A program made the translations under genes and the position numbers. From assembly GCF_006345805.1 (NCBI RefSeq), contig NC_043011.1, positions 39,258,464 through 39,322,463 of the forward strand: DNA of 64,000 nt. The letters run 5' to 3'. Positions 1 through 64,000 of this stretch are shown here, piece by piece; the first letter of the stretch is position 1; every line of letters starts with the position of its first letter. The DNA is from Octopus sinensis. Its lineage: Eukaryota. The notes beneath the pieces were generated by a model. It had not been told where the DNA came from and did no database searches. It saw only the letters and a list, made by a program, of their open reading frames with translations.

Positions 1-44
1 TAGCATGGACAGTAGACGTTAAACCATGATGATGATGTACAATG

Positions 45-200
45 CTCTTCTTTCAGTTTTACTCTACCAAATTCACTCACAAGGCTTTGGTCGGCCCGAG
101 GCTATAACAGAAAACCCCTGCCCAAGTTGCCATGCAGTGGGACTGAACCTGGAACCATGTGGTTGGGAAACAAGCTTCTTACCACGCAGCCACTCCTATA
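45..200 (-). mobile_element. SINE family A, 5' part
   Basis: Reverse complement of the head seen in the full copies (ggagtggctgcgtggtaagaagcttg...ggttcagtcccactgcatggcaacttgggc). Confidence 0.8.
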
Positions 201-603
201 TATTATATATTTATTATATATTTATTATATATGTGTGTGTGTGTATGTATGTAGTCAAATGCATGGACTGTCTAATATATACATGTGTGTATGTGTGTGT
301 TTAGTTATTTTTCCACTCAGATGACTGCATGTCAAAAATAGTCTTTTCTTGTTGGATTTATTAGATAACTAAAAAAACCATTTCACACTAAGATACTTTT
401 TTCTTTTTTCTCGCACTAATTTATTTTATGTATATATTTATATATTATTATTTTTTTTTTTTTTTACGTTTGATGCTATTTTCTGATAGACATGTAGGTG
501 CATTGTGAAAGGGCAGGAGAGCTTGGCAGGGAACGGCGGTGGCATGAGTAGGGGAGTTATCGAGAAGTATGCAACTACTATTGCATTTGTATAAATGATA
601 ATG

Positions 604-634
<31 letters not shown>

Positions 635-918
635 CAACAGTGAGCAAATAAATAAATAAAAACTACAAAATGTTTAATTCCTATAAAATTGATTTCTCCT
701 GATTAGCCACAAAACCAATTTTCTCTCCTCTTTCTTTCTCTCTCTCTCTTTGGTACCTTTTCTGTCTTTGCTTTTTTTTCTTTTAATTTTTTTTTTTTTT
801 ACCCCATTCCTGCCACTGAACTAATACAATTGATGTGATTGATTTCCAGTACAATATTGATGCTGTCAGTATTCAGACTGCTCTAAAGCGATGAGGTTAC
901 CAATATATATGTATATAA

Positions 919-959
<41 letters not shown>

Positions 960-984
960 AGAGAAAGAGAGAGAGAGAGAGAAA

Positions 985-1295
985 ACATGTGGGTTGCTGG
1001 TTAGAGTATCCGGCTCACAATCATAAGATGGAGGGTTCAATTCCTGGCGACGCGTTGTGTCCTTCAGCAAGACACTTCATTTTCACGTTGCTCCAGTCCA
1101 CTTGTCTGACAAAATTGAGTAGTACCTGTATTTCAAAGATCCAGCCATGTCACATTCTGCATCATGCTGAATCTCCCTGGGAATAACGTCAAGGGTATGC
1201 GTGTCTGTGGAGTGCTCAGCCACTTACATGTTGATTTTACGAACAGGCTGTTCTATTGGTTGAATAGAACCCTTGTCGTTGTTACCAACAGAGGG
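985..1295 (+). mobile_element. tRNA-derived SINE family B variant
   Basis: ggttagagtatccggctcacaatcataagatggagggttcaattcc (A/B box-like) then CORE-like gtccttcagcaagacacttcattttcac; similar to 53878-54185. Confidence 0.75.
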
Positions 1296-1948
1296 CTAAT
1301 TCTGTGTGTGTGTGTATTTTGTACACATCTAAATTTTGTATGACTCTATTATTCTTTCTTTCTCTTCATGCTCACTTTCCTCCTCTTTCACTTCACTGTG
1401 TCTCTTTCATTTTGTCTCGCCCCCTCCTTAATTCTTCTATCCCTCTGCCTCTACCTCTCTCTCTCTTCTCTCCTTACATGACCAGTGTTTGGCCAGGCCT
1501 GGACTTTCTTGGTTCAATTACCATCTATGCAACATCTATATTCCTCCCTGTGCCTGTTAAATCTTATGTCCCTGCTGTAAGGCTTTACTTCCACACATGC
1601 CAGCTTAATTTAATTCGTCCTTAGTTGAAAGACACCTGTTGTTATGTCCTGTTATTTGTATTTGTGTAATATTTCTCTGTCCTTGTTTTGTGTACATACA
1701 TTCGCTGCTTTCTTCCAAGGAATCTAATGCACTTAGCTTATCTTTTCCTTTGGGCTGGCCAGATTGGAGCAATCTCGAGTATAACCAGCTGAAATTGTAA
1801 AGATAATCTGGAACTCGACTGAGGATAGAAAACTCCAAATGGCCCGTCCTTGTTTTCCTTGTATCGTCTTTCTGGATGTTTTGTTCTCTCTTTGTTTGTA
1901 TCACCTAACTGTCTGGATGTTTTGCATTCTTGTCCCATTTTTGTATTA

Positions 1949-1988
<40 letters not shown>

Positions 1989-2569
1989 TAGATATTGATA
2001 TATAGATATTTTGTATTATATATGTATATATATATAGATATTGATCATTATTTTATGTCCATTTTATTGCTTGTATGGGTTAGACTGTTTGATTTGAGCT
2101 GGTAAGACAGAGGACTGTGTCTGGTTCCAACATGTGCTTTGGCATGGCGTGTCTGCAGCATCTAGCTTGTCTTCCTAATATCAACCACCTAGTAGAGTAC
2201 ACTGGGTATGTTTTCTACATGGCACCTCAAATGTGTGTGTTTCTGTGTGTTTGTGTGTGAGAGAGAGAGAGAGAGGATGGGGCTTCTGCACTGTCTCTAT
2301 CTAATAAATTTAACTGGAATGATGACATTAGTTGTCTTAATGTTGTAAGAAAAGCCATTGGTCAAAGGTTCCACGCACATGGATTGAACCTGACACCACA
2401 TGATTGTGAGATGAATGTATCGACCAGGCTGCCTTACCTGGTCCAATGCCCTCCTCCCCCTGCTTGCCGAATACTCAGGACGTCAAACAAAATATTTACT
2501 TACATTTCGTTGTAGCATGCTTAGTGGCATCTCAATACTTAGGACATCAGACGGAATTCTTAATAGCAC

Positions 2570-2990
2570 TCTTCTTCTTTGGTAGAATCCTTGGCATGTT
2601 GGACGAAATACTTAATGGCATTTCATCTGTCTTTGTTCTGAATTCAAATCCCACCAAGGTCAGCTCTGACCTTCATCCTTTTGGCATTGATGAAATAAGT
2701 ACCAGTTGAGCAGTGGGGGTCAGTGTAATCAACTTAGTCCCTCTGCTGAAGTGCCTGGCCTCGTGCCAGAATTCGGAATCATCATTGTTATCATCAAGGC
2801 AGCAATCTGACCGAATCTTTAGCAGCATTTCGTCTATTTTTATGTTATCAGTTCAAATTCCGCTGAGGCTTGCCTCTCAGACTTTTGGGGTCAATAAATT
2901 AAGTACCAGTTGAGTACTGGGGTTGATGTAATCAACTTAACCTGTCCCCCAAATTTTCAGGCCTGACGTCTATAGCAGGAAAGATTATTA
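2570..2990 (+). mobile_element. SINE family C, two tandem copies
   Basis: ggtagaatccttggcatg...gaattcaaatccc...ccttcatccttttggc...aagtaccagttgag motif twice. Confidence 0.8.
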
Positions 2991-3024
2991 GCATCATCAC
3001 AATAATAATAATAATAATAATAAT

Positions 3025-3478
3025 AATTCCTTTCTACTGGAGGCACAAGGCCTCAAATTTGGTAGGAGGGGACTAGTTGATTGCATTGGCCCCTTTGTTT
3101 CACTGATACTTAATTTACCAGCCCTGAAAGGATGAAAGGCAAAATCGACCCCGGCAGAATTTGAACTCTGAATGTAGCAATGGGTGGAATACTGTTAAGC
3201 ATTTTTGCCCGGCGTGCTAACGACCCTGCCAGAATGCTGCCGTGATGATGACAATGATGATCCTTTCTACTGGAAGCACAGGGCCTCAAATTTGGAGGGA
3301 AGGGATTAAGTTGATAACATTGACCTCAGTGTGTAACTGGTACTTATTTAATCGACTCCAAGAGGATGAAAGGCAAAGTCGACCCTGGCGGAATTTGAAC
3401 TCAGTACGTAGTGATGAGTGAAATACCGCTAAGCATTTTGCCTGGCGTGCTAACGACTCTGCTAGCTCACTGCCTTAG
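3025..3478 (-). mobile_element. SINE family C, two copies in reverse orientation
   Basis: aaggatgaaaggcaaagtcgacc...gaatttgaactc...gcgtgctaacgac is the reverse complement of the family C consensus. Confidence 0.85.
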
Positions 3479-3479
3479 T

Positions 3480-3780
3480 AATAATAATAATAATAATAAT
3501 AATAATCATTGTTGCTATTTTTACTGCTGTCATTCTCAACATCAGCATTATCATCATCATCATCATCCACCACCTCACCACTGCAATATCGTCATCATCA
3601 TCATTGCTACCATCCCCTTTATCATTGTTGCTATCAACTACATCATTTCCATTTTTATCTGCATCGTCATCATCATCATTGTCATCATCACCGTCATCTT
3701 CATTACCATCATTAACCATCTCCACCAGCATCACTGTAATCATTCCCACCATCATTACCTAAGTTATTACAATGATTGTA
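3480..3780. repeat. Degenerate (AAT)n/(CAT)n trinucleotide tract
   Basis: Direct inspection; explains the His/Ile/Asp-rich ORFs. Confidence 0.9.
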
Positions 3781-3926
3781 GAAAATGAATATGACAATTT
3801 TCTCATTTCAGCATTGAGGCCTATAGACAGGCTCAGTTAAATGTCACGGTCACTGCCTTGAAGCCTTGCATTCAATGGCCCATTCAATCAGCCATAATAA
3901 CAACAACAACAACAACAAATTCTTTC

Positions 3927-3957
<31 letters not shown>

Positions 3958-4071
3958 ATAATAATAACAACAACAAATTGTTTCAATGATGATGAGGATA
4001 GATTCTTTAATAAAAGTAGTTATTAATGGTGATATTGGAGATTTCTGTTAATAATATTAATAATAATAATG

Positions 4072-4205
4072 ATCCTTTCTACTAAAGGCACAAGGCCTGA
4101 AATTTGGGGAGAATTACATCAACCCCAGTGTTTCACTGGTACTTGATTTATCGACCATGAAAGGATGGATGGCAAAGTCAACCTCGGCGGAATTTAAACT
4201 CACAG
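4072..4205 (-). mobile_element. SINE family C fragment
   Basis: cctttctactaaaggcacaaggcc...ggcaaagtcaacctcggcggaatt. Confidence 0.75.
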
Positions 4206-4214
4206 TACTAACAC

Positions 4215-4380
4215 AATATAACTGACGGTGAGTCTTCTCAAACACAGCATATTGCCAAAGGTCTTGGTCACTTGTCATTGCCTCTGTGAGGCCCTATATT
4301 TCAGGGTCACGCTTCACCACCTCGTCCCATGTCTTCCTGGGTCGACCTCTTCCACAGGTACCCTCCTCACTTAGGGATCA
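4215..4380 (-). mobile_element. RTE-clade LINE, C-terminal ORF remnant
   Basis: Minus strand reads GTCGRGRPRKTWDEVVKRDPEI*GLTEAMTSDQDLWQYAVFEK, the typical RTE C-terminal RGRPRKTW...W motif. Confidence 0.8.
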
Positions 4381-5129
4381 TGTTTCAGAACTGTGAATAA
4401 ACAAGAGTAAATCTAAATGCTAAAAGATTAAAAGACCTAGCCAGGCCGACTTGGCCAACAATAGGCGCACCACGGAACGACGGAAGAAAGCATTAGACGC
4501 GAGGCCATGACGAGGAAAAAGCAATTTGCAGCAAGATAGGTGATACCTTTCTATCGTAAAATCATAAACAAAGCTAGTGAACGCATTTTAAACTCCTGAC
4601 CACTTCAGTGTAATTGCATAAGCTGCAACACGATTGCAGAACAAATTGCACTTGTTAAACAACACTGAAATTATCATCATCATCATCATCATCATCATGA
4701 TCATCATATTTTATTCTGTTGTTGTTGCAGTTATTAGTTTTGTTATTAGTATTATTTTGAAAATCACACGTGTGGATTGCTATTGTGTGTGTGTATGTGT
4801 GTATGGTGTGTGTGTGTGTGTGTGTGAACTTTAAAATTTTGCAATTGAAAATTTTTTTCTTTTATCTTTTTCTATGCTTTTTTTTTACCCCCCGTTTTTT
4901 GTTTTTTTTTTCCTGTTATTTATTTATTTATTTTTTTCTTTCCTAACCTAATTCTCAAATTTAAAAAGAAAATGCAATCTGTCCACTGAAATTATATTAA
5001 GTCTTAGCTCAGGAAATTTCACTCAAAGAATTTAAACAATGCCATAAAGAAGAAAAAATAACACAGAATAAAATCAAAACAAAACTAATAAAATAAATAA
5101 TTGTGAGGAAATTGATATTTTCTTTTTGT

Positions 5130-5760
5130 TTACTGTTTTTGTTCCCTTGATTCAAATTTCCTTTTTTTTAACTCTTTCTTCCTTCTCTCTCACACACTCT
5201 CTCTCTGTTTTTCTTAACCTGTTTCATTGTTTTTCTCTTTCTCTTTCTCCCTTCCTCTTTTTCACTCTATCCCTATGTACTTCATTAAGTGTGCTTCCCT
5301 CCTCTCTCTCCTCTCCCCTCCAACTACCTTCTTCATTAAGGATGCTTCTCTCTGTCTTTCTCCCTGTGTCTGTCTAGCTCTCTCCCTCTGTTGCCCTCTG
5401 TGTGTGTGTGTATGTCTCTCTCTCTCTCTGTTGCCCTCTGTGTGTGTGTCTCTCTCTCTCTCTGTTGCCCTCTGTATGTCTCTCTCTCTCTCTCTGTTGC
5501 CCTGCGTGTGTGCGTCTCTCTCTCTCTCTCTCTCTGTTGCCCTGTGTGTGTGTGTGTCTCTCTCTCTCTCTCTCCTCCCCCCTACATTTGAATCTGTTTC
5601 TCTGTCTCTGACCCTTCATGTATATGTTTTTGTCTCTTTTTTTCTCTCAACCTCTCTCTCACTTTTGCTTTCTCTTTTCTCGGCTTTACCTCTCTTTCTC
5701 TCTCCCCCCTCTTTCTCTCTTTTACATCTCTCCCGTCATCTCTCTAACACTCCCCTCTTT
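5130..5760. repeat. (CT)n/(GT)n compound microsatellite with ctctgttgccct subunits
   Basis: Direct inspection. Confidence 0.9.
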
Positions 5761-5989
5761 CAAACACCTTATGCACAAGAAAACTACCACCCGACTACCA
5801 CCCAACACCACCCCACATTCAGCCCCCTCATTAAGCACACCTCTAATTGAGCCAATTTTTTTTTTTCTGTGGCTAAATCTGGTGTTGGATATAACACCAC
5901 CACCCTCAAACCACCCCCATCGGATCTGGAAAATACCAGGCTTGGTTCTTTCTCAATCAGTTAGATCAGCTGAAAATTCTGTTTGATGC

Positions 5990-6570
5990 CCCCCACCCCC
6001 CCACCACCACCACAACTACTACTACTACTAGCACTACTATGACAACCACTTCTATGACAACTACCACTACTGACTACCACCACCAACACTTCTGAAGTTA
6101 ATACAACCTTCTATTGTCACTTCCACTACCACCTCTGCTGTAACCAACATCATCGATGCCACAACTACAGCCACAACCACAACTAGTGTCAGTACTAACC
6201 ACTACTACACTACTGCAACTACCACCCCCACTACTAACTCTACTGTTACCAACACTACATCCATCACTACTACTACCATCACAACATCCATTACCACTGC
6301 CAACGCCACTGCAACATCCATCACCACTACAGCATCCATCACCACCACCACTACAGCATCAATCACCACCACGCCCACCACCACCACTACAACATCCATC
6401 ACCACCACTATCATTAATACTGTCTGCACCATCCTCACTACCACACAACTGCAACTATTTACCACCACCACCCCCCACACAACTTCTACCACCTCTACAA
6501 CTCTACCTCAACTACTACCACAACCTCCACTACCATCACCACCACCACCACCACTACCTCCACCATTCTT
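5990..6570. repeat. Degenerate ACC/ACT trinucleotide low-complexity tract
   Basis: Direct inspection; no splice signals or start recognised. Confidence 0.85.
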
Positions 6571-7905
6571 GGACAAAATCTGGAAGTGATTCTGTTAATT
6601 AACCTAAATTAAGGCAGCTCCATCAACAGGCCTCAGTCTCCACCACTGCCGCCACCACCATTGGCCCTACCTTTCTCCTTTCCTTTCTTCTTTCCTTCCT
6701 TCCATGTTGCTTTCTTCCTTTTCTTTGTGTCCCTTTGTGTTTCTTTATTTTTACTTTCTTTGCTTTTCCTCCTTTTCTTTCCTAATTTCCTTCCTTCCTT
6801 CCTTCCTTCCTCTATTCCCTTCTGTAGTTCCTTTAGCAATATGAGACACATGCCTCCTGTCTTTCTCTCTTTATGTCTTTCTTTCTCTCCCTCCCTCTTC
6901 TCTGTCTGTCTCTCTGCTCTCTCTCTCTCTCCTTGCTCTCTCACTGCTCTCTCTCTGTCTCTGCTTCCCTCTTTCTGTGTGTGTGCCTCTCTATCTGTAT
7001 CCCCCCCTCTCGCTCTCTCAGGTGTGCAGCACAGCCCAGCCATGTTAACAAGAAGAGGTGTGCATGTATGTGGGGATGGGGGGGTGGGCTGGAGAGGTGG
7101 CGGTTGGCAAATGACATACCTGGAATTCCTCAACAATCTGCAATCGCATCTAAATCTCAATGCGTATGCATGTGCGCACACACACACCACACACACATAC
7201 ACTCATGCAAACTTGTAGTAGTATTTTAGCATTCATACGCACGTGTACACCCATACGTAATCTAGCATGCATGCCCTCCGCACTCACAGGTATACCCAAA
7301 TGCATACACACTAACAATTTCACTCGTGTGTGCTTGTGCATTTCAAACTTTGAATACTTGCATACACTCATGCACACTAACGGTGGCTCTTTAGCATTCA
7401 CACACACACACACACATACATTCAGGTGTGCACTTACTTGCACTTATGTATGTATACACACACACATATGCACTCTAACACTCGTGTATTCACATTCACA
7501 AACACACACACACACACACATGCACCCTTATGTATTGCTGTAGCAGTTTAGCATGCATCTATATATGTATACACACCTGCACACACAAGTGTATTCGAAT
7601 GTGCAATTCTTTGCGCTCAGATATGTATACACAAACGCATACACACCGTGTTACTTTCACTATCGCACATACTCATATATGCTAATGCTTATGCGTATAG
7701 AGACACTCACACATGCAAATATGCAATTCTTTGTGCTCCATTATTTGACACACACGTTATGTCCATACACACTAACTGTAGCATTCTGGCACACACACAC
7801 ATACACTTATATACATGCGTTTCCTTTACCTGTATAGCGACTGTTATGTTTGATTCTCCCTGTTAAGGCTTGCTGGTGTGTGTGTGGAGAGAGAGAGAGA
7901 GAGAT

Positions 7906-8310
7906 TTAAGGAAGAATGTTACGATCGAGAAGATGAATCACAATGACCTTTTTGTGTGCACAGTTTGTGACAGACCATGCGTTTCTTTTGCTGGGTTCAA
8001 ATCTCATTTGTGAACCCATGGAAAACGAACCTCCACCAACTATTCTGCCTATATGTCTGTGCACACCTTTCAATGCCATGTATGCCAGAAGGTTTGAAAT
8101 TCTAATGGGGGTCTCAAAAGACGTCTTAAGATCCACAAAGATCAGAACTTAACTGCAGCTCTTGGTGGTCCAGATCGGATATGCAATCAATGTGGGTGTC
8201 TTTTCAAAACATTGTCTGCTTTAAAAAGCCACATCAGATGCCACGATGGTTCTAAGGTGTAGGTACAGGAGATGGTCAAATTCTGCTTAAGGAGTATACA
8301 ATCACCATAC
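7906..8310 (+). mobile_element. Decayed 3x C2H2 zinc-finger reading frame, probably the 3' end of an RTE-like LINE
   Basis: One frame 7909-8262: FVCTVCDRPCVSFAGFKSHL*TH...FQCHVCQKV*NSNGGLKRRLKIH...ICNQCGCLFKTLSALKSHIRCHDGSKV*. Two internal TGA (8011, 8095), then a short 3' segment and a simple-repeat tail. LINE origin is inferred. Confidence 0.7.
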
Positions 8311-8465
8311 GCGCGCACACACACACACACACACATGTTTTTATTATTCTTAAACAAGAATGCTATTGGCAGTGACTTGTAAGTTTTGACTATCTCAGTC
8401 ATTGTTATCAGAGTATAGAGTAATCTCTCAGATTATAACTAAACATGATAACGAACAGGTATATA

Positions 8466-9320
8466 CGAGGGTCAGCTGACAAGTTCATTGGCTAACCAAC
8501 ATACTCTCATGGAAGGAATGGGATGAAATGGGGTTTATTTCTCAACACAGTTCCTCCTTGTGGTTCACACACTTTTTCCTTCAATGTTGCAGTGCTTGGA
8601 TCTTGTTGGTGAAGATCCTTTCATCCTGTTGGTCAAAAAAAAGTCATCAGCAGCAGATATGTTATCATCATCTCTGCTATACTGGTTCCCAGCCAAGTTT
8701 TTCATCATGTTGGGGGAGCAGATGACAGTCATATGGGGCCAAATCAGGAGGTTAAGCAGGGTGGTCAACCAATTCAATGTGACACACACACACACAGAGC
8801 AGCCATTGAAACCGAAGACTTTTGTGCTGCGGCACTGACCGAATGAAACAAGACTCCTTTCTCAGTTTTCCAGCTGTTTAGTATACCTGCCTCAGCCAGT
8901 TTAGCTTAGTACTCTCCTTTGACAGTGTGACCCTTTTCAGGATATTCAATAAACACAATGCCTTTTGGAACCCCCAAAACTGAGGCCATCATATTCTCCA
9001 CTGATAAAACAACCATCTTTGAAGAAGGTGAGGAAGGATTCCATTACACGGATGGTCTGTTTGTCTCAAACTCAAAGTAATGAACTCCTTATTCATCCTG
9101 GATTGGGAAACATCCAAGAGAACCTGCCTGAAACAATGTCACATTTCCACATGATGAGATCAGCCTCATATGCTTTTGATCAGGTGTCATAAGATGTGAC
9201 ACCCACTGACCAGAAACATTCATTATGCCAAGTTCATTGTGCAGGATATTCTCAACACTCTCATGGGATATGCTAATAGTCAAGCACTTGGATAACACCA
9301 CCATGATGGCCAAATTTTGT
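8466..9320 (-). mobile_element. Defective mariner (Tc1/mariner) transposon, truncated, transposase pseudogene
   Basis: TA followed by TIR-like cgagggtcagctgacaagttc. Minus strand gives ISHESVENILHNELG...QWVSHLMTPDQKHMR...IQDE and NMMKNLAGNQYSRDDDNISAADDFF with frameshifts. Confidence 0.9.
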
Positions 9321-9836
9321 GAATTGTCAAGAGAGGTCGCTACTAGTTACTTTTGAAGTTTTCTTTGAATAGTCAGATTCCCTGGAAAGAAACAATGCAT
9401 TTATTAATGAGACTCCAAATTAATACATTCAGCATTTCACAGCTTTAGCATTACTTCTTCATAGTCCACCTACAAGCTTTTCAGCCTTCTCTCATGTATA
9501 TATATATATATATATATATGAATAATTTGATTAGAGGTTATGTTTGCCTCATGGAAGGATAGTGCCATCCAAGGACATTTTGGTCCAATACCTAATATTC
9601 TTTGTGTGTGTGTGGGGGGGGGGTGATTTCCTTAAAATAATAGGCATGCATATAAAAACCTGTAGTTTATATTTATATAAAGGAAAATGATATTAAGCTC
9701 AGAAATATTAACTTAATATTTAAATATTTAATTAATTCACTGTGTATAATTGAAATGGCTGTAAGGGATGTTGTTTGATTTGTTGTTGATAATAAACTCT
9801 TAATAACTTCACAATCTCCATTTTCTTTTTCCTACT

Positions 9837-9870
<34 letters not shown>

Positions 9871-10306
9871 GCAGGTAGATAGAGAAACAGGCATACGTTA
9901 ATAGATGGATAGATAGATAAATAGATTGATTGATACATTGATAGGCAGGTTGATAGATATGTAGATAGTTAGATGGATTGGTATAGATATTTTGATTGAT
10001 ATGTTGATTAACAGAGTGAGAGAGGATGAGAGCAATACTGTAGTATCCAGAGGTTCTTGTGATATTTCAAATTCTTCAAACTTTCATTCCTATATATGGA
10101 AAAATTAATTTGTGAGTAAAAAAAAGGCAAAAAGAAAGCTAATGGTTAAAAGGAATTTAAGTGCAAGAATTTATCACATTTTCAAAAAAATAAAGATTTA
10201 TTCCTGAGATTGTTCGTATTCAACATATTCTCTGTCGTGAGTAATATAAGCCTTGATCCATTCTAAAATTCTAAGAATATGTTCTGTAATTAAAAAAAAA
10301 ATTTTT

Positions 10307-10720
10307 AGGCACAGGAGTGGCTGTGTGGTAAGTAGCTTGCTTACCAACCACATGGTTCCGGGTTCAGTCCCACTGCGTGGCACCTTGGGCAAGTGTCTTC
10401 TACTATAGCCTCGGGCCGACCAAAGCCTTGTGAATGGATTTGGTAGACGGAAACTAAAAGACGCCCGTCGTATATGTATATATATATATGAGTGTGGGTT
10501 TGTATGTCTGTCTGCCTCCCCCCCCCATCGCTTGACAACCGATGCCGGTGTGTTTATGTCCCCATAACTTAGTGGTTCAGCAAAAAGAGACCGAGAGAAT
10601 AAGTACTGGGCTTACAAAGAATAAGTCCTGGGGTCAATTTCCTCGACTAAAGGTGGTGCTCCAGCATGACCGCAGTCAAAGGACTGAAACAAGTGAAAGG
10701 GTTGAAGGGTAAAAGAGTAA
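10307..10720 (+). mobile_element. SINE family A, full length (tRNA head, CORE-like segment, internal TA/TG repeat, LINE-like tail)
   Basis: ggcacaggagtggctgtgtggtaagtagcttg...ggttcagtccc...ccttgggcaagtgtc...gtgctccagcatgaccgcagtcaaaggactgaaacaag; more than 12 copies in the window. Confidence 0.9.
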
Positions 10721-11109
10721 TTATATTTTCATTAGTTTCTATACAAGTTACTCCCTCGGTCACATTAGTTATCCAACCCTGCAAGTCATCCATTGAATAA
10801 GATTTAGTTGAGAAAACAAACAATAATCTTTAGATGTACCCCAATAAAATTTGAAGTAATTACGTAATTATGAGTCGTTTTGTAATGGTTTTTTTTTTTT
10901 TTTTGTTTTTTTCTTCTTTTTGCTTAATTAGTAAACAATTATAATGATTTCTTTTTCTATTTATTTTATTGCTAGGCAATAGAATTGGTGCTGTTAGGCT
11001 GGTAAATGTTCGTTGTAGCTTAATTCCATCGTATATAGAAACAGTAGTTATTAACAATTAGAAATTTTCAATTTCAAAAATGTGCAGGTTTTAAAATGGC
11101 CAATATTTG

Positions 11110-11520
11110 TGCGCACGCACACACACACACTGTCTCTCTCTCACTCACTCTTACTGTCTTACTCTCTCACACATACACTTTTTCTCTATTTCTCTCTCTC
11201 ACACACTCTTTCTCTATTTGTCCCTCACTCTCTCTTTCTCTCTCACACTGTCTCTCTCTCTTTCTCACATTCTATTTCTCTCTCTCTCTTTCTTACACAA
11301 ACACACACACTTTCTCTTTTTCTCTCTCAATTTCTCTTTTGCTCTCTCTCTCTCTCACACACTCTTTCTCTTTCACACACACTTTCTCTCTCTCTCACTC
11401 ACACACACACACTATTTCTCTCATTCTCTCTCTCTCACACACTCTTGATTTCTCTTTCTCTCTCTCTTTCTCTCTCCTTCTCTTGCACATACTTACACTC
11501 ACACACACACACACACCAGA
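11110..11520. repeat. (CT)n/(CA)n compound microsatellite
   Basis: Direct inspection. Confidence 0.9.
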
Positions 11521-12071
11521 TTCTCCAACAGTCCACCATCTCCTCTATATAGAGTAAAGCAACATTCTTCCACCTTCTGTATTTTTCTTCTTCTTTGCTC
11601 TTTTGTTTCAACCTTCTTCATTTCTCTTTCTTACTCCTTTCTTTCTTCGTCTCTTTGTCTTTCTTTTTCACTCCACCTTCTTCCCCACATCTCTCCTTCC
11701 TTTCATTTCTGTTTTCCTTTTTAGCTTTCTTTCTTTCTCCTCTTCGCTTTCCTCTTTTTTTTTCTTTTCTTTATAATACAAAAGAGAGTAAATGTAAGTG
11801 GTGTTGAATGAGTCCACATGTGATGCTTGGTGGCAGGCAGTGAGTAAGAGAATGCTTCTCACTGAAAGAGAGAAAGAGAGAGAGTGTGTTACAGAGACAG
11901 AAGAGTAGAATAAAACATTTGTTATAAAAACGAAAGAGATATAAAAAAAGAAATAATTGCAAATGGACAATTCATTTCAAATTTCTCACTTGTAAACCTC
12001 CCAATGTTCTGCAAATTGAGTTGTCAATTTACAGATCACTTTTACATTTATTTTGTTATCTTGTTTTGCAA

Positions 12072-12380
12072 GTTACCTGGTGACCCTGCCGGTGCTGGTG
12101 CCATGGGATAAGCATCCACTCCACGCTGTGAAGTGGTTGGCATTTGGAAGGGCATCCAACTGTAAAAACCATGATGAAACTGTCCTCTCTTGTGCTGGTG
12201 CCATGTAAAAAGCTCTCAGAGTACTCTGTGGAGTGGTTAGTGTTAGGAAGAGCATCCAGCTGTAAAAACTCTGCCAAAAGAGACACAGTAGCCTGGGGTA
12301 GTCTTCTCCCTGGCCGTCTCCTGTCACACTGTTCAATCCATGCCTGCATGGAAGGCAGGCGTTAAACAATGATGATGATA
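12072..12380 (+). mobile_element. Family D: 5'-truncated RTE LINE 3' UTR
   Basis: gtggttagtgttaggaagagcatccagctgtaaaaac...ccatgcctgcatggaaggcaggcgttaaac(gat)n tail; the same sequence follows RTE coding sequence at 55370-55810. Confidence 0.8.
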
Positions 12381-12562
12381 TAGAGAAAAAGCAAAGGCGG
12401 CACTTAACTCTGGTTTGATGTTCCAACATCTATCTTGATTCTTAGAAATTTTTGGAAAAAATTAGTTTTTTTTTTTAATGAAATTTTGCACTGGGATCTC
12501 TTCAGTAATATAGATTGCAATTAATGTCGATAAAATTAATAAAAAAGAATAATATCATATAC

Positions 12563-12978
12563 TCTTTACTCTTTTACTTGTTTCAGTCATTTGACTGCAG
12601 CCATGCTGGAGCACCACCTTTAGTCGAGCAAATCGACCCCGGGACTTATTCTTTGTAAGCCCAGTACTTATTCTATCGGTATCTTTTGCCGAACTGCTAG
12701 GTGGCGGTGACGTAAACACACCAGCATTGGTTGTCAAGCAATGCTAGGGGGACAAACACAGACACACAAACATACACACACACTCACACACACACACACA
12801 TATATACATATATACGACAGGCTTCTTTCAGTTTCCGTCTACCAAATCCACTCACAAGGCTTTGGTCAGTTCGAGGCTATAGCAGAAGACACTTGCCCAT
12901 GATGCCACTCAGTGGGACTGAACCCGGAACCATGTGGTTGGTTAGCAAGCTACTTACCACACAACCACTCCTGTGCCT
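12563..12978 (-). mobile_element. SINE family A, full length
   Basis: Reverse complement of 10307-10720. Confidence 0.9.
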
Positions 12979-13751
12979 ATATATTTATTGTTAATGCACA
13001 AATGAGAAATGTTTTGGTTTCATTTCAAAGTATTAAATATCTGTCTTTCAAAAACTAGCATTCATTTCACCGTTTGGTACAAGCACCAAGAATTTTGATA
13101 AAACTCAAATTATTATTGTTTGTGTACCATATTTTCTGATATTACCTGTAATGACAAAATTATACCTCCAAAGTTAGCCACCATATATTGGGTAACACAC
13201 TAATACATATAACTATATATCGATTGCTCAATTCTATATTAACTTTTACGTCTGTTTTTCCATGTTGGCATGGGTTAGATGAATGCATATCGTTGAAGTA
13301 ATACTTTACTGCCAGGTGTCGTTAACTCTTACCTGTTTTTCAAAGTAAAAGAAGTGTACATATGTATGTATGTATGCATACGCCTAGTCTGTTTACATAT
13401 TAATTTTCATATTTCTATTACGCACCTAAGTTCTTGGAAAATGATATTCCTAAAATTAGACTGGTTTCTTGCCATAATAGTTTAGTTTTTTTTATGTGTT
13501 TTATATTAAATTGTTGAAAAGTAGAGTTTTTTTTAATTATTTTTTTGCATTTGCAAATCATTCTGAATTTTATGTAATTTTTACTTTATTTTTAGTTTTT
13601 TTCGTTATTACATCTTTACTTTTCAAATTATTCTCTTTCATTCCTTATCATTATCAGTGTGTATGTATCTATCTGTATGTATGTATATGTAGAGAGAAAG
13701 AGAGACACATAGATACACATATTCATTATGAGTGTATGTATATATATTCAT

Positions 13752-13806
<55 letters not shown>

Positions 13807-14044
13807 GTGTGTGTGTGTGTGTGTGTATAATATATATGTGTGTGTATATATATATATATGTATAAATAACTAGACATGAAGCAGTGTGTGTGTGAAGATC
13901 AGTAAGTTTGCTAAGTTACTTGCAGAAAGTAGCCATATGGCTAAGGATATCTGTATTGTGTATGTATATATATGCAAACATATGTGTGTGTATTCACACA
14001 CTTCATGTGCACACACGTACCCCTCCACCCCCATATATATATAT

Positions 14045-14081
<37 letters not shown>

Positions 14082-14454
14082 CTGTCTGCCTGTACATTCA
14101 CTATGTATGTATATTATAGTCTTAGTGCCAACTCTATTAGAAAAGCTGTCAAGTCAAAAACTGTCCTATTTACAATTCAGATGGTGAAATTGGAGAAATT
14201 ATTAAATTATACCGCCATGGAGAGAATATTCATTAGATATTCCTTCAGATGATGGCAATTTTAGACAGGTTTTTTTTTTCATTTATTTTTATTTTATTTT
14301 TATTAATTTTTTTTTTCCTATTTTATTATATTTGTGTGTGTCAGTCTGTCATGAGAAAACTTTTGTTTTTTAATTCCATAATTTGTATTAGCCCAACTTT
14401 AAATACTTAGGTCCTGGACTTCTCATATTTATATATATATATATCATTATCATC

Positions 14455-14660
14455 ATCATCATCATCATTTAACGTCCGTTTTCCCTTAGGGCATGGGTTG
14501 GGTGGTTTGACAGGAGCTGAAGGGCTGTTGAGGTTTCAGTTGTCTGTTTTGGCATGGTTTCTATGGCTGGATGCCCTTCCTAATGCCAACCACTTTACAG
14601 AGTGTTCTGGGTGCCTTTACGCAGCACCAACATATATGCATTCTGGTACCATGTAAAAAC
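14455..14660 (-). mobile_element. Family D RTE 3' end
   Basis: catcatttaacgtccgtttt...gctggatgcccttcctaatgccaaccactttacagag. Confidence 0.8.
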
Positions 14661-14739
14661 ATATCACCATCATGCGTGTATGTCTGTATGTATATATGTC
14701 TGTATATGTATGTGTTTGAATGTATGTATATAGGGGGGG

Positions 14740-14872
14740 GGCACATGGCTCAGTGGTTAGGGTGTTGTAGTCACAATCACAAGGTTGTGGTTTTGCGTTT
14801 CTTGAATCAGGCATTGTGTTGTGTTCTTGAGCAAGGCACTTCATTTTCACGTAGCTCCACATCCACTCATCT
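14740..14872 (+). mobile_element. SINE family B head
   Basis: ggcacatggctcagtggttagggtg...gtgttcttgagcaaggcacttc. Confidence 0.7.
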
Positions 14873-15039
14873 AGCAAAAACAAATAACCCTGTGGGCGGA
14901 CCAAGGCTATTGTAGAAGACACTTTGCCTGAGACCCCCATATGGTAGGACTGAACCATCCAATTTAACAGCAAGCTCCTTAGCACACAGCCATCTCTGTT
15001 TTGGTAGAATTGTTGGATCATCATCCTCCTCTCCTTCAT

Positions 15040-15240
15040 CATTGTTTGACATTTGTACTCCATGTTGGCACATGTTGGACGGTGTGACATGGAGCTGATT
15101 AGCAGGGAGCTGTCCAGATTCTGTCTGTTGTGGCATGGTTTCTACGGTTTGGTTCCCTTCCTAATGCTAACCAGTTACCAGAATGTGCTGGGTGTTTTTT
15201 ACGTGTCACTGTCACGTGTGCCTCTACACAGCACCGATAT
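15040..15240 (-). mobile_element. Family D RTE 3' end
   Basis: ccatgttggcacatgttggacgg...cccttcctaatgctaacca. Confidence 0.7.
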
Positions 15241-16030
15241 GGATAAAAAAGTGTCTTATAGCTTTTGCTCCATCGCCTAACATTTGGAGTTCATATCCTG
15301 TCAAAATTGACTTTACCTTCCATTCCTTGAGGGTCAGTAAAATAAAATACCATTGATATTGACTGACCCCTGTCCTCCAATTTGTTGCCCAATGTTTCTA
15401 TTGATCTGGCAGATTTTGTAGGACATAGGAAAAAATTTTTGCCCTGTATATCTTTACACTCAGAGTTCAAATCCTGCCAAGGCCTACTTAGCCTTTCATT
15501 CATCCATGCAGTGGTAAAAACAAGAGCCAGCCTTGAGCCTGTGGTCAGTGGCATTGACTAACCTCTTCCGCTTGAAATTGCTGGCCTTGTACTCTAAATA
15601 AGAAACAGTTATTCTAATCATTATTCTAAGACATCTGGAAAATATATTCTACCGTTCCCATTGCAAATTCTGTGCACGTTTTTCTGTTGACTGCATCTTG
15701 GAATGAATTTCTATAAGATAATTTGGCCCAGTTTGGTCTCATCATAATTTCATATGTCGCCAGAGAAGTTTTCTTCTGCCCCCCCTCTCCCACTCTCTCT
15801 CTCTCCATCTCTCCTTCCCTCACTCTCTCTCCAGTATATTGTTTCATTTTTGTTGGGTTGTTTTTTTTTGTGCCTTTTATTTTTATTTTAGCAATTTTGT
15901 TATTTATTTTGTTTTGACTCTTGTACTCTTTCCTACACTCTCCTCTCTTATTCGTCAGTATGTCACCCATCCTCTTCAGTTTTTATGCTCACTCTCACTT
16001 TGGCTTCTTGTCTCCACTAACATGTATGTA

Positions 16031-16063
<33 letters not shown>

Positions 16064-16168
16064 GTATATACACACATAAACAGTTGTATCACTCTATGTG
16101 CAATTGTGTCTTCCTCTCTGCATGTGTGTTTGTGTATGTATGTCTTTCTGTATGTTTGTGTGTTTGGA

Positions 16169-16240
<72 letters not shown>

Positions 16241-16603
16241 GAAGCACTGAGTCGTGGCTCACATAGACTCAGCTTTGAATAAATGATTACAATATTCCAC
16301 TCTAGCTATTGAGTGTGAGTGTGTGTGTGGATGCACACACATGCACACAAGCACATATATATAGACATATATATATATCTACACTTGCCTTTCACACTAG
16401 TATAAAACCGTCGTACACTGAATTTCCATAGACACACTCCTGCATGCATGCATACATACATAGGCACACACACTCCCTCCCTCCCTCTCTCTCTCTCATT
16501 CCTTCCTCTCCCTCCCTCCCCCTCTCACATGCAGACATTCGAATACAATCATACACTTAAGTACATACAAAATACACATGGATAAACACATATATTTATA
16601 TAG

Positions 16604-16639
<36 letters not shown>

Positions 16640-17159
16640 ATGTGTATGCGTGTGTGTGTGTGTGTCTAGTTTATGAAAGAAGTGAAAAAAAGAACAAAAA
16701 AAAAAAAACAAGCCCATATTGTTAATAATTAAATTACATAGCCAGCCTGTGTCAGAGTCAGTTAGGGAAAATTTCTGCTTAATTTGTCGAAATAGTTTGA
16801 CAAAAAGTATTTGAATGGCATAAAGCAGGTTACATTGTGGAGATTTTACTTGGTGATATACGATGGAGAGGAGCGAGGAAGCCAATGGACGGCAAGGAGA
16901 GCAAGGAGGGTTGCAGAGCCGGAAGACAGAATGTGGAGAAAGGGGGAGAAAATAAATTGAAGAGCAGAGAGGAAAAGGAATCTGAAAACTAATGGGGAAG
17001 GAAGTAAGGAATGATCAATGAGGGTTGGGTGGGGTTTTTTTTTTATATAGTTTTTTTCTTTTTAATCATTGGCCCTCTGGCCATGCTGGAGTACTACGAA
17101 ATGTTTTATTCCAAGAAACTGACTCCAGTGCTAATGCTTGTTTTTGGGGATTTTTGCTT

Positions 17160-17520
17160 TACTCTTTTACTCCTTTACTTGTATCAGTCATTTGACTGCG
17201 GCCATGCTGGAGCTCTGCTTTTAGTTGAGCAAATCGAACCCAGGACTTATTCTTTGTAAGCCTAGTACTTATTCTATCGGTCTCTTTTGCCGAACCACTA
17301 ATTTACAGGGACATAAACACACCAGCATCGGTTGTCAAACGATGTTGGGGGAACAAACACACACACACACACATATATACATATATACGATGGGATTCTT
17401 TCAGTTTCTGTCTACCATATCCACTCACAAGGCTTTGGTCGGCCCAAGGCTATAGTAGAAGACAAGGTGCAACTATGTGGTTGGTAAGCAAGCTACTTAC
17501 CACACAGCCAATCCTGTGCC
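17160..17520 (-). mobile_element. SINE family A
   Basis: Reverse complement of the family A consensus with a small deletion. Confidence 0.85.
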
Positions 17521-17859
17521 TTTGTTTTTGCTTTTTTTATGTCTGTTTACTTATTGTCTAGGTCTCCTTTGCCTACTGCTATTTTACCAGGACATAACCA
17601 AACCAACACCAGTTGTCAAGCAGTCAAGTATGCAGACACATACACAGAGTTGGCCAAAAGTCACCTGACAGTCATACAAAACCATTTAATTCCAAGATTT
17701 ATTTATGTTTAGCAACTGAATGAATTTGATAAAAGCATCTAAATATGGAACATCATGAAAATTGTTCAGACTGAAGTCCTTTTTGAGCGACACATTTTTC
17801 CATTCGAGTCAATACAGAATTATAGATAGTATTTATGGAATTTTGATTTACTATTAGGT

Positions 17860-18265
17860 GTCTTTTGGCCAACTCTGTATATACACATATGTGGCATGTA
17901 AAAAGAACCACTTGAACGTGATCATTGTCAGTGCCATCTGACTGGCTCCTGTCCTGGTTGCACATAAAAAGCACCATCCTAGCATGGTCTGGGTCGATGC
18001 CAGTGGCATGTAAAAGCGTGGTTGTTGCCAATGCCGCCTGACTGGCTACTGTGCTGGTGTCATGTAAAAAGCACCATTCAAGTGTGGTTGATGCTTGTAC
18101 CACCTGACTGACCCTCATGCACATAAAAAGCACTAAGAAGGGCATCCAACTGTAGAAACCTTGCCAGATTAGATTGGATCCTGGTGTAGCCTTCTGGCTT
18201 GCCAGCCCTCAGTTACACCGTCCAACCCATGCCAGCATGGAAAGCAGGCGATAAACCATGATTCG
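17860..18265 (+). mobile_element. Family D RTE 3' end with internal gtggcatgtaaaag subrepeats
   Basis: aagaagggcatccaactgtagaaacc...ccgtccaacccatgccagcatggaaagc. Confidence 0.8.
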
Positions 18266-18729
18266 TAAAAAGGCAGGACGAATGATGACCAGATGTCAGG
18301 AGAGCAGTAAAAGATGTTGTGTACATATGGAGAAGGAGAGTTAGGAGAGAAGAAAAGATAAATTAAAGAGGAATTGGTTGCAGAGGAAACGAAATAATAG
18401 TAATAATAATAGATAGCAGGATAGGTATGAGGAGAATAAGTGTGATAGTTGTGGTTGGGTATTAAAGAGAGGAAGGGAGACTTGTGGAAAGATAGACTAG
18501 TGGTTGTGGGAGGTGGGGAAGGACGAGGAGATAGAAAGGAAGGAGCTAGAGAGGTAAGGAATGATTGACTGAAGAAAGACAAAAACTTATTGGGAACTCA
18601 TTGAGGTAGAAAGAGAGGGTGGAAGTGCAATAGATAAATAGAGGGGTGGTGTAAAAGTGGAGAGAGAGAGAGAGACAAGGAGAGGAGCAGATAGGTAGAG
18701 CAATGGACAGAAATGTAGAAAGTGAGAGA

Positions 18730-18828
18730 GAGAGAGATTGGTAGATAGACTAACATAAAGATAAGGAGAGATTAAGTGAGAGAAAGATTAAGAAAAAGAG
18801 AGAGGGACAAAGACTGACATATCCTAAC

Positions 18829-18862
<34 letters not shown>

Positions 18863-18965
18863 TGGTAGATAGACTAACAAAGATAAGGAGAGATTAAGTG
18901 AGAGAAAGAGAGAGAGACAAAGACCGACACATCCTAACATAGAGGGAGAGAGAGAGAGAGAGACA
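18730..18965. repeat. About 125-bp tandem duplication within an (AG)n tract
   Basis: ttggtagatagactaac...gataaggagagattaagtgagagaaag...acaaagac...atcctaacatagag occurs twice. Confidence 0.85.
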
Positions 18966-19642
18966 GGGAGTGACAGGTCAATAGACTAATAGAAAGCAAA
19001 AGAGAGAGAGAGAGACTAAGAGATGCGGCTTGTTATTTTGTTATCACTTTTTAAAAACTGCATTTAACACTGCAAAATTTTAAAACCAAGTTTTTCAACC
19101 ACTCGAAAAGAAAAAAAAAAAAACAAAATGTTTTTATCATATTTATTTTAATATGATTATCTGTGATAGATAATGTTTTTTGAAATACATTTTTAAGCTT
19201 TGTTGCCAAAATATGTAATTGGATAAATAAGAAAATGCAGTTTTCTCTCTGTTTAAATTTTATTATTCATTTTTTAAATCTAATTTTTCTTACATCACGG
19301 AGCAATGGTTATATTTTAAAATATTTTAGATGCAATGGTAGTTTTCTTACATGGTAAAAATAAATATAATTTCACTGCTTTTACATCATTTTTACATGTT
19401 TATAGCATTTGCCCTAGTAACTGTTTCCATATAATTTATCTTTGTTTTTTTTTTGTGTGGGGGATGTGTTTGGTGGGGGAAATAGGGAAGTTATGAATGA
19501 ACCCCAGGGCCAACGTAAGCCTTACGACTGAATTCGACAGGCAGAAATTCAAAGAAGCTTCTGGGTGTGTTTGCGTGCATGGGAGGTGGGTGTTAGTGTC
19601 TTCTTGTCTTGACATTGCATGATAGGTGTAAATAAGACTCAC

Positions 19643-19729
19643 CTTCATACAAGCAGTGTTCTATATTTCTTCTGGTTTCCCACGGAAACTTGTACAACAC
19701 TTGTTTACGGCTATGAAGCTTGTCTACTG
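19643..19729 (-). CDS. Candidate internal coding exon (87 nt, phase 1-1), product unknown
   Basis: Pyrimidine tract + CAG acceptor, GTGAGT donor, open frame VDKLHSRKQVLYKFPWETRRNIEHCLYE; no family recognised. Confidence 0.4.
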
Positions 19730-20082
19730 CTGTTATGCAATGTCGAGGCAAAGGAGACAAACATACACATACATCTTTTATCTTTCATCTCTTCACTTGT
19801 TTTAGTCATTAGATAGTGGCCACCACCTTGAAAAGTTTTTTTTTTCTTATCCTAAATGGATTGAGCCCAAGTATTTCTTTTCCCCCTTTTTAAATTCAGT
19901 AAGTATTCTAATGGTCCAAACTGAGGAACTTCAACATGGTAGTCTGACTTGCTAGAAATAGCAGCCAAATCCTTACCATGCACTACCACTTACTTTTCAT
20001 ATTTTGTTAAAATTTTAGAGATTGATAGTGAATTGTTGTTGTGTTTGAGTTCTAGACCAGTCCTTTATTATTATTATTATTA

Positions 20083-20451
20083 TTACCTCCACTTTAGCAA
20101 AGGTGGAGCTATTGTTTCCAGTCGTGTTTATTTGATTGTCTGTGGACAAGATATCTCAAGAACCCCTGGGTGGATTCGGATGAAACTTTCAGGGATGTTT
20201 GGCCTTGTGACATAAACCGATAAGATTTTAGGATCGATCCAGCACCGGAAAAGGATTCTGGATTTTTTTCTTGTTTTTTTTTTTTTTTACTTAATTTTTG
20301 AGAGCGGTCGGGTTCATTTTCGATATTCTTGGTGTGAGAGTAGTCGAGTTTATTTCAGATATCCTCATTTTAAAAATCATCTCCGGTTAATCATTGAGAG
20401 GACGTTGGTGTTGACTTGGCAGAGGTTTGCACTCTTTTGAGTGCTCTTGTT
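20083..20451 (+). mobile_element. Helentron-associated non-autonomous element (HINE/DINE-1-like), copy 1
   Basis: 5' acctcc...ggtggag inverted repeat, short microsatellite, core ggatgaaactttcaggg, 3' subTIR ggcagaggt and hairpin gcactc..gagtgc, ends in TT; three copies in the window. Confidence 0.75.
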
Positions 20452-20665
20452 ATTATTATAATTTTAGGGCAATCTGGCTGCTGTTACTGAGAAGGTCGAA
20501 GAAACATACTAATGCTTCATCTACTAATGAGCTCGACAGCTAGGCTCCATATTGTAACAGTTATCATACAATCTCGCACATGTATATGTGTGTTTGTATT
20601 TATAATGTGTGTATAGATGGTACGGACAGTATTAAATTTACGGAAATGAAAAGCAAAATAATGAA

Positions 20666-20706
<41 letters not shown>

Positions 20707-20877
20707 CATACACATATGTATATAAGTAAGCTCCATGAGGTAACACTTATCATATGTACACACACACATATATATTTTCGAAAGGGGTTTGTATTAGATT
20801 TACAAACATAAAAAAAGCAAGAATAAAACAATGAAAGACACACACACACATATGTGTGTTGTGTGTGTGTGTGTGTG

Positions 20878-20879
<2 letters not shown>

Positions 20880-20936
<57 letters not shown>

Positions 20937-21234
20937 GATACAAGCAAATATATATGAACATACATATATATTCAAATATACAATATTGTGAATATGTGTG
21001 TGTATATATTATATATATGTATATGTAATATATATATATATATATGTATATGTAATATATATATATATGTATGTATATGTAATATATGTGTGTGTATATG
21101 TACATGTATATATGTAATATATATATATGTATATGTATAAGTAATGTATATGTAATATATATATATATGGTGTGTGTTTGTATATATATATATATATATA
21201 TATGGGTGTATATATGTATATATATATATATATA

Positions 21235-21319
<85 letters not shown>

Positions 21320-21380
21320 CTGTGTGTGTGTTATATGTAATATATACTTATATATGTATATATATATATATATATAGGTA
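20880..21380. repeat. (TA)n/(TG)n microsatellite tract
   Basis: Direct inspection. Confidence 0.95.
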
Positions 21381-22309
21381 TGTGTTTGTGTGTTATCGCA
21401 AGCTTGAATGATAAATAAGTAAAATTCAGAAAGTTTGTTAAAACACTGGAGGAAAATAATTTTCCGCCATGTCTCCAGCAGGGTTTGTCTCATTTTCTTC
21501 GAGATGCAAATCAGAACTGATAATGGTTATTGTTTAGGGGTGGAACATGTTTGCCACAGAAACGTGCGGTGGTGGAGTTATGTGGGTGTGTTTGTTGGGT
21601 GTAGTATCCAGATGAGACAGAGCGAGCTGAAAGAAATCTCAGAAAATACACACACACACATTTTTTCTAATAAAAGAAACCAAACAAAATAGTGGGGATG
21701 GGGGAATTTTGCGAAATTTTAATGCAAAAATGGTAAAGAAAATTATGTAGCTGTTTTCATGGTAAGCCTTATGCATAGCAGACTTAATGAATTTGTGAAG
21801 GTGAGGTAGGGCGATGGGTGCCTTTGTACTGGTGGTTGTTGTTGTTGGTGGTGGTGGTGGTGATGGTGTTGGCGGTGGTGCTGCTGCTGCTGATGTTAGA
21901 GGCGGTTGAGTGAAGGGGCAAAAATGTAATTCTGTCCATTGAACCAGATATTGCATATCTCATCTGTGTGAAACAGGGTTTTGCTGTCATTTATTTTAAT
22001 ATGATGTCATGTATGTAAATATGTGTCTATATATATATAAATATCTCCTTTTATATATATATATATATATATTTATTTATTTTCTCTCTCTCTCTCCTCT
22101 CTCTCTCTCTCTATATATATATATTATATATAATATATATATTATATATATATATTTCTCTCTCTCTCTCCTCTATATATATATATATAGAGAGAGAGAG
22201 AGGGGGAGAGTGGTAATGATATAGATAAATACAAGTATAAATACGAATATGTTACGTATATACACATTACATATACACACATATGTATATTTCAGGTCTT
22301 GTGTCTTTA

Positions 22310-22890
22310 GTAGAAAGGATTATGACTATTATTATTATTTTTATTCAAATACTACTGAGGTTGATATTGCCTTTCATTCTTTCAGGGTCAATAAAAGATG
22401 AAATAAGTACCAGTTACGTACTGGGATCAATGAAATCAACTATCCTCCTCTAGCCACCTCCTCCCCCGCCAAACAAATTGAGGTCTTGTGCTTATAGTAG
22501 AAAAGATTATTATTGTTATTATCATTATTATTATTATTATTATGAAGGTGGTGAGCTGGCAGAATCGTTAGTGTGCTGGATGAAATGTTTACACTACATT
22601 CTGAGTTCAAATTCTTCCAAGATCGACATTGCCTTTCATCCTTTTGGGGTCGATGTAATCAACTCGTCCCCTCCCCCAAAATTTCAGGTTTGTGCCTATA
22701 GAAGAAAGGATTATCGTTACTATTACTATTCCATGTGCTCAACATTCTGAGTCCAAATTCTACTAAGGTCAACTTTGCCATTCATCTTTCCAGGGGCACT
22801 AAAAATAAAGTACCAGCCATGTACAGGGGTGATGTAATCAGCAGATCCCTTCCTTAAAATTGCTGGTCTGGTGCCAAAATCTGAAACTAT
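22310..22890 (+). mobile_element. SINE family C cluster (about 3 partial or complete copies separated by (ATT)n)
   Basis: gaaggtggtgagctggcagaatcgttag...gcctttcatccttttggggtcgat repeated. Confidence 0.8.
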
Positions 22891-23173
22891 TATTATTATT
22901 AAAAAATTTCTGCTTCAGAAAAAAAAATAACCATTAGTTTAGGTTACTAACAAAAAGAATTTTCTAAAAGTTCTCGAAAATATAAAATTTTTTTGTCTCT
23001 TTTGTGTGTATGTATGTATGTATGTGTATGTGTGAGAGATTTTATTTAGTTTATTTCTTGTTGCACTTGGATTTCTAGAAAAATTGCTGAAGTCAATAAT
23101 TCTAACAGAAAATTATCGAATTTGCTTGTAAATTAGAATACAAAACATTTCTGTACCGAACATTTTGTTTGCA

Positions 23174-23216
<43 letters not shown>

Positions 23217-23316
23217 GTAAAATTTCTCTCCCTCTCTCTCCCCCTTTCGCATTGCCATTTGTTCTCTTTCTGTTTTACATACACACACATCATGTTTTAC
23301 CTTTATCAATAGCTAC

Positions 23317-23347
<31 letters not shown>

Positions 23348-23759
23348 TGCTGCCGAAAGTATTTTACTTTATATGGAAACTGATGATGCAATCATGTAGT
23401 AACCATGGTAACAGCCAGAGAAATAGCTTACTTATTTACACACAGGTTTCTGGTTCTTGGTTAGAGCACAGCATGACTGGTTGAACTGCGGTTTGAACCC
23501 TTGCTCTCATAGGTTAGAATTCAGACTTCAGAAACATCCATTCACATATGCTAAGTGAAATTTCTGAACTTCTCTCGACCCTGTCCTATGCGCTTGCTCT
23601 ATCACTTCCATTTCACCTTCATGTAACTTGAACGTATGCTCCACTCCATTTGTGTAACTATACCGGGAGGGGGGGGATGTTCCCCCGGGTGCCTCATCAA
23701 AAGCAAGAAAGACGAGACTTTAAACAATTGTATGTGTATATATGTAATATGCAAATATA

Positions 23760-23958
23760 TACAATGGGCTTCTTTCAGTTTCCATCTACCAAATCTACTC
23801 ACAAGGCTCTGGTTGGCCCAAGGTGCCAAAGGGCTTCTTCCAGTTTCCATCCAATAAATCCATTCACAAAGTTTTGGTCGGCCCGAGGCTATAGTAGAAA
23901 ACACTTGCCCAAGGTGCCACGCAAGGAAACTGAACCCAGAACCATGTGGTTGGGAAGC
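23760..23958 (-). mobile_element. SINE family A 5' part with internal duplication
   Basis: ttctttcagtttccatctaccaaatc...cacaaggc occurs twice, then ggcccgaggctatagtag. Confidence 0.75.
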
Positions 23959-24429
23959 ACCTATGTATGTATGTATGTATGTATGTATGTATGTATATAT
24001 ATGTGTGTGTGTGTGTGTGTATTATTATTTCACACATTAGGTATTTTAATGTTGCAATCAGGTAAGCTGGTGCTTTAAACAGTTAAAATAAGGTTTCGTG
24101 AAAAAAATATATTTTGAATTACAGGCTGTACCGTACCGGCAGGTAAAAGAACCCTGTGTTTATTCCTAAAATATTGGTTTAAAACATTAATTACTTGGAA
24201 CAAACAAGTACTGTATAATATCATGGATTTTGCAATGAAGGGATGATGCATTTTTGCAGCTTGCCTCGGGTGCAGTTTACCCTAGCTATGCAAGTGCTCC
24301 ACTCATCTTCACCATCATCTGTCTTTTCTCACTACATACCTCCTTCATAGGAAGATTCCTGTTTCTGTATTCTACTTTAAACTCTTATCATCTAGCATAA
24401 ACCAGCAGCCTCTCTCCATACTACATCCC

Positions 24430-24630
24430 ACTTCAGTTGACTGGTGATGTTTTGCGATTTACTTGGTGACCTCATGGGTGTCAATGCCACGTAAAAAGCC
24501 CCCAGTACACTCTGTAAAGTGGTTGGCATTAGATAGGGCATCTAACTATAGAATCCATGCCAAAGTGGACATTGGTGCTTGGCACAATCCTCTGGCTTGT
24601 CAGCACCTGTTGAAATGTCCAACCCAAAGG
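24430..24630 (+). mobile_element. Family D RTE 3' end
   Basis: gccacgtaaaaagcccccagtacactctgtaaagtggttggcattag. Confidence 0.75.
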
Positions 24631-24829
24631 ATGGACACATTAAAGGATATTGTCTTAAACTATCTTTGAGAAAAGAAATAGAGGACCACCACTATTTAAA
24701 CATTGTTGGTTGAAGGTCTTTTTAATGAGAGTTGACTTGGTCTTAAGCAAAATACAAAGAAATAATGAGACAAGTTTCAGATACCAGGAAGAATTATTAA
24801 AGATCACCAAACCTCTTGGAGGCATGTAT

Positions 24830-25300
24830 AGCAGAAAAACATCTCCAATCATCCTGCTTTTGAGTATAGTCGCCTGCGTCTTCCTGAGTGGTTCTAAGTT
24901 GCATCAGACCTTAGAGGATGGCATGCCATATCTTCTTTGCTCTCCCGCTCTTCCTTCACTCCTCTGGAAGTATCCATTGTATAGTTGTCTTGGGTATTTC
25001 TTCTGGCAGTTGGAAAATAAGACCTGCAAGTCCCACTTGTCGTTCCACCACAAGAAAAAAGCTCTCACAGAGTGGCAATGTTGTGATTCTGTCCCTGTTG
25101 GTGATCTTGAATATTCTGCATAGACATCAATGGTGAAATGCATTCAGTGATCTTGGCAGTTGCTTCTGGCATATTTCCTGCATAGAGTGCTGTTGGCAGG
25201 TCAGCACTCTAGAAGAGTAGGCCCTTCATGCAGTTGTCAATCAAAGTGCTTAATCACTGAACAATGCTGCTGCATACACAATTTATTGCCTAGTGCTTTA
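24830..25300 (-). mobile_element. Old RTE-clade LINE, ORF2 C-terminal remnant
   Basis: Minus strand: LNAFHH*CLCRIFKITNRDRIT and LPEEIPKTTIQWILPEE*RKSGRAKKIW...DDWR, matching RTE motifs AFHxRCLRRIL and PKxxLxW...RxRGRPKxTW. Confidence 0.75.
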
Positions 25301-25479
25301 TCAACCAAGGATGTCTAAAACGCAAACCAGACTATGCTGAGATTTGAACACTGAAACATGGGGCTCAATGATATCATCATTATCATCATCTTCATCATCA
25401 ACGTTGTCATCGTTTTCATCATCTTCATTATTATCATCATCAACATTATAATTATCATTATCATCATCATCATCGTCAT

Positions 25480-25830
25480 CATCATTGTCATCATTTAACG
25501 TCTGTTATTCATACTGGTATAGATTGAACGATTTGATCAGAGCTGACACGTTGGGGACCTACACTAGACTCCAGTCTGATTTGACATGGTTTCTACGGCT
25601 GGATGCCCTTCCTAATGCCAACCACTTTACAAAGTGTACTGGGTACTTTTATGCGGCACCACATGGGTACTTTCACATGGCACCATGAGGGCACTTTTAT
25701 GTGACACTGCACGGATACTATTACGTGGCACCGCACAGGGGCATTCATGTGGCACCGCAGGGGCACTTTTACATGACTCCACATATGTACTTTTAAGTGG
25801 CACTGCCACGAGTGCTTTGCACCACCAGAG
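25480..25830 (-). mobile_element. Family D RTE 3' end with 24-bp tandem array
   Basis: gctggatgcccttcctaatgccaacc plus about 7 units beginning ggcacc/gacact/gactcc at 25656-25815. Confidence 0.8.
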
Positions 25831-26444
25831 GTATCGATCTTAACACTTCTGCTGTGGGTTACGGGTTGTCTTGAATCCAGTAGGGTATTTCTTCTGATTG
25901 CTCTCTCATTGTCTTTTCTTTTTTTTCTTTTTTTTTAATCTGTTCTTCCTTGTCCTTGACCTACAACAACATGAAACTTGCACCCAACTCCTCCGTTATC
26001 TAGAACTATCCTAAGTAAATGAATTTCATATCTGAAATCTCCGCTTTGAAGAATCGTGTTGCACTGAAAAGCAACGTTGAAAATGCAATCTCGTGAGCAG
26101 ATTTGTAATGACATTGGAACTACGGCAGTGCTTTTGTGCGTCGGGGTGGGGTACGGTTGGGTAGGCTGTATAATAATGTATTGGAATTATTTCATCGTTG
26201 TGGCATGTTTAATTATCTATCATCAAATGATCTCTTTTGGCAGAGGTGGTGGTGGTGGGGAATTATCGGGTGGTGGGTGTCTTTTTTGTTGGACTTTGTT
26301 TTGTCAAGTATTTGTTGTTTGTTATTTTCCTTTTATTTGCATTTTATTTGAATTTATTTCATCCTGTGAAGATAATCTGTCAGACGTGATCAATCTTCGT
26401 TCTTCTCATCTGATTAGAATAAATTTTCTTATTTTCAGCTGAAG

Positions 26445-26491
<47 letters not shown>

Positions 26492-26567
26492 CTCTCCCTT
26501 TCTCTCTGTCATTCACTCTTGATTTTTCTCTATCTCTTTTTCTCAATTATATATATATATATATCTG

Positions 26568-26617
<50 letters not shown>

Positions 26618-26738
26618 GTGTGTGCATGTGTGTGTATCTGAGTTCATATATATATGTGTGTGTGTGAGTTTTTGTGTGGGAATCTGAGTATATATATGTG
26701 TATGTGTTTGTGTGTATGCCTGTGTATATGTGAGTCCA

Positions 26739-26769
<31 letters not shown>

Positions 26770-27129
26770 GTGCATATATATATATGCACATATATCTATG
26801 TATGTACACATATATGTATATATATATATAAACATACATACATACACACCCTCTGTTATTCAGTTCATTGTAATTCATTATAACAACTGGTAATTTATTA
26901 CATTTGATATTCCAATGATTGTCGCATCATTTAACTCTGCTTTATTTATATCTATTGTTGGTTCAAATGCTTCTATCTATTTTCTTGTTCTTGTTGCTGT
27001 TTGTTACCATGGAGCAAAAGCAGTGGAGCATTTGCACAAAATGTCTTACAGTATTTCTTGTGAATATTTACATTCTGAGTTCAAATCCTTTCAACACTGC
27101 CTTGTTTTTTTTTTGTTATTTTATTCTTA

Positions 27130-27674
27130 TATCTGTTTCAGTCATCTGACTGCGGCCATGCTGGAGCACTGCCTTTAGTCGAACGAATCAACGCCAGGAT
27201 TTATTCTTTGTAAAACCTAGTACTTATTCTATAGTGAAGGCACATGGCTCAGTGGTTAGAGCATCAAACTTAGGACCGCGAGGTTGTGAGTTCGAATCTC
27301 AGATCGGGCTGCGTGCTGTATTCTTAAGCAAGACACTTTATTTCACATTACTCCAGTTCACTCAGCTATAGAAATGAGTTGCGACGTCACAGGTGCCAAG
27401 CTGTATCGACCCCACTGCCTTTCCCTTGGATAACACTGGTGGCGTGGAGAGGGGAGGCTGGTATGCATGGGCGACTGCTGGTCTTCCATAAACAACCTTG
27501 CCCGGACTTGTGCCTTGGAGGGTAACTTTCTAGGTGCAATCCCATGGTCATTCGTGACTGAAGGATCCTCCGATCCTATTGATCTCTTTTGCCAAACTGC
27601 CAAGTTACAAGGACGTAAAAATGCCAACATCAGTTGTCTAGCGATAGTGGGCGGGACAAACACACACACTCACA

Positions 27675-27721
<47 letters not shown>

Positions 27722-27800
27722 CGGGCTTCATTCAGTTTCCATCTACCAAATCCACTCACAAGGCTTTGGTCGGCCCAAGGCTATAGTAGAAGGCACTTGC
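27130..27800 (-). mobile_element. SINE family A interrupted by a family B insertion
   Basis: Family A sequence stops at ttattctat (about 27232) and resumes at ctattgatctcttttgcc (about 27575). Confidence 0.85.
27234..27574 (+). mobile_element. SINE family B, full length
   Basis: ggcacatggctcagtggttagagc (A box)...gagttcgaatctc (B box)...cttaagcaagacacttt (CORE-like)...gtgcaatcccatggtcattcgtgac. Confidence 0.9.
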
Positions 27801-28589
27801 CTAAGGTGCCATGTTAACTTTGCCTTTTTTCATCCCCCCAAATTTTCAGGCCTTGTACCTCTAGTATAAACAATTACTATTATTATTATTATTATTTGGG
27901 GGATTGAGAAAATAAGTACTAGTTGAGAACTTAGGCTGATATAACCAACTTACCTACTTCCCCCAAAATTGCTGGTCATCTGTGAAAATATGAAACCGTT
28001 ATTATTATTATTATTATTAAGGCAGTGAGATGACACAATCATTAGTACATCAGGCAAAATGCTTAGTGGCATTTCATCCTTGTTTGAATTCCTCTGAGGT
28101 CGGCTTTGCTTTTATCCATTCGGGGTCAATAAAATAAGGACCAGTTGAGCACAGGGGTCAATTTGACTTACTCCCTCCTTCAAATTTGCTGGCCTTGTGC
28201 CGAAATTTGAATCAGAGAAAGAGAATTGGAGAGGTCACTTGCCCTTGGTGTTCATGGAGATCTTCGATAGTGGGGTTCCTTGCTTATCCCCAGAGGCCAT
28301 CCTGCATCAGAAGGACTACATCTCTATCACCCCACCTTTTTTTGTTAACCTTTGTATATTATGTATATTTCCCTTCCTTTTCACTGTATACCATGCATAC
28401 TTACTCTCTCTTTCCTTTTTTTCTTTATTATTATCTATTTATTTATTTTATCATTTCGTTATATGTAAACCTCAACACTTTGTTTTGTATTGTCCCCCTC
28501 ATCATTTGCCCTGATGGCAAATTAATGAAATCATCATCTTCATCATTATTATTGTTGTTGTTAAGTTGCTTTTGTTAGTTTGTTGCTTG

Positions 28590-28630
28590 ACTCATGTTCT
28601 TTTCTTCTTTTTTTCTTCTTCCAGGTAAGT
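28590..28630 (+). promoter_or_regulatory. Candidate recursive splice site (ratchet point), AG|GTAAGT
   Basis: ttgac branch-like motif, about 26-nt uninterrupted pyrimidine tract, CCAG (AG 28623-24) directly followed by GTAAGT. Confidence 0.55.
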
Positions 28631-28754
28631 GATTGAAAATTCAATTATGAATCGGAGGTCATCAGACCAATCAATGTTAGTTGTATGTGCTACAGTTGCA
28701 AAGGTAAATTACTTCACTGCTGCTTTATTTCCCTTCTTCTCTTAATTTACTTTG

Positions 28755-29110
28755 TTACCTCCGCCTTAGCGAAGGCGGAGGTATTGTTTTCAGTCGTGCT
28801 TGTTTGTTTGTTTGTCCGTGGACAAGATATCACAAGAACCACTGAATGGATTTGGATGAAACTTTCAGGCATCTTTGGCCTCATGACTGGCACAAGCTGA
28901 TTAGATTTTGGAATTGATCTAGTACCGGACAAGGATTCTGGATTACTTTTCCTCTTTTTTTACTTAATTTTTGAGAGCAGCCGGGTTCATCTTTGGTATT
29001 CTCGTTTGTGAGAGCAATCGAGTTTATTTCAGATTGTCTCTGGATAATAGTGGAGAGGACATTGGTGTTGCCTTGGCAACATTGGTTTGCACTCTCTGAG
29101 TGCTCTTGTT
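28755..29110 (+). mobile_element. HINE/DINE-1-like element, copy 2 (best-preserved 5' hairpin)
   Basis: acctccgccttagcgaaggcggaggt perfect inverted repeat, (gttt)n, core, 3' gcactctctgagtgc hairpin. Confidence 0.8.
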
Positions 29111-29399
29111 TTTTTGTTGCTTCCATACCACTGACTCTCCCTTTCCCTCCTCCATCATTGTCAATAATTTTCATGGATATTAATCAGCCTCCTTCAGACA
29201 TGCAAACTTTACTGAAGTTCTCAACAGAGTTCACTTCAACACTCAAGGATCTACAGCTGTTGGGACTCAGTGGTGAGAAATCACAATGGGGATGGCAAGG
29301 GACCGAGATTCCTGGCAGTTTGCTGTCTATGAAAAGACACATCAAGCTATGTAAAAGCATGGTTGCACTTGCATACAAGCAAGTCCCCCTGCAACCCTC

Positions 29400-29635
29400 T
29401 CCAGCTGAGCATCCCTAATCTTGCTGGTATCTCGTAAAGAGAACACGGGCCAATGCTGTGTAAAAGCAACCATTACACTCTGTAAAGTGGTTGGCATTAG
29501 GAAGGGCATCCAGCCGTAGAAAGAATGCCAAAACAGACATGGAGCCTGAACAACCCATCAGCTGGTCATCTCTTGTCAAACCGTCCAACCCATGCCAGCA
29601 TGGAAAACAGACTTTGAATAATGATGATGATGGTG
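29400..29635 (+). mobile_element. Family D RTE 3' end
   Basis: ggcattaggaagggcatccagccgtag...ccgtccaacccatgccagcatgg, (gat)n tail. Confidence 0.8.
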
Positions 29636-29949
29636 ATGAATTCACAACAAAAATCCTGCACACCAGATGCAAAAGCAAAAGGTTTTGTGTAATATTTATT
29701 TGTATAATCACCTGTACAAATTTGAATTAATTTTGGACAGCTTAACAGTTTCTCTATCCACCTGTACTCTTTGTTACCTTATATTCACCTCACCACTGTA
29801 CTTTGTGGGTATGTCCCAATGCGTCTCCAGCACCATCTATTTTTCTCTTTCTCCTTCTCTCTCTCTTTCTCCTCTCTATCTCTCTCTCTAACTCTATTTC
29901 TCCTTCCTCTCTTTCCTTTTTCTACTGGGGGTGGCCAAGGATTTCCTCT

Positions 29950-30610
29950 GTAGTGAGACACCTATCTGTATCCTTGTGTTATACATTAACTCCTTGACCA
30001 GCACAAAGTCACCTCTCTCAGTGTCACTCGCTCTCCCAGTCAAGGGGTCTTTGTCTCGCAAGTTCTGTGGTAACCCCACAGGTGTTGGTGCCATATAAAA
30101 ATGCACCAATGCTAGTTCCACATAAAAAGCACAAAGTACACTCTGCAGAGTGGTTGGCATCAAGAAGGGCTTCCATCTGCAGAAACTATGCCCAAGCATA
30201 GAAAAGTGTCTTAAGCAGTTCTCTGGCTTGCCAGCTCCAACCCATTCCAGTGGGTAAGACAGACGTTAAATGACAATGAGGATGTCACGTGTTACTTTGA
30301 TATCGTTGATTACTGCTGTGACTGATTTCATTTTTGCCCCCTCACTGGCTCCTGTGCTAGTGGCATGTAGAAAACACTATTTGAACGTGATCGATGCCAG
30401 GCCTGCCTAGCTGGCTCCTGTGCTAGTGGCAAGTAAAAAGCACTCACTACACTCTCGGAGTGGTTGGCGTTAGGAAGGGCATCCAGCTATAGAAACATTG
30501 CCAGATCAGATTTGAGCCTGGTGCAGCTGCTGGCTCTCTAGAGCACAGTCAAGCCATCTGACTCATGCCAGCATGGGAAATGGGCGTTAATTGATGATGA
30601 AGATGATGTT
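29950..30610 (+). mobile_element. Two tandem family D RTE 3' ends
   Basis: gagtggttggc...gaagggc motif at about 30150 and 30460, each with a gttaa...gatga tail. Confidence 0.8.
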
Positions 30611-31089
30611 TAAATATATATTTAGTGTCAGATTCCACTTGCATTAGATTGTACTTAGCTTGACGCATCTTCTCAAGTACAGCAAATCACTATAACTGCC
30701 GCTCACTTACACACACACACACACACACGCATATGTTTGTGCAAACAGTGGGCACGTAGAAGCACCTGTTGACGTTTCTTGATAGGACAAAAATTAAATG
30801 CATTATTGACATGGTCTCCCATCTGGTCACTAATGAATGGTTGGTGGTAAAAGTTAAAGAGAGGGAGAGACAACTCTGTTTGTCCAAAACCTTTTCATAT
30901 TTGCTATGTTTGCTCGACAAAAGACTGTACGTCATTAAACAGTTACAAATACGAAGTGTGTGTGTGTGTCTTACGTGAATGTGTTGTGTACACATACCTA
31001 TATTCATGTTTCTAGTATATGTTTATTCGAGATATATATAGTCACAAAGACACAATATACATGCATGTATTTATTTAAACTGACTATAT

Positions 31090-31227
31090 ATTGTATATAT
31101 ATATAATATATATATATGTAATATATATATGTATATATATATATGTATATATATATGTATATATATATATGTATATAATATATGTATATATATATATGTA
31201 TAGTATATATATATATTATATGGTGTG

Positions 31228-31278
<51 letters not shown>

Positions 31279-31293
31279 GTGTATATATATATA

Positions 31294-31342
<49 letters not shown>

Positions 31343-31551
31343 TGTATATATATGTATATATTATATATATGTATATATGTATATATATGTATATATATAT
31401 ATGTATATATATAATGTATATATATATGTATGTATATATATATATATGTATATATATGTATATATTATATTATATATTATATATATATATATGTATATAT
31501 ATATATGTTATATATATATATGTATATATATTATATATGTATATATATATG

Positions 31552-31591
<40 letters not shown>

Positions 31592-31788
31592 TGTTATATA
31601 TATATAACGGGAAGCTTTATGAAAATAAACAAAAGACGAAGGCAGGTGGAGGTGGAATGGAAAACAAAGAACAATTGTATTATATGTATATGTGTATATA
31701 TGTATATATATGTATGTATATATATTGTATATATATATATACACATATATATATACACATATATATATATACACATATATATATATAC

Positions 31789-31828
<40 letters not shown>

Positions 31829-31852
31829 ATATACATACATACATATATATAC

Positions 31853-31885
<33 letters not shown>

Positions 31886-31896
31886 ATATATACATA

Positions 31897-31928
<32 letters not shown>

Positions 31929-32266
31929 CATATATATACATATATATATATATAATATATATATATATTATATATACATACATATATATACATACATACA
32001 TATATATACATACATACATATATATATATTATATATATATATATGGGTGTGTGTGTGTATTAGGCATTATATTTTATATATCTTTGTGTTTGTATTTATA
32101 TATATGTATTTATGTGTGTGTGTGTGTATATATATATATATTCATATGTATTTGTGTGTGCTTGTACATATTTATATAGCTAAATATATATTTCTATGTA
32201 TGTATATATGTATATATATATGTATATATATATATACACATATGTATATATATATATACACATATG

Positions 32267-32302
<36 letters not shown>

Positions 32303-32385
32303 CACATATGTATATATATATATACACATATGTATATATATATGTATGTATACACATATATATGTATGTATGTATGTTTGTGTGT
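31090..32385. repeat. About 1.3-kb (TA)n-rich compound microsatellite containing a Penelope-like fragment at 31605-31682
   Basis: Direct inspection; the insert ataacgggaagctttatgaaaataaacaaaagacgaaggcaggtgga matches 35115-35160. Confidence 0.9.
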
Positions 32386-33271
32386 TTACTGGATCCAAAC
32401 TGAATTTCAGGTTTTAGTTTGTTTTACTTTCATTCCTATTTATTTTGTTATTTCCATTTATTTATTTATTTTAATTATTGCTATTTTCTTCCTACCCTGA
32501 ATGAAAGCACAAATAATAAAATGTAAACAAATACGACAATGAAAATATATTGGTACAAATTGGTACGCGATTCTTCCCCTACAATACACCTGCATACTCC
32601 TCCTTAGATACAAGCAAATCCATATACATAAGTATATGCATACCTGTCTCTATGCATGTGTGTGTGTGTGTGTGTGTGTGTACCTGCCTCTATATGTGTG
32701 TGTGTATAAATATTATATATATATATATCCCTCTCTCTCTTTCGGAGAGACACTGAGCAGCTATACGCACACATACACACACGGCAGTAACTTCCACCTA
32801 CCGAATTCAATCACAAAGCTCCGGTCATATATATATATACACACACACACAAATGCATATATGGGTACAGGACGTCACTAACAGTAAACATGAAATACAA
32901 AAACAAATGAGTTCAATGTGCAAACAACAAGAGAAGCAAATGGGAAAATTATTAAGACAATTTAGGGGTGGGTTTCTTACCATTCACACATGCAACCTTT
33001 CCCAGCATTTGAGGGCTAGGTGCTAAAACGTTATGTTTTAAAACCTGTTTCTTAGTCAAGCAATCCGAAGCGAACTTCATCATGCACCTTACTTTTCAGA
33101 CACAGCAGATTTGAGCCTGGTGCAGCTGCTGGCTCTCTAGAGCAGTCAAACCATCCGACCCATGCCAGCAATTGGGTTTGCACTTAGGTTCACTGTGTGG
33201 CCTTTGGTGCAGTATGTGGGTCTCACTGCCACTGTAGTGTGGTGTGTTGTTGCTTTGTTGTTATTGTTTCA

Positions 33272-33376
33272 CCGTTTAGCATTTAAACTGGCCATGTCCA
33301 AAATATTGTACTTGTTTTATGTTAAAACTGGCCAGTTCTAGCATCTTACGCTTACCCTACAATGGCATTCTAAAAA
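33272..33376 (+). mobile_element. piggyBac-type MITE, 5' fragment
   Basis: ccgtttagcatttaaactggcc...tgttttatgttaaaactggcc...ccctacaatggcattctaaaa, homologous to 61121-61145 plus 62160-62250. Confidence 0.6.
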
Positions 33377-33384
33377 GGCTAGTT

Positions 33385-33965
33385 GATTGCATTGGCCCCA
33401 CTGTTCAACTGGTACTTGTTTCATTGGCCCCAAAGGGCAAAGTTGACTATGGCAGAATTTGAACTCAGAACATAGAGATAACCAGAATGCCACTAAGAGT
33501 TTTGTCTGGCGAGCTATCGATTCTGCCAGCTCTCCACCTTAATCCTCTCTGCTGTAAGCACAAGGTTTGAAAATTTTAAAGCGGCGGTAGTTGATTACAT
33601 TGACCCTCAAAGGATGAAAGGGGAAGTTGACCTTGGTGGAATTAGAACTCAGAATGTAAAGACAGATGAAATACTGCTAAAACTTCACCTGGCATGGTCT
33701 CCACCTTCTTCTTCTTCTTCTTCTTCTTATTATTATTATTATTATTATTATAATCCTTTTTACTATAAGCACAAAATCTGAAAATTTGAGGGCGGTGCCT
33801 AGTCGATTACAGTGACCTCAGTGCATAACTGGTACTTACTTTATCAACCCCAAAAGGATGAAAGGCAATGTCAACCTCGGGGGTATTTAATCTCAGAATG
33901 TAGCTGCTTACAAAATACCAGTGCATTTTGCCCAGTGTGGTAACGATTCTCCCAGCTTGCCGCTT
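33385..33965 (-). mobile_element. SINE family C cluster (3 copies)
   Basis: ggatgaaagg...gttgac...gaatt...gaactcagaa motif three times in reverse orientation. Confidence 0.8.
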
Positions 33966-34028
33966 TAATAATGATAATGTTTGTCATGCGAAGGAAAGGT
34001 GGGTTTTTTTTTTTTTTATGGTTTATAG

Positions 34029-34097
34029 AAGTATTTTGTGAGATCTATCAGTAAAACCATAGCAAAATGTAAACCCTGCAAGTTTGAACTGACACAT
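34029..34097 (+). CDS. Candidate internal exon (69 nt, phase 0-0), product unknown
   Basis: T-rich tract + TAG acceptor, GTGAGT donor, only frame 0 open: KYFVRSISKTIAKCKPCKFELTH. Confidence 0.45.
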
Positions 34098-34692
34098 GTG
34101 AGTACAATGACAAATTTGCTTAAACATTACTGAGGTAAATAACCTCCTTCAGACAACAATAGTAATACAGCAAAGCAAACATCTCTGGGAAATTCTTGAA
34201 AAAAAAACATCATCAGCTGAAAGCGAGAAAGTATCGACACAGTGTTTGTACATAAGATGAATCGCTGACTACTCGTGTTGTTTGGGACTATAAAGTGCTT
34301 TATAGGAATACAATTCAAGCCTGAATTTGTCATGAAAGATGAAATGTAGAGGCTGATAAAAGAGTTATCGTCTGCTCCTTTTGTTTCAATCCCAGCTGAC
34401 ACAGGTCTTTATGGTTCCATTGATAGATATGGGATTGTAATTTGAGCCTTGTATTGACTATCGTTGGTGAATGGAAACCAATATATTGATTATTGGCCAA
34501 GGTTATGCGGATCAATATTTGAGTTGCATATTGGAGCAAAAAAAAAAAAAAAAATTGGCAAGCATGGCTGTATAATTAAGAAGTTAGAGTTCCATCTCAT
34601 TTCAAGGCATCTGCTTTAGCCTTACGCTAACCAAAGCCAAGTGAGTGGATTTGGCAGAGAGGAATTGAGAAAGACCTGTCATACTCTCTCTA

Positions 34693-34724
<32 letters not shown>

Positions 34725-35112
34725 ACTCTCTCTGTGCAAATTTATAGCTCCACTTCTCTGAATCTGTTAAATTTGGTATGAATAGAAATGGATTGGCTAT
34801 TTATCTGTAGACCCCCTAATGAGATCACAAAGGGCTGAAAATCAATTAAGGCAGTTCATCACTTTTCCTGTCTACAGAGACATAGGGAAATTTGACATAT
34901 TTGCTATGTAGGTTTACATAGATCATACCTCAATACTGCAAGGACTTGGCCTCCTGTAGACAGGTTGCTCATATTAAAATAAAGTGTTAAATATTTTTTT
35001 GTATTCAAATTACTAACTTCAGTGAAGCTTCTATATTTGATATATATATATACATACATATATATATATATATATGTGTGTATGTGTATGTATGTATGTA
35101 TATATATATATA

Positions 35113-35310
35113 TATAACGGGAAGCTTTATGAAAATAAACAAAAGATGAAGGCAGGTGGAATACAAACAACAATTGTATTAGTATGGCGCTCAGGAATAT
35201 AAATAAAACAAGTCTTTTACGTTTCGAGCCTACGCTCTTCAACAGAAAGATACACAGAAAAGAAACAAGGAGAGAAAAAAAAAATGCGTGCAGAAGCTAG
35301 CGAATCAACA
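35113..35310 (-). mobile_element. Penelope-like element pseudo-LTR fragment abutting (TA)n
   Basis: Carries a hammerhead motif ending in gctcgaaacgt; its 3' part is repeated at 31605-31682. PLE assignment inferred from the hammerhead architecture. Confidence 0.6.
35213..35250 (-). ncRNA. Minimal type I hammerhead ribozyme-like motif (one core deviation)
   Basis: 5'-UCUUU CUGUUGA A GAGC-GUAG-GCUC GAA ACGU A AAAGA-3': stem I UCUUU/AAAGA, 4-bp stem II, palindromic ACGU stem III, GUA cleavage triplet; A6 is U. Confidence 0.6.
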
Positions 35311-35957
35311 TGGCACAACAATGCACCAATATTTACTGGAAATAGCAGTTGGCAATATATGTCGCTATAATAAAGTTTCACTGTGTATATACTGGCAAAG
35401 ATGTATGTGGGTGGCATACATAAGAAATTTCATCTTATCTGTAGGAAGAATATCAGGTAAATGTCCAACCAAATGTGGTTTCAGACATATGACTACGACC
35501 ATGCTGGAACACTGCTTAAGTTGAACAAATCGACCCAGGACGTATTTTTTGTAAGCCTAGTACTTATTCTATCGATCCCTTTGGCCGAACCACTAAGTTA
35601 CAGGGGCATAATTAAACACACCAGCATTGGTTGTGAAGCGATGGTGGGGGGACATCAGTTGTCCCCTGTTTTATCTACTCCATTCTGAAGGTATGACATG
35701 AAACTACTTTTGGTTTTCTACTAGCAGAATGAATCTGCCAACATCTGTAAATTTGGTAAAAGGTGTGAGTATAGGCCAGGCTGGCTACTGGAAACTCTTT
35801 CTGTTGGTAGATTCACCTCTACCCGCTGGAAACCCAAGGTGCCGACAATAAATAATAGTTGTACTCTACCTTCAGTATTGAGTGTACTTGTTTCTGTTTA
35901 TTTCCACTAATGATGGTATATATATATATGTGTGCATGTTTTATGTCTCTTTTTACA

Positions 35958-36352
35958 CATAGGCATAGGAGTGGCTGTGTGGTAGGTAGCTTGCGTATGA
36001 ACCACATGGTTCCGGGTTCAGTCCCACTGTGTGGCACCTTGGGCTAGTGTCTTCTATAGCCTCGGGCCGACCAAAGCCTTGTGAGTGGATTTGGTAGACA
36101 GAAGCTGAAAGAAGCCCATCATATATATGGGTGTGTGTATGTTTGTGTGTCTGTGTTTGTCTCCCCAACATCACTTGACAACAGATGCTGGTGTGTTTAC
36201 ATCCCCATAACTTAGCAGTTCGACAAAAGAGACCGATAGAATAAGTACTAGGCTTACAAAGCATAAGTCCTGGGGTCGATTGGCTCGACTAAAAGCAGTG
36301 CTCCAGCATGGCTGCAGTCAAATGACTGAAACAAGTAAAAGAGTAAGAGTAA
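35958..36352 (+). mobile_element. SINE family A, full length
   Basis: Matches 10307-10720; a reverse partial copy lies at about 35490-35655. Confidence 0.9.
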
Positions 36353-37199
36353 ACACCTGTATGCACCTATATATGTCTATGCATTTATATATATATATAC
36401 ACACATTTATATGCTTATGTCTGTGTATAAAATCTTATTGTTGCTAACTCACAAGCATTCAGAAACTTTTGTTTCCTTTTATAAAAAAAGAAAGAAAAAG
36501 AAACAAAGAAAGGGGACCTTCCCCACCATACCCCAGTCAGTCAGCGTAATGACAATCTCGTTAGTCTAACGATAATTGTGATAGGTACTTAGGTAATCAT
36601 CATTATTAAGGAAGCTGGCTAGCAAAACAAATGGCGGAGAAAGACAGGCCAGAACTAAAAGAACTAAAAGACAAACAGACGGAAATCAATATGGACTGAT
36701 CAATATGCAATCCTTTTGTTTGGAGTTGACATTAATTCTTTCTTCTTTTCAGTTTTCCTTTTTATCTCCTTTATTTGCCTTATTCTTCATTTATAGATCA
36801 GGTTTTATTGAGATCCCAAAGAAACGAGTCCCTTCATGTTTTGTTTTGTTTTGTTTCGTTTTGTTATTTTTTCAATCCACCCCCAATTATCTCGGCTGAT
36901 GTCAGTATGCTGAAAGGAAATGAAGGACAATGAGGTGTGTTTAAATTAGTCTCTTTTCTTGTTGTTTTTCTTCTACTTTCAACGTCTCATCAAGGTAAAA
37001 TTGGCCATCAATCCTCTTTGTTTTATTTTATTTTTATCTTATTTATTTATTTGCTTTTTGTGCCGTAATCGATAAAGTAAGATACTCTGCGGTCAGTTTA
37101 ATTGACTACACCTCACCACCGTCACCTCCACTGCCCCGACCAAAATTTGTCCCTTTGTTCTCCGGACAGAAATCATCAGTGTTATTGATTAGCATTGTT

Positions 37200-37680
37200 C
37201 TCCAGCTGATAGCATGGAATAATTGGTCAAATTGTTAGCACGCTGGACGAAATACTTGATGGTGCTTTCTTCAGTTCCTTCCATTCTGAGTTCAGATCCC
37301 GCCAAGGTCAACTTTTCGTTACATCTTTTTACTTTCAAGTACAGAAGTTGTTGCTATAGATACGATCACAACTCTTCCCCTCAAATTTGCTAACTGCTAA
37401 CTGTATGCTTATATGATTATTATTATTATTATTATTGTTACTATTATTATAATTATTCGTTAGGCAGTGAGCAGGTAGAATCGTTAGCATGCCGGGCAAA
37501 GTGCTTAGCAGCATTTTGTCTGTCTTTATATTCCAAGTTCAAATTCCGCCAAGGTTGACTTTGCCTTTCATCCTTTCGGGGTTGATAAATTAAGTACAAG
37601 TGAAACACTGGGGTTGATGTAATGGACTGGCCACCTCCCCCCAAAGTTTCAGACCTTGTGCCTTTAGTAGAAAGAATTAT
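37200..37680 (+). mobile_element. SINE family C, two copies
   Basis: ggcagtgagcaggtagaatcgttagcatgccgggcaaa...gcctttcatcctttcggggttgat. Confidence 0.8.
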
Positions 37681-37682
37681 TA

Positions 37683-38055
37683 TTACTTCTGCTTTAGTGA
37701 AGGTGAAGGTATTGTTTTCAGTTACGTTTGTTTGTTGGTTGGTTTGTCCATGGACAAGATATCTCAAGAAACACTGGATGGATTTGGATGAAACTTTTGG
37801 GGGTGTTTGGCCTCATGACTGGCAAGAAATGATTAGATTTTGTGATTGATCTGGTTGCGAACAAGGATTCTGGATTAATTTTCTTGTTTTTCACTTAATT
37901 TTTGAGAGCTGTCAGGTTCATTTTGAGTATTCTTGTTTGTGAGAGCAGTCAAGTTTATTTCAGATATTCTCATTTTAAAAATCATCTCTGGCTAATCGTT
38001 GAGTGGATGTTGATTTTATCTTGGTGGAGGTTTGCGCTCTCTGAATGCTCTTGTT
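37683..38055 (+). mobile_element. HINE/DINE-1-like element, copy 3
   Basis: Same core and 3' end (ttggtggaggtttgcgctctctgaatgctcttgtt) as 20083 and 28755. Confidence 0.75.
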
Positions 38056-38059
38056 ATTA

Positions 38060-39540
38060 TTACCAACAAGCTGGCAGAATTCTTAGCATGCCAGGCAAAA
38101 TGCTTAGCAACATTTTGTCCATTTTCATATTCCGAGTTGAAATGCCACCGATGTCGTCTTTGCATTCATCCTTTTGGGGTCGATGAAATAAGTACCAGCT
38201 TACCACTGGGGTTGATGTAACTGACTACACCCTCCCCCCAGATTTCAGGCCTTGTGCTGATAGTAGAAAGGATTACTATTTAGGCAGTGAGCTGACGGAA
38301 TTCTTAACATGCTGGGCATTTTGTTACATTTCGGAATTTTGTCCATCTTTATATTCTGAGTTTAAATACCACTGAAGTGAACTGCCTTTCATTTTTCGGC
38401 GGAGTGATTGAGTACCAGTTAAACACTTGGGTTGATGAAATCAACTAGCGCCGTGTCCTGGAGTTTCAGTCGTTGAGCCTGCTGTAGAAATGATCAATGT
38501 TATTCTTAATTATTCATTATCAGTAAAACCTAATGACAGTTGTTTCTGAGTTGACCCCATGGAGTAGGTGTCTGAGAAACTCTATTCCCTCAACGCTCCC
38601 AAGAATAGTGGGTGGAGAAGCTGGTTAGGTGGTTAGTTAGCATGCCTGACAAAATGCTTAGCAGTAATTCTTGTGGCTCTTTACTGAGTTCAAATCCCAC
38701 TGCAGTCAACTTTGCTGCCCATCTTTTCAGGAGCAATAAAATAAAGATCCAGTTAAATAGTAGGGGCGGGGTCAATGGTTTTGACCATGCCACCTCCTCT
38801 AAAAATTGCTAGCCTTGTACCTAAATTAGAAGTCATCATCACCATCATCATCATCATCATCATTGGGGTGGTCAGCTAGTGGGATCATTAGCATGCTGGA
38901 CAAAATGCTTATTGGTATTTCGTCCAGCTTTAAGTTCTGAGTTCAAATTCCATCGACGTCAGCTTTGCTTTTCATCCTCTCAGAGTTGATAAAATAAATA
39001 CCACTTGATCACGGGTCAGTGTAACCATCTTGCTTCTTCTTTCAAACTTCCTGGCTTTTTGCCAAAATTTGAAGCAGTTATTATTAATTAAGGTGACGAG
39101 TTAACAGAACCATTAACACTGAGCAAAATGCTTAGGGGCATTTTGTTCACTCTTATATTCTGTGTTCAGATTCCACTGAAGTTGACTTGGCCTTTCATCG
39201 TTTCAGGGTTGATAGAATAAGTACCAGTTCAACACTGGGGTTGATGTAATCGACAAGTCCCTTCCTGCAAAACTGCTGGCCTTGTGCCAAAATTTGAAAC
39301 CATTATCATTATCGTTATCAAGGCTGCGAGCCGACAGAATCGTGAGTGCGCTGCACGAAATGCTTGGCTGTATTTTGCCCGTTGCTACAGTTTGAGTTCA
39401 AATTCTACCAAGGTCAACTTTACCTTTCATCCTTTAGGGGGTCAATAAAATAAGTACCAGTTGTGAACACTGGGGGTCGATGTTATTGACTCGTCCCCTT
39501 CTCCACAGTTGCTGCCTTTGTGGCAAACTTTGAAATCATC
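38060..39540 (+). mobile_element. Head-to-tail run of about 6 SINE family C copies
   Basis: Repeated aaaatgcttag...gagttcaaat...tttcatc...aagtaccag units separated by ATT/ATC repeats. Confidence 0.8.
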
Positions 39541-40068
39541 ATTATTATTATTGTTATATTCGATGTTGTTGTCTTTAGCTTAGCTCCATTGACTGTTGGC
39601 ACCACTGTCAATGGGTATTAATAGACAATCTTGATTTACAAAAGCTCTCTTCAAGGAGAATTACTTGGCTATGCAAGGCAGCAAGCTAATATTTTAAATA
39701 TAGCTTAGTCCAGCTGACTGTTAACTTTCATTCCATTTGTTGTCTGTCGAAGGTTGATGGCTGATCTTATTAGAAAAGAAGCGCTTCTGATTGATTGCTT
39801 GACTATGGTGGTGATGATGATGGTGGCTGTAGTGGTGGGGGTGGTTTGTAAGGGTTTTTTATTTTTTTAATGTCCATGTTCACATGGTTGTATGGTTGGG
39901 TTTTGTTTGTATGTATTTGTGTGTTTGCAAGACTGTCAATTGGTGTGTGTTTGTGTGTGTTGAGTGAGATTATTAATTGGGATTGTATGAGAGTTTGTGT
40001 GTGCATTTGTGGTACTTTTTTGTATATGATATTGTGTGTATATGTATTTGTGTGCATGTATACACACC

Positions 40069-40102
<34 letters not shown>

Positions 40103-40384
40103 TATATCCAATACACACAAGCCACAGATGCCCGTCCAGATTCATTCTCAACACAAAACCCACATAAACTGTCTCATACATATACATGTATGTGTATGTA
40201 TATAATATACACTCATATTTATAGTACAGGTGATTGGACAAACAAAAGAAAGAAGTACTCAATATATTTAGTAAGAGTAAGAGTTACATTTATTATCATT
40301 TAAAACAGTTTGATTTGGCAAGGGGCCAAATCAAGCTGTTTTAGGCAATAATATAATAATAATAATTGTAATCATGATGCTGTC

Positions 40385-40655
40385 TCCCTTTGAAGACAAT
40401 GTATGAGCATTCAGCTTTTGCCAAATGGCCTGCGCAAATGGTTTGTTTATAGTGATCAAATGTTCTTGCCTCGCAGTTGACTCTCCCCATCAAATTGATA
40501 TTGTATAAACAGGGGCACAGTGTGCCACACATCAAGTGTCGAAATGATTGCAGAGCAGTGTGAGATAAAGGTGTTTGCTCAAGAACACAACACACCACCC
40601 AGTCTAGGAATTGAAACCACAATCTCACGGACATGAGTGCAACACCCTGTGCGCC
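40385..40655 (-). mobile_element. SINE family B-like element
   Basis: Reverse of a tRNA-like head and CORE-like tgttcttgagcaaacaccttt. Confidence 0.7.
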
Positions 40656-40736
40656 TAACAATAATAATAGTCATAATATACACACATGCATGGTATATCT
40701 ATCTATCTATCTATCTATATAATATATATATATATA

Positions 40737-40967
40737 TGGATGCAGATGTCTTTAAAATAAAGCTGGACCTCTTCCTGTCAGGTGTCCCAGATGGACCAAC
40801 TTCACGGCAGGAGGTGCAGATGAGGGCAGCTACATCAAACTCTCTCATGCACCAAATGTCAATTGCTAAAAAGCATTTGTGAAGAAAAATCATGTAGCTA
40901 CACCAAATGGCAGTGCCCCAGCATGGCTACAGCTTGTGAGCTGAAACTAGATGAAAATGAAAATGAA
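40737..40967 (+). mobile_element. CR1/L2-group LINE 3' end (ORF2 C-terminus, 3' UTR, (GAAAAT)n tail)
   Basis: DVFKIKLDLFLSGVPDGPTSRQEVQMRAATSNSLMHQ matches the FKxxLDxFL..PD.P....RAA.SNSL motif; tail gatgaaaatgaaaatgaa. Confidence 0.8.
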
Positions 40968-41059
40968 TACAATAATTCCTGGTCTATCGCAGGTGTTACA
41001 TTCCAGAACCCCATTCAATAGGTGAATGTCGTGAAGTAGAAACAATACTGTACTCTCTC

Positions 41060-41448
41060 TCTTTACTCTTTTACTTGCTTCAGTCATTTGACTGCGGCCA
41101 TGCTGGAGCACCGCCTTTAGTCGAGCAAATCGACCCCGGGACTTATTTTTTGTAAGCCCAGTACTTATTCTATCGGTCTCTTTTGCCGAACCGCTAAGTG
41201 ACGGGGACGTAAACACACCAGCATCGGTTGTCAAGCAATGCTAGAGGGACAAACATATACATACACACATATATATACATATATACGACAGGCTTCTTTC
41301 AGTTCCGTCTACCAAATCCACTCACAAGGCATTGGTCGGCCCGAGGCTATAGCAGAAGACACTTGCCCAAGATGCCACACAGTGGGACTGAACCCAGAAC
41401 AATGCGGTTGGTAGGCAAGCTACTTACCACACAGCCACTCCTGCGCCT
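41060..41448 (-). mobile_element. SINE family A, full length, near consensus
   Basis: Reverse complement of the family A consensus with many CpGs retained. Confidence 0.9.
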
Positions 41449-42259
41449 ATTTTTTTTTATTACTTTTATAATTTGCATATATTTATTTTATCATAAATGC
41501 AAAACAACACCACGGAGGTATCGATGTAGGTTTTAATAATAAACCACAACAGGTGAACTGTGATAGATGAACCGCGATATGGTGAGGGATTCTGTATATC
41601 ATATACACACTTATATATATTAGTATACATATGTATACACTCAAACACACATACATGCATATATTCTCCCATTGTACTCAGTTGCTTTGTACTTCCACAG
41701 AGAAATGGTGATGAAAGATGAAAGTAGGTCTACACTCCGCTGCTGCGATTGTCCATGATCAGGAGCATGACACCATTCCCCACAGCCGTTCCCCCGTTCC
41801 CTGTACAAGCTCGTCAACTCAAAACAAAAGCTGCCTAGCACCACATTATTAAACACTGCAACGTGTGCTACGAAGTGTAATAAACCTAACCGACTTCCAA
41901 GACAAAAGCAAAACTCAGGAAGTATTTCGAAGGCCATTAAAAACAAACCCAGCACTTAACGTTACAATCTCTGCCACTGTTCACAATTCCTCTTGTGTTA
42001 CTTGTTTCGGTTTTCTCTTGATTGGAATTGTGGAATTGGTAATTTGTTTTCCTGGTTGAAGTGTAATAGACTTCCATTAGTTTGCTTCCTGTGTTTAGTT
42101 TTTTTTTTTTTATCTGTTTTATATCTTTTTTGTTACTGCTTTTTTTTCCTGTTCCTGTGTTGTTTTGTTTTTATTATTCTGTTTACCTTTTTTTTAGTTT
42201 TCTTTGTTTCTTTTTTTCATTTTTCACTTCTTGTGTGTGTTTATGATGTTTGTATTTAC

Positions 42260-42785
42260 TTGCATTCATGTATACATTTATGTGTGTATATGTATGTATA
42301 TGTATATATATATATATTTGCATATGATACATTTATGTAGATGTGTGTCTATATGTATGATTTATGCACATGTTGATATATGATATTTATATTAATATAT
42401 GTGTGTGTATGTATACAAATGTGTATATGTATATATGTGTATATTTGTGTGTATATTTGTATGTATATATGTGTATATTTGTATGTATATATGTGTATAT
42501 TTGTATGTATGTATGTGTATATTTGTATGTATATACATATATATATGTGTGTGTATATTTATTTCTATATATATATATGTGTGTATATTTGTATATATAT
42601 GTGTGTATATCTGTATATATGTTTGTATATTTGTACATATGTGTGTATATTTGTATATTTATATGTGTATATATGTTTGTATATTTGTACATATGTTTGT
42701 ATATTTGTATATATATGTGTATATATGTATATATATCTGTGTATATATGTGTGTGTAAATGTATATATGTGTGTGTATATGTGTC
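42260..42785. repeat. TA/TG compound microsatellite with gtatatttgt subunits
   Basis: Direct inspection. Confidence 0.9.
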
Positions 42786-42787
42786 TT

Positions 42788-43180
42788 AAGGTGGTGAGCT
42801 GGCAGAAACGTTAGCTTACCAGGCGAAATGCCTAGCACCATTTCATCTGCCGTTACATTCTGAGTTCAAATTCCTCCAAGGTCGACTTTGCCTTTCATCC
42901 TTTCGGGGCTGATTAAATAAATACCAGTTATACCGTGCTTGTGTTGACCAGTCAAGCCAAGTGAAATCGTAGTTGTGGCCGATGCCAGTGTTGGGTCAAT
43001 GGCACCAGTGCTGGTGGTACGTAAAAGCACCCATTACACTCTTCGAGTGGTTGGCATTAGAAAAGGCATCCAGGTGTCGAAACCATACCAAATCAAATTA
43101 GAACCTGGTGCTGCCCTCCAGCTTACCAGTTTTCAGTCAAACCATCCGTGGAAAGCAGATGTTAAACAACAATGAAGATG
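42788..43180 (+). mobile_element. SINE family C copy followed by a family D RTE 3' end
   Basis: aaggtggtgagctggcagaaacg...gcctttcatcctttcgggg, then gagtggttggcattagaaaaggcatcc...gatgttaaac. Confidence 0.8.
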
Positions 43181-43184
43181 ATTT

Positions 43185-43750
43185 ATATGTGTGTGTATAT
43201 ATATGTATATATAAAGGGAAAATATGTGTATATATATGTATATATATATACATATATATATATATATTATATATATATATATACACACACATATATATAT
43301 ATACACACACATATATATACATATATACACACATATATATATATATATACACATATATATATAACATATATACACACATATATATTACACACATATATAT
43401 ACATATATACACACATATATATATACACATATATATACATATATACACACATATATATATACACATATACACACATATATATATATACCTATACATATAT
43501 ATATACATATATATATATATACATATATATACATATATATATATATATATACATATATATACATATATATATACATATATATATATATATGCATACATAT
43601 ATACATATATATATACATATATATATATATATGCATACATATATATATATATATGCATACATATATATATATATATGCATACATATATATATATATGCAT
43701 ACATATATATATACATACACACACACACATATATATATACATATATAAAG
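43185..43750. repeat. (TA)n/(TACA) microsatellite
   Basis: Direct inspection. Confidence 0.95.
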
Positions 43751-43988
43751 TGCGTGTTTGTGTGCACAGGAATGCACACACCATCCACCCACTCTCTGTG
43801 ACATGTTTAGCTTTAAACAAAATTCTTCCGAATAAATCACTTCAGTGTTACTTTCTCTCTCTCTCTCCCTCTCTCTCTCTCTCTCCCTTCCATTCATAAG
43901 ACGTACTGACTGTTTCAATTATCTTTGGTTCCTGTTCTCTCTGGTACTGTAAGGTACTGGGTACTTTTGTACATGCGTGTATATTCGG

Positions 43989-44030
<42 letters not shown>

Positions 44031-45175
44031 GTAGTAGGAATTGTGTCGCAGTGTGCATGACTGACTGTCTGGGACCCTGCTAGTATGTATGAATCTGTGT
44101 GCGTGTGTAGCTTTTTTATGTTGGCATCTGTTGGAGATCGTGTTTGCAGGTGTATGTTGATGTGTCTCTCTGATGAACCTGTGTGCGTGCACAGGTACGT
44201 GTGCATGTGTGTGCTTTTGTGTTAAAGTCTTGTTTACTTATTGTTGTTTTTTAGGGGGATGTTTTTCTTTTTTGTATCTCTTGGTGTCTGTTGCTAAATT
44301 TTTTTTCCTGTTTTTACAATGCGTGTTTGTTTCATTTATTTGTGTACAAGTATACGTGTATCTATATGTGTATATTATGTGTGTGTGTATGTATGTATGT
44401 GTGTGTGTGTGTCAGTGTCTGTTGCTAAACTTGTTTCATTTGATTTCGGCTGTGTGTGTGTGTGAGAATGTGTTTGTATGTATTTGTGTGAGTTTGTGTG
44501 TGTACGTATCTGTGTTCGTGTGTGTACAAATTTGAGTATTTGTGTGTTCATGTTTGCATGTTTATGTGTGTTTGCTTGTATGTATGTATGTATGTATGCA
44601 GTGAAACCTTCTGTACGTATGCAATGATTTCTTGTCCTTTTTTTTGTTGTTTGTTTGTTTGTCTTTTAATTTTTGTTTTCGTTAATTTAATTTTATTTCT
44701 ACTTTCCTCTCATCTCTCTTCTTAGTGTTGTTATCTCTGTGCTTTATGTTTTATTTCATTCGTTTTTCTCTGCTGCTGCTGGAAAATGGAAAATAGCAAA
44801 ACCAACCAAAAAAAAAGGAAAAAGAAATAAAATAAAAAAAAAAAGAAATAAAAGGACAGAAAAAGAAAGACAAAAACCTGTTTCAACTCATTTCCGTCTT
44901 TTAGCAGAAGCAAACACCTACCTCGCTACCTACCTACACACCTACCTGCCTCCAAACATACGAACATAACATAACTTAGCAGAGATCAAACACAACATCT
45001 GCAATATTTGTATGCAATTAAATAAATAACAATACAGGTATAATCTATATACTCCTAGTATCTTTGCGATGTTTAAGTTCTAATGAAATTGGCCATTGTC
45101 GTTATGTCTATGTCGCGACTAAAGCTCGCATAAGAGTGCACATGCACATATGTGCATGCTATGAGATTTTTTTAA

Positions 45176-45384
45176 CCCTTTAGCTTTCAGAGTATTCTGT
45201 TAAATATAAACCTCATTTGTTCCCTTTGTTTTGAATTAATCATCAAGATTTTGATGATGTGCTTGTTTGTTTTTTCATAATATGATATCGTAAAGTATGT
45301 GTGAGAGGCTGGATCCAGCCAGTTTGAAACGTAACGCTTGTGGGATATTTGGGCTAGGTGTGGTTATTTTAAACACTTAAAGGG
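45176..45384. mobile_element. piggyBac-type MITE (209 bp)
   Basis: TTAA at 45172-75 and 45385-88; termini cccttta...taaaggg. Confidence 0.75.
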
Positions 45385-45584
45385 TTAATGTTATTTCGTC
45401 TTTATTCAGAACGCATTATAGGCGTATATTTGCATGGCTGCATATGTATGCACATATCTGTACATTTGTATGCGTGTGTGTGTGTGTGTGTGCAAGTACA
45501 TACATACACGCATATCTTCATACTAACACGCTCACATAGGTACGTCATGAACATCCTTTTCTACGCTAGGCACAAGGCTCAAAA

Positions 45585-45914
45585 TTTTTGCGGAGGGGGC
45601 CAGTCGATTAGATTGACACCAGTATGCAACCGGTACTTAATTTATCGACCCCCAAAAGGATGAAAGGCAAAGTCGGGGGAATTTGAACTCAGAACATGAA
45701 ATATGTCATGAATATCATCATAACTATTTAATGCCCATGCTCCAGGATCAAAGTTTTTGCGGAGGGGGCCAGTCGATTAGATCGACACCAGTATGCAACC
45801 GGTACTTAATTTATTGACCCCCAAAAGGATGAAAGGCAAAGTCGGCGGAATTTGAACTCAGAACACAAAACATGTCGTGAATATCATCATAACTATTTAA
45901 TGCCCATGCTCCAG
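45585..45914 (-). repeat. 169-bp tandem duplication of a truncated SINE C/family D junction
   Basis: tttttgcggagggggcc...gcccatgctccag at 45585-45745 and 45754-45914. Confidence 0.9.
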
Positions 45915-46627
45915 ACTGGCATTGATGAATGGTTTGGCAAGATCTGATGTGTCCAAGAATTGCATTTTCTTCCAGTGTCTGCTTTGGCATCGTTTCTGCA
46001 GCTGGGTGCCCTTTGTAACACCATCCACTTTAGTGCATGTACTACTAAGTGGAAGGGAAGCCACTTGCTGCGAGCGCTTGAAGGTAAGGCCTTTATGACG
46101 GAAACAGCCATCTAATCATATGAAATAAATGACTTGGGGTCCCACCCATCTGATAACATTACATGTGTTTGTAATAGGTACCATGCAAATGCATAGATAA
46201 GGGTACACATGGATGTTTGTATATAAGCAAGTAGTGCAAGGCTATGTAATTGGAGAAACTTATTGCAAGGGGCCGTGCAGTTGGACCAAACTCAAAATCT
46301 CATGGCTAAGAAGCAAACTTTTACCACACTGCTATATCTGTGCCTACATACATACATACATATATATATGTACACACACACAGACATGATTAAGCTCATA
46401 GAGGCAAAACATGGTGGAAAAATTAGTACTTGAATACCAAAGATAGATCAATATGCATTTTTTTTTTTTTGAAGCTGCAAAAACTGCTACTCAGAGTTTC
46501 ACGTTCCCATTCGCCAGGCAATCTTGATCACAACTGCTCTTACAAATGAGAACATGAGACCCTGGGTAGCAATTTTTGTGATGTTTTTGCAGCTTCAGTG
46601 ATAAATAAGCAAAGTATATGTGTGTGT

Positions 46628-46663
<36 letters not shown>

Positions 46664-46667
<4 letters not shown>

Positions 46668-47281
46668 TAAGCAATAAAGGGTTTAGCAACGAATTGCCTT
46701 ACCACATACCGAATTTAGAATAGCAGTCAAGAGTTATAGCTATTTCTCTTCTACAAAAAGGAGATCTCAGTAAAAACAGCATTGGAAGGGACACAAACGG
46801 TAAGAGAGAATGAATTGACGGCAATCTATCATACAATTTTAATTATCTACGGACGTACGTTTCGAAATCAAGTTTTTAGGAAAGGATAAGAATTAAATAT
46901 TAAATAATTCTATCTTACCAAAACTTCTTTCTCTTCAGCGTAGAATACTATAATCATAAATGATTATATATTGAATTTTGAATACTAGAAGGCACCAACT
47001 CAACTCAGTATCAGAGCGAGCTAGAATCCGCACTAGTATCACTAAATTCAATGCGTGAATGAAAAGATTGTGTCAACCAGCCCCTTCCCACCGCGTGTAG
47101 CCAAAACAAGATGCTGTGGTCATCTACTGAGATAAAATATGGTTATCCGTAATAATGAAGGGTGAAATTATTAATTGGAATAATTATCAATTACACCAGT
47201 AGTCTTCGGCATGTAAAGCCTCATTCGAGGAGAATTTAAGTAATACTAAGGCATAAAGGGTTTAGCAACGAATTGCCTTAC
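46664..47281 (-). mobile_element. 579-bp-period hammerhead-bearing element with 39-bp terminal direct repeats (Penelope pseudo-LTR or retrozyme-like), inserted in (TA)n
   Basis: atactaagcaataaagggtttagcaacgaattgccttac (46664-46702) and atactaaggcataaagggtttagcaacgaattgccttac (47243-47281); internal hammerhead; no ORF in the supplied track. Confidence 0.75.
46846..46944 (-). ncRNA. Type I hammerhead ribozyme with intact catalytic core
   Basis: 5'-UCUACG CUGAAGA [G...68-nt stem II...C] GAA ACGUACGU C CGUAGA-3': 6-bp stem I, full CUGANGA/GAAA core, G10.1-C11.1 pair, GUC cleavage triplet. Confidence 0.85.
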
Positions 47282-47299
47282 ACATATATATATATATTT

Positions 47300-47360
47300 A
47301 ATGGCAGTGCATCAGCATGGCTGCAGCTCTGAGCTGAAACTACAGAAAAGAAAAAAAAAG
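47300..47360 (+). mobile_element. Extremely truncated LINE 3' tail
   Basis: atggcagtgcatcagcatggctgcagctctgagctgaaacta + A-rich tail matches 40907-40950. Confidence 0.65.
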
Positions 47361-47754
47361 GAAATACAGTGATTGAAATAGCCCTGGGGGTGCTATATTA
47401 CATCTACTTTTTTTTTTCTACTATTTATTTTATAGCATATTTGGTTTAAATTTGTGCAGCTAGATGCAGTTTGCTAGTTTTCTATGCTGCAGGAATGTGC
47501 ATCAGAGAAATTTAAACCAAGTACACTATAGAATTGACTATGGGAATAAAAGATATTCAGATGCACTAATCTCCACATTCATTGGATACACACTCAGTAA
47601 AATATTCTTAATCCACCAAAACAAACCCAGGATTTACTTGTTGGGTGAATTACGGTGGGATCGCTCATCATAAGTAATCCTAGGTGCTCCTTAGAACTTG
47701 ATGTGGTTAGCCAGAACCCAGATTATAACCAGACACCTGTATAGTAGCTGCCTG

Positions 47755-47930
47755 GATAATTTATCCGTAGCTACTCTGCAAGATGGTTAGTGTTGGAAAG
47801 GACATTCAGCTGTAGAAATCTTGCCAAAACATGACAAAGAAGTTTGGTGCAGTCTTCTTCTTCTGGTTAGCCAGCTCCTGTCAAACCGTCCAACCCATGC
47901 CAGCATGGAAAGCAGATATTAAACGACGAC
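47755..47930 (+). mobile_element. Family D RTE 3' end
   Basis: gtcaaaccgtccaacccatgccagcatggaaagcagatattaaacg. Confidence 0.75.
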
Positions 47931-48159
47931 AAAATTACACACACACACAAATACGCATTAGAGGTTTTTATCCAGTTTCTGTCACTCACCTGGGATGGGG
48001 GTGGGGCTATATTACCCAAGGTGTCACAAAGTGGCACTGAGCTTCAAGCCACAGACTTGCTAAGAGAGCTCCTTAAGCACACTGCTATATATGCATGTCT
48101 CTCACCCTCTCACCCTACACACATATACACACATTCATGCATAAATACGTACCTTTTGT

Positions 48160-48540
48160 TTTTTATTTGTTTTAGTCATTTGATTGTGGCCGTGCTGGGG
48201 CACCCCTTTGATGAATTTTAGTTGAATGAATCGACCCCAGGACTTCATTTTTTCTTTAGCCTAATACTTATTCTTTCAATCTCTGAGGTCAAACTGTTAA
48301 GTTACGGGGACGTAAACACACTATGTGGTGGTGGTGGTGCAGGGTGGTTGATGGGCAAACACGCATATATACGACCAACTTCTTTCAGTTTCTATCTTCC
48401 AGGTCCACTCACAAGTTTGTGGTTGGCCCAGGGCTATAGTAAGTGATGCTTGCCCAAGATGCCATGCAGTGGGACTGAACCTGGAACCATGTGGTTGGGA
48501 AACAAGCGTCTTAACACACAGCAACACCTTCACCTGTGTA
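48160..48540 (-). mobile_element. SINE family A (diverged)
   Basis: Reverse complement of the family A tail and head. Confidence 0.8.
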
Positions 48541-49157
48541 TAATATGCATACATATACATATACACTCACACACACACACACACATATATATAGAGAGAG
48601 AGACAGACAGAGATAAAGATATATATGTACTCATTTATATAGACGTAGGAATGACCATAGCAAAGACACTCATTAAATGATGCACTCAATGGCTATCTCT
48701 TTGTTAATAATGTGTTATTGATCTACTCCTGTAGAACTAATCATGGTTGATGAACCAACAACAACTAAAACTACCCCCTGAAGCAACAACAACAACCACA
48801 ACATACAGAATCCTCTCACTGAAGTACATAAACCCTATCAACATTGATGTTGTTGCCAGCTCTTAATGCTTATTTGGTGAAGCATGAAACAAACTATACA
48901 TGAGACAAGTCTTTGGAGATGTGGCATGGAACACTGGTGAATTACAAGTTCAGCCTCCCTCGCATCAATGAAAAATTCCTCCATTCATTCTCATTTAGCC
49001 AGCTCTTTATTTCTACAATTATTTTTGTTTAATTAATTATTATTTCGTTTGGTATTGTTTTGTGTTCATTCATTTGTAACGGGAGTTGTGTACTTAGATG
49101 GATGAGATAGTTGGAAGGTCAACTAGTTGTTTTGTTTTGATCTTATTGTAGCACACA

Positions 49158-49410
49158 GTGAAGGCACATGGCTCAGTGGTTCGAGCGTCGGGCTCACAAT
49201 CTGGAAGTAGTGAGTTCGGTTCCCGGACTGGGCTGTGTGTTGCGTCCTTGAGCAAGACATTTTATTTTCATGTGGTTTCAGTTCACTCAGCTGTAGAAAT
49301 GAGTTGTGACATCACCAGTGTCAAGCTGTATCAGCCTTTGCCCTTCCCTTGGATAACATCAGTGGCATGAAGAGGGGAGGTTGGTATGCATGGGCGATAG
49401 CTGGTCATCT
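49158..49410 (+). mobile_element. SINE family B, 3'-truncated
   Basis: gtgaaggcacatggctcagtggttcgagcg...gagttcggttccc; matches 27234. Confidence 0.85.
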
Positions 49411-49439
49411 GTTATTCATCATCATCATCATCATTATGA

Positions 49440-49660
49440 AGGCGACCAGGCAGAAAGCTTGTCAGACGAAAATGGTGTCATTTCTTCCAAATCCTTACAT
49501 TCTGAGCTCAAATACCACTAAGGTTGACTTTGTCTTTCATCCATTTGGGGGTCAATAAAATAAAGTACCAGCCAAGTACTGGAATTGATTCAACTGACTA
49601 AGTACCCAAAACACACCCACTAAAAAAATTCAGCTCTTGTGCTTACAATAGAAAGGATTA
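49440..49660 (+). mobile_element. SINE family C
   Basis: gactttgtctttcatccatttgggggtcaataaaataaagtaccag...gaaaggattatt. Confidence 0.75.
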
Positions 49661-49775
49661 TTATTATTATTATTATTATTTATTTATTTTTAAGCATTTT
49701 TTTTTTTCACTTTTTGAGAAAATATACTTCAAACGATAGTGTGCATTTGTTTTACTTTCATTTTCCATGAAGCGG

Positions 49776-49811
<36 letters not shown>

Positions 49812-49939
49812 AGTGCAGGTGTGGCTGTGTGGTAAGATGCTTGCTTACCATGGGCCTGGTCCCAGGTTCAGTCCCACTGCATGGCACCTTGTGACTGGAT
49901 TTGGTTGGCTGAAACTGAAAGAAGCACATCATATATATA

Positions 49940-49985
<46 letters not shown>

Positions 49986-50195
49986 ATATATTTGTGTTTG
50001 TCCCTGTCCCCCCATCACTTGACAACTGATATTGGTTTGTTTATGTTCCCGTAACTTAGCGGTTCAGCTATAATAACTGATAGAATAAGTACTAGGCTTG
50101 CGAAGAATAAGCCGTCAGGTCTATTGGTTCGGCTAAAGGCAGTGCTCCAGCATGGCCGCAGTCAAATGACTGAAGTAAGTAAAGGAATAAAAGAA
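49812..50195 (+). mobile_element. SINE family A
   Basis: Matches the family A consensus with a small deletion. Confidence 0.85.
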
Positions 50196-50844
50196 TATAT
50201 ATGAAACCGTTTATTTTCTTAGCTGTGTGTATGTTTATGTGTGTCTGTGTTGTTATTTCTTCAAGTCACATATGGGACCCAACAAAATGCCTTATTTTAT
50301 TGTTATTTTTATTTCCTACTCCCTCGAGCACACACACACACATACTACACATGCAAGAATTCTAACAGCAATGAAGGAGACCCTTTTCATTCAGGAGGGA
50401 GTTTGAGTCTGTCTTTCAATCGGTTTCCTGGCATGAACCAAATGGAATTTGTTGAGTCAGATGTTTTTTGTTTTTTTTTTCTATGGACAAATGCTTTTCT
50501 TGTCACCAACCCTTACTGGTTTCCTACCAAGGAAATATTTCCTAGTAGCCAGACATATCTCAGGATATTGGAAATGGACACTGCTTGCGTGACAGTGGTA
50601 CTCATTTACAACAGCCACATGATGTCAAGACAAAAAGAAAATAACAACGCGAACACACACACTCTCACCCACTCCTTCAATCCCTCACTCACATTTACAG
50701 CAGGCGTCTCCCAGTTTTACTTTCCCAAATCTACTCAAGGCTTCGGTTGGCCCAGGGATATAACAGAAAACAGTTGCCCACAGTGGGACTGAACCTGCAA
50801 GTATTTAGTTGGGAGACAAACTACTTACCATACAACCACTTGCA

Positions 50845-50894
<50 letters not shown>

Positions 50895-51604
50895 TGTGTG
50901 TATATACAAGCACAATAAAATTGGAGAATCGGTTATAACATTCTTTTCATTATGATAACATGAATTATAATCTTTACATGTTTCCCTGGGAGTTCTCAGC
51001 TTGGTTCTGCTTATCAACTGATGTAACCAAAGGTGAATTAAATTATTATTTTCTTCTGATGATCTGGTGTTATAAGGTGATAACACAGTCATTATGTAAT
51101 GATTACCACATGGCATACAAATATATGCTTGTGGAACACATGAAAAGATTATGTATTTTATGGTGTTACAATAAAAGGAAAAAAATCATAACCGAACCTC
51201 CAGTTTTAATCTCATCTTGGATATACATTCTCTAATCTATTCAAATATGTAATGGCAATCTAAAATCTGAGGAGAAATTATGTTTAATATCTCACTAGAA
51301 ATTGGATATAAATCGATTTACATGGAGTTCAAAGCAAAGGCTAACTGTTATGCATATTTTAATCCTTTTATTCTCATTTTAACCGTTTTGTTACTATACT
51401 TCTCTTGCTGTATACTTGTGTTGTTTTAATTAATTTTGAACGAAAAATTTCATAATTTTGTCATTTAGTGTTTTGTGGAACTTCAGTTGGGCAATGTTTT
51501 CAGAGAAGTATTTGATATATCAACAGATGACTTGTAATCAGTGAGTTTCCATTGTAGAAGTAGTACTTGTCTCTGTCGGATTAGTATCATTAAATGGTAA
51601 TTTT

Positions 51605-51818
51605 TCTTTTATTCTTTTACTCTTTCATTTGATTCAGTCGTTTGACTGCGGCCATGCTGGAGCACTGCCTTTAGTCGAACAAACCAACCCCCAGGACTTA
51701 TTCTTTGTAAGCCCTAGTACTTATTCTATCGGTCGCTTTTTGCTGAACTGCTAAGCTATGGGGACATGTACACACCATCAGTTGTCAAGCGATGGTGGGG
51801 GACAAACACAGACACACA

Positions 51819-51858
<40 letters not shown>

Positions 51859-51972
51859 GCTTCTTTCAGTTTCCGTTTACCGAATCATCCCATAAGGTTT
51901 TGGTCAGCCCAAGGTGCCACGCAGTGGGAATGAACCCAGAACCACGTGCTTGGTAAGCAAACTACTTACCAA
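51605..51972 (-). mobile_element. SINE family A
   Basis: Reverse complement of the family A consensus. Confidence 0.85.
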
Positions 51973-52365
51973 AAGGACATACACAGTAAATATATTCTGT
52001 TCACGTTCAGTTTAAGATGGAGAAAAAAAGGTGTGTGATGTTTCGAGCATGGCTCTTTGTCGGAAAAAGGAAAGGTTCAGATATATGTGTGTGTGTGTGT
52101 ATGTATGTATGTATAGGAAGATATCATTGTGAGGGTGGTTCCTTAGATTTCCAGTTGATCAATTGATTCCTTGATAACACTGAACTATGAACACATTGAA
52201 ATGCATATATGAAATAGCTGTGCATCTATAATAAATAAATAAATCAATAAATAAATAATTTAAAACCCATTATTTCTTTCTGTTATATAAATATATATAT
52301 ATATACAGAGAGAGAGAGAGAGGGATAAGTATTTGTAGATATATACTGTGTGGCTTTTAGGCTAG

Positions 52366-52379
<14 letters not shown>

Positions 52380-52399
<20 letters not shown>

Positions 52400-52579
52400 T
52401 AGATAGATAGATAGATAAATATACATAGATAGATAGATAAATATACATAGATTAAATAGATAGATAGATAGATAAATATACATAGATAGATAGATAAATA
52501 TACATAGATTAAATAGATAGATAGATAGATAAATATACATAGATTAGATAGATAGATAGACAGGTAAATATACATAGAT

Positions 52580-52610
<31 letters not shown>

Positions 52611-52660
52611 GCAGATAAATATACATAGATTAGATAGATAGATAGATCGATACACAGATA
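52380..52660. repeat. (ATAG)n-derived minisatellite with ataaatatacatagat subunit
   Basis: Subunit repeated about 6 times. Confidence 0.85.
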
Positions 52661-53431
52661 AATATGTATATAGATAGAGAGAGAGAGATAATTATATACA
52701 GATAGTGAAGAGATAAAGTATGTTTACATATATATATATATGTTTGTGTGTGTATAATAGGTATGAAAGAGACAGGATTATCACAGCTGTAAATGCTTTT
52801 TACCAAAGGTCTACATTTGTTTGATCAGAGCTAGCCTGGGGCTAAACAACAACAACAACAACCACCGCCCCGCCCCCCTCCACCTCGCCCCCACCAATTC
52901 CGTAAACGAATGGATATTTATGCTTAAAGCATAATTGTATATTTAAGGCCTAAAAATAATATGTCTAAAAGTGACTCCCATCTTTAAAGCATGTTGACAT
53001 AAAGCATATTTTTAGGTTTATCGCATATTTATACATTTAAAGCCTATTAAATATTTATGTTATCAAAGCCATTCATGTATATGAATAGCATATTTACATA
53101 ATTAAAACATATTTATGGCCTTATTGCATATTTATACGTGTGTAGAACATATTAAATATTGATGTGTTCCAGGCATGTTTGTATATTTAAAACACGGTTT
53201 ATATGTATAACCCTTTCATGTCTGTATTTCTGAAATGAATAGACTGTCTGTGTGTGCCTTGTTTTCTCAATATAAGTCAAGGTTTTGGATCTATTGAAAT
53301 AGCTCAAAACTTTATGCATTGGTGTAGGGGTATGTGATGTCCATATTGTGTGTGTGTGTGTGTGTGTGTGCATACATACACATATATACATACAGACACA
53401 TATACACATGCATACACACATACATTTTATA

Positions 53432-53469
<38 letters not shown>

Positions 53470-53473
<4 letters not shown>

Positions 53474-53760
53474 TGCAGGCATGGCTGTGTGGTAAGTAAC
53501 TTGCTTACCGACCACATGGTTCCCGGTTCAGTCCCACTGTATGGCACCTTAGGCAAGTGTCTTCTACTATACTATAGCCTTGGGCCAACCAAAGCCTTGT
53601 GAGTGGATTTAGTAGATGGAAACTGATATATAAATATCTATGTGTGTGTTTGTGTGTGAAGTACTAGGCTTACAAAGAATAAGTCCTGGGGTCCATTTGT
53701 TCGACTAAAGGCAGAGCTCCAGCATGGCCGCAGTCAAATGACTGAAACAAGTAAAAGAAT
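53470..53760 (+). mobile_element. SINE family A, internally deleted
   Basis: Head and tail present, middle missing. Confidence 0.85.
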
Positions 53761-53877
53761 ATATACATATATATACATACACAGATGCACACACACACAC
53801 ACACACATGATTAATATTTGATGTTTATATTTCCATGCTTGCATGGATCGGACATTTAGATGTCTTGTTTACAAGTC

Positions 53878-54185
53878 ACATGGCTTAGCAATTAAGGCAC
53901 TCACCTCACGATGGTAAGGTCATGAGCTGGATTACCAGTAACGTGTTGTGTCAAGGAGCACAACACTTTTTTTTTTGCATTGTCGCAGTCCACTCACTTG
54001 GCAAAAATGTGTTGTACTTGTTATTCAAAAGGGCCAACCGTGACACAGACTGTGTCACACTGAATCTCCCTGAGAACTACTTTAAAGGTACACAGGTCTG
54101 TGGTGTGCTCAAGCCAGTTGCACGTTAATTTCTGGAGAAGGCTCTCCCATTGATTGAATCAACTGGAATGCCCATTGTTGTAAAG
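53878..54185 (+). mobile_element. SINE family B variant
   Basis: catggcttagcaattaagg...gaatctccctgagaac...gtgtgctcaagcca; similar to 985-1295. Confidence 0.7.
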
Positions 54186-54489
54186 GACAGCATGCCCGTT
54201 ATTTAGAATGTGTGTTTGAGTGCCTTTGTCTTGGCATCACATGATGTGCCAATCATTTACAATGATTATGTGATGTCAAGACAAGGGCATGTGCGTGCAC
54301 ATGCACAAGGGGCTTATTTCCCCTCCACTGTTTCTGCCACCTGTGTCCACTGTCAAGTCTTTAGATGACTCAAACTCTAGTAGAAGGCCCAAGCCCAAGG
54401 TGCTGTACAGTGGGACTGAACTTAAGACCATATGGTTTCAAATCAAACTTCTCAACAGCCACGCGGCCATGCTTGTGCCTGAATAAATA

Positions 54490-55057
54490 TTGGGTTGTCC
54501 AGAAAGTTCGTGCCGATTTTTAAAGGAAAGAAAAAGGTCAATTAATACTTGCCATTACATTTTTAATCAACCGAATATGAACCATTTTGTTACACAATAC
54601 GACTCCATCTTTCCTTTAACTTGAAAATACCCTCTTCCCAGAATTGAGGTGGTTTCATGGCAAAGAATTCATCAAGGTATCTTTTTACGTCATCCAAGGC
54701 ATTGAAATTTTTACCATTAAGACTATTCTGCAGAGACCTGAATAAGTGGAAATCCGAAGGAGCAATATCTAGTGAATATAGAGGGTGGGGTAACACATCC
54801 CAGCCGAGCTGCAGCAATTTTTGTCTGGTTCCCAAAGCAACAAGTGCCGAAAAGGGACTTTCTTATCTTCCATTTTAAAGGGTTACAGAATTAACACAGG
54901 TTATAGGAACATAAGCCTTCTTCCATGAAAAGATAGCTTAAACTGTGCTCTAAATGAAGGTGTAGTCAAATCCTAGTTTGTGCAAGTTCAATCATGTTCT
55001 AAAATAAATTGAAAGGTAAGCTGATATAAATCAGCACAAACTTTCCGGACACCTCAA
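54490..55057 (-). mobile_element. Internally deleted mariner with both TIRs (568 bp)
   Basis: TA-flanked TIRs ttgggttgtccagaaagttcgtgccgattt / aaatcagcacaaactttccggacacctcaa. Minus strand MEDKKVPFRHLLLW is joined directly to QKLLQLGWDVLPHPLYSLDIAPSDFHLFRSLQNSL...ERW. Confidence 0.92.
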
Positions 55058-55369
55058 TATATAGGCACAAATTCAAAAAATAAAGAGACACTACTCATTA
55101 GTACAATGTCCAAACAGGTTAACTCATTTAAAAACCACACGAGGCCTGTCTTCTTCAGCAATAGATTATGTATTTAAATGCATCAAATGACATTATTATG
55201 TTTCCAGACATAAATCTTTCTAAAATGATGGTGTCTGTTTACTTTTGAGGTGTGTGTGCATGCATGGGTGTATGTGTATACATGACAGGCTTCTTTCACT
55301 TAGCAGCTATCCGATCTGTTTACAAGGCTTTGGTCAACTCGGAGCTACCTTACATAACTTAAACATGTT

Positions 55370-55810
55370 TTGGTCAGAGTGGGTTAGGCCATTATCTGTT
55401 TTCCATGCTGGCATAGGTTGGATGGTTTGACAGGTTCTGGCCAGCTGAGGAGTTGTCCAAACTCCAATTGTCTGTTGTGGCATGGTTTCTATGGCTGGGT
55501 GCCCTTCCTAATGCCAACCACTTTACAGAATGGACTGGGTGCTTTTTACATGGGCTCCAGCATGTGTGTGTCTGTGCAACACTAGCTCAAGTGCATTTTA
55601 CATGGCACTGCCAGCTGTAAAGGACAAGCCTGTATGTATGGATGACCACAATTTTACCTAGTTTGTATGGATGACCACAATTTTACTTAGTTTGACTCAT
55701 CTCAAGTACAGCAAATCACCACAACTCCTGGTCCCTTGTCATTTCCTTGGTGAGGTCCAGCGTCTAAAGGTCCTTTCTTACCACTTTGTCCCAGGTTTCC
55801 TCTACAATTA
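55370..55810 (-). mobile_element. RTE LINE 3' end: coding remnant plus family D UTR
   Basis: Minus strand WDKVVRKDL*TLDLTKEMTRDQELW*FAVLE, followed by the family D sequence. Confidence 0.8.
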
Positions 55811-55854
55811 GATCTCAGCACAACTTAATAGCACCACCTGATAGGATCTATTAA

Positions 55855-56170
55855 TCATCATCATCATTTAACGTCCATTTTTCCATGCTGACATAGGTTG
55901 GATGGTTTGACAGGAGCTGGTAAGGCCAGGGGACTACACCAAGCACTGTTGTCTGTTCTGGCATGGTTTCTACAGCTGGTTGCCTTTCCTAATACCAATC
56001 ACTTCACAGAGTGTACTGGGTGCTTGTAATGTGGTATCAGCACCAGTGCTTTTTTTACATGACTCCAGCATTAGTATCAGTTCTGTTGTGGTGGACAAGT
56101 CTTCTTGAGGCCTGCAAGGCATTAGAAATCTTGGTCCTCTTAGTCAAGTTTTGTGGTATCCTTGCCCTTT
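55855..56170 (-). mobile_element. Family D RTE 3' end
   Basis: catcatttaacgtccatttttccatgctg...gcctttcctaataccaatcac. Confidence 0.75.
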
Positions 56171-58399
56171 CAAATAGGGAGCTGTTGTTGAATAAAATAT
56201 ATCCTGGTATAGGTGGCTTTTCTGGTATCCCTTGAAGAAATTTGTCGAGATTACATTTGAAAGGAAGGAAGGGGGTCTTCTTCTTTGATTTGTTTTGGGA
56301 TAATGTTAAATGGGGCAGAACCTATTGAGGAAAAGAAATTGTGTTGCAGTGAATTTCTGTGTTGTTCAGGGGGGGTCTATGGCACATAGCTTTAGTACGA
56401 GACACTTATTCAAAGTGCTGTGCAGTGGGACTGAATCCAAAACCACATGCATACATACCTAACCGTCTTCACTACACACCCGTGTCTGTGCTTCAGTAAT
56501 ACTATCCTATTACAAGCTCTCTCTATGTAATTTGTGTCAAGATTACAGTTGTGTCGTTTCTCTGTGAATTATGTATACATTCTGAGGGCTTGTTTGCATG
56601 TTTGTCATTTTATGTGTATGCATGCTTCTTTTTTTTAATCATTCCCAAGGCACCTAACTTTATTATAAGAACTGTGTCTGTTTTCAGTTGTCACTGATTG
56701 GTTGTCTCCATTACCAGATCATTATGTTTAAATAGGTTTTTTTTTCGTTTTTTTGGGGTTTTTTTTTCTGAAATTATATTTGTGGTGGCTGTTCTTTTGG
56801 AGAAGTGATTAGTATATCCAAGAGTAACAAAATGAAGGCACTAGTGCTCTCAACAATCATGGTAAATTCTTTTGGCACGTCTATGGATATATGTGTGTGT
56901 CTCTATGTATGTATATGCATGTGTACATGTGTATATATATATATATACACACACAAACACCTATATAAGTATATAGTTGTGTGTAGCAATGTATATATAT
57001 ATATATGTTTATATGAGTGTATATATGTTTATGAATGTGTGTGTATTTGTGTGTGTGTGTGTGTGTGTGTATATACATGTGTATATGTTGTGTGTATATA
57101 TACATACATATACATGTGCAAGTATACACACACACACTGCAGTACTTTGGGAATAAATCAAGCTGAAGTGACACTGTGTTCATATATGCATGTTGCGATC
57201 AATTTTGTTTCGTGTGATCACCGCAGTTTTTAACAGGCGCCACTTCTTCATTTATGCAACTCCGTTGCAAGTGGCAGAATTACGAGCTCAGATTAGATTA
57301 AGAGACAAGAATTACAAAGTCACTGAACAGCTTAACCAAATCAAAAGACACAGTGCTGATTGTTTTCGTTTCATTTTCATTTTCTTCGCATTTTTTTTTC
57401 TTAGATTTCTATTTTATTTTATTTTCCTTTTTTCATTTCTTTTCCTGCTTTTTACATTTCCTTTCAAAATTTGTAATCCTCATCATCATCATTGTTGTTG
57501 TCATTATCATCATCATCAACATTATTATTGAGTGAGAGAGTAGCACACGCTGTGAAAGTGACACTGGGGTACAAATATATGAAGCCTAATATACCCATCA
57601 TGACTACCCGTCTGATAAGGGTACACCAGGCACATGCATCAAAACCATATGTGCACAAAATAATGACCATCAAGATAAACACCGCACGACCTTGCAGGCA
57701 GGACCCAGTTAGAATTTTTTTAGGTTCAGTAGCCCATCCCACTCAAAAGGTCTCTGAATAAATGTTTTTTTTTAAATGATGAACAAAACACCCATGATTC
57801 CAAAAGTGATTTATTCAAACCCCAAAGTACCCCTCTCAACACATGGCCATGATCCTCCCCCACTACGTCTGCTCGTGATTAGAGATGCACATATCATCAG
57901 CCACTAAGGGACATACTCAACTGGTTAAGTTCCAGCAGCTGAAACGGGAAATCTGTGTTATAGAGCAGAATATTTGCTGTAGCCCATCTTTTATACCAAG
58001 ACAAAACAATGTACATGATAACATTTCCAACCAGTTAAGATCAAAAGCCATGAGAGACACTGTCTGGTACTGCATCATTGAATTTATTAATTATTATTAT
58101 TATTATTACTATTATTTACTTTTAACCTGCATGTTTGTTACATTCACTTGCTAAGATACACCCAGTGTCCTAGGGCGAGTGAAGGATAAGAAATGTTACA
58201 ATATAACTGAAAGCTTGGGAGAAGGGAAGTGGCAGGGGCAGTAATGAAATATCTTCATGTAATACAACAGAAACATTTAAATGGATAGGGTTTTTTCTAA
58301 GGATGTGGGCTGTACTTGTCAGCACAATCTTCTTCTTCTTCTTCTCCTCCTTCTTCTCCTTCTCCTTCTTCTTCTTCTCCTCCTCCTCCTCCTCGGTGG

Positions 58400-58825
58400 C
58401 TGCTGCTGCATTTCTTCTCTCTTTATGTTCTGAGTTCAAATTCTGCCGAGGCTGGCTTGGCCTTTTATCCTTTTGGGGTCAATAAAATAAGCACCAGTTG
58501 AACACTGTGGGTCAGTGTAGTCGACTCACCCCCTTCCCCAAAATTTCAAGCCTATAAGAGAAAGGATTATTATTATTATTATTATTATTATTATCATCAT
58601 CATTATGAACGTGGTGAGCTGGCAGAATTGTTAGCACGCTGGAGAAAATGCTGAGCAGCATTTTGTCTTCCTTTACAATCTGAGTTCAAATTCTGCTGAG
58701 TTGAGCTCAGCTTTTATCCCTTCAGGGTTTATGATTTTGAGTACTAAGCAAGCACTGGGATCGATGTAATTGACTAACCCCTCTCCTCTAGAAGTTTCAG
58801 ATGTTGTGTCTATAGTAAAAAGGAT
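58400..58825 (+). mobile_element. SINE family C, two copies
   Basis: gagttcaaattctgccgagg...tatccttttggggtc...aggattatt twice. Confidence 0.8.
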
Positions 58826-59149
58826 TATTATTCTTATTGCTTGGTAGTATGTGTACCATGCTTTCATTAATTGTTTTAGGTGCCTGTCTAGTCATATGCA
58901 AACACTAATACCCTCTGAGCCCTCTTACCCCTTATTCAACAGAATATCCAAGATATGACATCCGGAGGGGTTGCGAGAGAGGTTGCTCCCCTAGTGCCCT
59001 GGCTAGTATTCATTTCTACTCAGTAGATAGGAGGTGCATGAAATGAAGGAAGCACCTTGCTCAAGAACACAACCCACTGCCCGATAGAGGAACAGAACTT
59101 ACAGCCTTACAATCATGAAACCAATACTTTCATCACTCTACCACATGAC

Positions 59150-59510
59150 TTTTCTCTGGCATCACATCCTGTCACATGACCTGGCACTCTGCCTGTTATG
59201 ATGGCAAGCATTCCAGTTGATTTAATCAATGGAACAACCTGCTCGTTAGCTCGTTAACTTATTATGCAATTGGTTGAGTACTCTACAGGCACACATACTC
59301 TTAATGTAGTCCTCAATGGAAGATCTAACTAGACATAAAGTGTGGACAGGTTGGCCATTTTGTAATACAGGTACAATTTAGTTTTTGCTAGTTGAATGAA
59401 TTGGAGCAACGGGAAACAAAGTGCCTTGCTCAAAGAAACACTGCGTCGCCTGGATTTGAACTCATGACCTTATGATCATGAACCGAATACCCTATCCATG
59501 GAGCTACATG
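59150..59510 (-). mobile_element. SINE family B variant
   Basis: Reverse of a tRNA-like head (gttcaaatccaggcg) and ctttgagcaaggcacttt. Confidence 0.65.
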
Positions 59511-59602
59511 CCAATCATATGACAACAAAAGGGAAGAACACCTGAGATAATGTAATCATAGACTCACAACACCAGCTGAGCCGGCTGTTGTCTCGTTTAC
59601 AG

Positions 59603-59698
59603 GTCAGCTCAACCTAAACCAGGTGAGCGATGACAATGATGATGATGACCACCACCACCACCTCCAACAGCAGCAACATCAGCAATAAGATGATGCAG
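59603..59698 (+). other. Candidate exon, possibly containing a start codon (ATG 59630: MTMMMMTTTTTSNSSNISNKMMQ, phase 0)
   Basis: tgtctcgtttacag acceptor, CAG|GTGAGT donor, internal alternative donor CAG|GTGAGC at 59622. Confidence 0.35.
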
Positions 59699-59861
59699 GT
59701 GAGTGGTGTGGAGGAAGGTTGGTGGGTGTCACAGTGACAAGGAGAATCTTATGTACATTATTTACACCTCGTTTAGAAGTAGAATGTTTGTTTGCTTTTT
59801 TTTTTTGCTCATTTTGCTTGTCATCAGTTCTCCTTTGATGTTTAACTCGTCATTGTTGTAG

Positions 59862-59909
59862 CTGTTGACATGGAGGCGGTGGCGTTTGTTTCACTAATTA
59901 CCTGTGCAG
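59862..59909 (+). other. Candidate 48-nt exon (phase 1-1 frame VDMEAVAFVSLITCA)
   Basis: ttaac branch-like motif, cattgttgtag acceptor, CAG|GTAAAC donor. Confidence 0.3.
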
Positions 59910-60402
59910 GTAAACTGCAGCATCTCCTCACCTATCATTTCTTAACGACTTCAACACTAAAAGGTTCATTTTTGTCCTTCATATTAATACAGCCTGATTC
60001 GGTGTTTTCCTTCCCTTTTTCTCTCTGTCTCTACCGCCCCCCACTCCCCTGTACATCTCTCCCTGCATACATAGCTACCTGTATTTGAATGTATATATGT
60101 AGGGATTGCTCCTTGTATTTGTGTGTTTAAACATATGCAGATCTATATAGTTACCTGTATGTGTATGTAGGGGTGGTTCTTTGTCTCTGTGTGTGTATGT
60201 TTAAACATATATATGTATGTCTGTACAGAGAACGTGTGTGTACATGCATATTTACATTTAAGCACGTTTCTGCATATGTATACATATGTAAGACTATTCG
60301 TGTGTATGTATGTATGTATGTATATCTGCATGTATATGCATGTGTGCACACACCCCTCTCTCTCAACTGCAGTCATCTGTATGCATATATGTGCATGTAT
60401 TT

Positions 60403-60443
<41 letters not shown>

Positions 60444-60804
60444 ATGTACATAAACACATGAATAGAAAAAGAGAGTTGTTGATTGTGTGTGTGCTTGAGT
60501 GATTGCAAACGCATGCATGTACATCTACACATGTATATATAAACAAACATGTACACATGAGCACTTATCTGCACATGTAGACATATACTCACATACATAC
60601 CCATACATCTTTGTGTGTGCTTGTGCTTGTGTATGCACATATGCAGCTGTCTACATGAATGTCCACATGTGCACATGTATGTGTAAAACAATCACATGTA
60701 TTCATGGATGTCATTGTGCACAGTCTGCACACAGACACAACACTCATGCACATAGAGGCATATATTTGTATATGTGCAAGCATGTGTACATGTGTATACA
60801 CACA

Positions 60805-61082
60805 TGAAAGGAGTGGCTGTGTGGTAAGTAGCTTGCTTATCAGCCACATGGTTCTGGGTTCAGTCCCAGTGCATGACACCTTGGGCAAGTGTCTTCTACT
60901 ATAGCTTCAGGCCGACCAAAGCCTTGTGAGTGGATTTGGTGGACGGAAACTGAAAGAAGCCTGTCATGTATATATATATATATGTATGTGTGTGTATATG
61001 TTTGTGTGTCTGTGTTTGTCCCCCCAACATCGCTTGACAACCGATGCTGATGTGTTTACATCCCCGTAAATTAGCGGTTTGG
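60805..61082 (+). mobile_element. SINE family A, 3'-truncated
   Basis: Matches the consensus up to tagcggtt. Confidence 0.85.
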
Positions 61083-61160
61083 GAATGACCTCCTTTGACT
61101 AGCTATCTCTCTATCTTACCTAACACTTTAGCATTTAAACTGGGCATTTAAACTGAGCAG

Positions 61161-61659
61161 CAGCATTTCTCAACTGGGGTTCCCTGAAACCCTAGAGGTG
61201 CAATAATGCTAATTTCATGATCGTAATATTACTATACATGCACAACATATTATTGGTTATTGTAATATAGACATCATCCTATCAAACCTATTATGTTATC
61301 AAGAAAATATAACAACCATTGGGGATATATTTAATGATGTCTGTAATTTATGACCCTGTTTTTTTTTTTGCCTGTCCTTCTAATTGTTGTTTCTCTTGTC
61401 CACCTTTGCATCATATATCTGTCCAAACATTTTAATGCCCTCTATTTGCATTTTTGTTCCATTTTTATATTTATATATATATATATATATATACACACAT
61501 AAATATATATATGTATGTATAAATATATGTATATATATATATATGTGTATATATGTATATATATATATGTGTGTGTGTGTATATATATATGTTATATATA
61601 TGTGTATATATGTATATATATATATGTATATATATATATGTTATATATATGTGTATATA

Positions 61660-61692
<33 letters not shown>

Positions 61693-61877
61693 GTTATATA
61701 TATGTGTATATATATGTGTGTGTATATATAAATATATATATATATATGATATTAATCATGTGAACTACGATGTAAAAACATGGGAAAGATACGGTATATA
61801 ATTTTTGTGCAGGGGTTCCTTGAGACATGTAATTTATTTTAAGGGTTATGCAAGGGTGAAAAAGTTGAGAAGCACTG
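61161..61877. mobile_element. hAT/Charlie-like MITE with an internal TA microsatellite
   Basis: 15-bp imperfect TIRs cagcatttctcaact / agttgagaagcactg; subterminal ggggttcc motifs; 8-bp TSD not evident. Confidence 0.65.
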
Positions 61878-62150
61878 GGTTAGAGCATTGGGCTCACAAT
61901 CACACCATAGTGAGTTCAATTCCCGGCTGTGTGTTATATTCTTGAGCAAGACATTTTATTTTCATGTTGCTTCGGTTCACTCAGTGCCAAGCTGTGTCGG
62001 CCTTGGATAATATCGGTGGTGTCGAGAGGGGAGGCTGGTATGCATGGGCGACTGCTGGTCTTCCATAAATAACCTTGCCTCCACTTGTGCCTTGGAGGGG
62101 AATTGTCTAGGTGCAATCCCTTGGGCATTCATGACCAAAGGCAGGGTCTT
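61878..62150 (+). mobile_element. SINE family B
   Basis: ggttagagcattgggctcacaatc...gaggggaggctggtatgcatgggcgactgc matches 27234-27574. Confidence 0.85.
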
Positions 62151-62502
62151 TACCCTATATCCAGCCCAGGTATTATAACTGTTTTATGTTCAAACTGGCC
62201 ACATCTGGCTTCTTACACCAATCCTACAATATCATTCTAAAAAAAAAAAATTAACATTTACCACATCAAAGTCTCATAGCTACAAGATAATGCATGATCA
62301 ATTGAAAACAATATGAATAAAAAAGCATTAATTTTAACAGAATAATATGACTGCTAAACGGTTAATATTGATACATTGCTAGAAAGCAAATTCTGTAGAG
62401 TCACTGTTGCTTATATCTTTCTGTCTTTGATATATTCATCGGTATGTATGTGAATATATAAAAATGCTTGCATATTGCTATTTGCATGAGTGTAGACACA
62501 CT

Positions 62503-62544
<42 letters not shown>

Positions 62545-62964
62545 AATGCAAATATGTGTGTGTCTGTGTGCAGATAGGTATCATTGTATACATGTGGATG
62601 TTTTACATGTGTGTGTATGTGTACACAAATAGGTGGTTGCATGCATATATATACATGCATACGCATACAAAGCCATGTGTATATCTGTGTGTGGATAAGC
62701 GTTCGTGTATATCTATACATATGTGATCAGATCAAGTGAGTGTGATCAGGTGATTGTGACAATGATAATAAAAGTAAAATGGTACTGATGGCATTGACCG
62801 TGGTTTCTTGTTAATGTTAGTATTATTATTGTTGTTGTTGTTGTTGTTTAGCTCTAAATTTATTGCCATTCAGTAAAACCTATACCAAAAAGCATTTACC
62901 TATACCAAAAAGCATTTCAACCATGACCACCTCATCTTTTCCACATATGTATATATAATCATCA

Positions 62965-63105
62965 TTATCAACATCATTTAATGTCCATTGTCCATGCTGG
63001 CATGGGTTAGACGGTTTGACCAGGGCTAGTAATCAGAGGGGCTGCACCAGACTCCGGTCTGATTTGACATGGTTTCTACAGCTAGATGCCTTTCCTAACA
63101 TGACA
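62965..63105 (-). mobile_element. Family D RTE 3' end
   Basis: catcatttaatgtcc...ccatgctggcatgggttagacggtttgac. Confidence 0.75.
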
Positions 63106-63309
63106 TACAAGCAAGCACGCACACACACACACACACACACACTCTCAACCATCTCCTATGGATGTATATCAGCAGCAGACAAAATTTGGCCAGAGGTGGC
63201 TGGTGAGAATGCTAGATGCGCATTTCTGCGGTGTTGCATTTTGTCAGTGACATGCACTCACTGTCAACTGCATATTAAGATGAATTTCTTTTTGGGCATA
63301 CATTGATTT

Positions 63310-63712
63310 AGGCATAGGTGTGGCTGTGTGGTAAGTAGCTTGCTTACCAACCACATGGTTCCAGGTACAGTCCCACTGCGTAGCACCTTGGGCAAGTGTC
63401 TTCTACTATAGCCTCGGGCCTTCCAAAGCCTTGTGAGTGGATTTGGTTGACAGAAACTGAAAGAAGCCTGTCGTATATATGTATGTGTGTGTATATGTTT
63501 TTGTGTCTGTGTTTGTCTCCTCAACATCGCTTGACAACCGATGCTGGTGTGTTTACATCACGGTAACTTAGCAGTTCAGCAAAAGAGACCAATAGAATAA
63601 GTACTGGGCTTACAAAAATAAGTCCTGGAGTCAATTTGTTCAACTAAAGGTGGTGCTCCAGCATGCCTACAGTCACATGACTGAAACAAGTAAAAGAGTT
63701 ACGAATAAAAGA
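63310..63712 (+). mobile_element. SINE family A, full length
   Basis: Matches 10307-10720. Confidence 0.9.
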
Positions 63713-64000
63713 GTACATGACTACAGTTTAGTTCTTATTGAACCTCATCAGTGAAGCATAGCCTTATAAAACTTCAGAATGAGTGAGGGAATATGAAGTT
63801 TATTTTGTGTGTTGGTGTTTGTCTTTTAACTTTTATCTTTTACTTGCATCAATCATTGGACTGCAACCATGCTGGGGCACCCACTTGAAAGGTTTTCGTC
63901 AAACCAATCAACCCCAAAATGCGTGAGATCATCTGTTGATGCCCTTTTATTGGTTTGTGTTGCTACCTGACTTTTATTTGATCTGGATGATCTAGATGCA

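What the first reader, a model, noticed from the sequence alone, without database searches (positions are those of the whole stretch)
28590..28710. Near-perfect recursive-splicing (zero-length exon) signal AG|GTAAGT
Seen: branch-like TTGAC, an uninterrupted pyrimidine tract (tcttttcttctttttttcttcttc), CAG, then immediately the consensus donor GTAAGT. A second donor-like AAG|GTAAAT lies 79 nt downstream (28703/28704). Known: Drosophila ratchet points and vertebrate RS-sites in very long introns have this juxtaposed 3'ss/5'ss form, often with a cryptic downstream donor defining an RP/RS exon. Inference: a plus-strand gene with a very long intron is spliced stepwise here. I do not recall recursive splicing being well documented in cephalopods.
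Basis: partly seen in the sequence, partly recalled or inferred. Interest (0 to 1): 0.7.

Follow-up and report, generated by a model that had tools for sequence, protein, structure and literature searches.

The report
Candidate recursive splice site, unproven
A textbook "recursive splicing" signal (an intron end fused directly to an intron start) really is present at 28624/28625 and is the strongest splice-like signal in the 64 kb, but without RNA data or related genomes I cannot show that it is used.

Summary
A 26-nt pure pyrimidine run (28597-28622) is followed by CAG, then GTAAGT (28625-30). A second donor, AAG|GTAAAT, lies at 28703/28704. The site is the best acceptor of 3202 on the plus strand, the second-best donor of 4207 and the best combined site on either strand.

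It meets every sequence-level criterion that the Drosophila and vertebrate literature gives for ratchet points or RS-exons:
- TT at -5/-6.
- Branch-like A at -35 and -31.
- A 45-nt AG-free zone.
- A 79-nt cryptic exon with stops in all three frames.
- A downstream donor weaker than the regenerated one.

The core motif is expected 0.001-0.0035 times per window by chance. That is about 40-150 times in a roughly 2.7 Gb genome, so chance is not excluded.

The site lies in a 536-bp single-copy segment between two interspersed repeats. No coding exon is recognisable anywhere in the window. A persistent T>A skew fits plus-strand transcription.

Use in RNA, conservation and the host gene could not be tested.

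My estimates: functional recursive site about 0.45, chance motif about 0.33, ordinary expressed exon about 0.17. If real, it is a new member of a known kind in an undocumented phylum.

The parts
28587..28595 (+). Two overlapping branch-point-like motifs: TTGAC (A at 28590, -35) and CTCAT (A at 28594, -31).
   Evidence: Sequence read. Drosophila recursive branch points lie at -36 to -21 with a peak at -30. A YTRAY motif with its A at -40..-21 occurs at 14% of random positions (YTNAY at 33%), so this is weak support.
28579..28622 (+). AG-exclusion zone. There is no AG between the AG at 28577-28578 and the acceptor AG.
   Evidence: One search lists the last upstream AG dinucleotides at 28564 and 28577.
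28597..28622 (+). Polypyrimidine tract: 26 nt of pure C/T, with TT at -6/-5 and C at -3.
   Evidence: TT at -5/-6 is present in 99.5% of fly ratchet points. The tract continues a degenerate trinucleotide (NTT)n low-complexity stretch that starts near 28525.
28623..28624 (+). Acceptor AG (the 3' splice site of the upstream intron segment).
   Evidence: Acceptor PWM score 18.7 bits. This is rank 1 of 3202 AGs on the + strand and higher than any AG on the - strand (approximate PWM).
28625..28630 (+). GTAAGT: the donor that would be regenerated once an upstream exon is joined at 28625.
   Evidence: A perfect intronic match to the U1-complementary consensus. Donor rank 2 of 4207 GTs on the + strand. 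Combined acceptor+donor score 27.3 bits, against 22.1 for the next best on + and 19.6 for the best on -.
28625..28703 (+). Putative cryptic RS-exon of 79 nt (not a multiple of 3), GC 0.35.
   Evidence: Stops in all three frames. Frame 2 is open only from 28629, with an ATG at 28647 (MNRRSSDQSMLVVCATVAK) running to the donor.
28701..28709 (+). Downstream donor AAG|GTAAAT (junction 28703/28704), which would define the RS-exon.
   Evidence: Score 7.4 bits, about rank 80 of 4207, weaker than the regenerated donor. A donor this strong lies 30-110 nt downstream of only 9% of random positions.

Best explanation
The site is an intronic recursive splice site (ratchet point) with a cryptic 79-nt RS-exon, inside a very long plus-strand intron.

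Proposed mechanism, inferred by analogy with flies and vertebrates:
1. U2AF and U2 recognise the 26-nt pyrimidine tract, the branch A at -31 or -35 and the CAG. U1 binds the downstream AAG|GTAAAT at 28704. Together they define the 79-nt unit as an exon.
2. The upstream exon is joined to 28625, removing the first intron segment as a lariat.
3. The junction now reads exon|GTAAGT, a regenerated strong donor. It out-competes the weaker GTAAAT donor.
4. The next splicing step removes the 79 nt and the rest of the intron, leaving no trace in the mRNA.
5. If the 79 nt were ever included, the mRNA would carry a premature stop in every frame.

Shown here: the motif, its exceptional strength within the window, and its fit to every published sequence criterion. 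Inferred: transcription of the plus strand, location in a long intron, and actual use.
For: - Exact motif at the stated coordinates.
- Best acceptor on either strand, second-best donor on +, and best combined site by 5 bits.
- The core motif is expected only 1e-3 to 3.5e-3 times per window by chance.
- TT at -5/-6, as in 99.5% of fly ratchet points, and branch-like A residues inside the -36..-21 range.
- A 45-nt AG-free zone before the acceptor.
- A downstream donor at +79 that is weaker than the regenerated donor. The 79-nt exon is out of frame with stops in all frames, as described for cryptic RS-exons. Baselines are 9% for such a donor and 14% for a YTRAY branch motif. If independent, the full composite is expected only about 0.5-6 times per 2.7 Gb.
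- T>A skew on the + strand of +0.066 to +0.079, seen in 15 of 16 4-kb bins after masking simple repeats, with or without also masking window-internal repeats. This is the direction reported for coding strands of transcribed regions.
- No recognisable exon in 64 kb. Distances of >=28 kb upstream and >=35 kb downstream are within the 2.6-63.6 kb range of fly recursive segments.
- Invertebrates tested so far, including a sea urchin, show 4-22x enrichment of such sites on the sense strand of long introns.
Against: - No RNA evidence of any kind. No orthologous sequence could be retrieved, so the hallmark conservation is untested.
- The host gene and its strand are unknown. The lack of exons fits intergenic DNA equally well.
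- The pyrimidine tract is the end of a degenerate trinucleotide low-complexity stretch. This window has 60 such runs on the + strand, so it need not have been selected.
- About 40-150 core motifs are expected by chance in a genome of this size.
- Whether molluscs show the insect-like enrichment or the vertebrate-like lack of it is unknown.
- The T>A skew could have other causes and also favours chance Y-runs on this strand.
Confidence: 0.45

Rival explanations
1. The site is a chance juxtaposition that is never used. A microsatellite-derived pyrimidine run happens to be followed by AGGTAAGT in untranscribed DNA, on the antisense strand of a gene, or in an intron where it is ignored.
For: - The octamer occurs at its expected frequency, and Y-runs are abundant (60 on +, 28 on -).
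- Genome-wide, about 40-150 such cores are expected by chance (scaled).
- The tract continues a degenerate (NTT)n low-complexity stretch.
- No exon, gene or RNA family was detected anywhere in the window.
- In vertebrates such motifs are no commoner on the sense strand than on the antisense strand (ratios 0.9-1.5).
Against: - Within this window the event has p of about 0.001-0.004.
- It also carries a branch motif, TT at -5/-6, an AG-free zone and a suitably placed weaker donor. The baselines for two of these are 9% and 14%.
- It is the top-scoring acceptor on both strands.
- It sits on the strand that the T>A skew suggests is the sense strand.
Confidence: 0.33
2. The site is the acceptor of an ordinary expressed 79-nt exon (28625-28703) that merely begins with GTAAGT. 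It could be a 5'-UTR exon carrying the start codon ATG at 28647 (MNRRSSDQSMLVVCATVAK...), or a non-coding or poison cassette exon. Such an exon would still be recursion-capable, like the Ubx microexons.
For: - Strong acceptor plus a donor 79 nt downstream, a normal exon length.
- The ATG at 28647 has A at -3 and an open frame to the donor. It encodes a basic N-terminus followed by a hydrophobic stretch.
- Expressed RS-exons outnumber zero-length sites in mammals.
Against: - It cannot be an internal coding exon, because there are stops in all three frames.
- An open run of 19 codons is not unusual by chance (my estimate is about 0.3).
- No protein in the searched collections contains the peptide, but a 19-residue match would not reach significance, so this is weak.
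- GC is 0.35, no higher than the surrounding non-coding DNA.
Confidence: 0.17
3. The site is a non-splicing element: a U1 snRNA pseudogene fragment on the minus strand (the reverse complement reads ACTTACCTGG, the U1 5' end), part of a transposable element, or a U1-binding site that suppresses premature polyadenylation.
For: - The reverse complement of 28621-28630 matches the first bases of U1 snRNA (the U1 sequence is from established knowledge).
- The site is flanked by interspersed repeats at 28000-28215 and 28752-29113.
Against: - No U1 or other Rfam match at gathering score in the window.
- At E<=1 in 28300-28950 there is only a 17-bit chance hit to an unrelated family.
- The match to U1 ends after 10 nt.
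- Segment 28216-28751 has no other copy in the window, whereas both flanking repeat families do.
Confidence: 0.03

Closest known systems
Drosophila intronic ratchet points (zero-nucleotide recursive splice sites; Hatton 1998, Burnette 2005, Duff 2015, Joseph 2018, Pai 2018)
   Same: - (Y)n NCAG|GTAAGT core.
- Unusually prominent pyrimidine tract and TT at -5/-6.
- Branch motif about 30-35 nt upstream.
- Short out-of-frame cryptic exon ended by a weaker donor.
- Tens of kb from any recognisable exon.
   Different: - Fly sites are defined by junction reads, saw-tooth coverage, lariats and deep conservation. None of these is available here.
- The fly cryptic exon is typically about 50 nt; here it is 79 nt.
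- The genome here is far larger and richer in repeats, so the chance background is much higher.
Vertebrate recursive splice sites with RS-exons in long neuronal genes (Sibley 2015; Blazquez 2018)
   Same: - Exon-definition logic: acceptor plus downstream donor.
- Competition between the regenerated donor and the RS-exon donor.
- Premature stops if the RS-exon is included.
   Different: - Only about nine fully suppressed intronic sites were firmly established in mammals. Vertebrate long introns show no sense-strand enrichment of the motif.
- Vertebrate sites usually have less perfect motifs than this one (from my own knowledge).
Expressed recursive microexons (Ubx mI/mII type)
   Same: An exon that begins with a consensus donor, so it can be either kept or re-spliced out.
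   Different: Ubx microexons are 51 nt, frame-preserving and coding. The unit here is 79 nt with stops in all frames.

Membership tests
Intronic recursive splice site (ratchet point) | [quoted passage not shown] | tested here: met
   CAG|GTAAGT at 28622-28630. It is the top combined score in the window on both strands.
Intronic recursive splice site (ratchet point) | Prominent polypyrimidine tract with TT at -5/-6 (99.5% of fly sites) | tested here: met
   A 26-nt pure C/T run. Positions -6 and -5 are TT.
Intronic recursive splice site (ratchet point) | Branch point about 21-36 nt upstream, with no intervening AG | tested here: met
   Motif presence only. TTGAC has its A at -35 and CTCAT has its A at -31. 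The zone 28579-28622 is AG-free. The chance baseline is 14-33%. Actual branch use is not testable.
Intronic recursive splice site (ratchet point) | Lies on the sense strand of a long intron (flies: 11-133 kb) | tested here: inconclusive
   No exon is recognisable on either strand in 64 kb (Pfam; PDB). T>A skew on + is seen in 15 of 16 bins and fits a + sense strand. No gene was identified, and intergenic DNA is not excluded.
Intronic recursive splice site (ratchet point) | Junction reads from an upstream exon to the site, saw-tooth coverage in total or nascent RNA, and lariats starting at the site | not testable with these tools
   No RNA-seq is available. Exact look-ups of 20 ORF sequences from near the site (plus the mariner ORF as a control) in the assembly-derived protein collection found nothing.
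Intronic recursive splice site (ratchet point) | Strong evolutionary conservation of the core motif relative to its flanks | not testable with these tools
   No cephalopod DNA collection is on hand. A metagenome scan for the 24-mer across the site gave 0 matches. A protein-level search with all frames of 28167-28742 gave 0 hits.
RS-exon model (fly cryptic RS-exons / vertebrate RS-exons) | A downstream donor defines a short exon, and the regenerated donor is the stronger of the two | tested here: met
   AAG|GTAAAT lies 79 nt downstream. It scores 7.4 bits, against 12.7 bits for the regenerated site. The baseline for such a donor at 30-110 nt is 9%.
RS-exon model (fly cryptic RS-exons / vertebrate RS-exons) | The exon is out of frame or carries premature stops, so inclusion is deleterious | tested here: met
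   79 nt is not a multiple of 3, and there are stops in all three frames.
Ordinary internal coding exon | At least one frame open from the first base to the last | tested here: not met
   Stops in all three frames within the first 12 nt. Only a 5'-UTR/start-codon exon or a non-coding exon remains possible.
U1 snRNA gene or pseudogene (minus strand) | Match to the U1 covariance model beyond the 5' ACUUACCUG | tested here: not met
   No Rfam hit at gathering score and none at E<=1 in 28300-28950.

The most novel reading that the evidence does not exclude
Cephalopods remove their giant introns stepwise at insect-style ratchet points, and this is one of them. That would be the first recursive splice site described in a mollusc, or in any lophotrochozoan. 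It would imply that the mechanism, including the cryptic RS-exon and donor-competition logic, dates back to the bilaterian ancestor. It would also imply that the mechanism operates in a large, repeat-rich genome, where vertebrates show little motif enrichment.
Probability: 0.4. Interest if true: 0.6.

Novelty: new member of a known kind. Interest (0 to 1): 0.4.

Why it matters
Recursive splicing has been demonstrated in insects and vertebrates. Motif enrichment on the sense strand of long introns has been reported for insects and a sea urchin, but not for vertebrates. Nothing in the searchable literature addresses molluscs or cephalopods.

Cephalopods combine a vertebrate-sized, repeat-rich genome with very long neural genes. 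They are therefore a natural test of whether ratchet points are an ancestral bilaterian solution to long introns or a lineage-specific one.

This single locus gives a precise, cheaply testable prediction: junction reads into 28625, lariats from 28625, and a coverage step. It also suggests a genome-wide test, the sense versus antisense density of the motif in long introns. On its own, without RNA or comparative support, it is only a good candidate.

Tried and rejected
1. Host gene search. Stop-free six-frame segments of >=45 aa that passed low-complexity and repeat filters (142 segments, 10.5 kaa) were screened against Pfam. Only a sub-threshold zinc-finger match at about 8.1-8.26 kb (+) and a spurious Cornifin match to a tandem repeat at 25.6-25.9 kb (-) appeared. 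The slightly pruned 132-segment set was screened against PDB sequences and gave only the mariner fragment. No exon was found.

2. Three searches of the 5.8-billion-protein collection gave no hits: the near-site frames, the plus-strand ORFs and the minus-strand ORFs. The mariner fragment was included and is clearly recognisable (E=1e-20 to Mos1), yet it found nothing there. These negatives therefore have little power, and I do not use them as evidence that exons are absent.

3. Exact look-up of 20 ORF sequences from around the site (plus the mariner ORF as a control) in the assembly-derived collection found none. In the first call, ORFs with TTG or GTG starts were probably translated with L or V rather than M, so the second call repeated them with M.

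5. A metagenome scan for the 24-mer spanning the junction gave 0 matches.

6. U1 pseudogene idea (reverse complement = ACTTACCTGG): rejected.

7. Transposable-element-borne motif: 28216-28751 has no second copy in the window, unlike both flanks. Genome-wide copy number is untestable.

8. Depletion of AG after pyrimidine runs as a sign of sense-strand selection: it is present on both strands (about 0.35x), so it says nothing about strand.

9. A cluster of strong splice-like sites at 59.6-59.9 kb (+) lies in repeat or microsatellite sequence and has no coding support.

10. One literature query was badly designed and returned only irrelevant papers.

Full report
**Observation.** The plus strand reads ...ttgcTTGACtCATgttcttttcttctttttttcttcttcCAG|GTAAGTgattg....
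- The C/T run spans 28597-28622 (26 nt).
- The acceptor AG is at 28623-28624, and GTAAGT is at 28625-28630.
- The second donor, AAG|GTAAAT, has its junction at 28703/28704, 79 nt downstream.
- The TTGAC branch-like A is at 28590 (-35). A second motif, CTCAT, puts an A at 28594 (-31).

**Is it more than chance?**
- AGGTAAGT occurs once on each strand, against about 1.2 expected.
- Pure pyrimidine runs are frequent. There are 60 runs of >=15 nt on the plus strand and 28 on the minus strand.
- I kept the real run ends and used a first-order Markov model for what follows them. A run immediately followed by AGGTAAGT is then expected 3.5e-3 times (runs >=15 nt) to 1e-3 times (runs >=25 nt) per window, both strands counted.
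- The event is therefore rare for one window. Scaled to about 2.7 Gb, my assumption for genome size, roughly 40-150 such cores would arise by chance. I do not know how many windows the first stage read.

**Strength relative to the rest of the window.** I used approximate human-like splice matrices typed from general knowledge, so only the ranks should be trusted.
- The site is the best of 3202 acceptor-like AGs on the plus strand, at 18.7 bits against 16.6 for the next. It also beats every AG on the minus strand.
- It is the second best of 4207 donor-like GTs.
- It is the best combined AG|GT site, at 27.3 bits against 22.1 (7022, +) and 19.6 (47989, -).

**Fit to published criteria.**
- They have TT at -5/-6 in 196 of 197 cases.
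- Their branch points lie at -36 to -21, with a peak at -30.
- They lie in introns of 11-133 kb, with removed segments of 2.6-63.6 kb.
- Later work showed that each has a short cryptic RS-exon ended by a donor that is usually weaker than the regenerated one. [quoted passage not shown]

Here:
- Positions -6 and -5 are TT.
- Both candidate branch A residues fall in the published range.
- There is no AG between 28579 and 28622.
- The downstream donor scores 7.4 bits (about rank 80), against 12.7 bits for the regenerated donor.
- The 79-nt unit is not a multiple of three and has stops in all three frames.

Baselines in this window are 9% for an equally good donor 30-110 nt downstream and 14% for a YTRAY branch motif at -40..-21 (33% for YTNAY). 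If these are independent of the core, the full composite is expected only about 0.5-6 times per genome by chance. The independence assumption and the matrices are rough, so this figure is indicative only.

**Context.**
- The site lies in a 536-bp segment (28216-28751) that has no other copy in the window.
- Upstream is a SINE-like repeat (28000-28215) with more than ten copies in the window. Downstream is a repeat of about 370 bp (28752-29113) with copies at 20080-20454 and 37680-38058.
- The pyrimidine tract is the end of a degenerate trinucleotide low-complexity stretch that begins near 28525. It may therefore have arisen by slippage rather than by selection.
- I found no convincing coding exon on either strand in the whole window. 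Pfam gave only sub-threshold zinc-finger matches at 7.9-8.3 kb (+) and a spurious match to a tandem repeat. A screen against all PDB sequences gave only a Mos1-type mariner transposase remnant at 54593-54862 (-). There were no Rfam families and no tRNAs.
- Base composition is asymmetric across the whole window. T exceeds A on the plus strand (S_TA +0.066 to +0.079). This holds in 15 of 16 4-kb bins after masking simple repeats, with or without also masking window-internal repeats (p=5e-4). G and C are balanced.
- T>A is the direction generally reported for the coding strand of transcribed regions (citing Touchon 2004). The skew therefore fits plus-strand transcription through the whole window. 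It is not proof, and it also makes chance pyrimidine runs likelier on this strand.

**What could not be obtained.** There is no RNA-seq and no cephalopod genome collection among the tools.
- Protein-level searches with all frames around the site, and with about 5000 aa of ORF segments from each strand, found nothing.
- The mariner fragment, a valid positive control, also found nothing in that collection. Those negatives therefore carry little weight.
- Exact look-ups of 20 ORF sequences from near the site (plus the mariner ORF as a control) found nothing, and a metagenome scan for the junction 24-mer was empty.
- I could not confirm the taxon.

**Explanations.**
1. Functional recursive splice site with a cryptic 79-nt RS-exon in a long plus-strand intron: about 0.45.
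   - The upstream exon is joined to 28625 after exon definition by the 28704 donor.
   - The regenerated exon|GTAAGT donor then out-competes GTAAAT.
   - The 79 nt leave together with the rest of the intron.
2. Chance motif, unused: about 0.33.
3. Acceptor of an ordinary expressed exon: about 0.17. An internal coding exon is excluded by stops in all frames. A 5'-UTR exon carrying the ATG at 28647 (MNRRSSDQSMLVVCATVAK, open to the donor), or a non-coding or poison exon, is possible. Such an exon would still be recursion-capable.
4. U1 pseudogene, transposable-element-borne motif or U1 decoy: about 0.03. This is rejected by Rfam and by the single-copy status of the segment in the window.

The estimate for (1) depends mostly on an unknown. 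Molluscs might show the 4-22x sense-strand enrichment of such motifs seen in insects and a sea urchin, or the ratio near 1 seen in vertebrates.

**Comparison and novelty.** The closest known systems are Drosophila ratchet points and vertebrate RS-exons. In sequence the site is indistinguishable from a strong fly ratchet point. Membership cannot be granted, because the defining functional and comparative features are untested. The searchable literature has no paper combining recursive splicing with octopus (0 papers). Those combining it with "cephalopod" (1 paper) or "mollus" (2 papers) appear incidental: the terms are absent from their titles and abstracts, and I did not read the papers. If real, the site would be a new member of a known kind in an undocumented phylum.

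**Verdict.** This is a good, precisely testable candidate rather than a finding. Interest 0.4.

Noticed in passing
window 54593-54862 (-): C-terminal remnant of a Mos1-type mariner transposase: 81 aa align to Mos1 residues about 256-336 (E=1e-20) and to human SETMAR. Pfam did not detect it.
   Followed up: yes
window 1-64000 (+): Persistent T>A skew on the plus strand (S_TA +0.066 to +0.079; 15 of 16 4-kb bins after masking simple repeats, with or without also masking window-internal repeats), with G and C balanced. AATAAA occurs 70 times against 103 for TTTATT. This is compatible with one plus-strand transcription unit spanning the whole window.
   Followed up: partly
window 28000-28215, with more than ten further copies (e.g. 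38051-39534, 2606-2964, 22355-22654, 58439-58728; inverted at 3276-3495, 33391-33543): Abundant SINE-like repeat of about 200 bp, 65-76% identical between copies and preceded by (ATT)n. ARAGORN and Rfam find no tRNA or other RNA family in it.
   Followed up: partly
window 28752-29113, 37680-38058, 20080-20454 (+): Three same-orientation copies (76-78% identical) of an element of about 370 bp. It is flanked by (ATT)n on both sides and starts with a 28-nt palindrome, CCTCCGCCTTAGCGAAGGCGGAGG. The copy at 28752 begins 48 nt after the putative RS-exon donor.
   Followed up: partly
window 7867-8010 and 8098-8259 (+): Two degenerate C2H2-type zinc-finger-like ORF fragments (FVCTVCDRPCVSFAGFKSHL; ICNQCGCLFKTLSALKSHIRCH). 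They are below Pfam thresholds (17.9-19 bits individually, 25.1 in the concatenated query) and have no PDB match. They are probably decayed transposable-element or ZNF sequence. A possible mariner N-terminal remnant at 9092-9346 (-) was not confirmed.
   Followed up: partly
window 25596-25934 (-): A tandem repeat whose translation (…HVKVPLRCHMNAPVRCHVIVSVQCHIKVP…) gives a spurious Pfam Cornifin hit above threshold. It is an artefact of repetitive DNA, not a gene.
   Followed up: no
window 47989 (-) and 7022 (+): The next-best juxtaposed acceptor/donor motifs in the window are CCCCACCCCCATCCCAG|GTGAGT on the minus strand (19.6 bits) and TCCCCCCCTCTCGCTCTCTCAG|GTGTGC on the plus strand (22.1 bits, weak donor). 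Both are clearly weaker than the site at 28625.
   Followed up: no
window 59600-59920 (+): A cluster of strong donor-like sites (CAG|GTGAGC at 59623, CAG|GTGAGT at 59699) lies next to a (GAT)n/(CAC)n-type microsatellite and a repeat copy. It has no coding support and is probably chance.
   Followed up: partly
window 20500-21500, 31000-32400, 42300-43900: Long (TA)n/(TG)n-type microsatellite tracts pull GC down to 0.28-0.31 and generate most of the long spurious YIYIYI… ORFs.
   Followed up: no
whole window, both strands: AG directly after pyrimidine runs of >=12 nt is about 3-fold rarer than a first-order model predicts, on both strands (5 observed against 13.1 expected on +; 2 against 5.9 on -). 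This probably reflects microsatellite structure rather than selection.
   Followed up: partly
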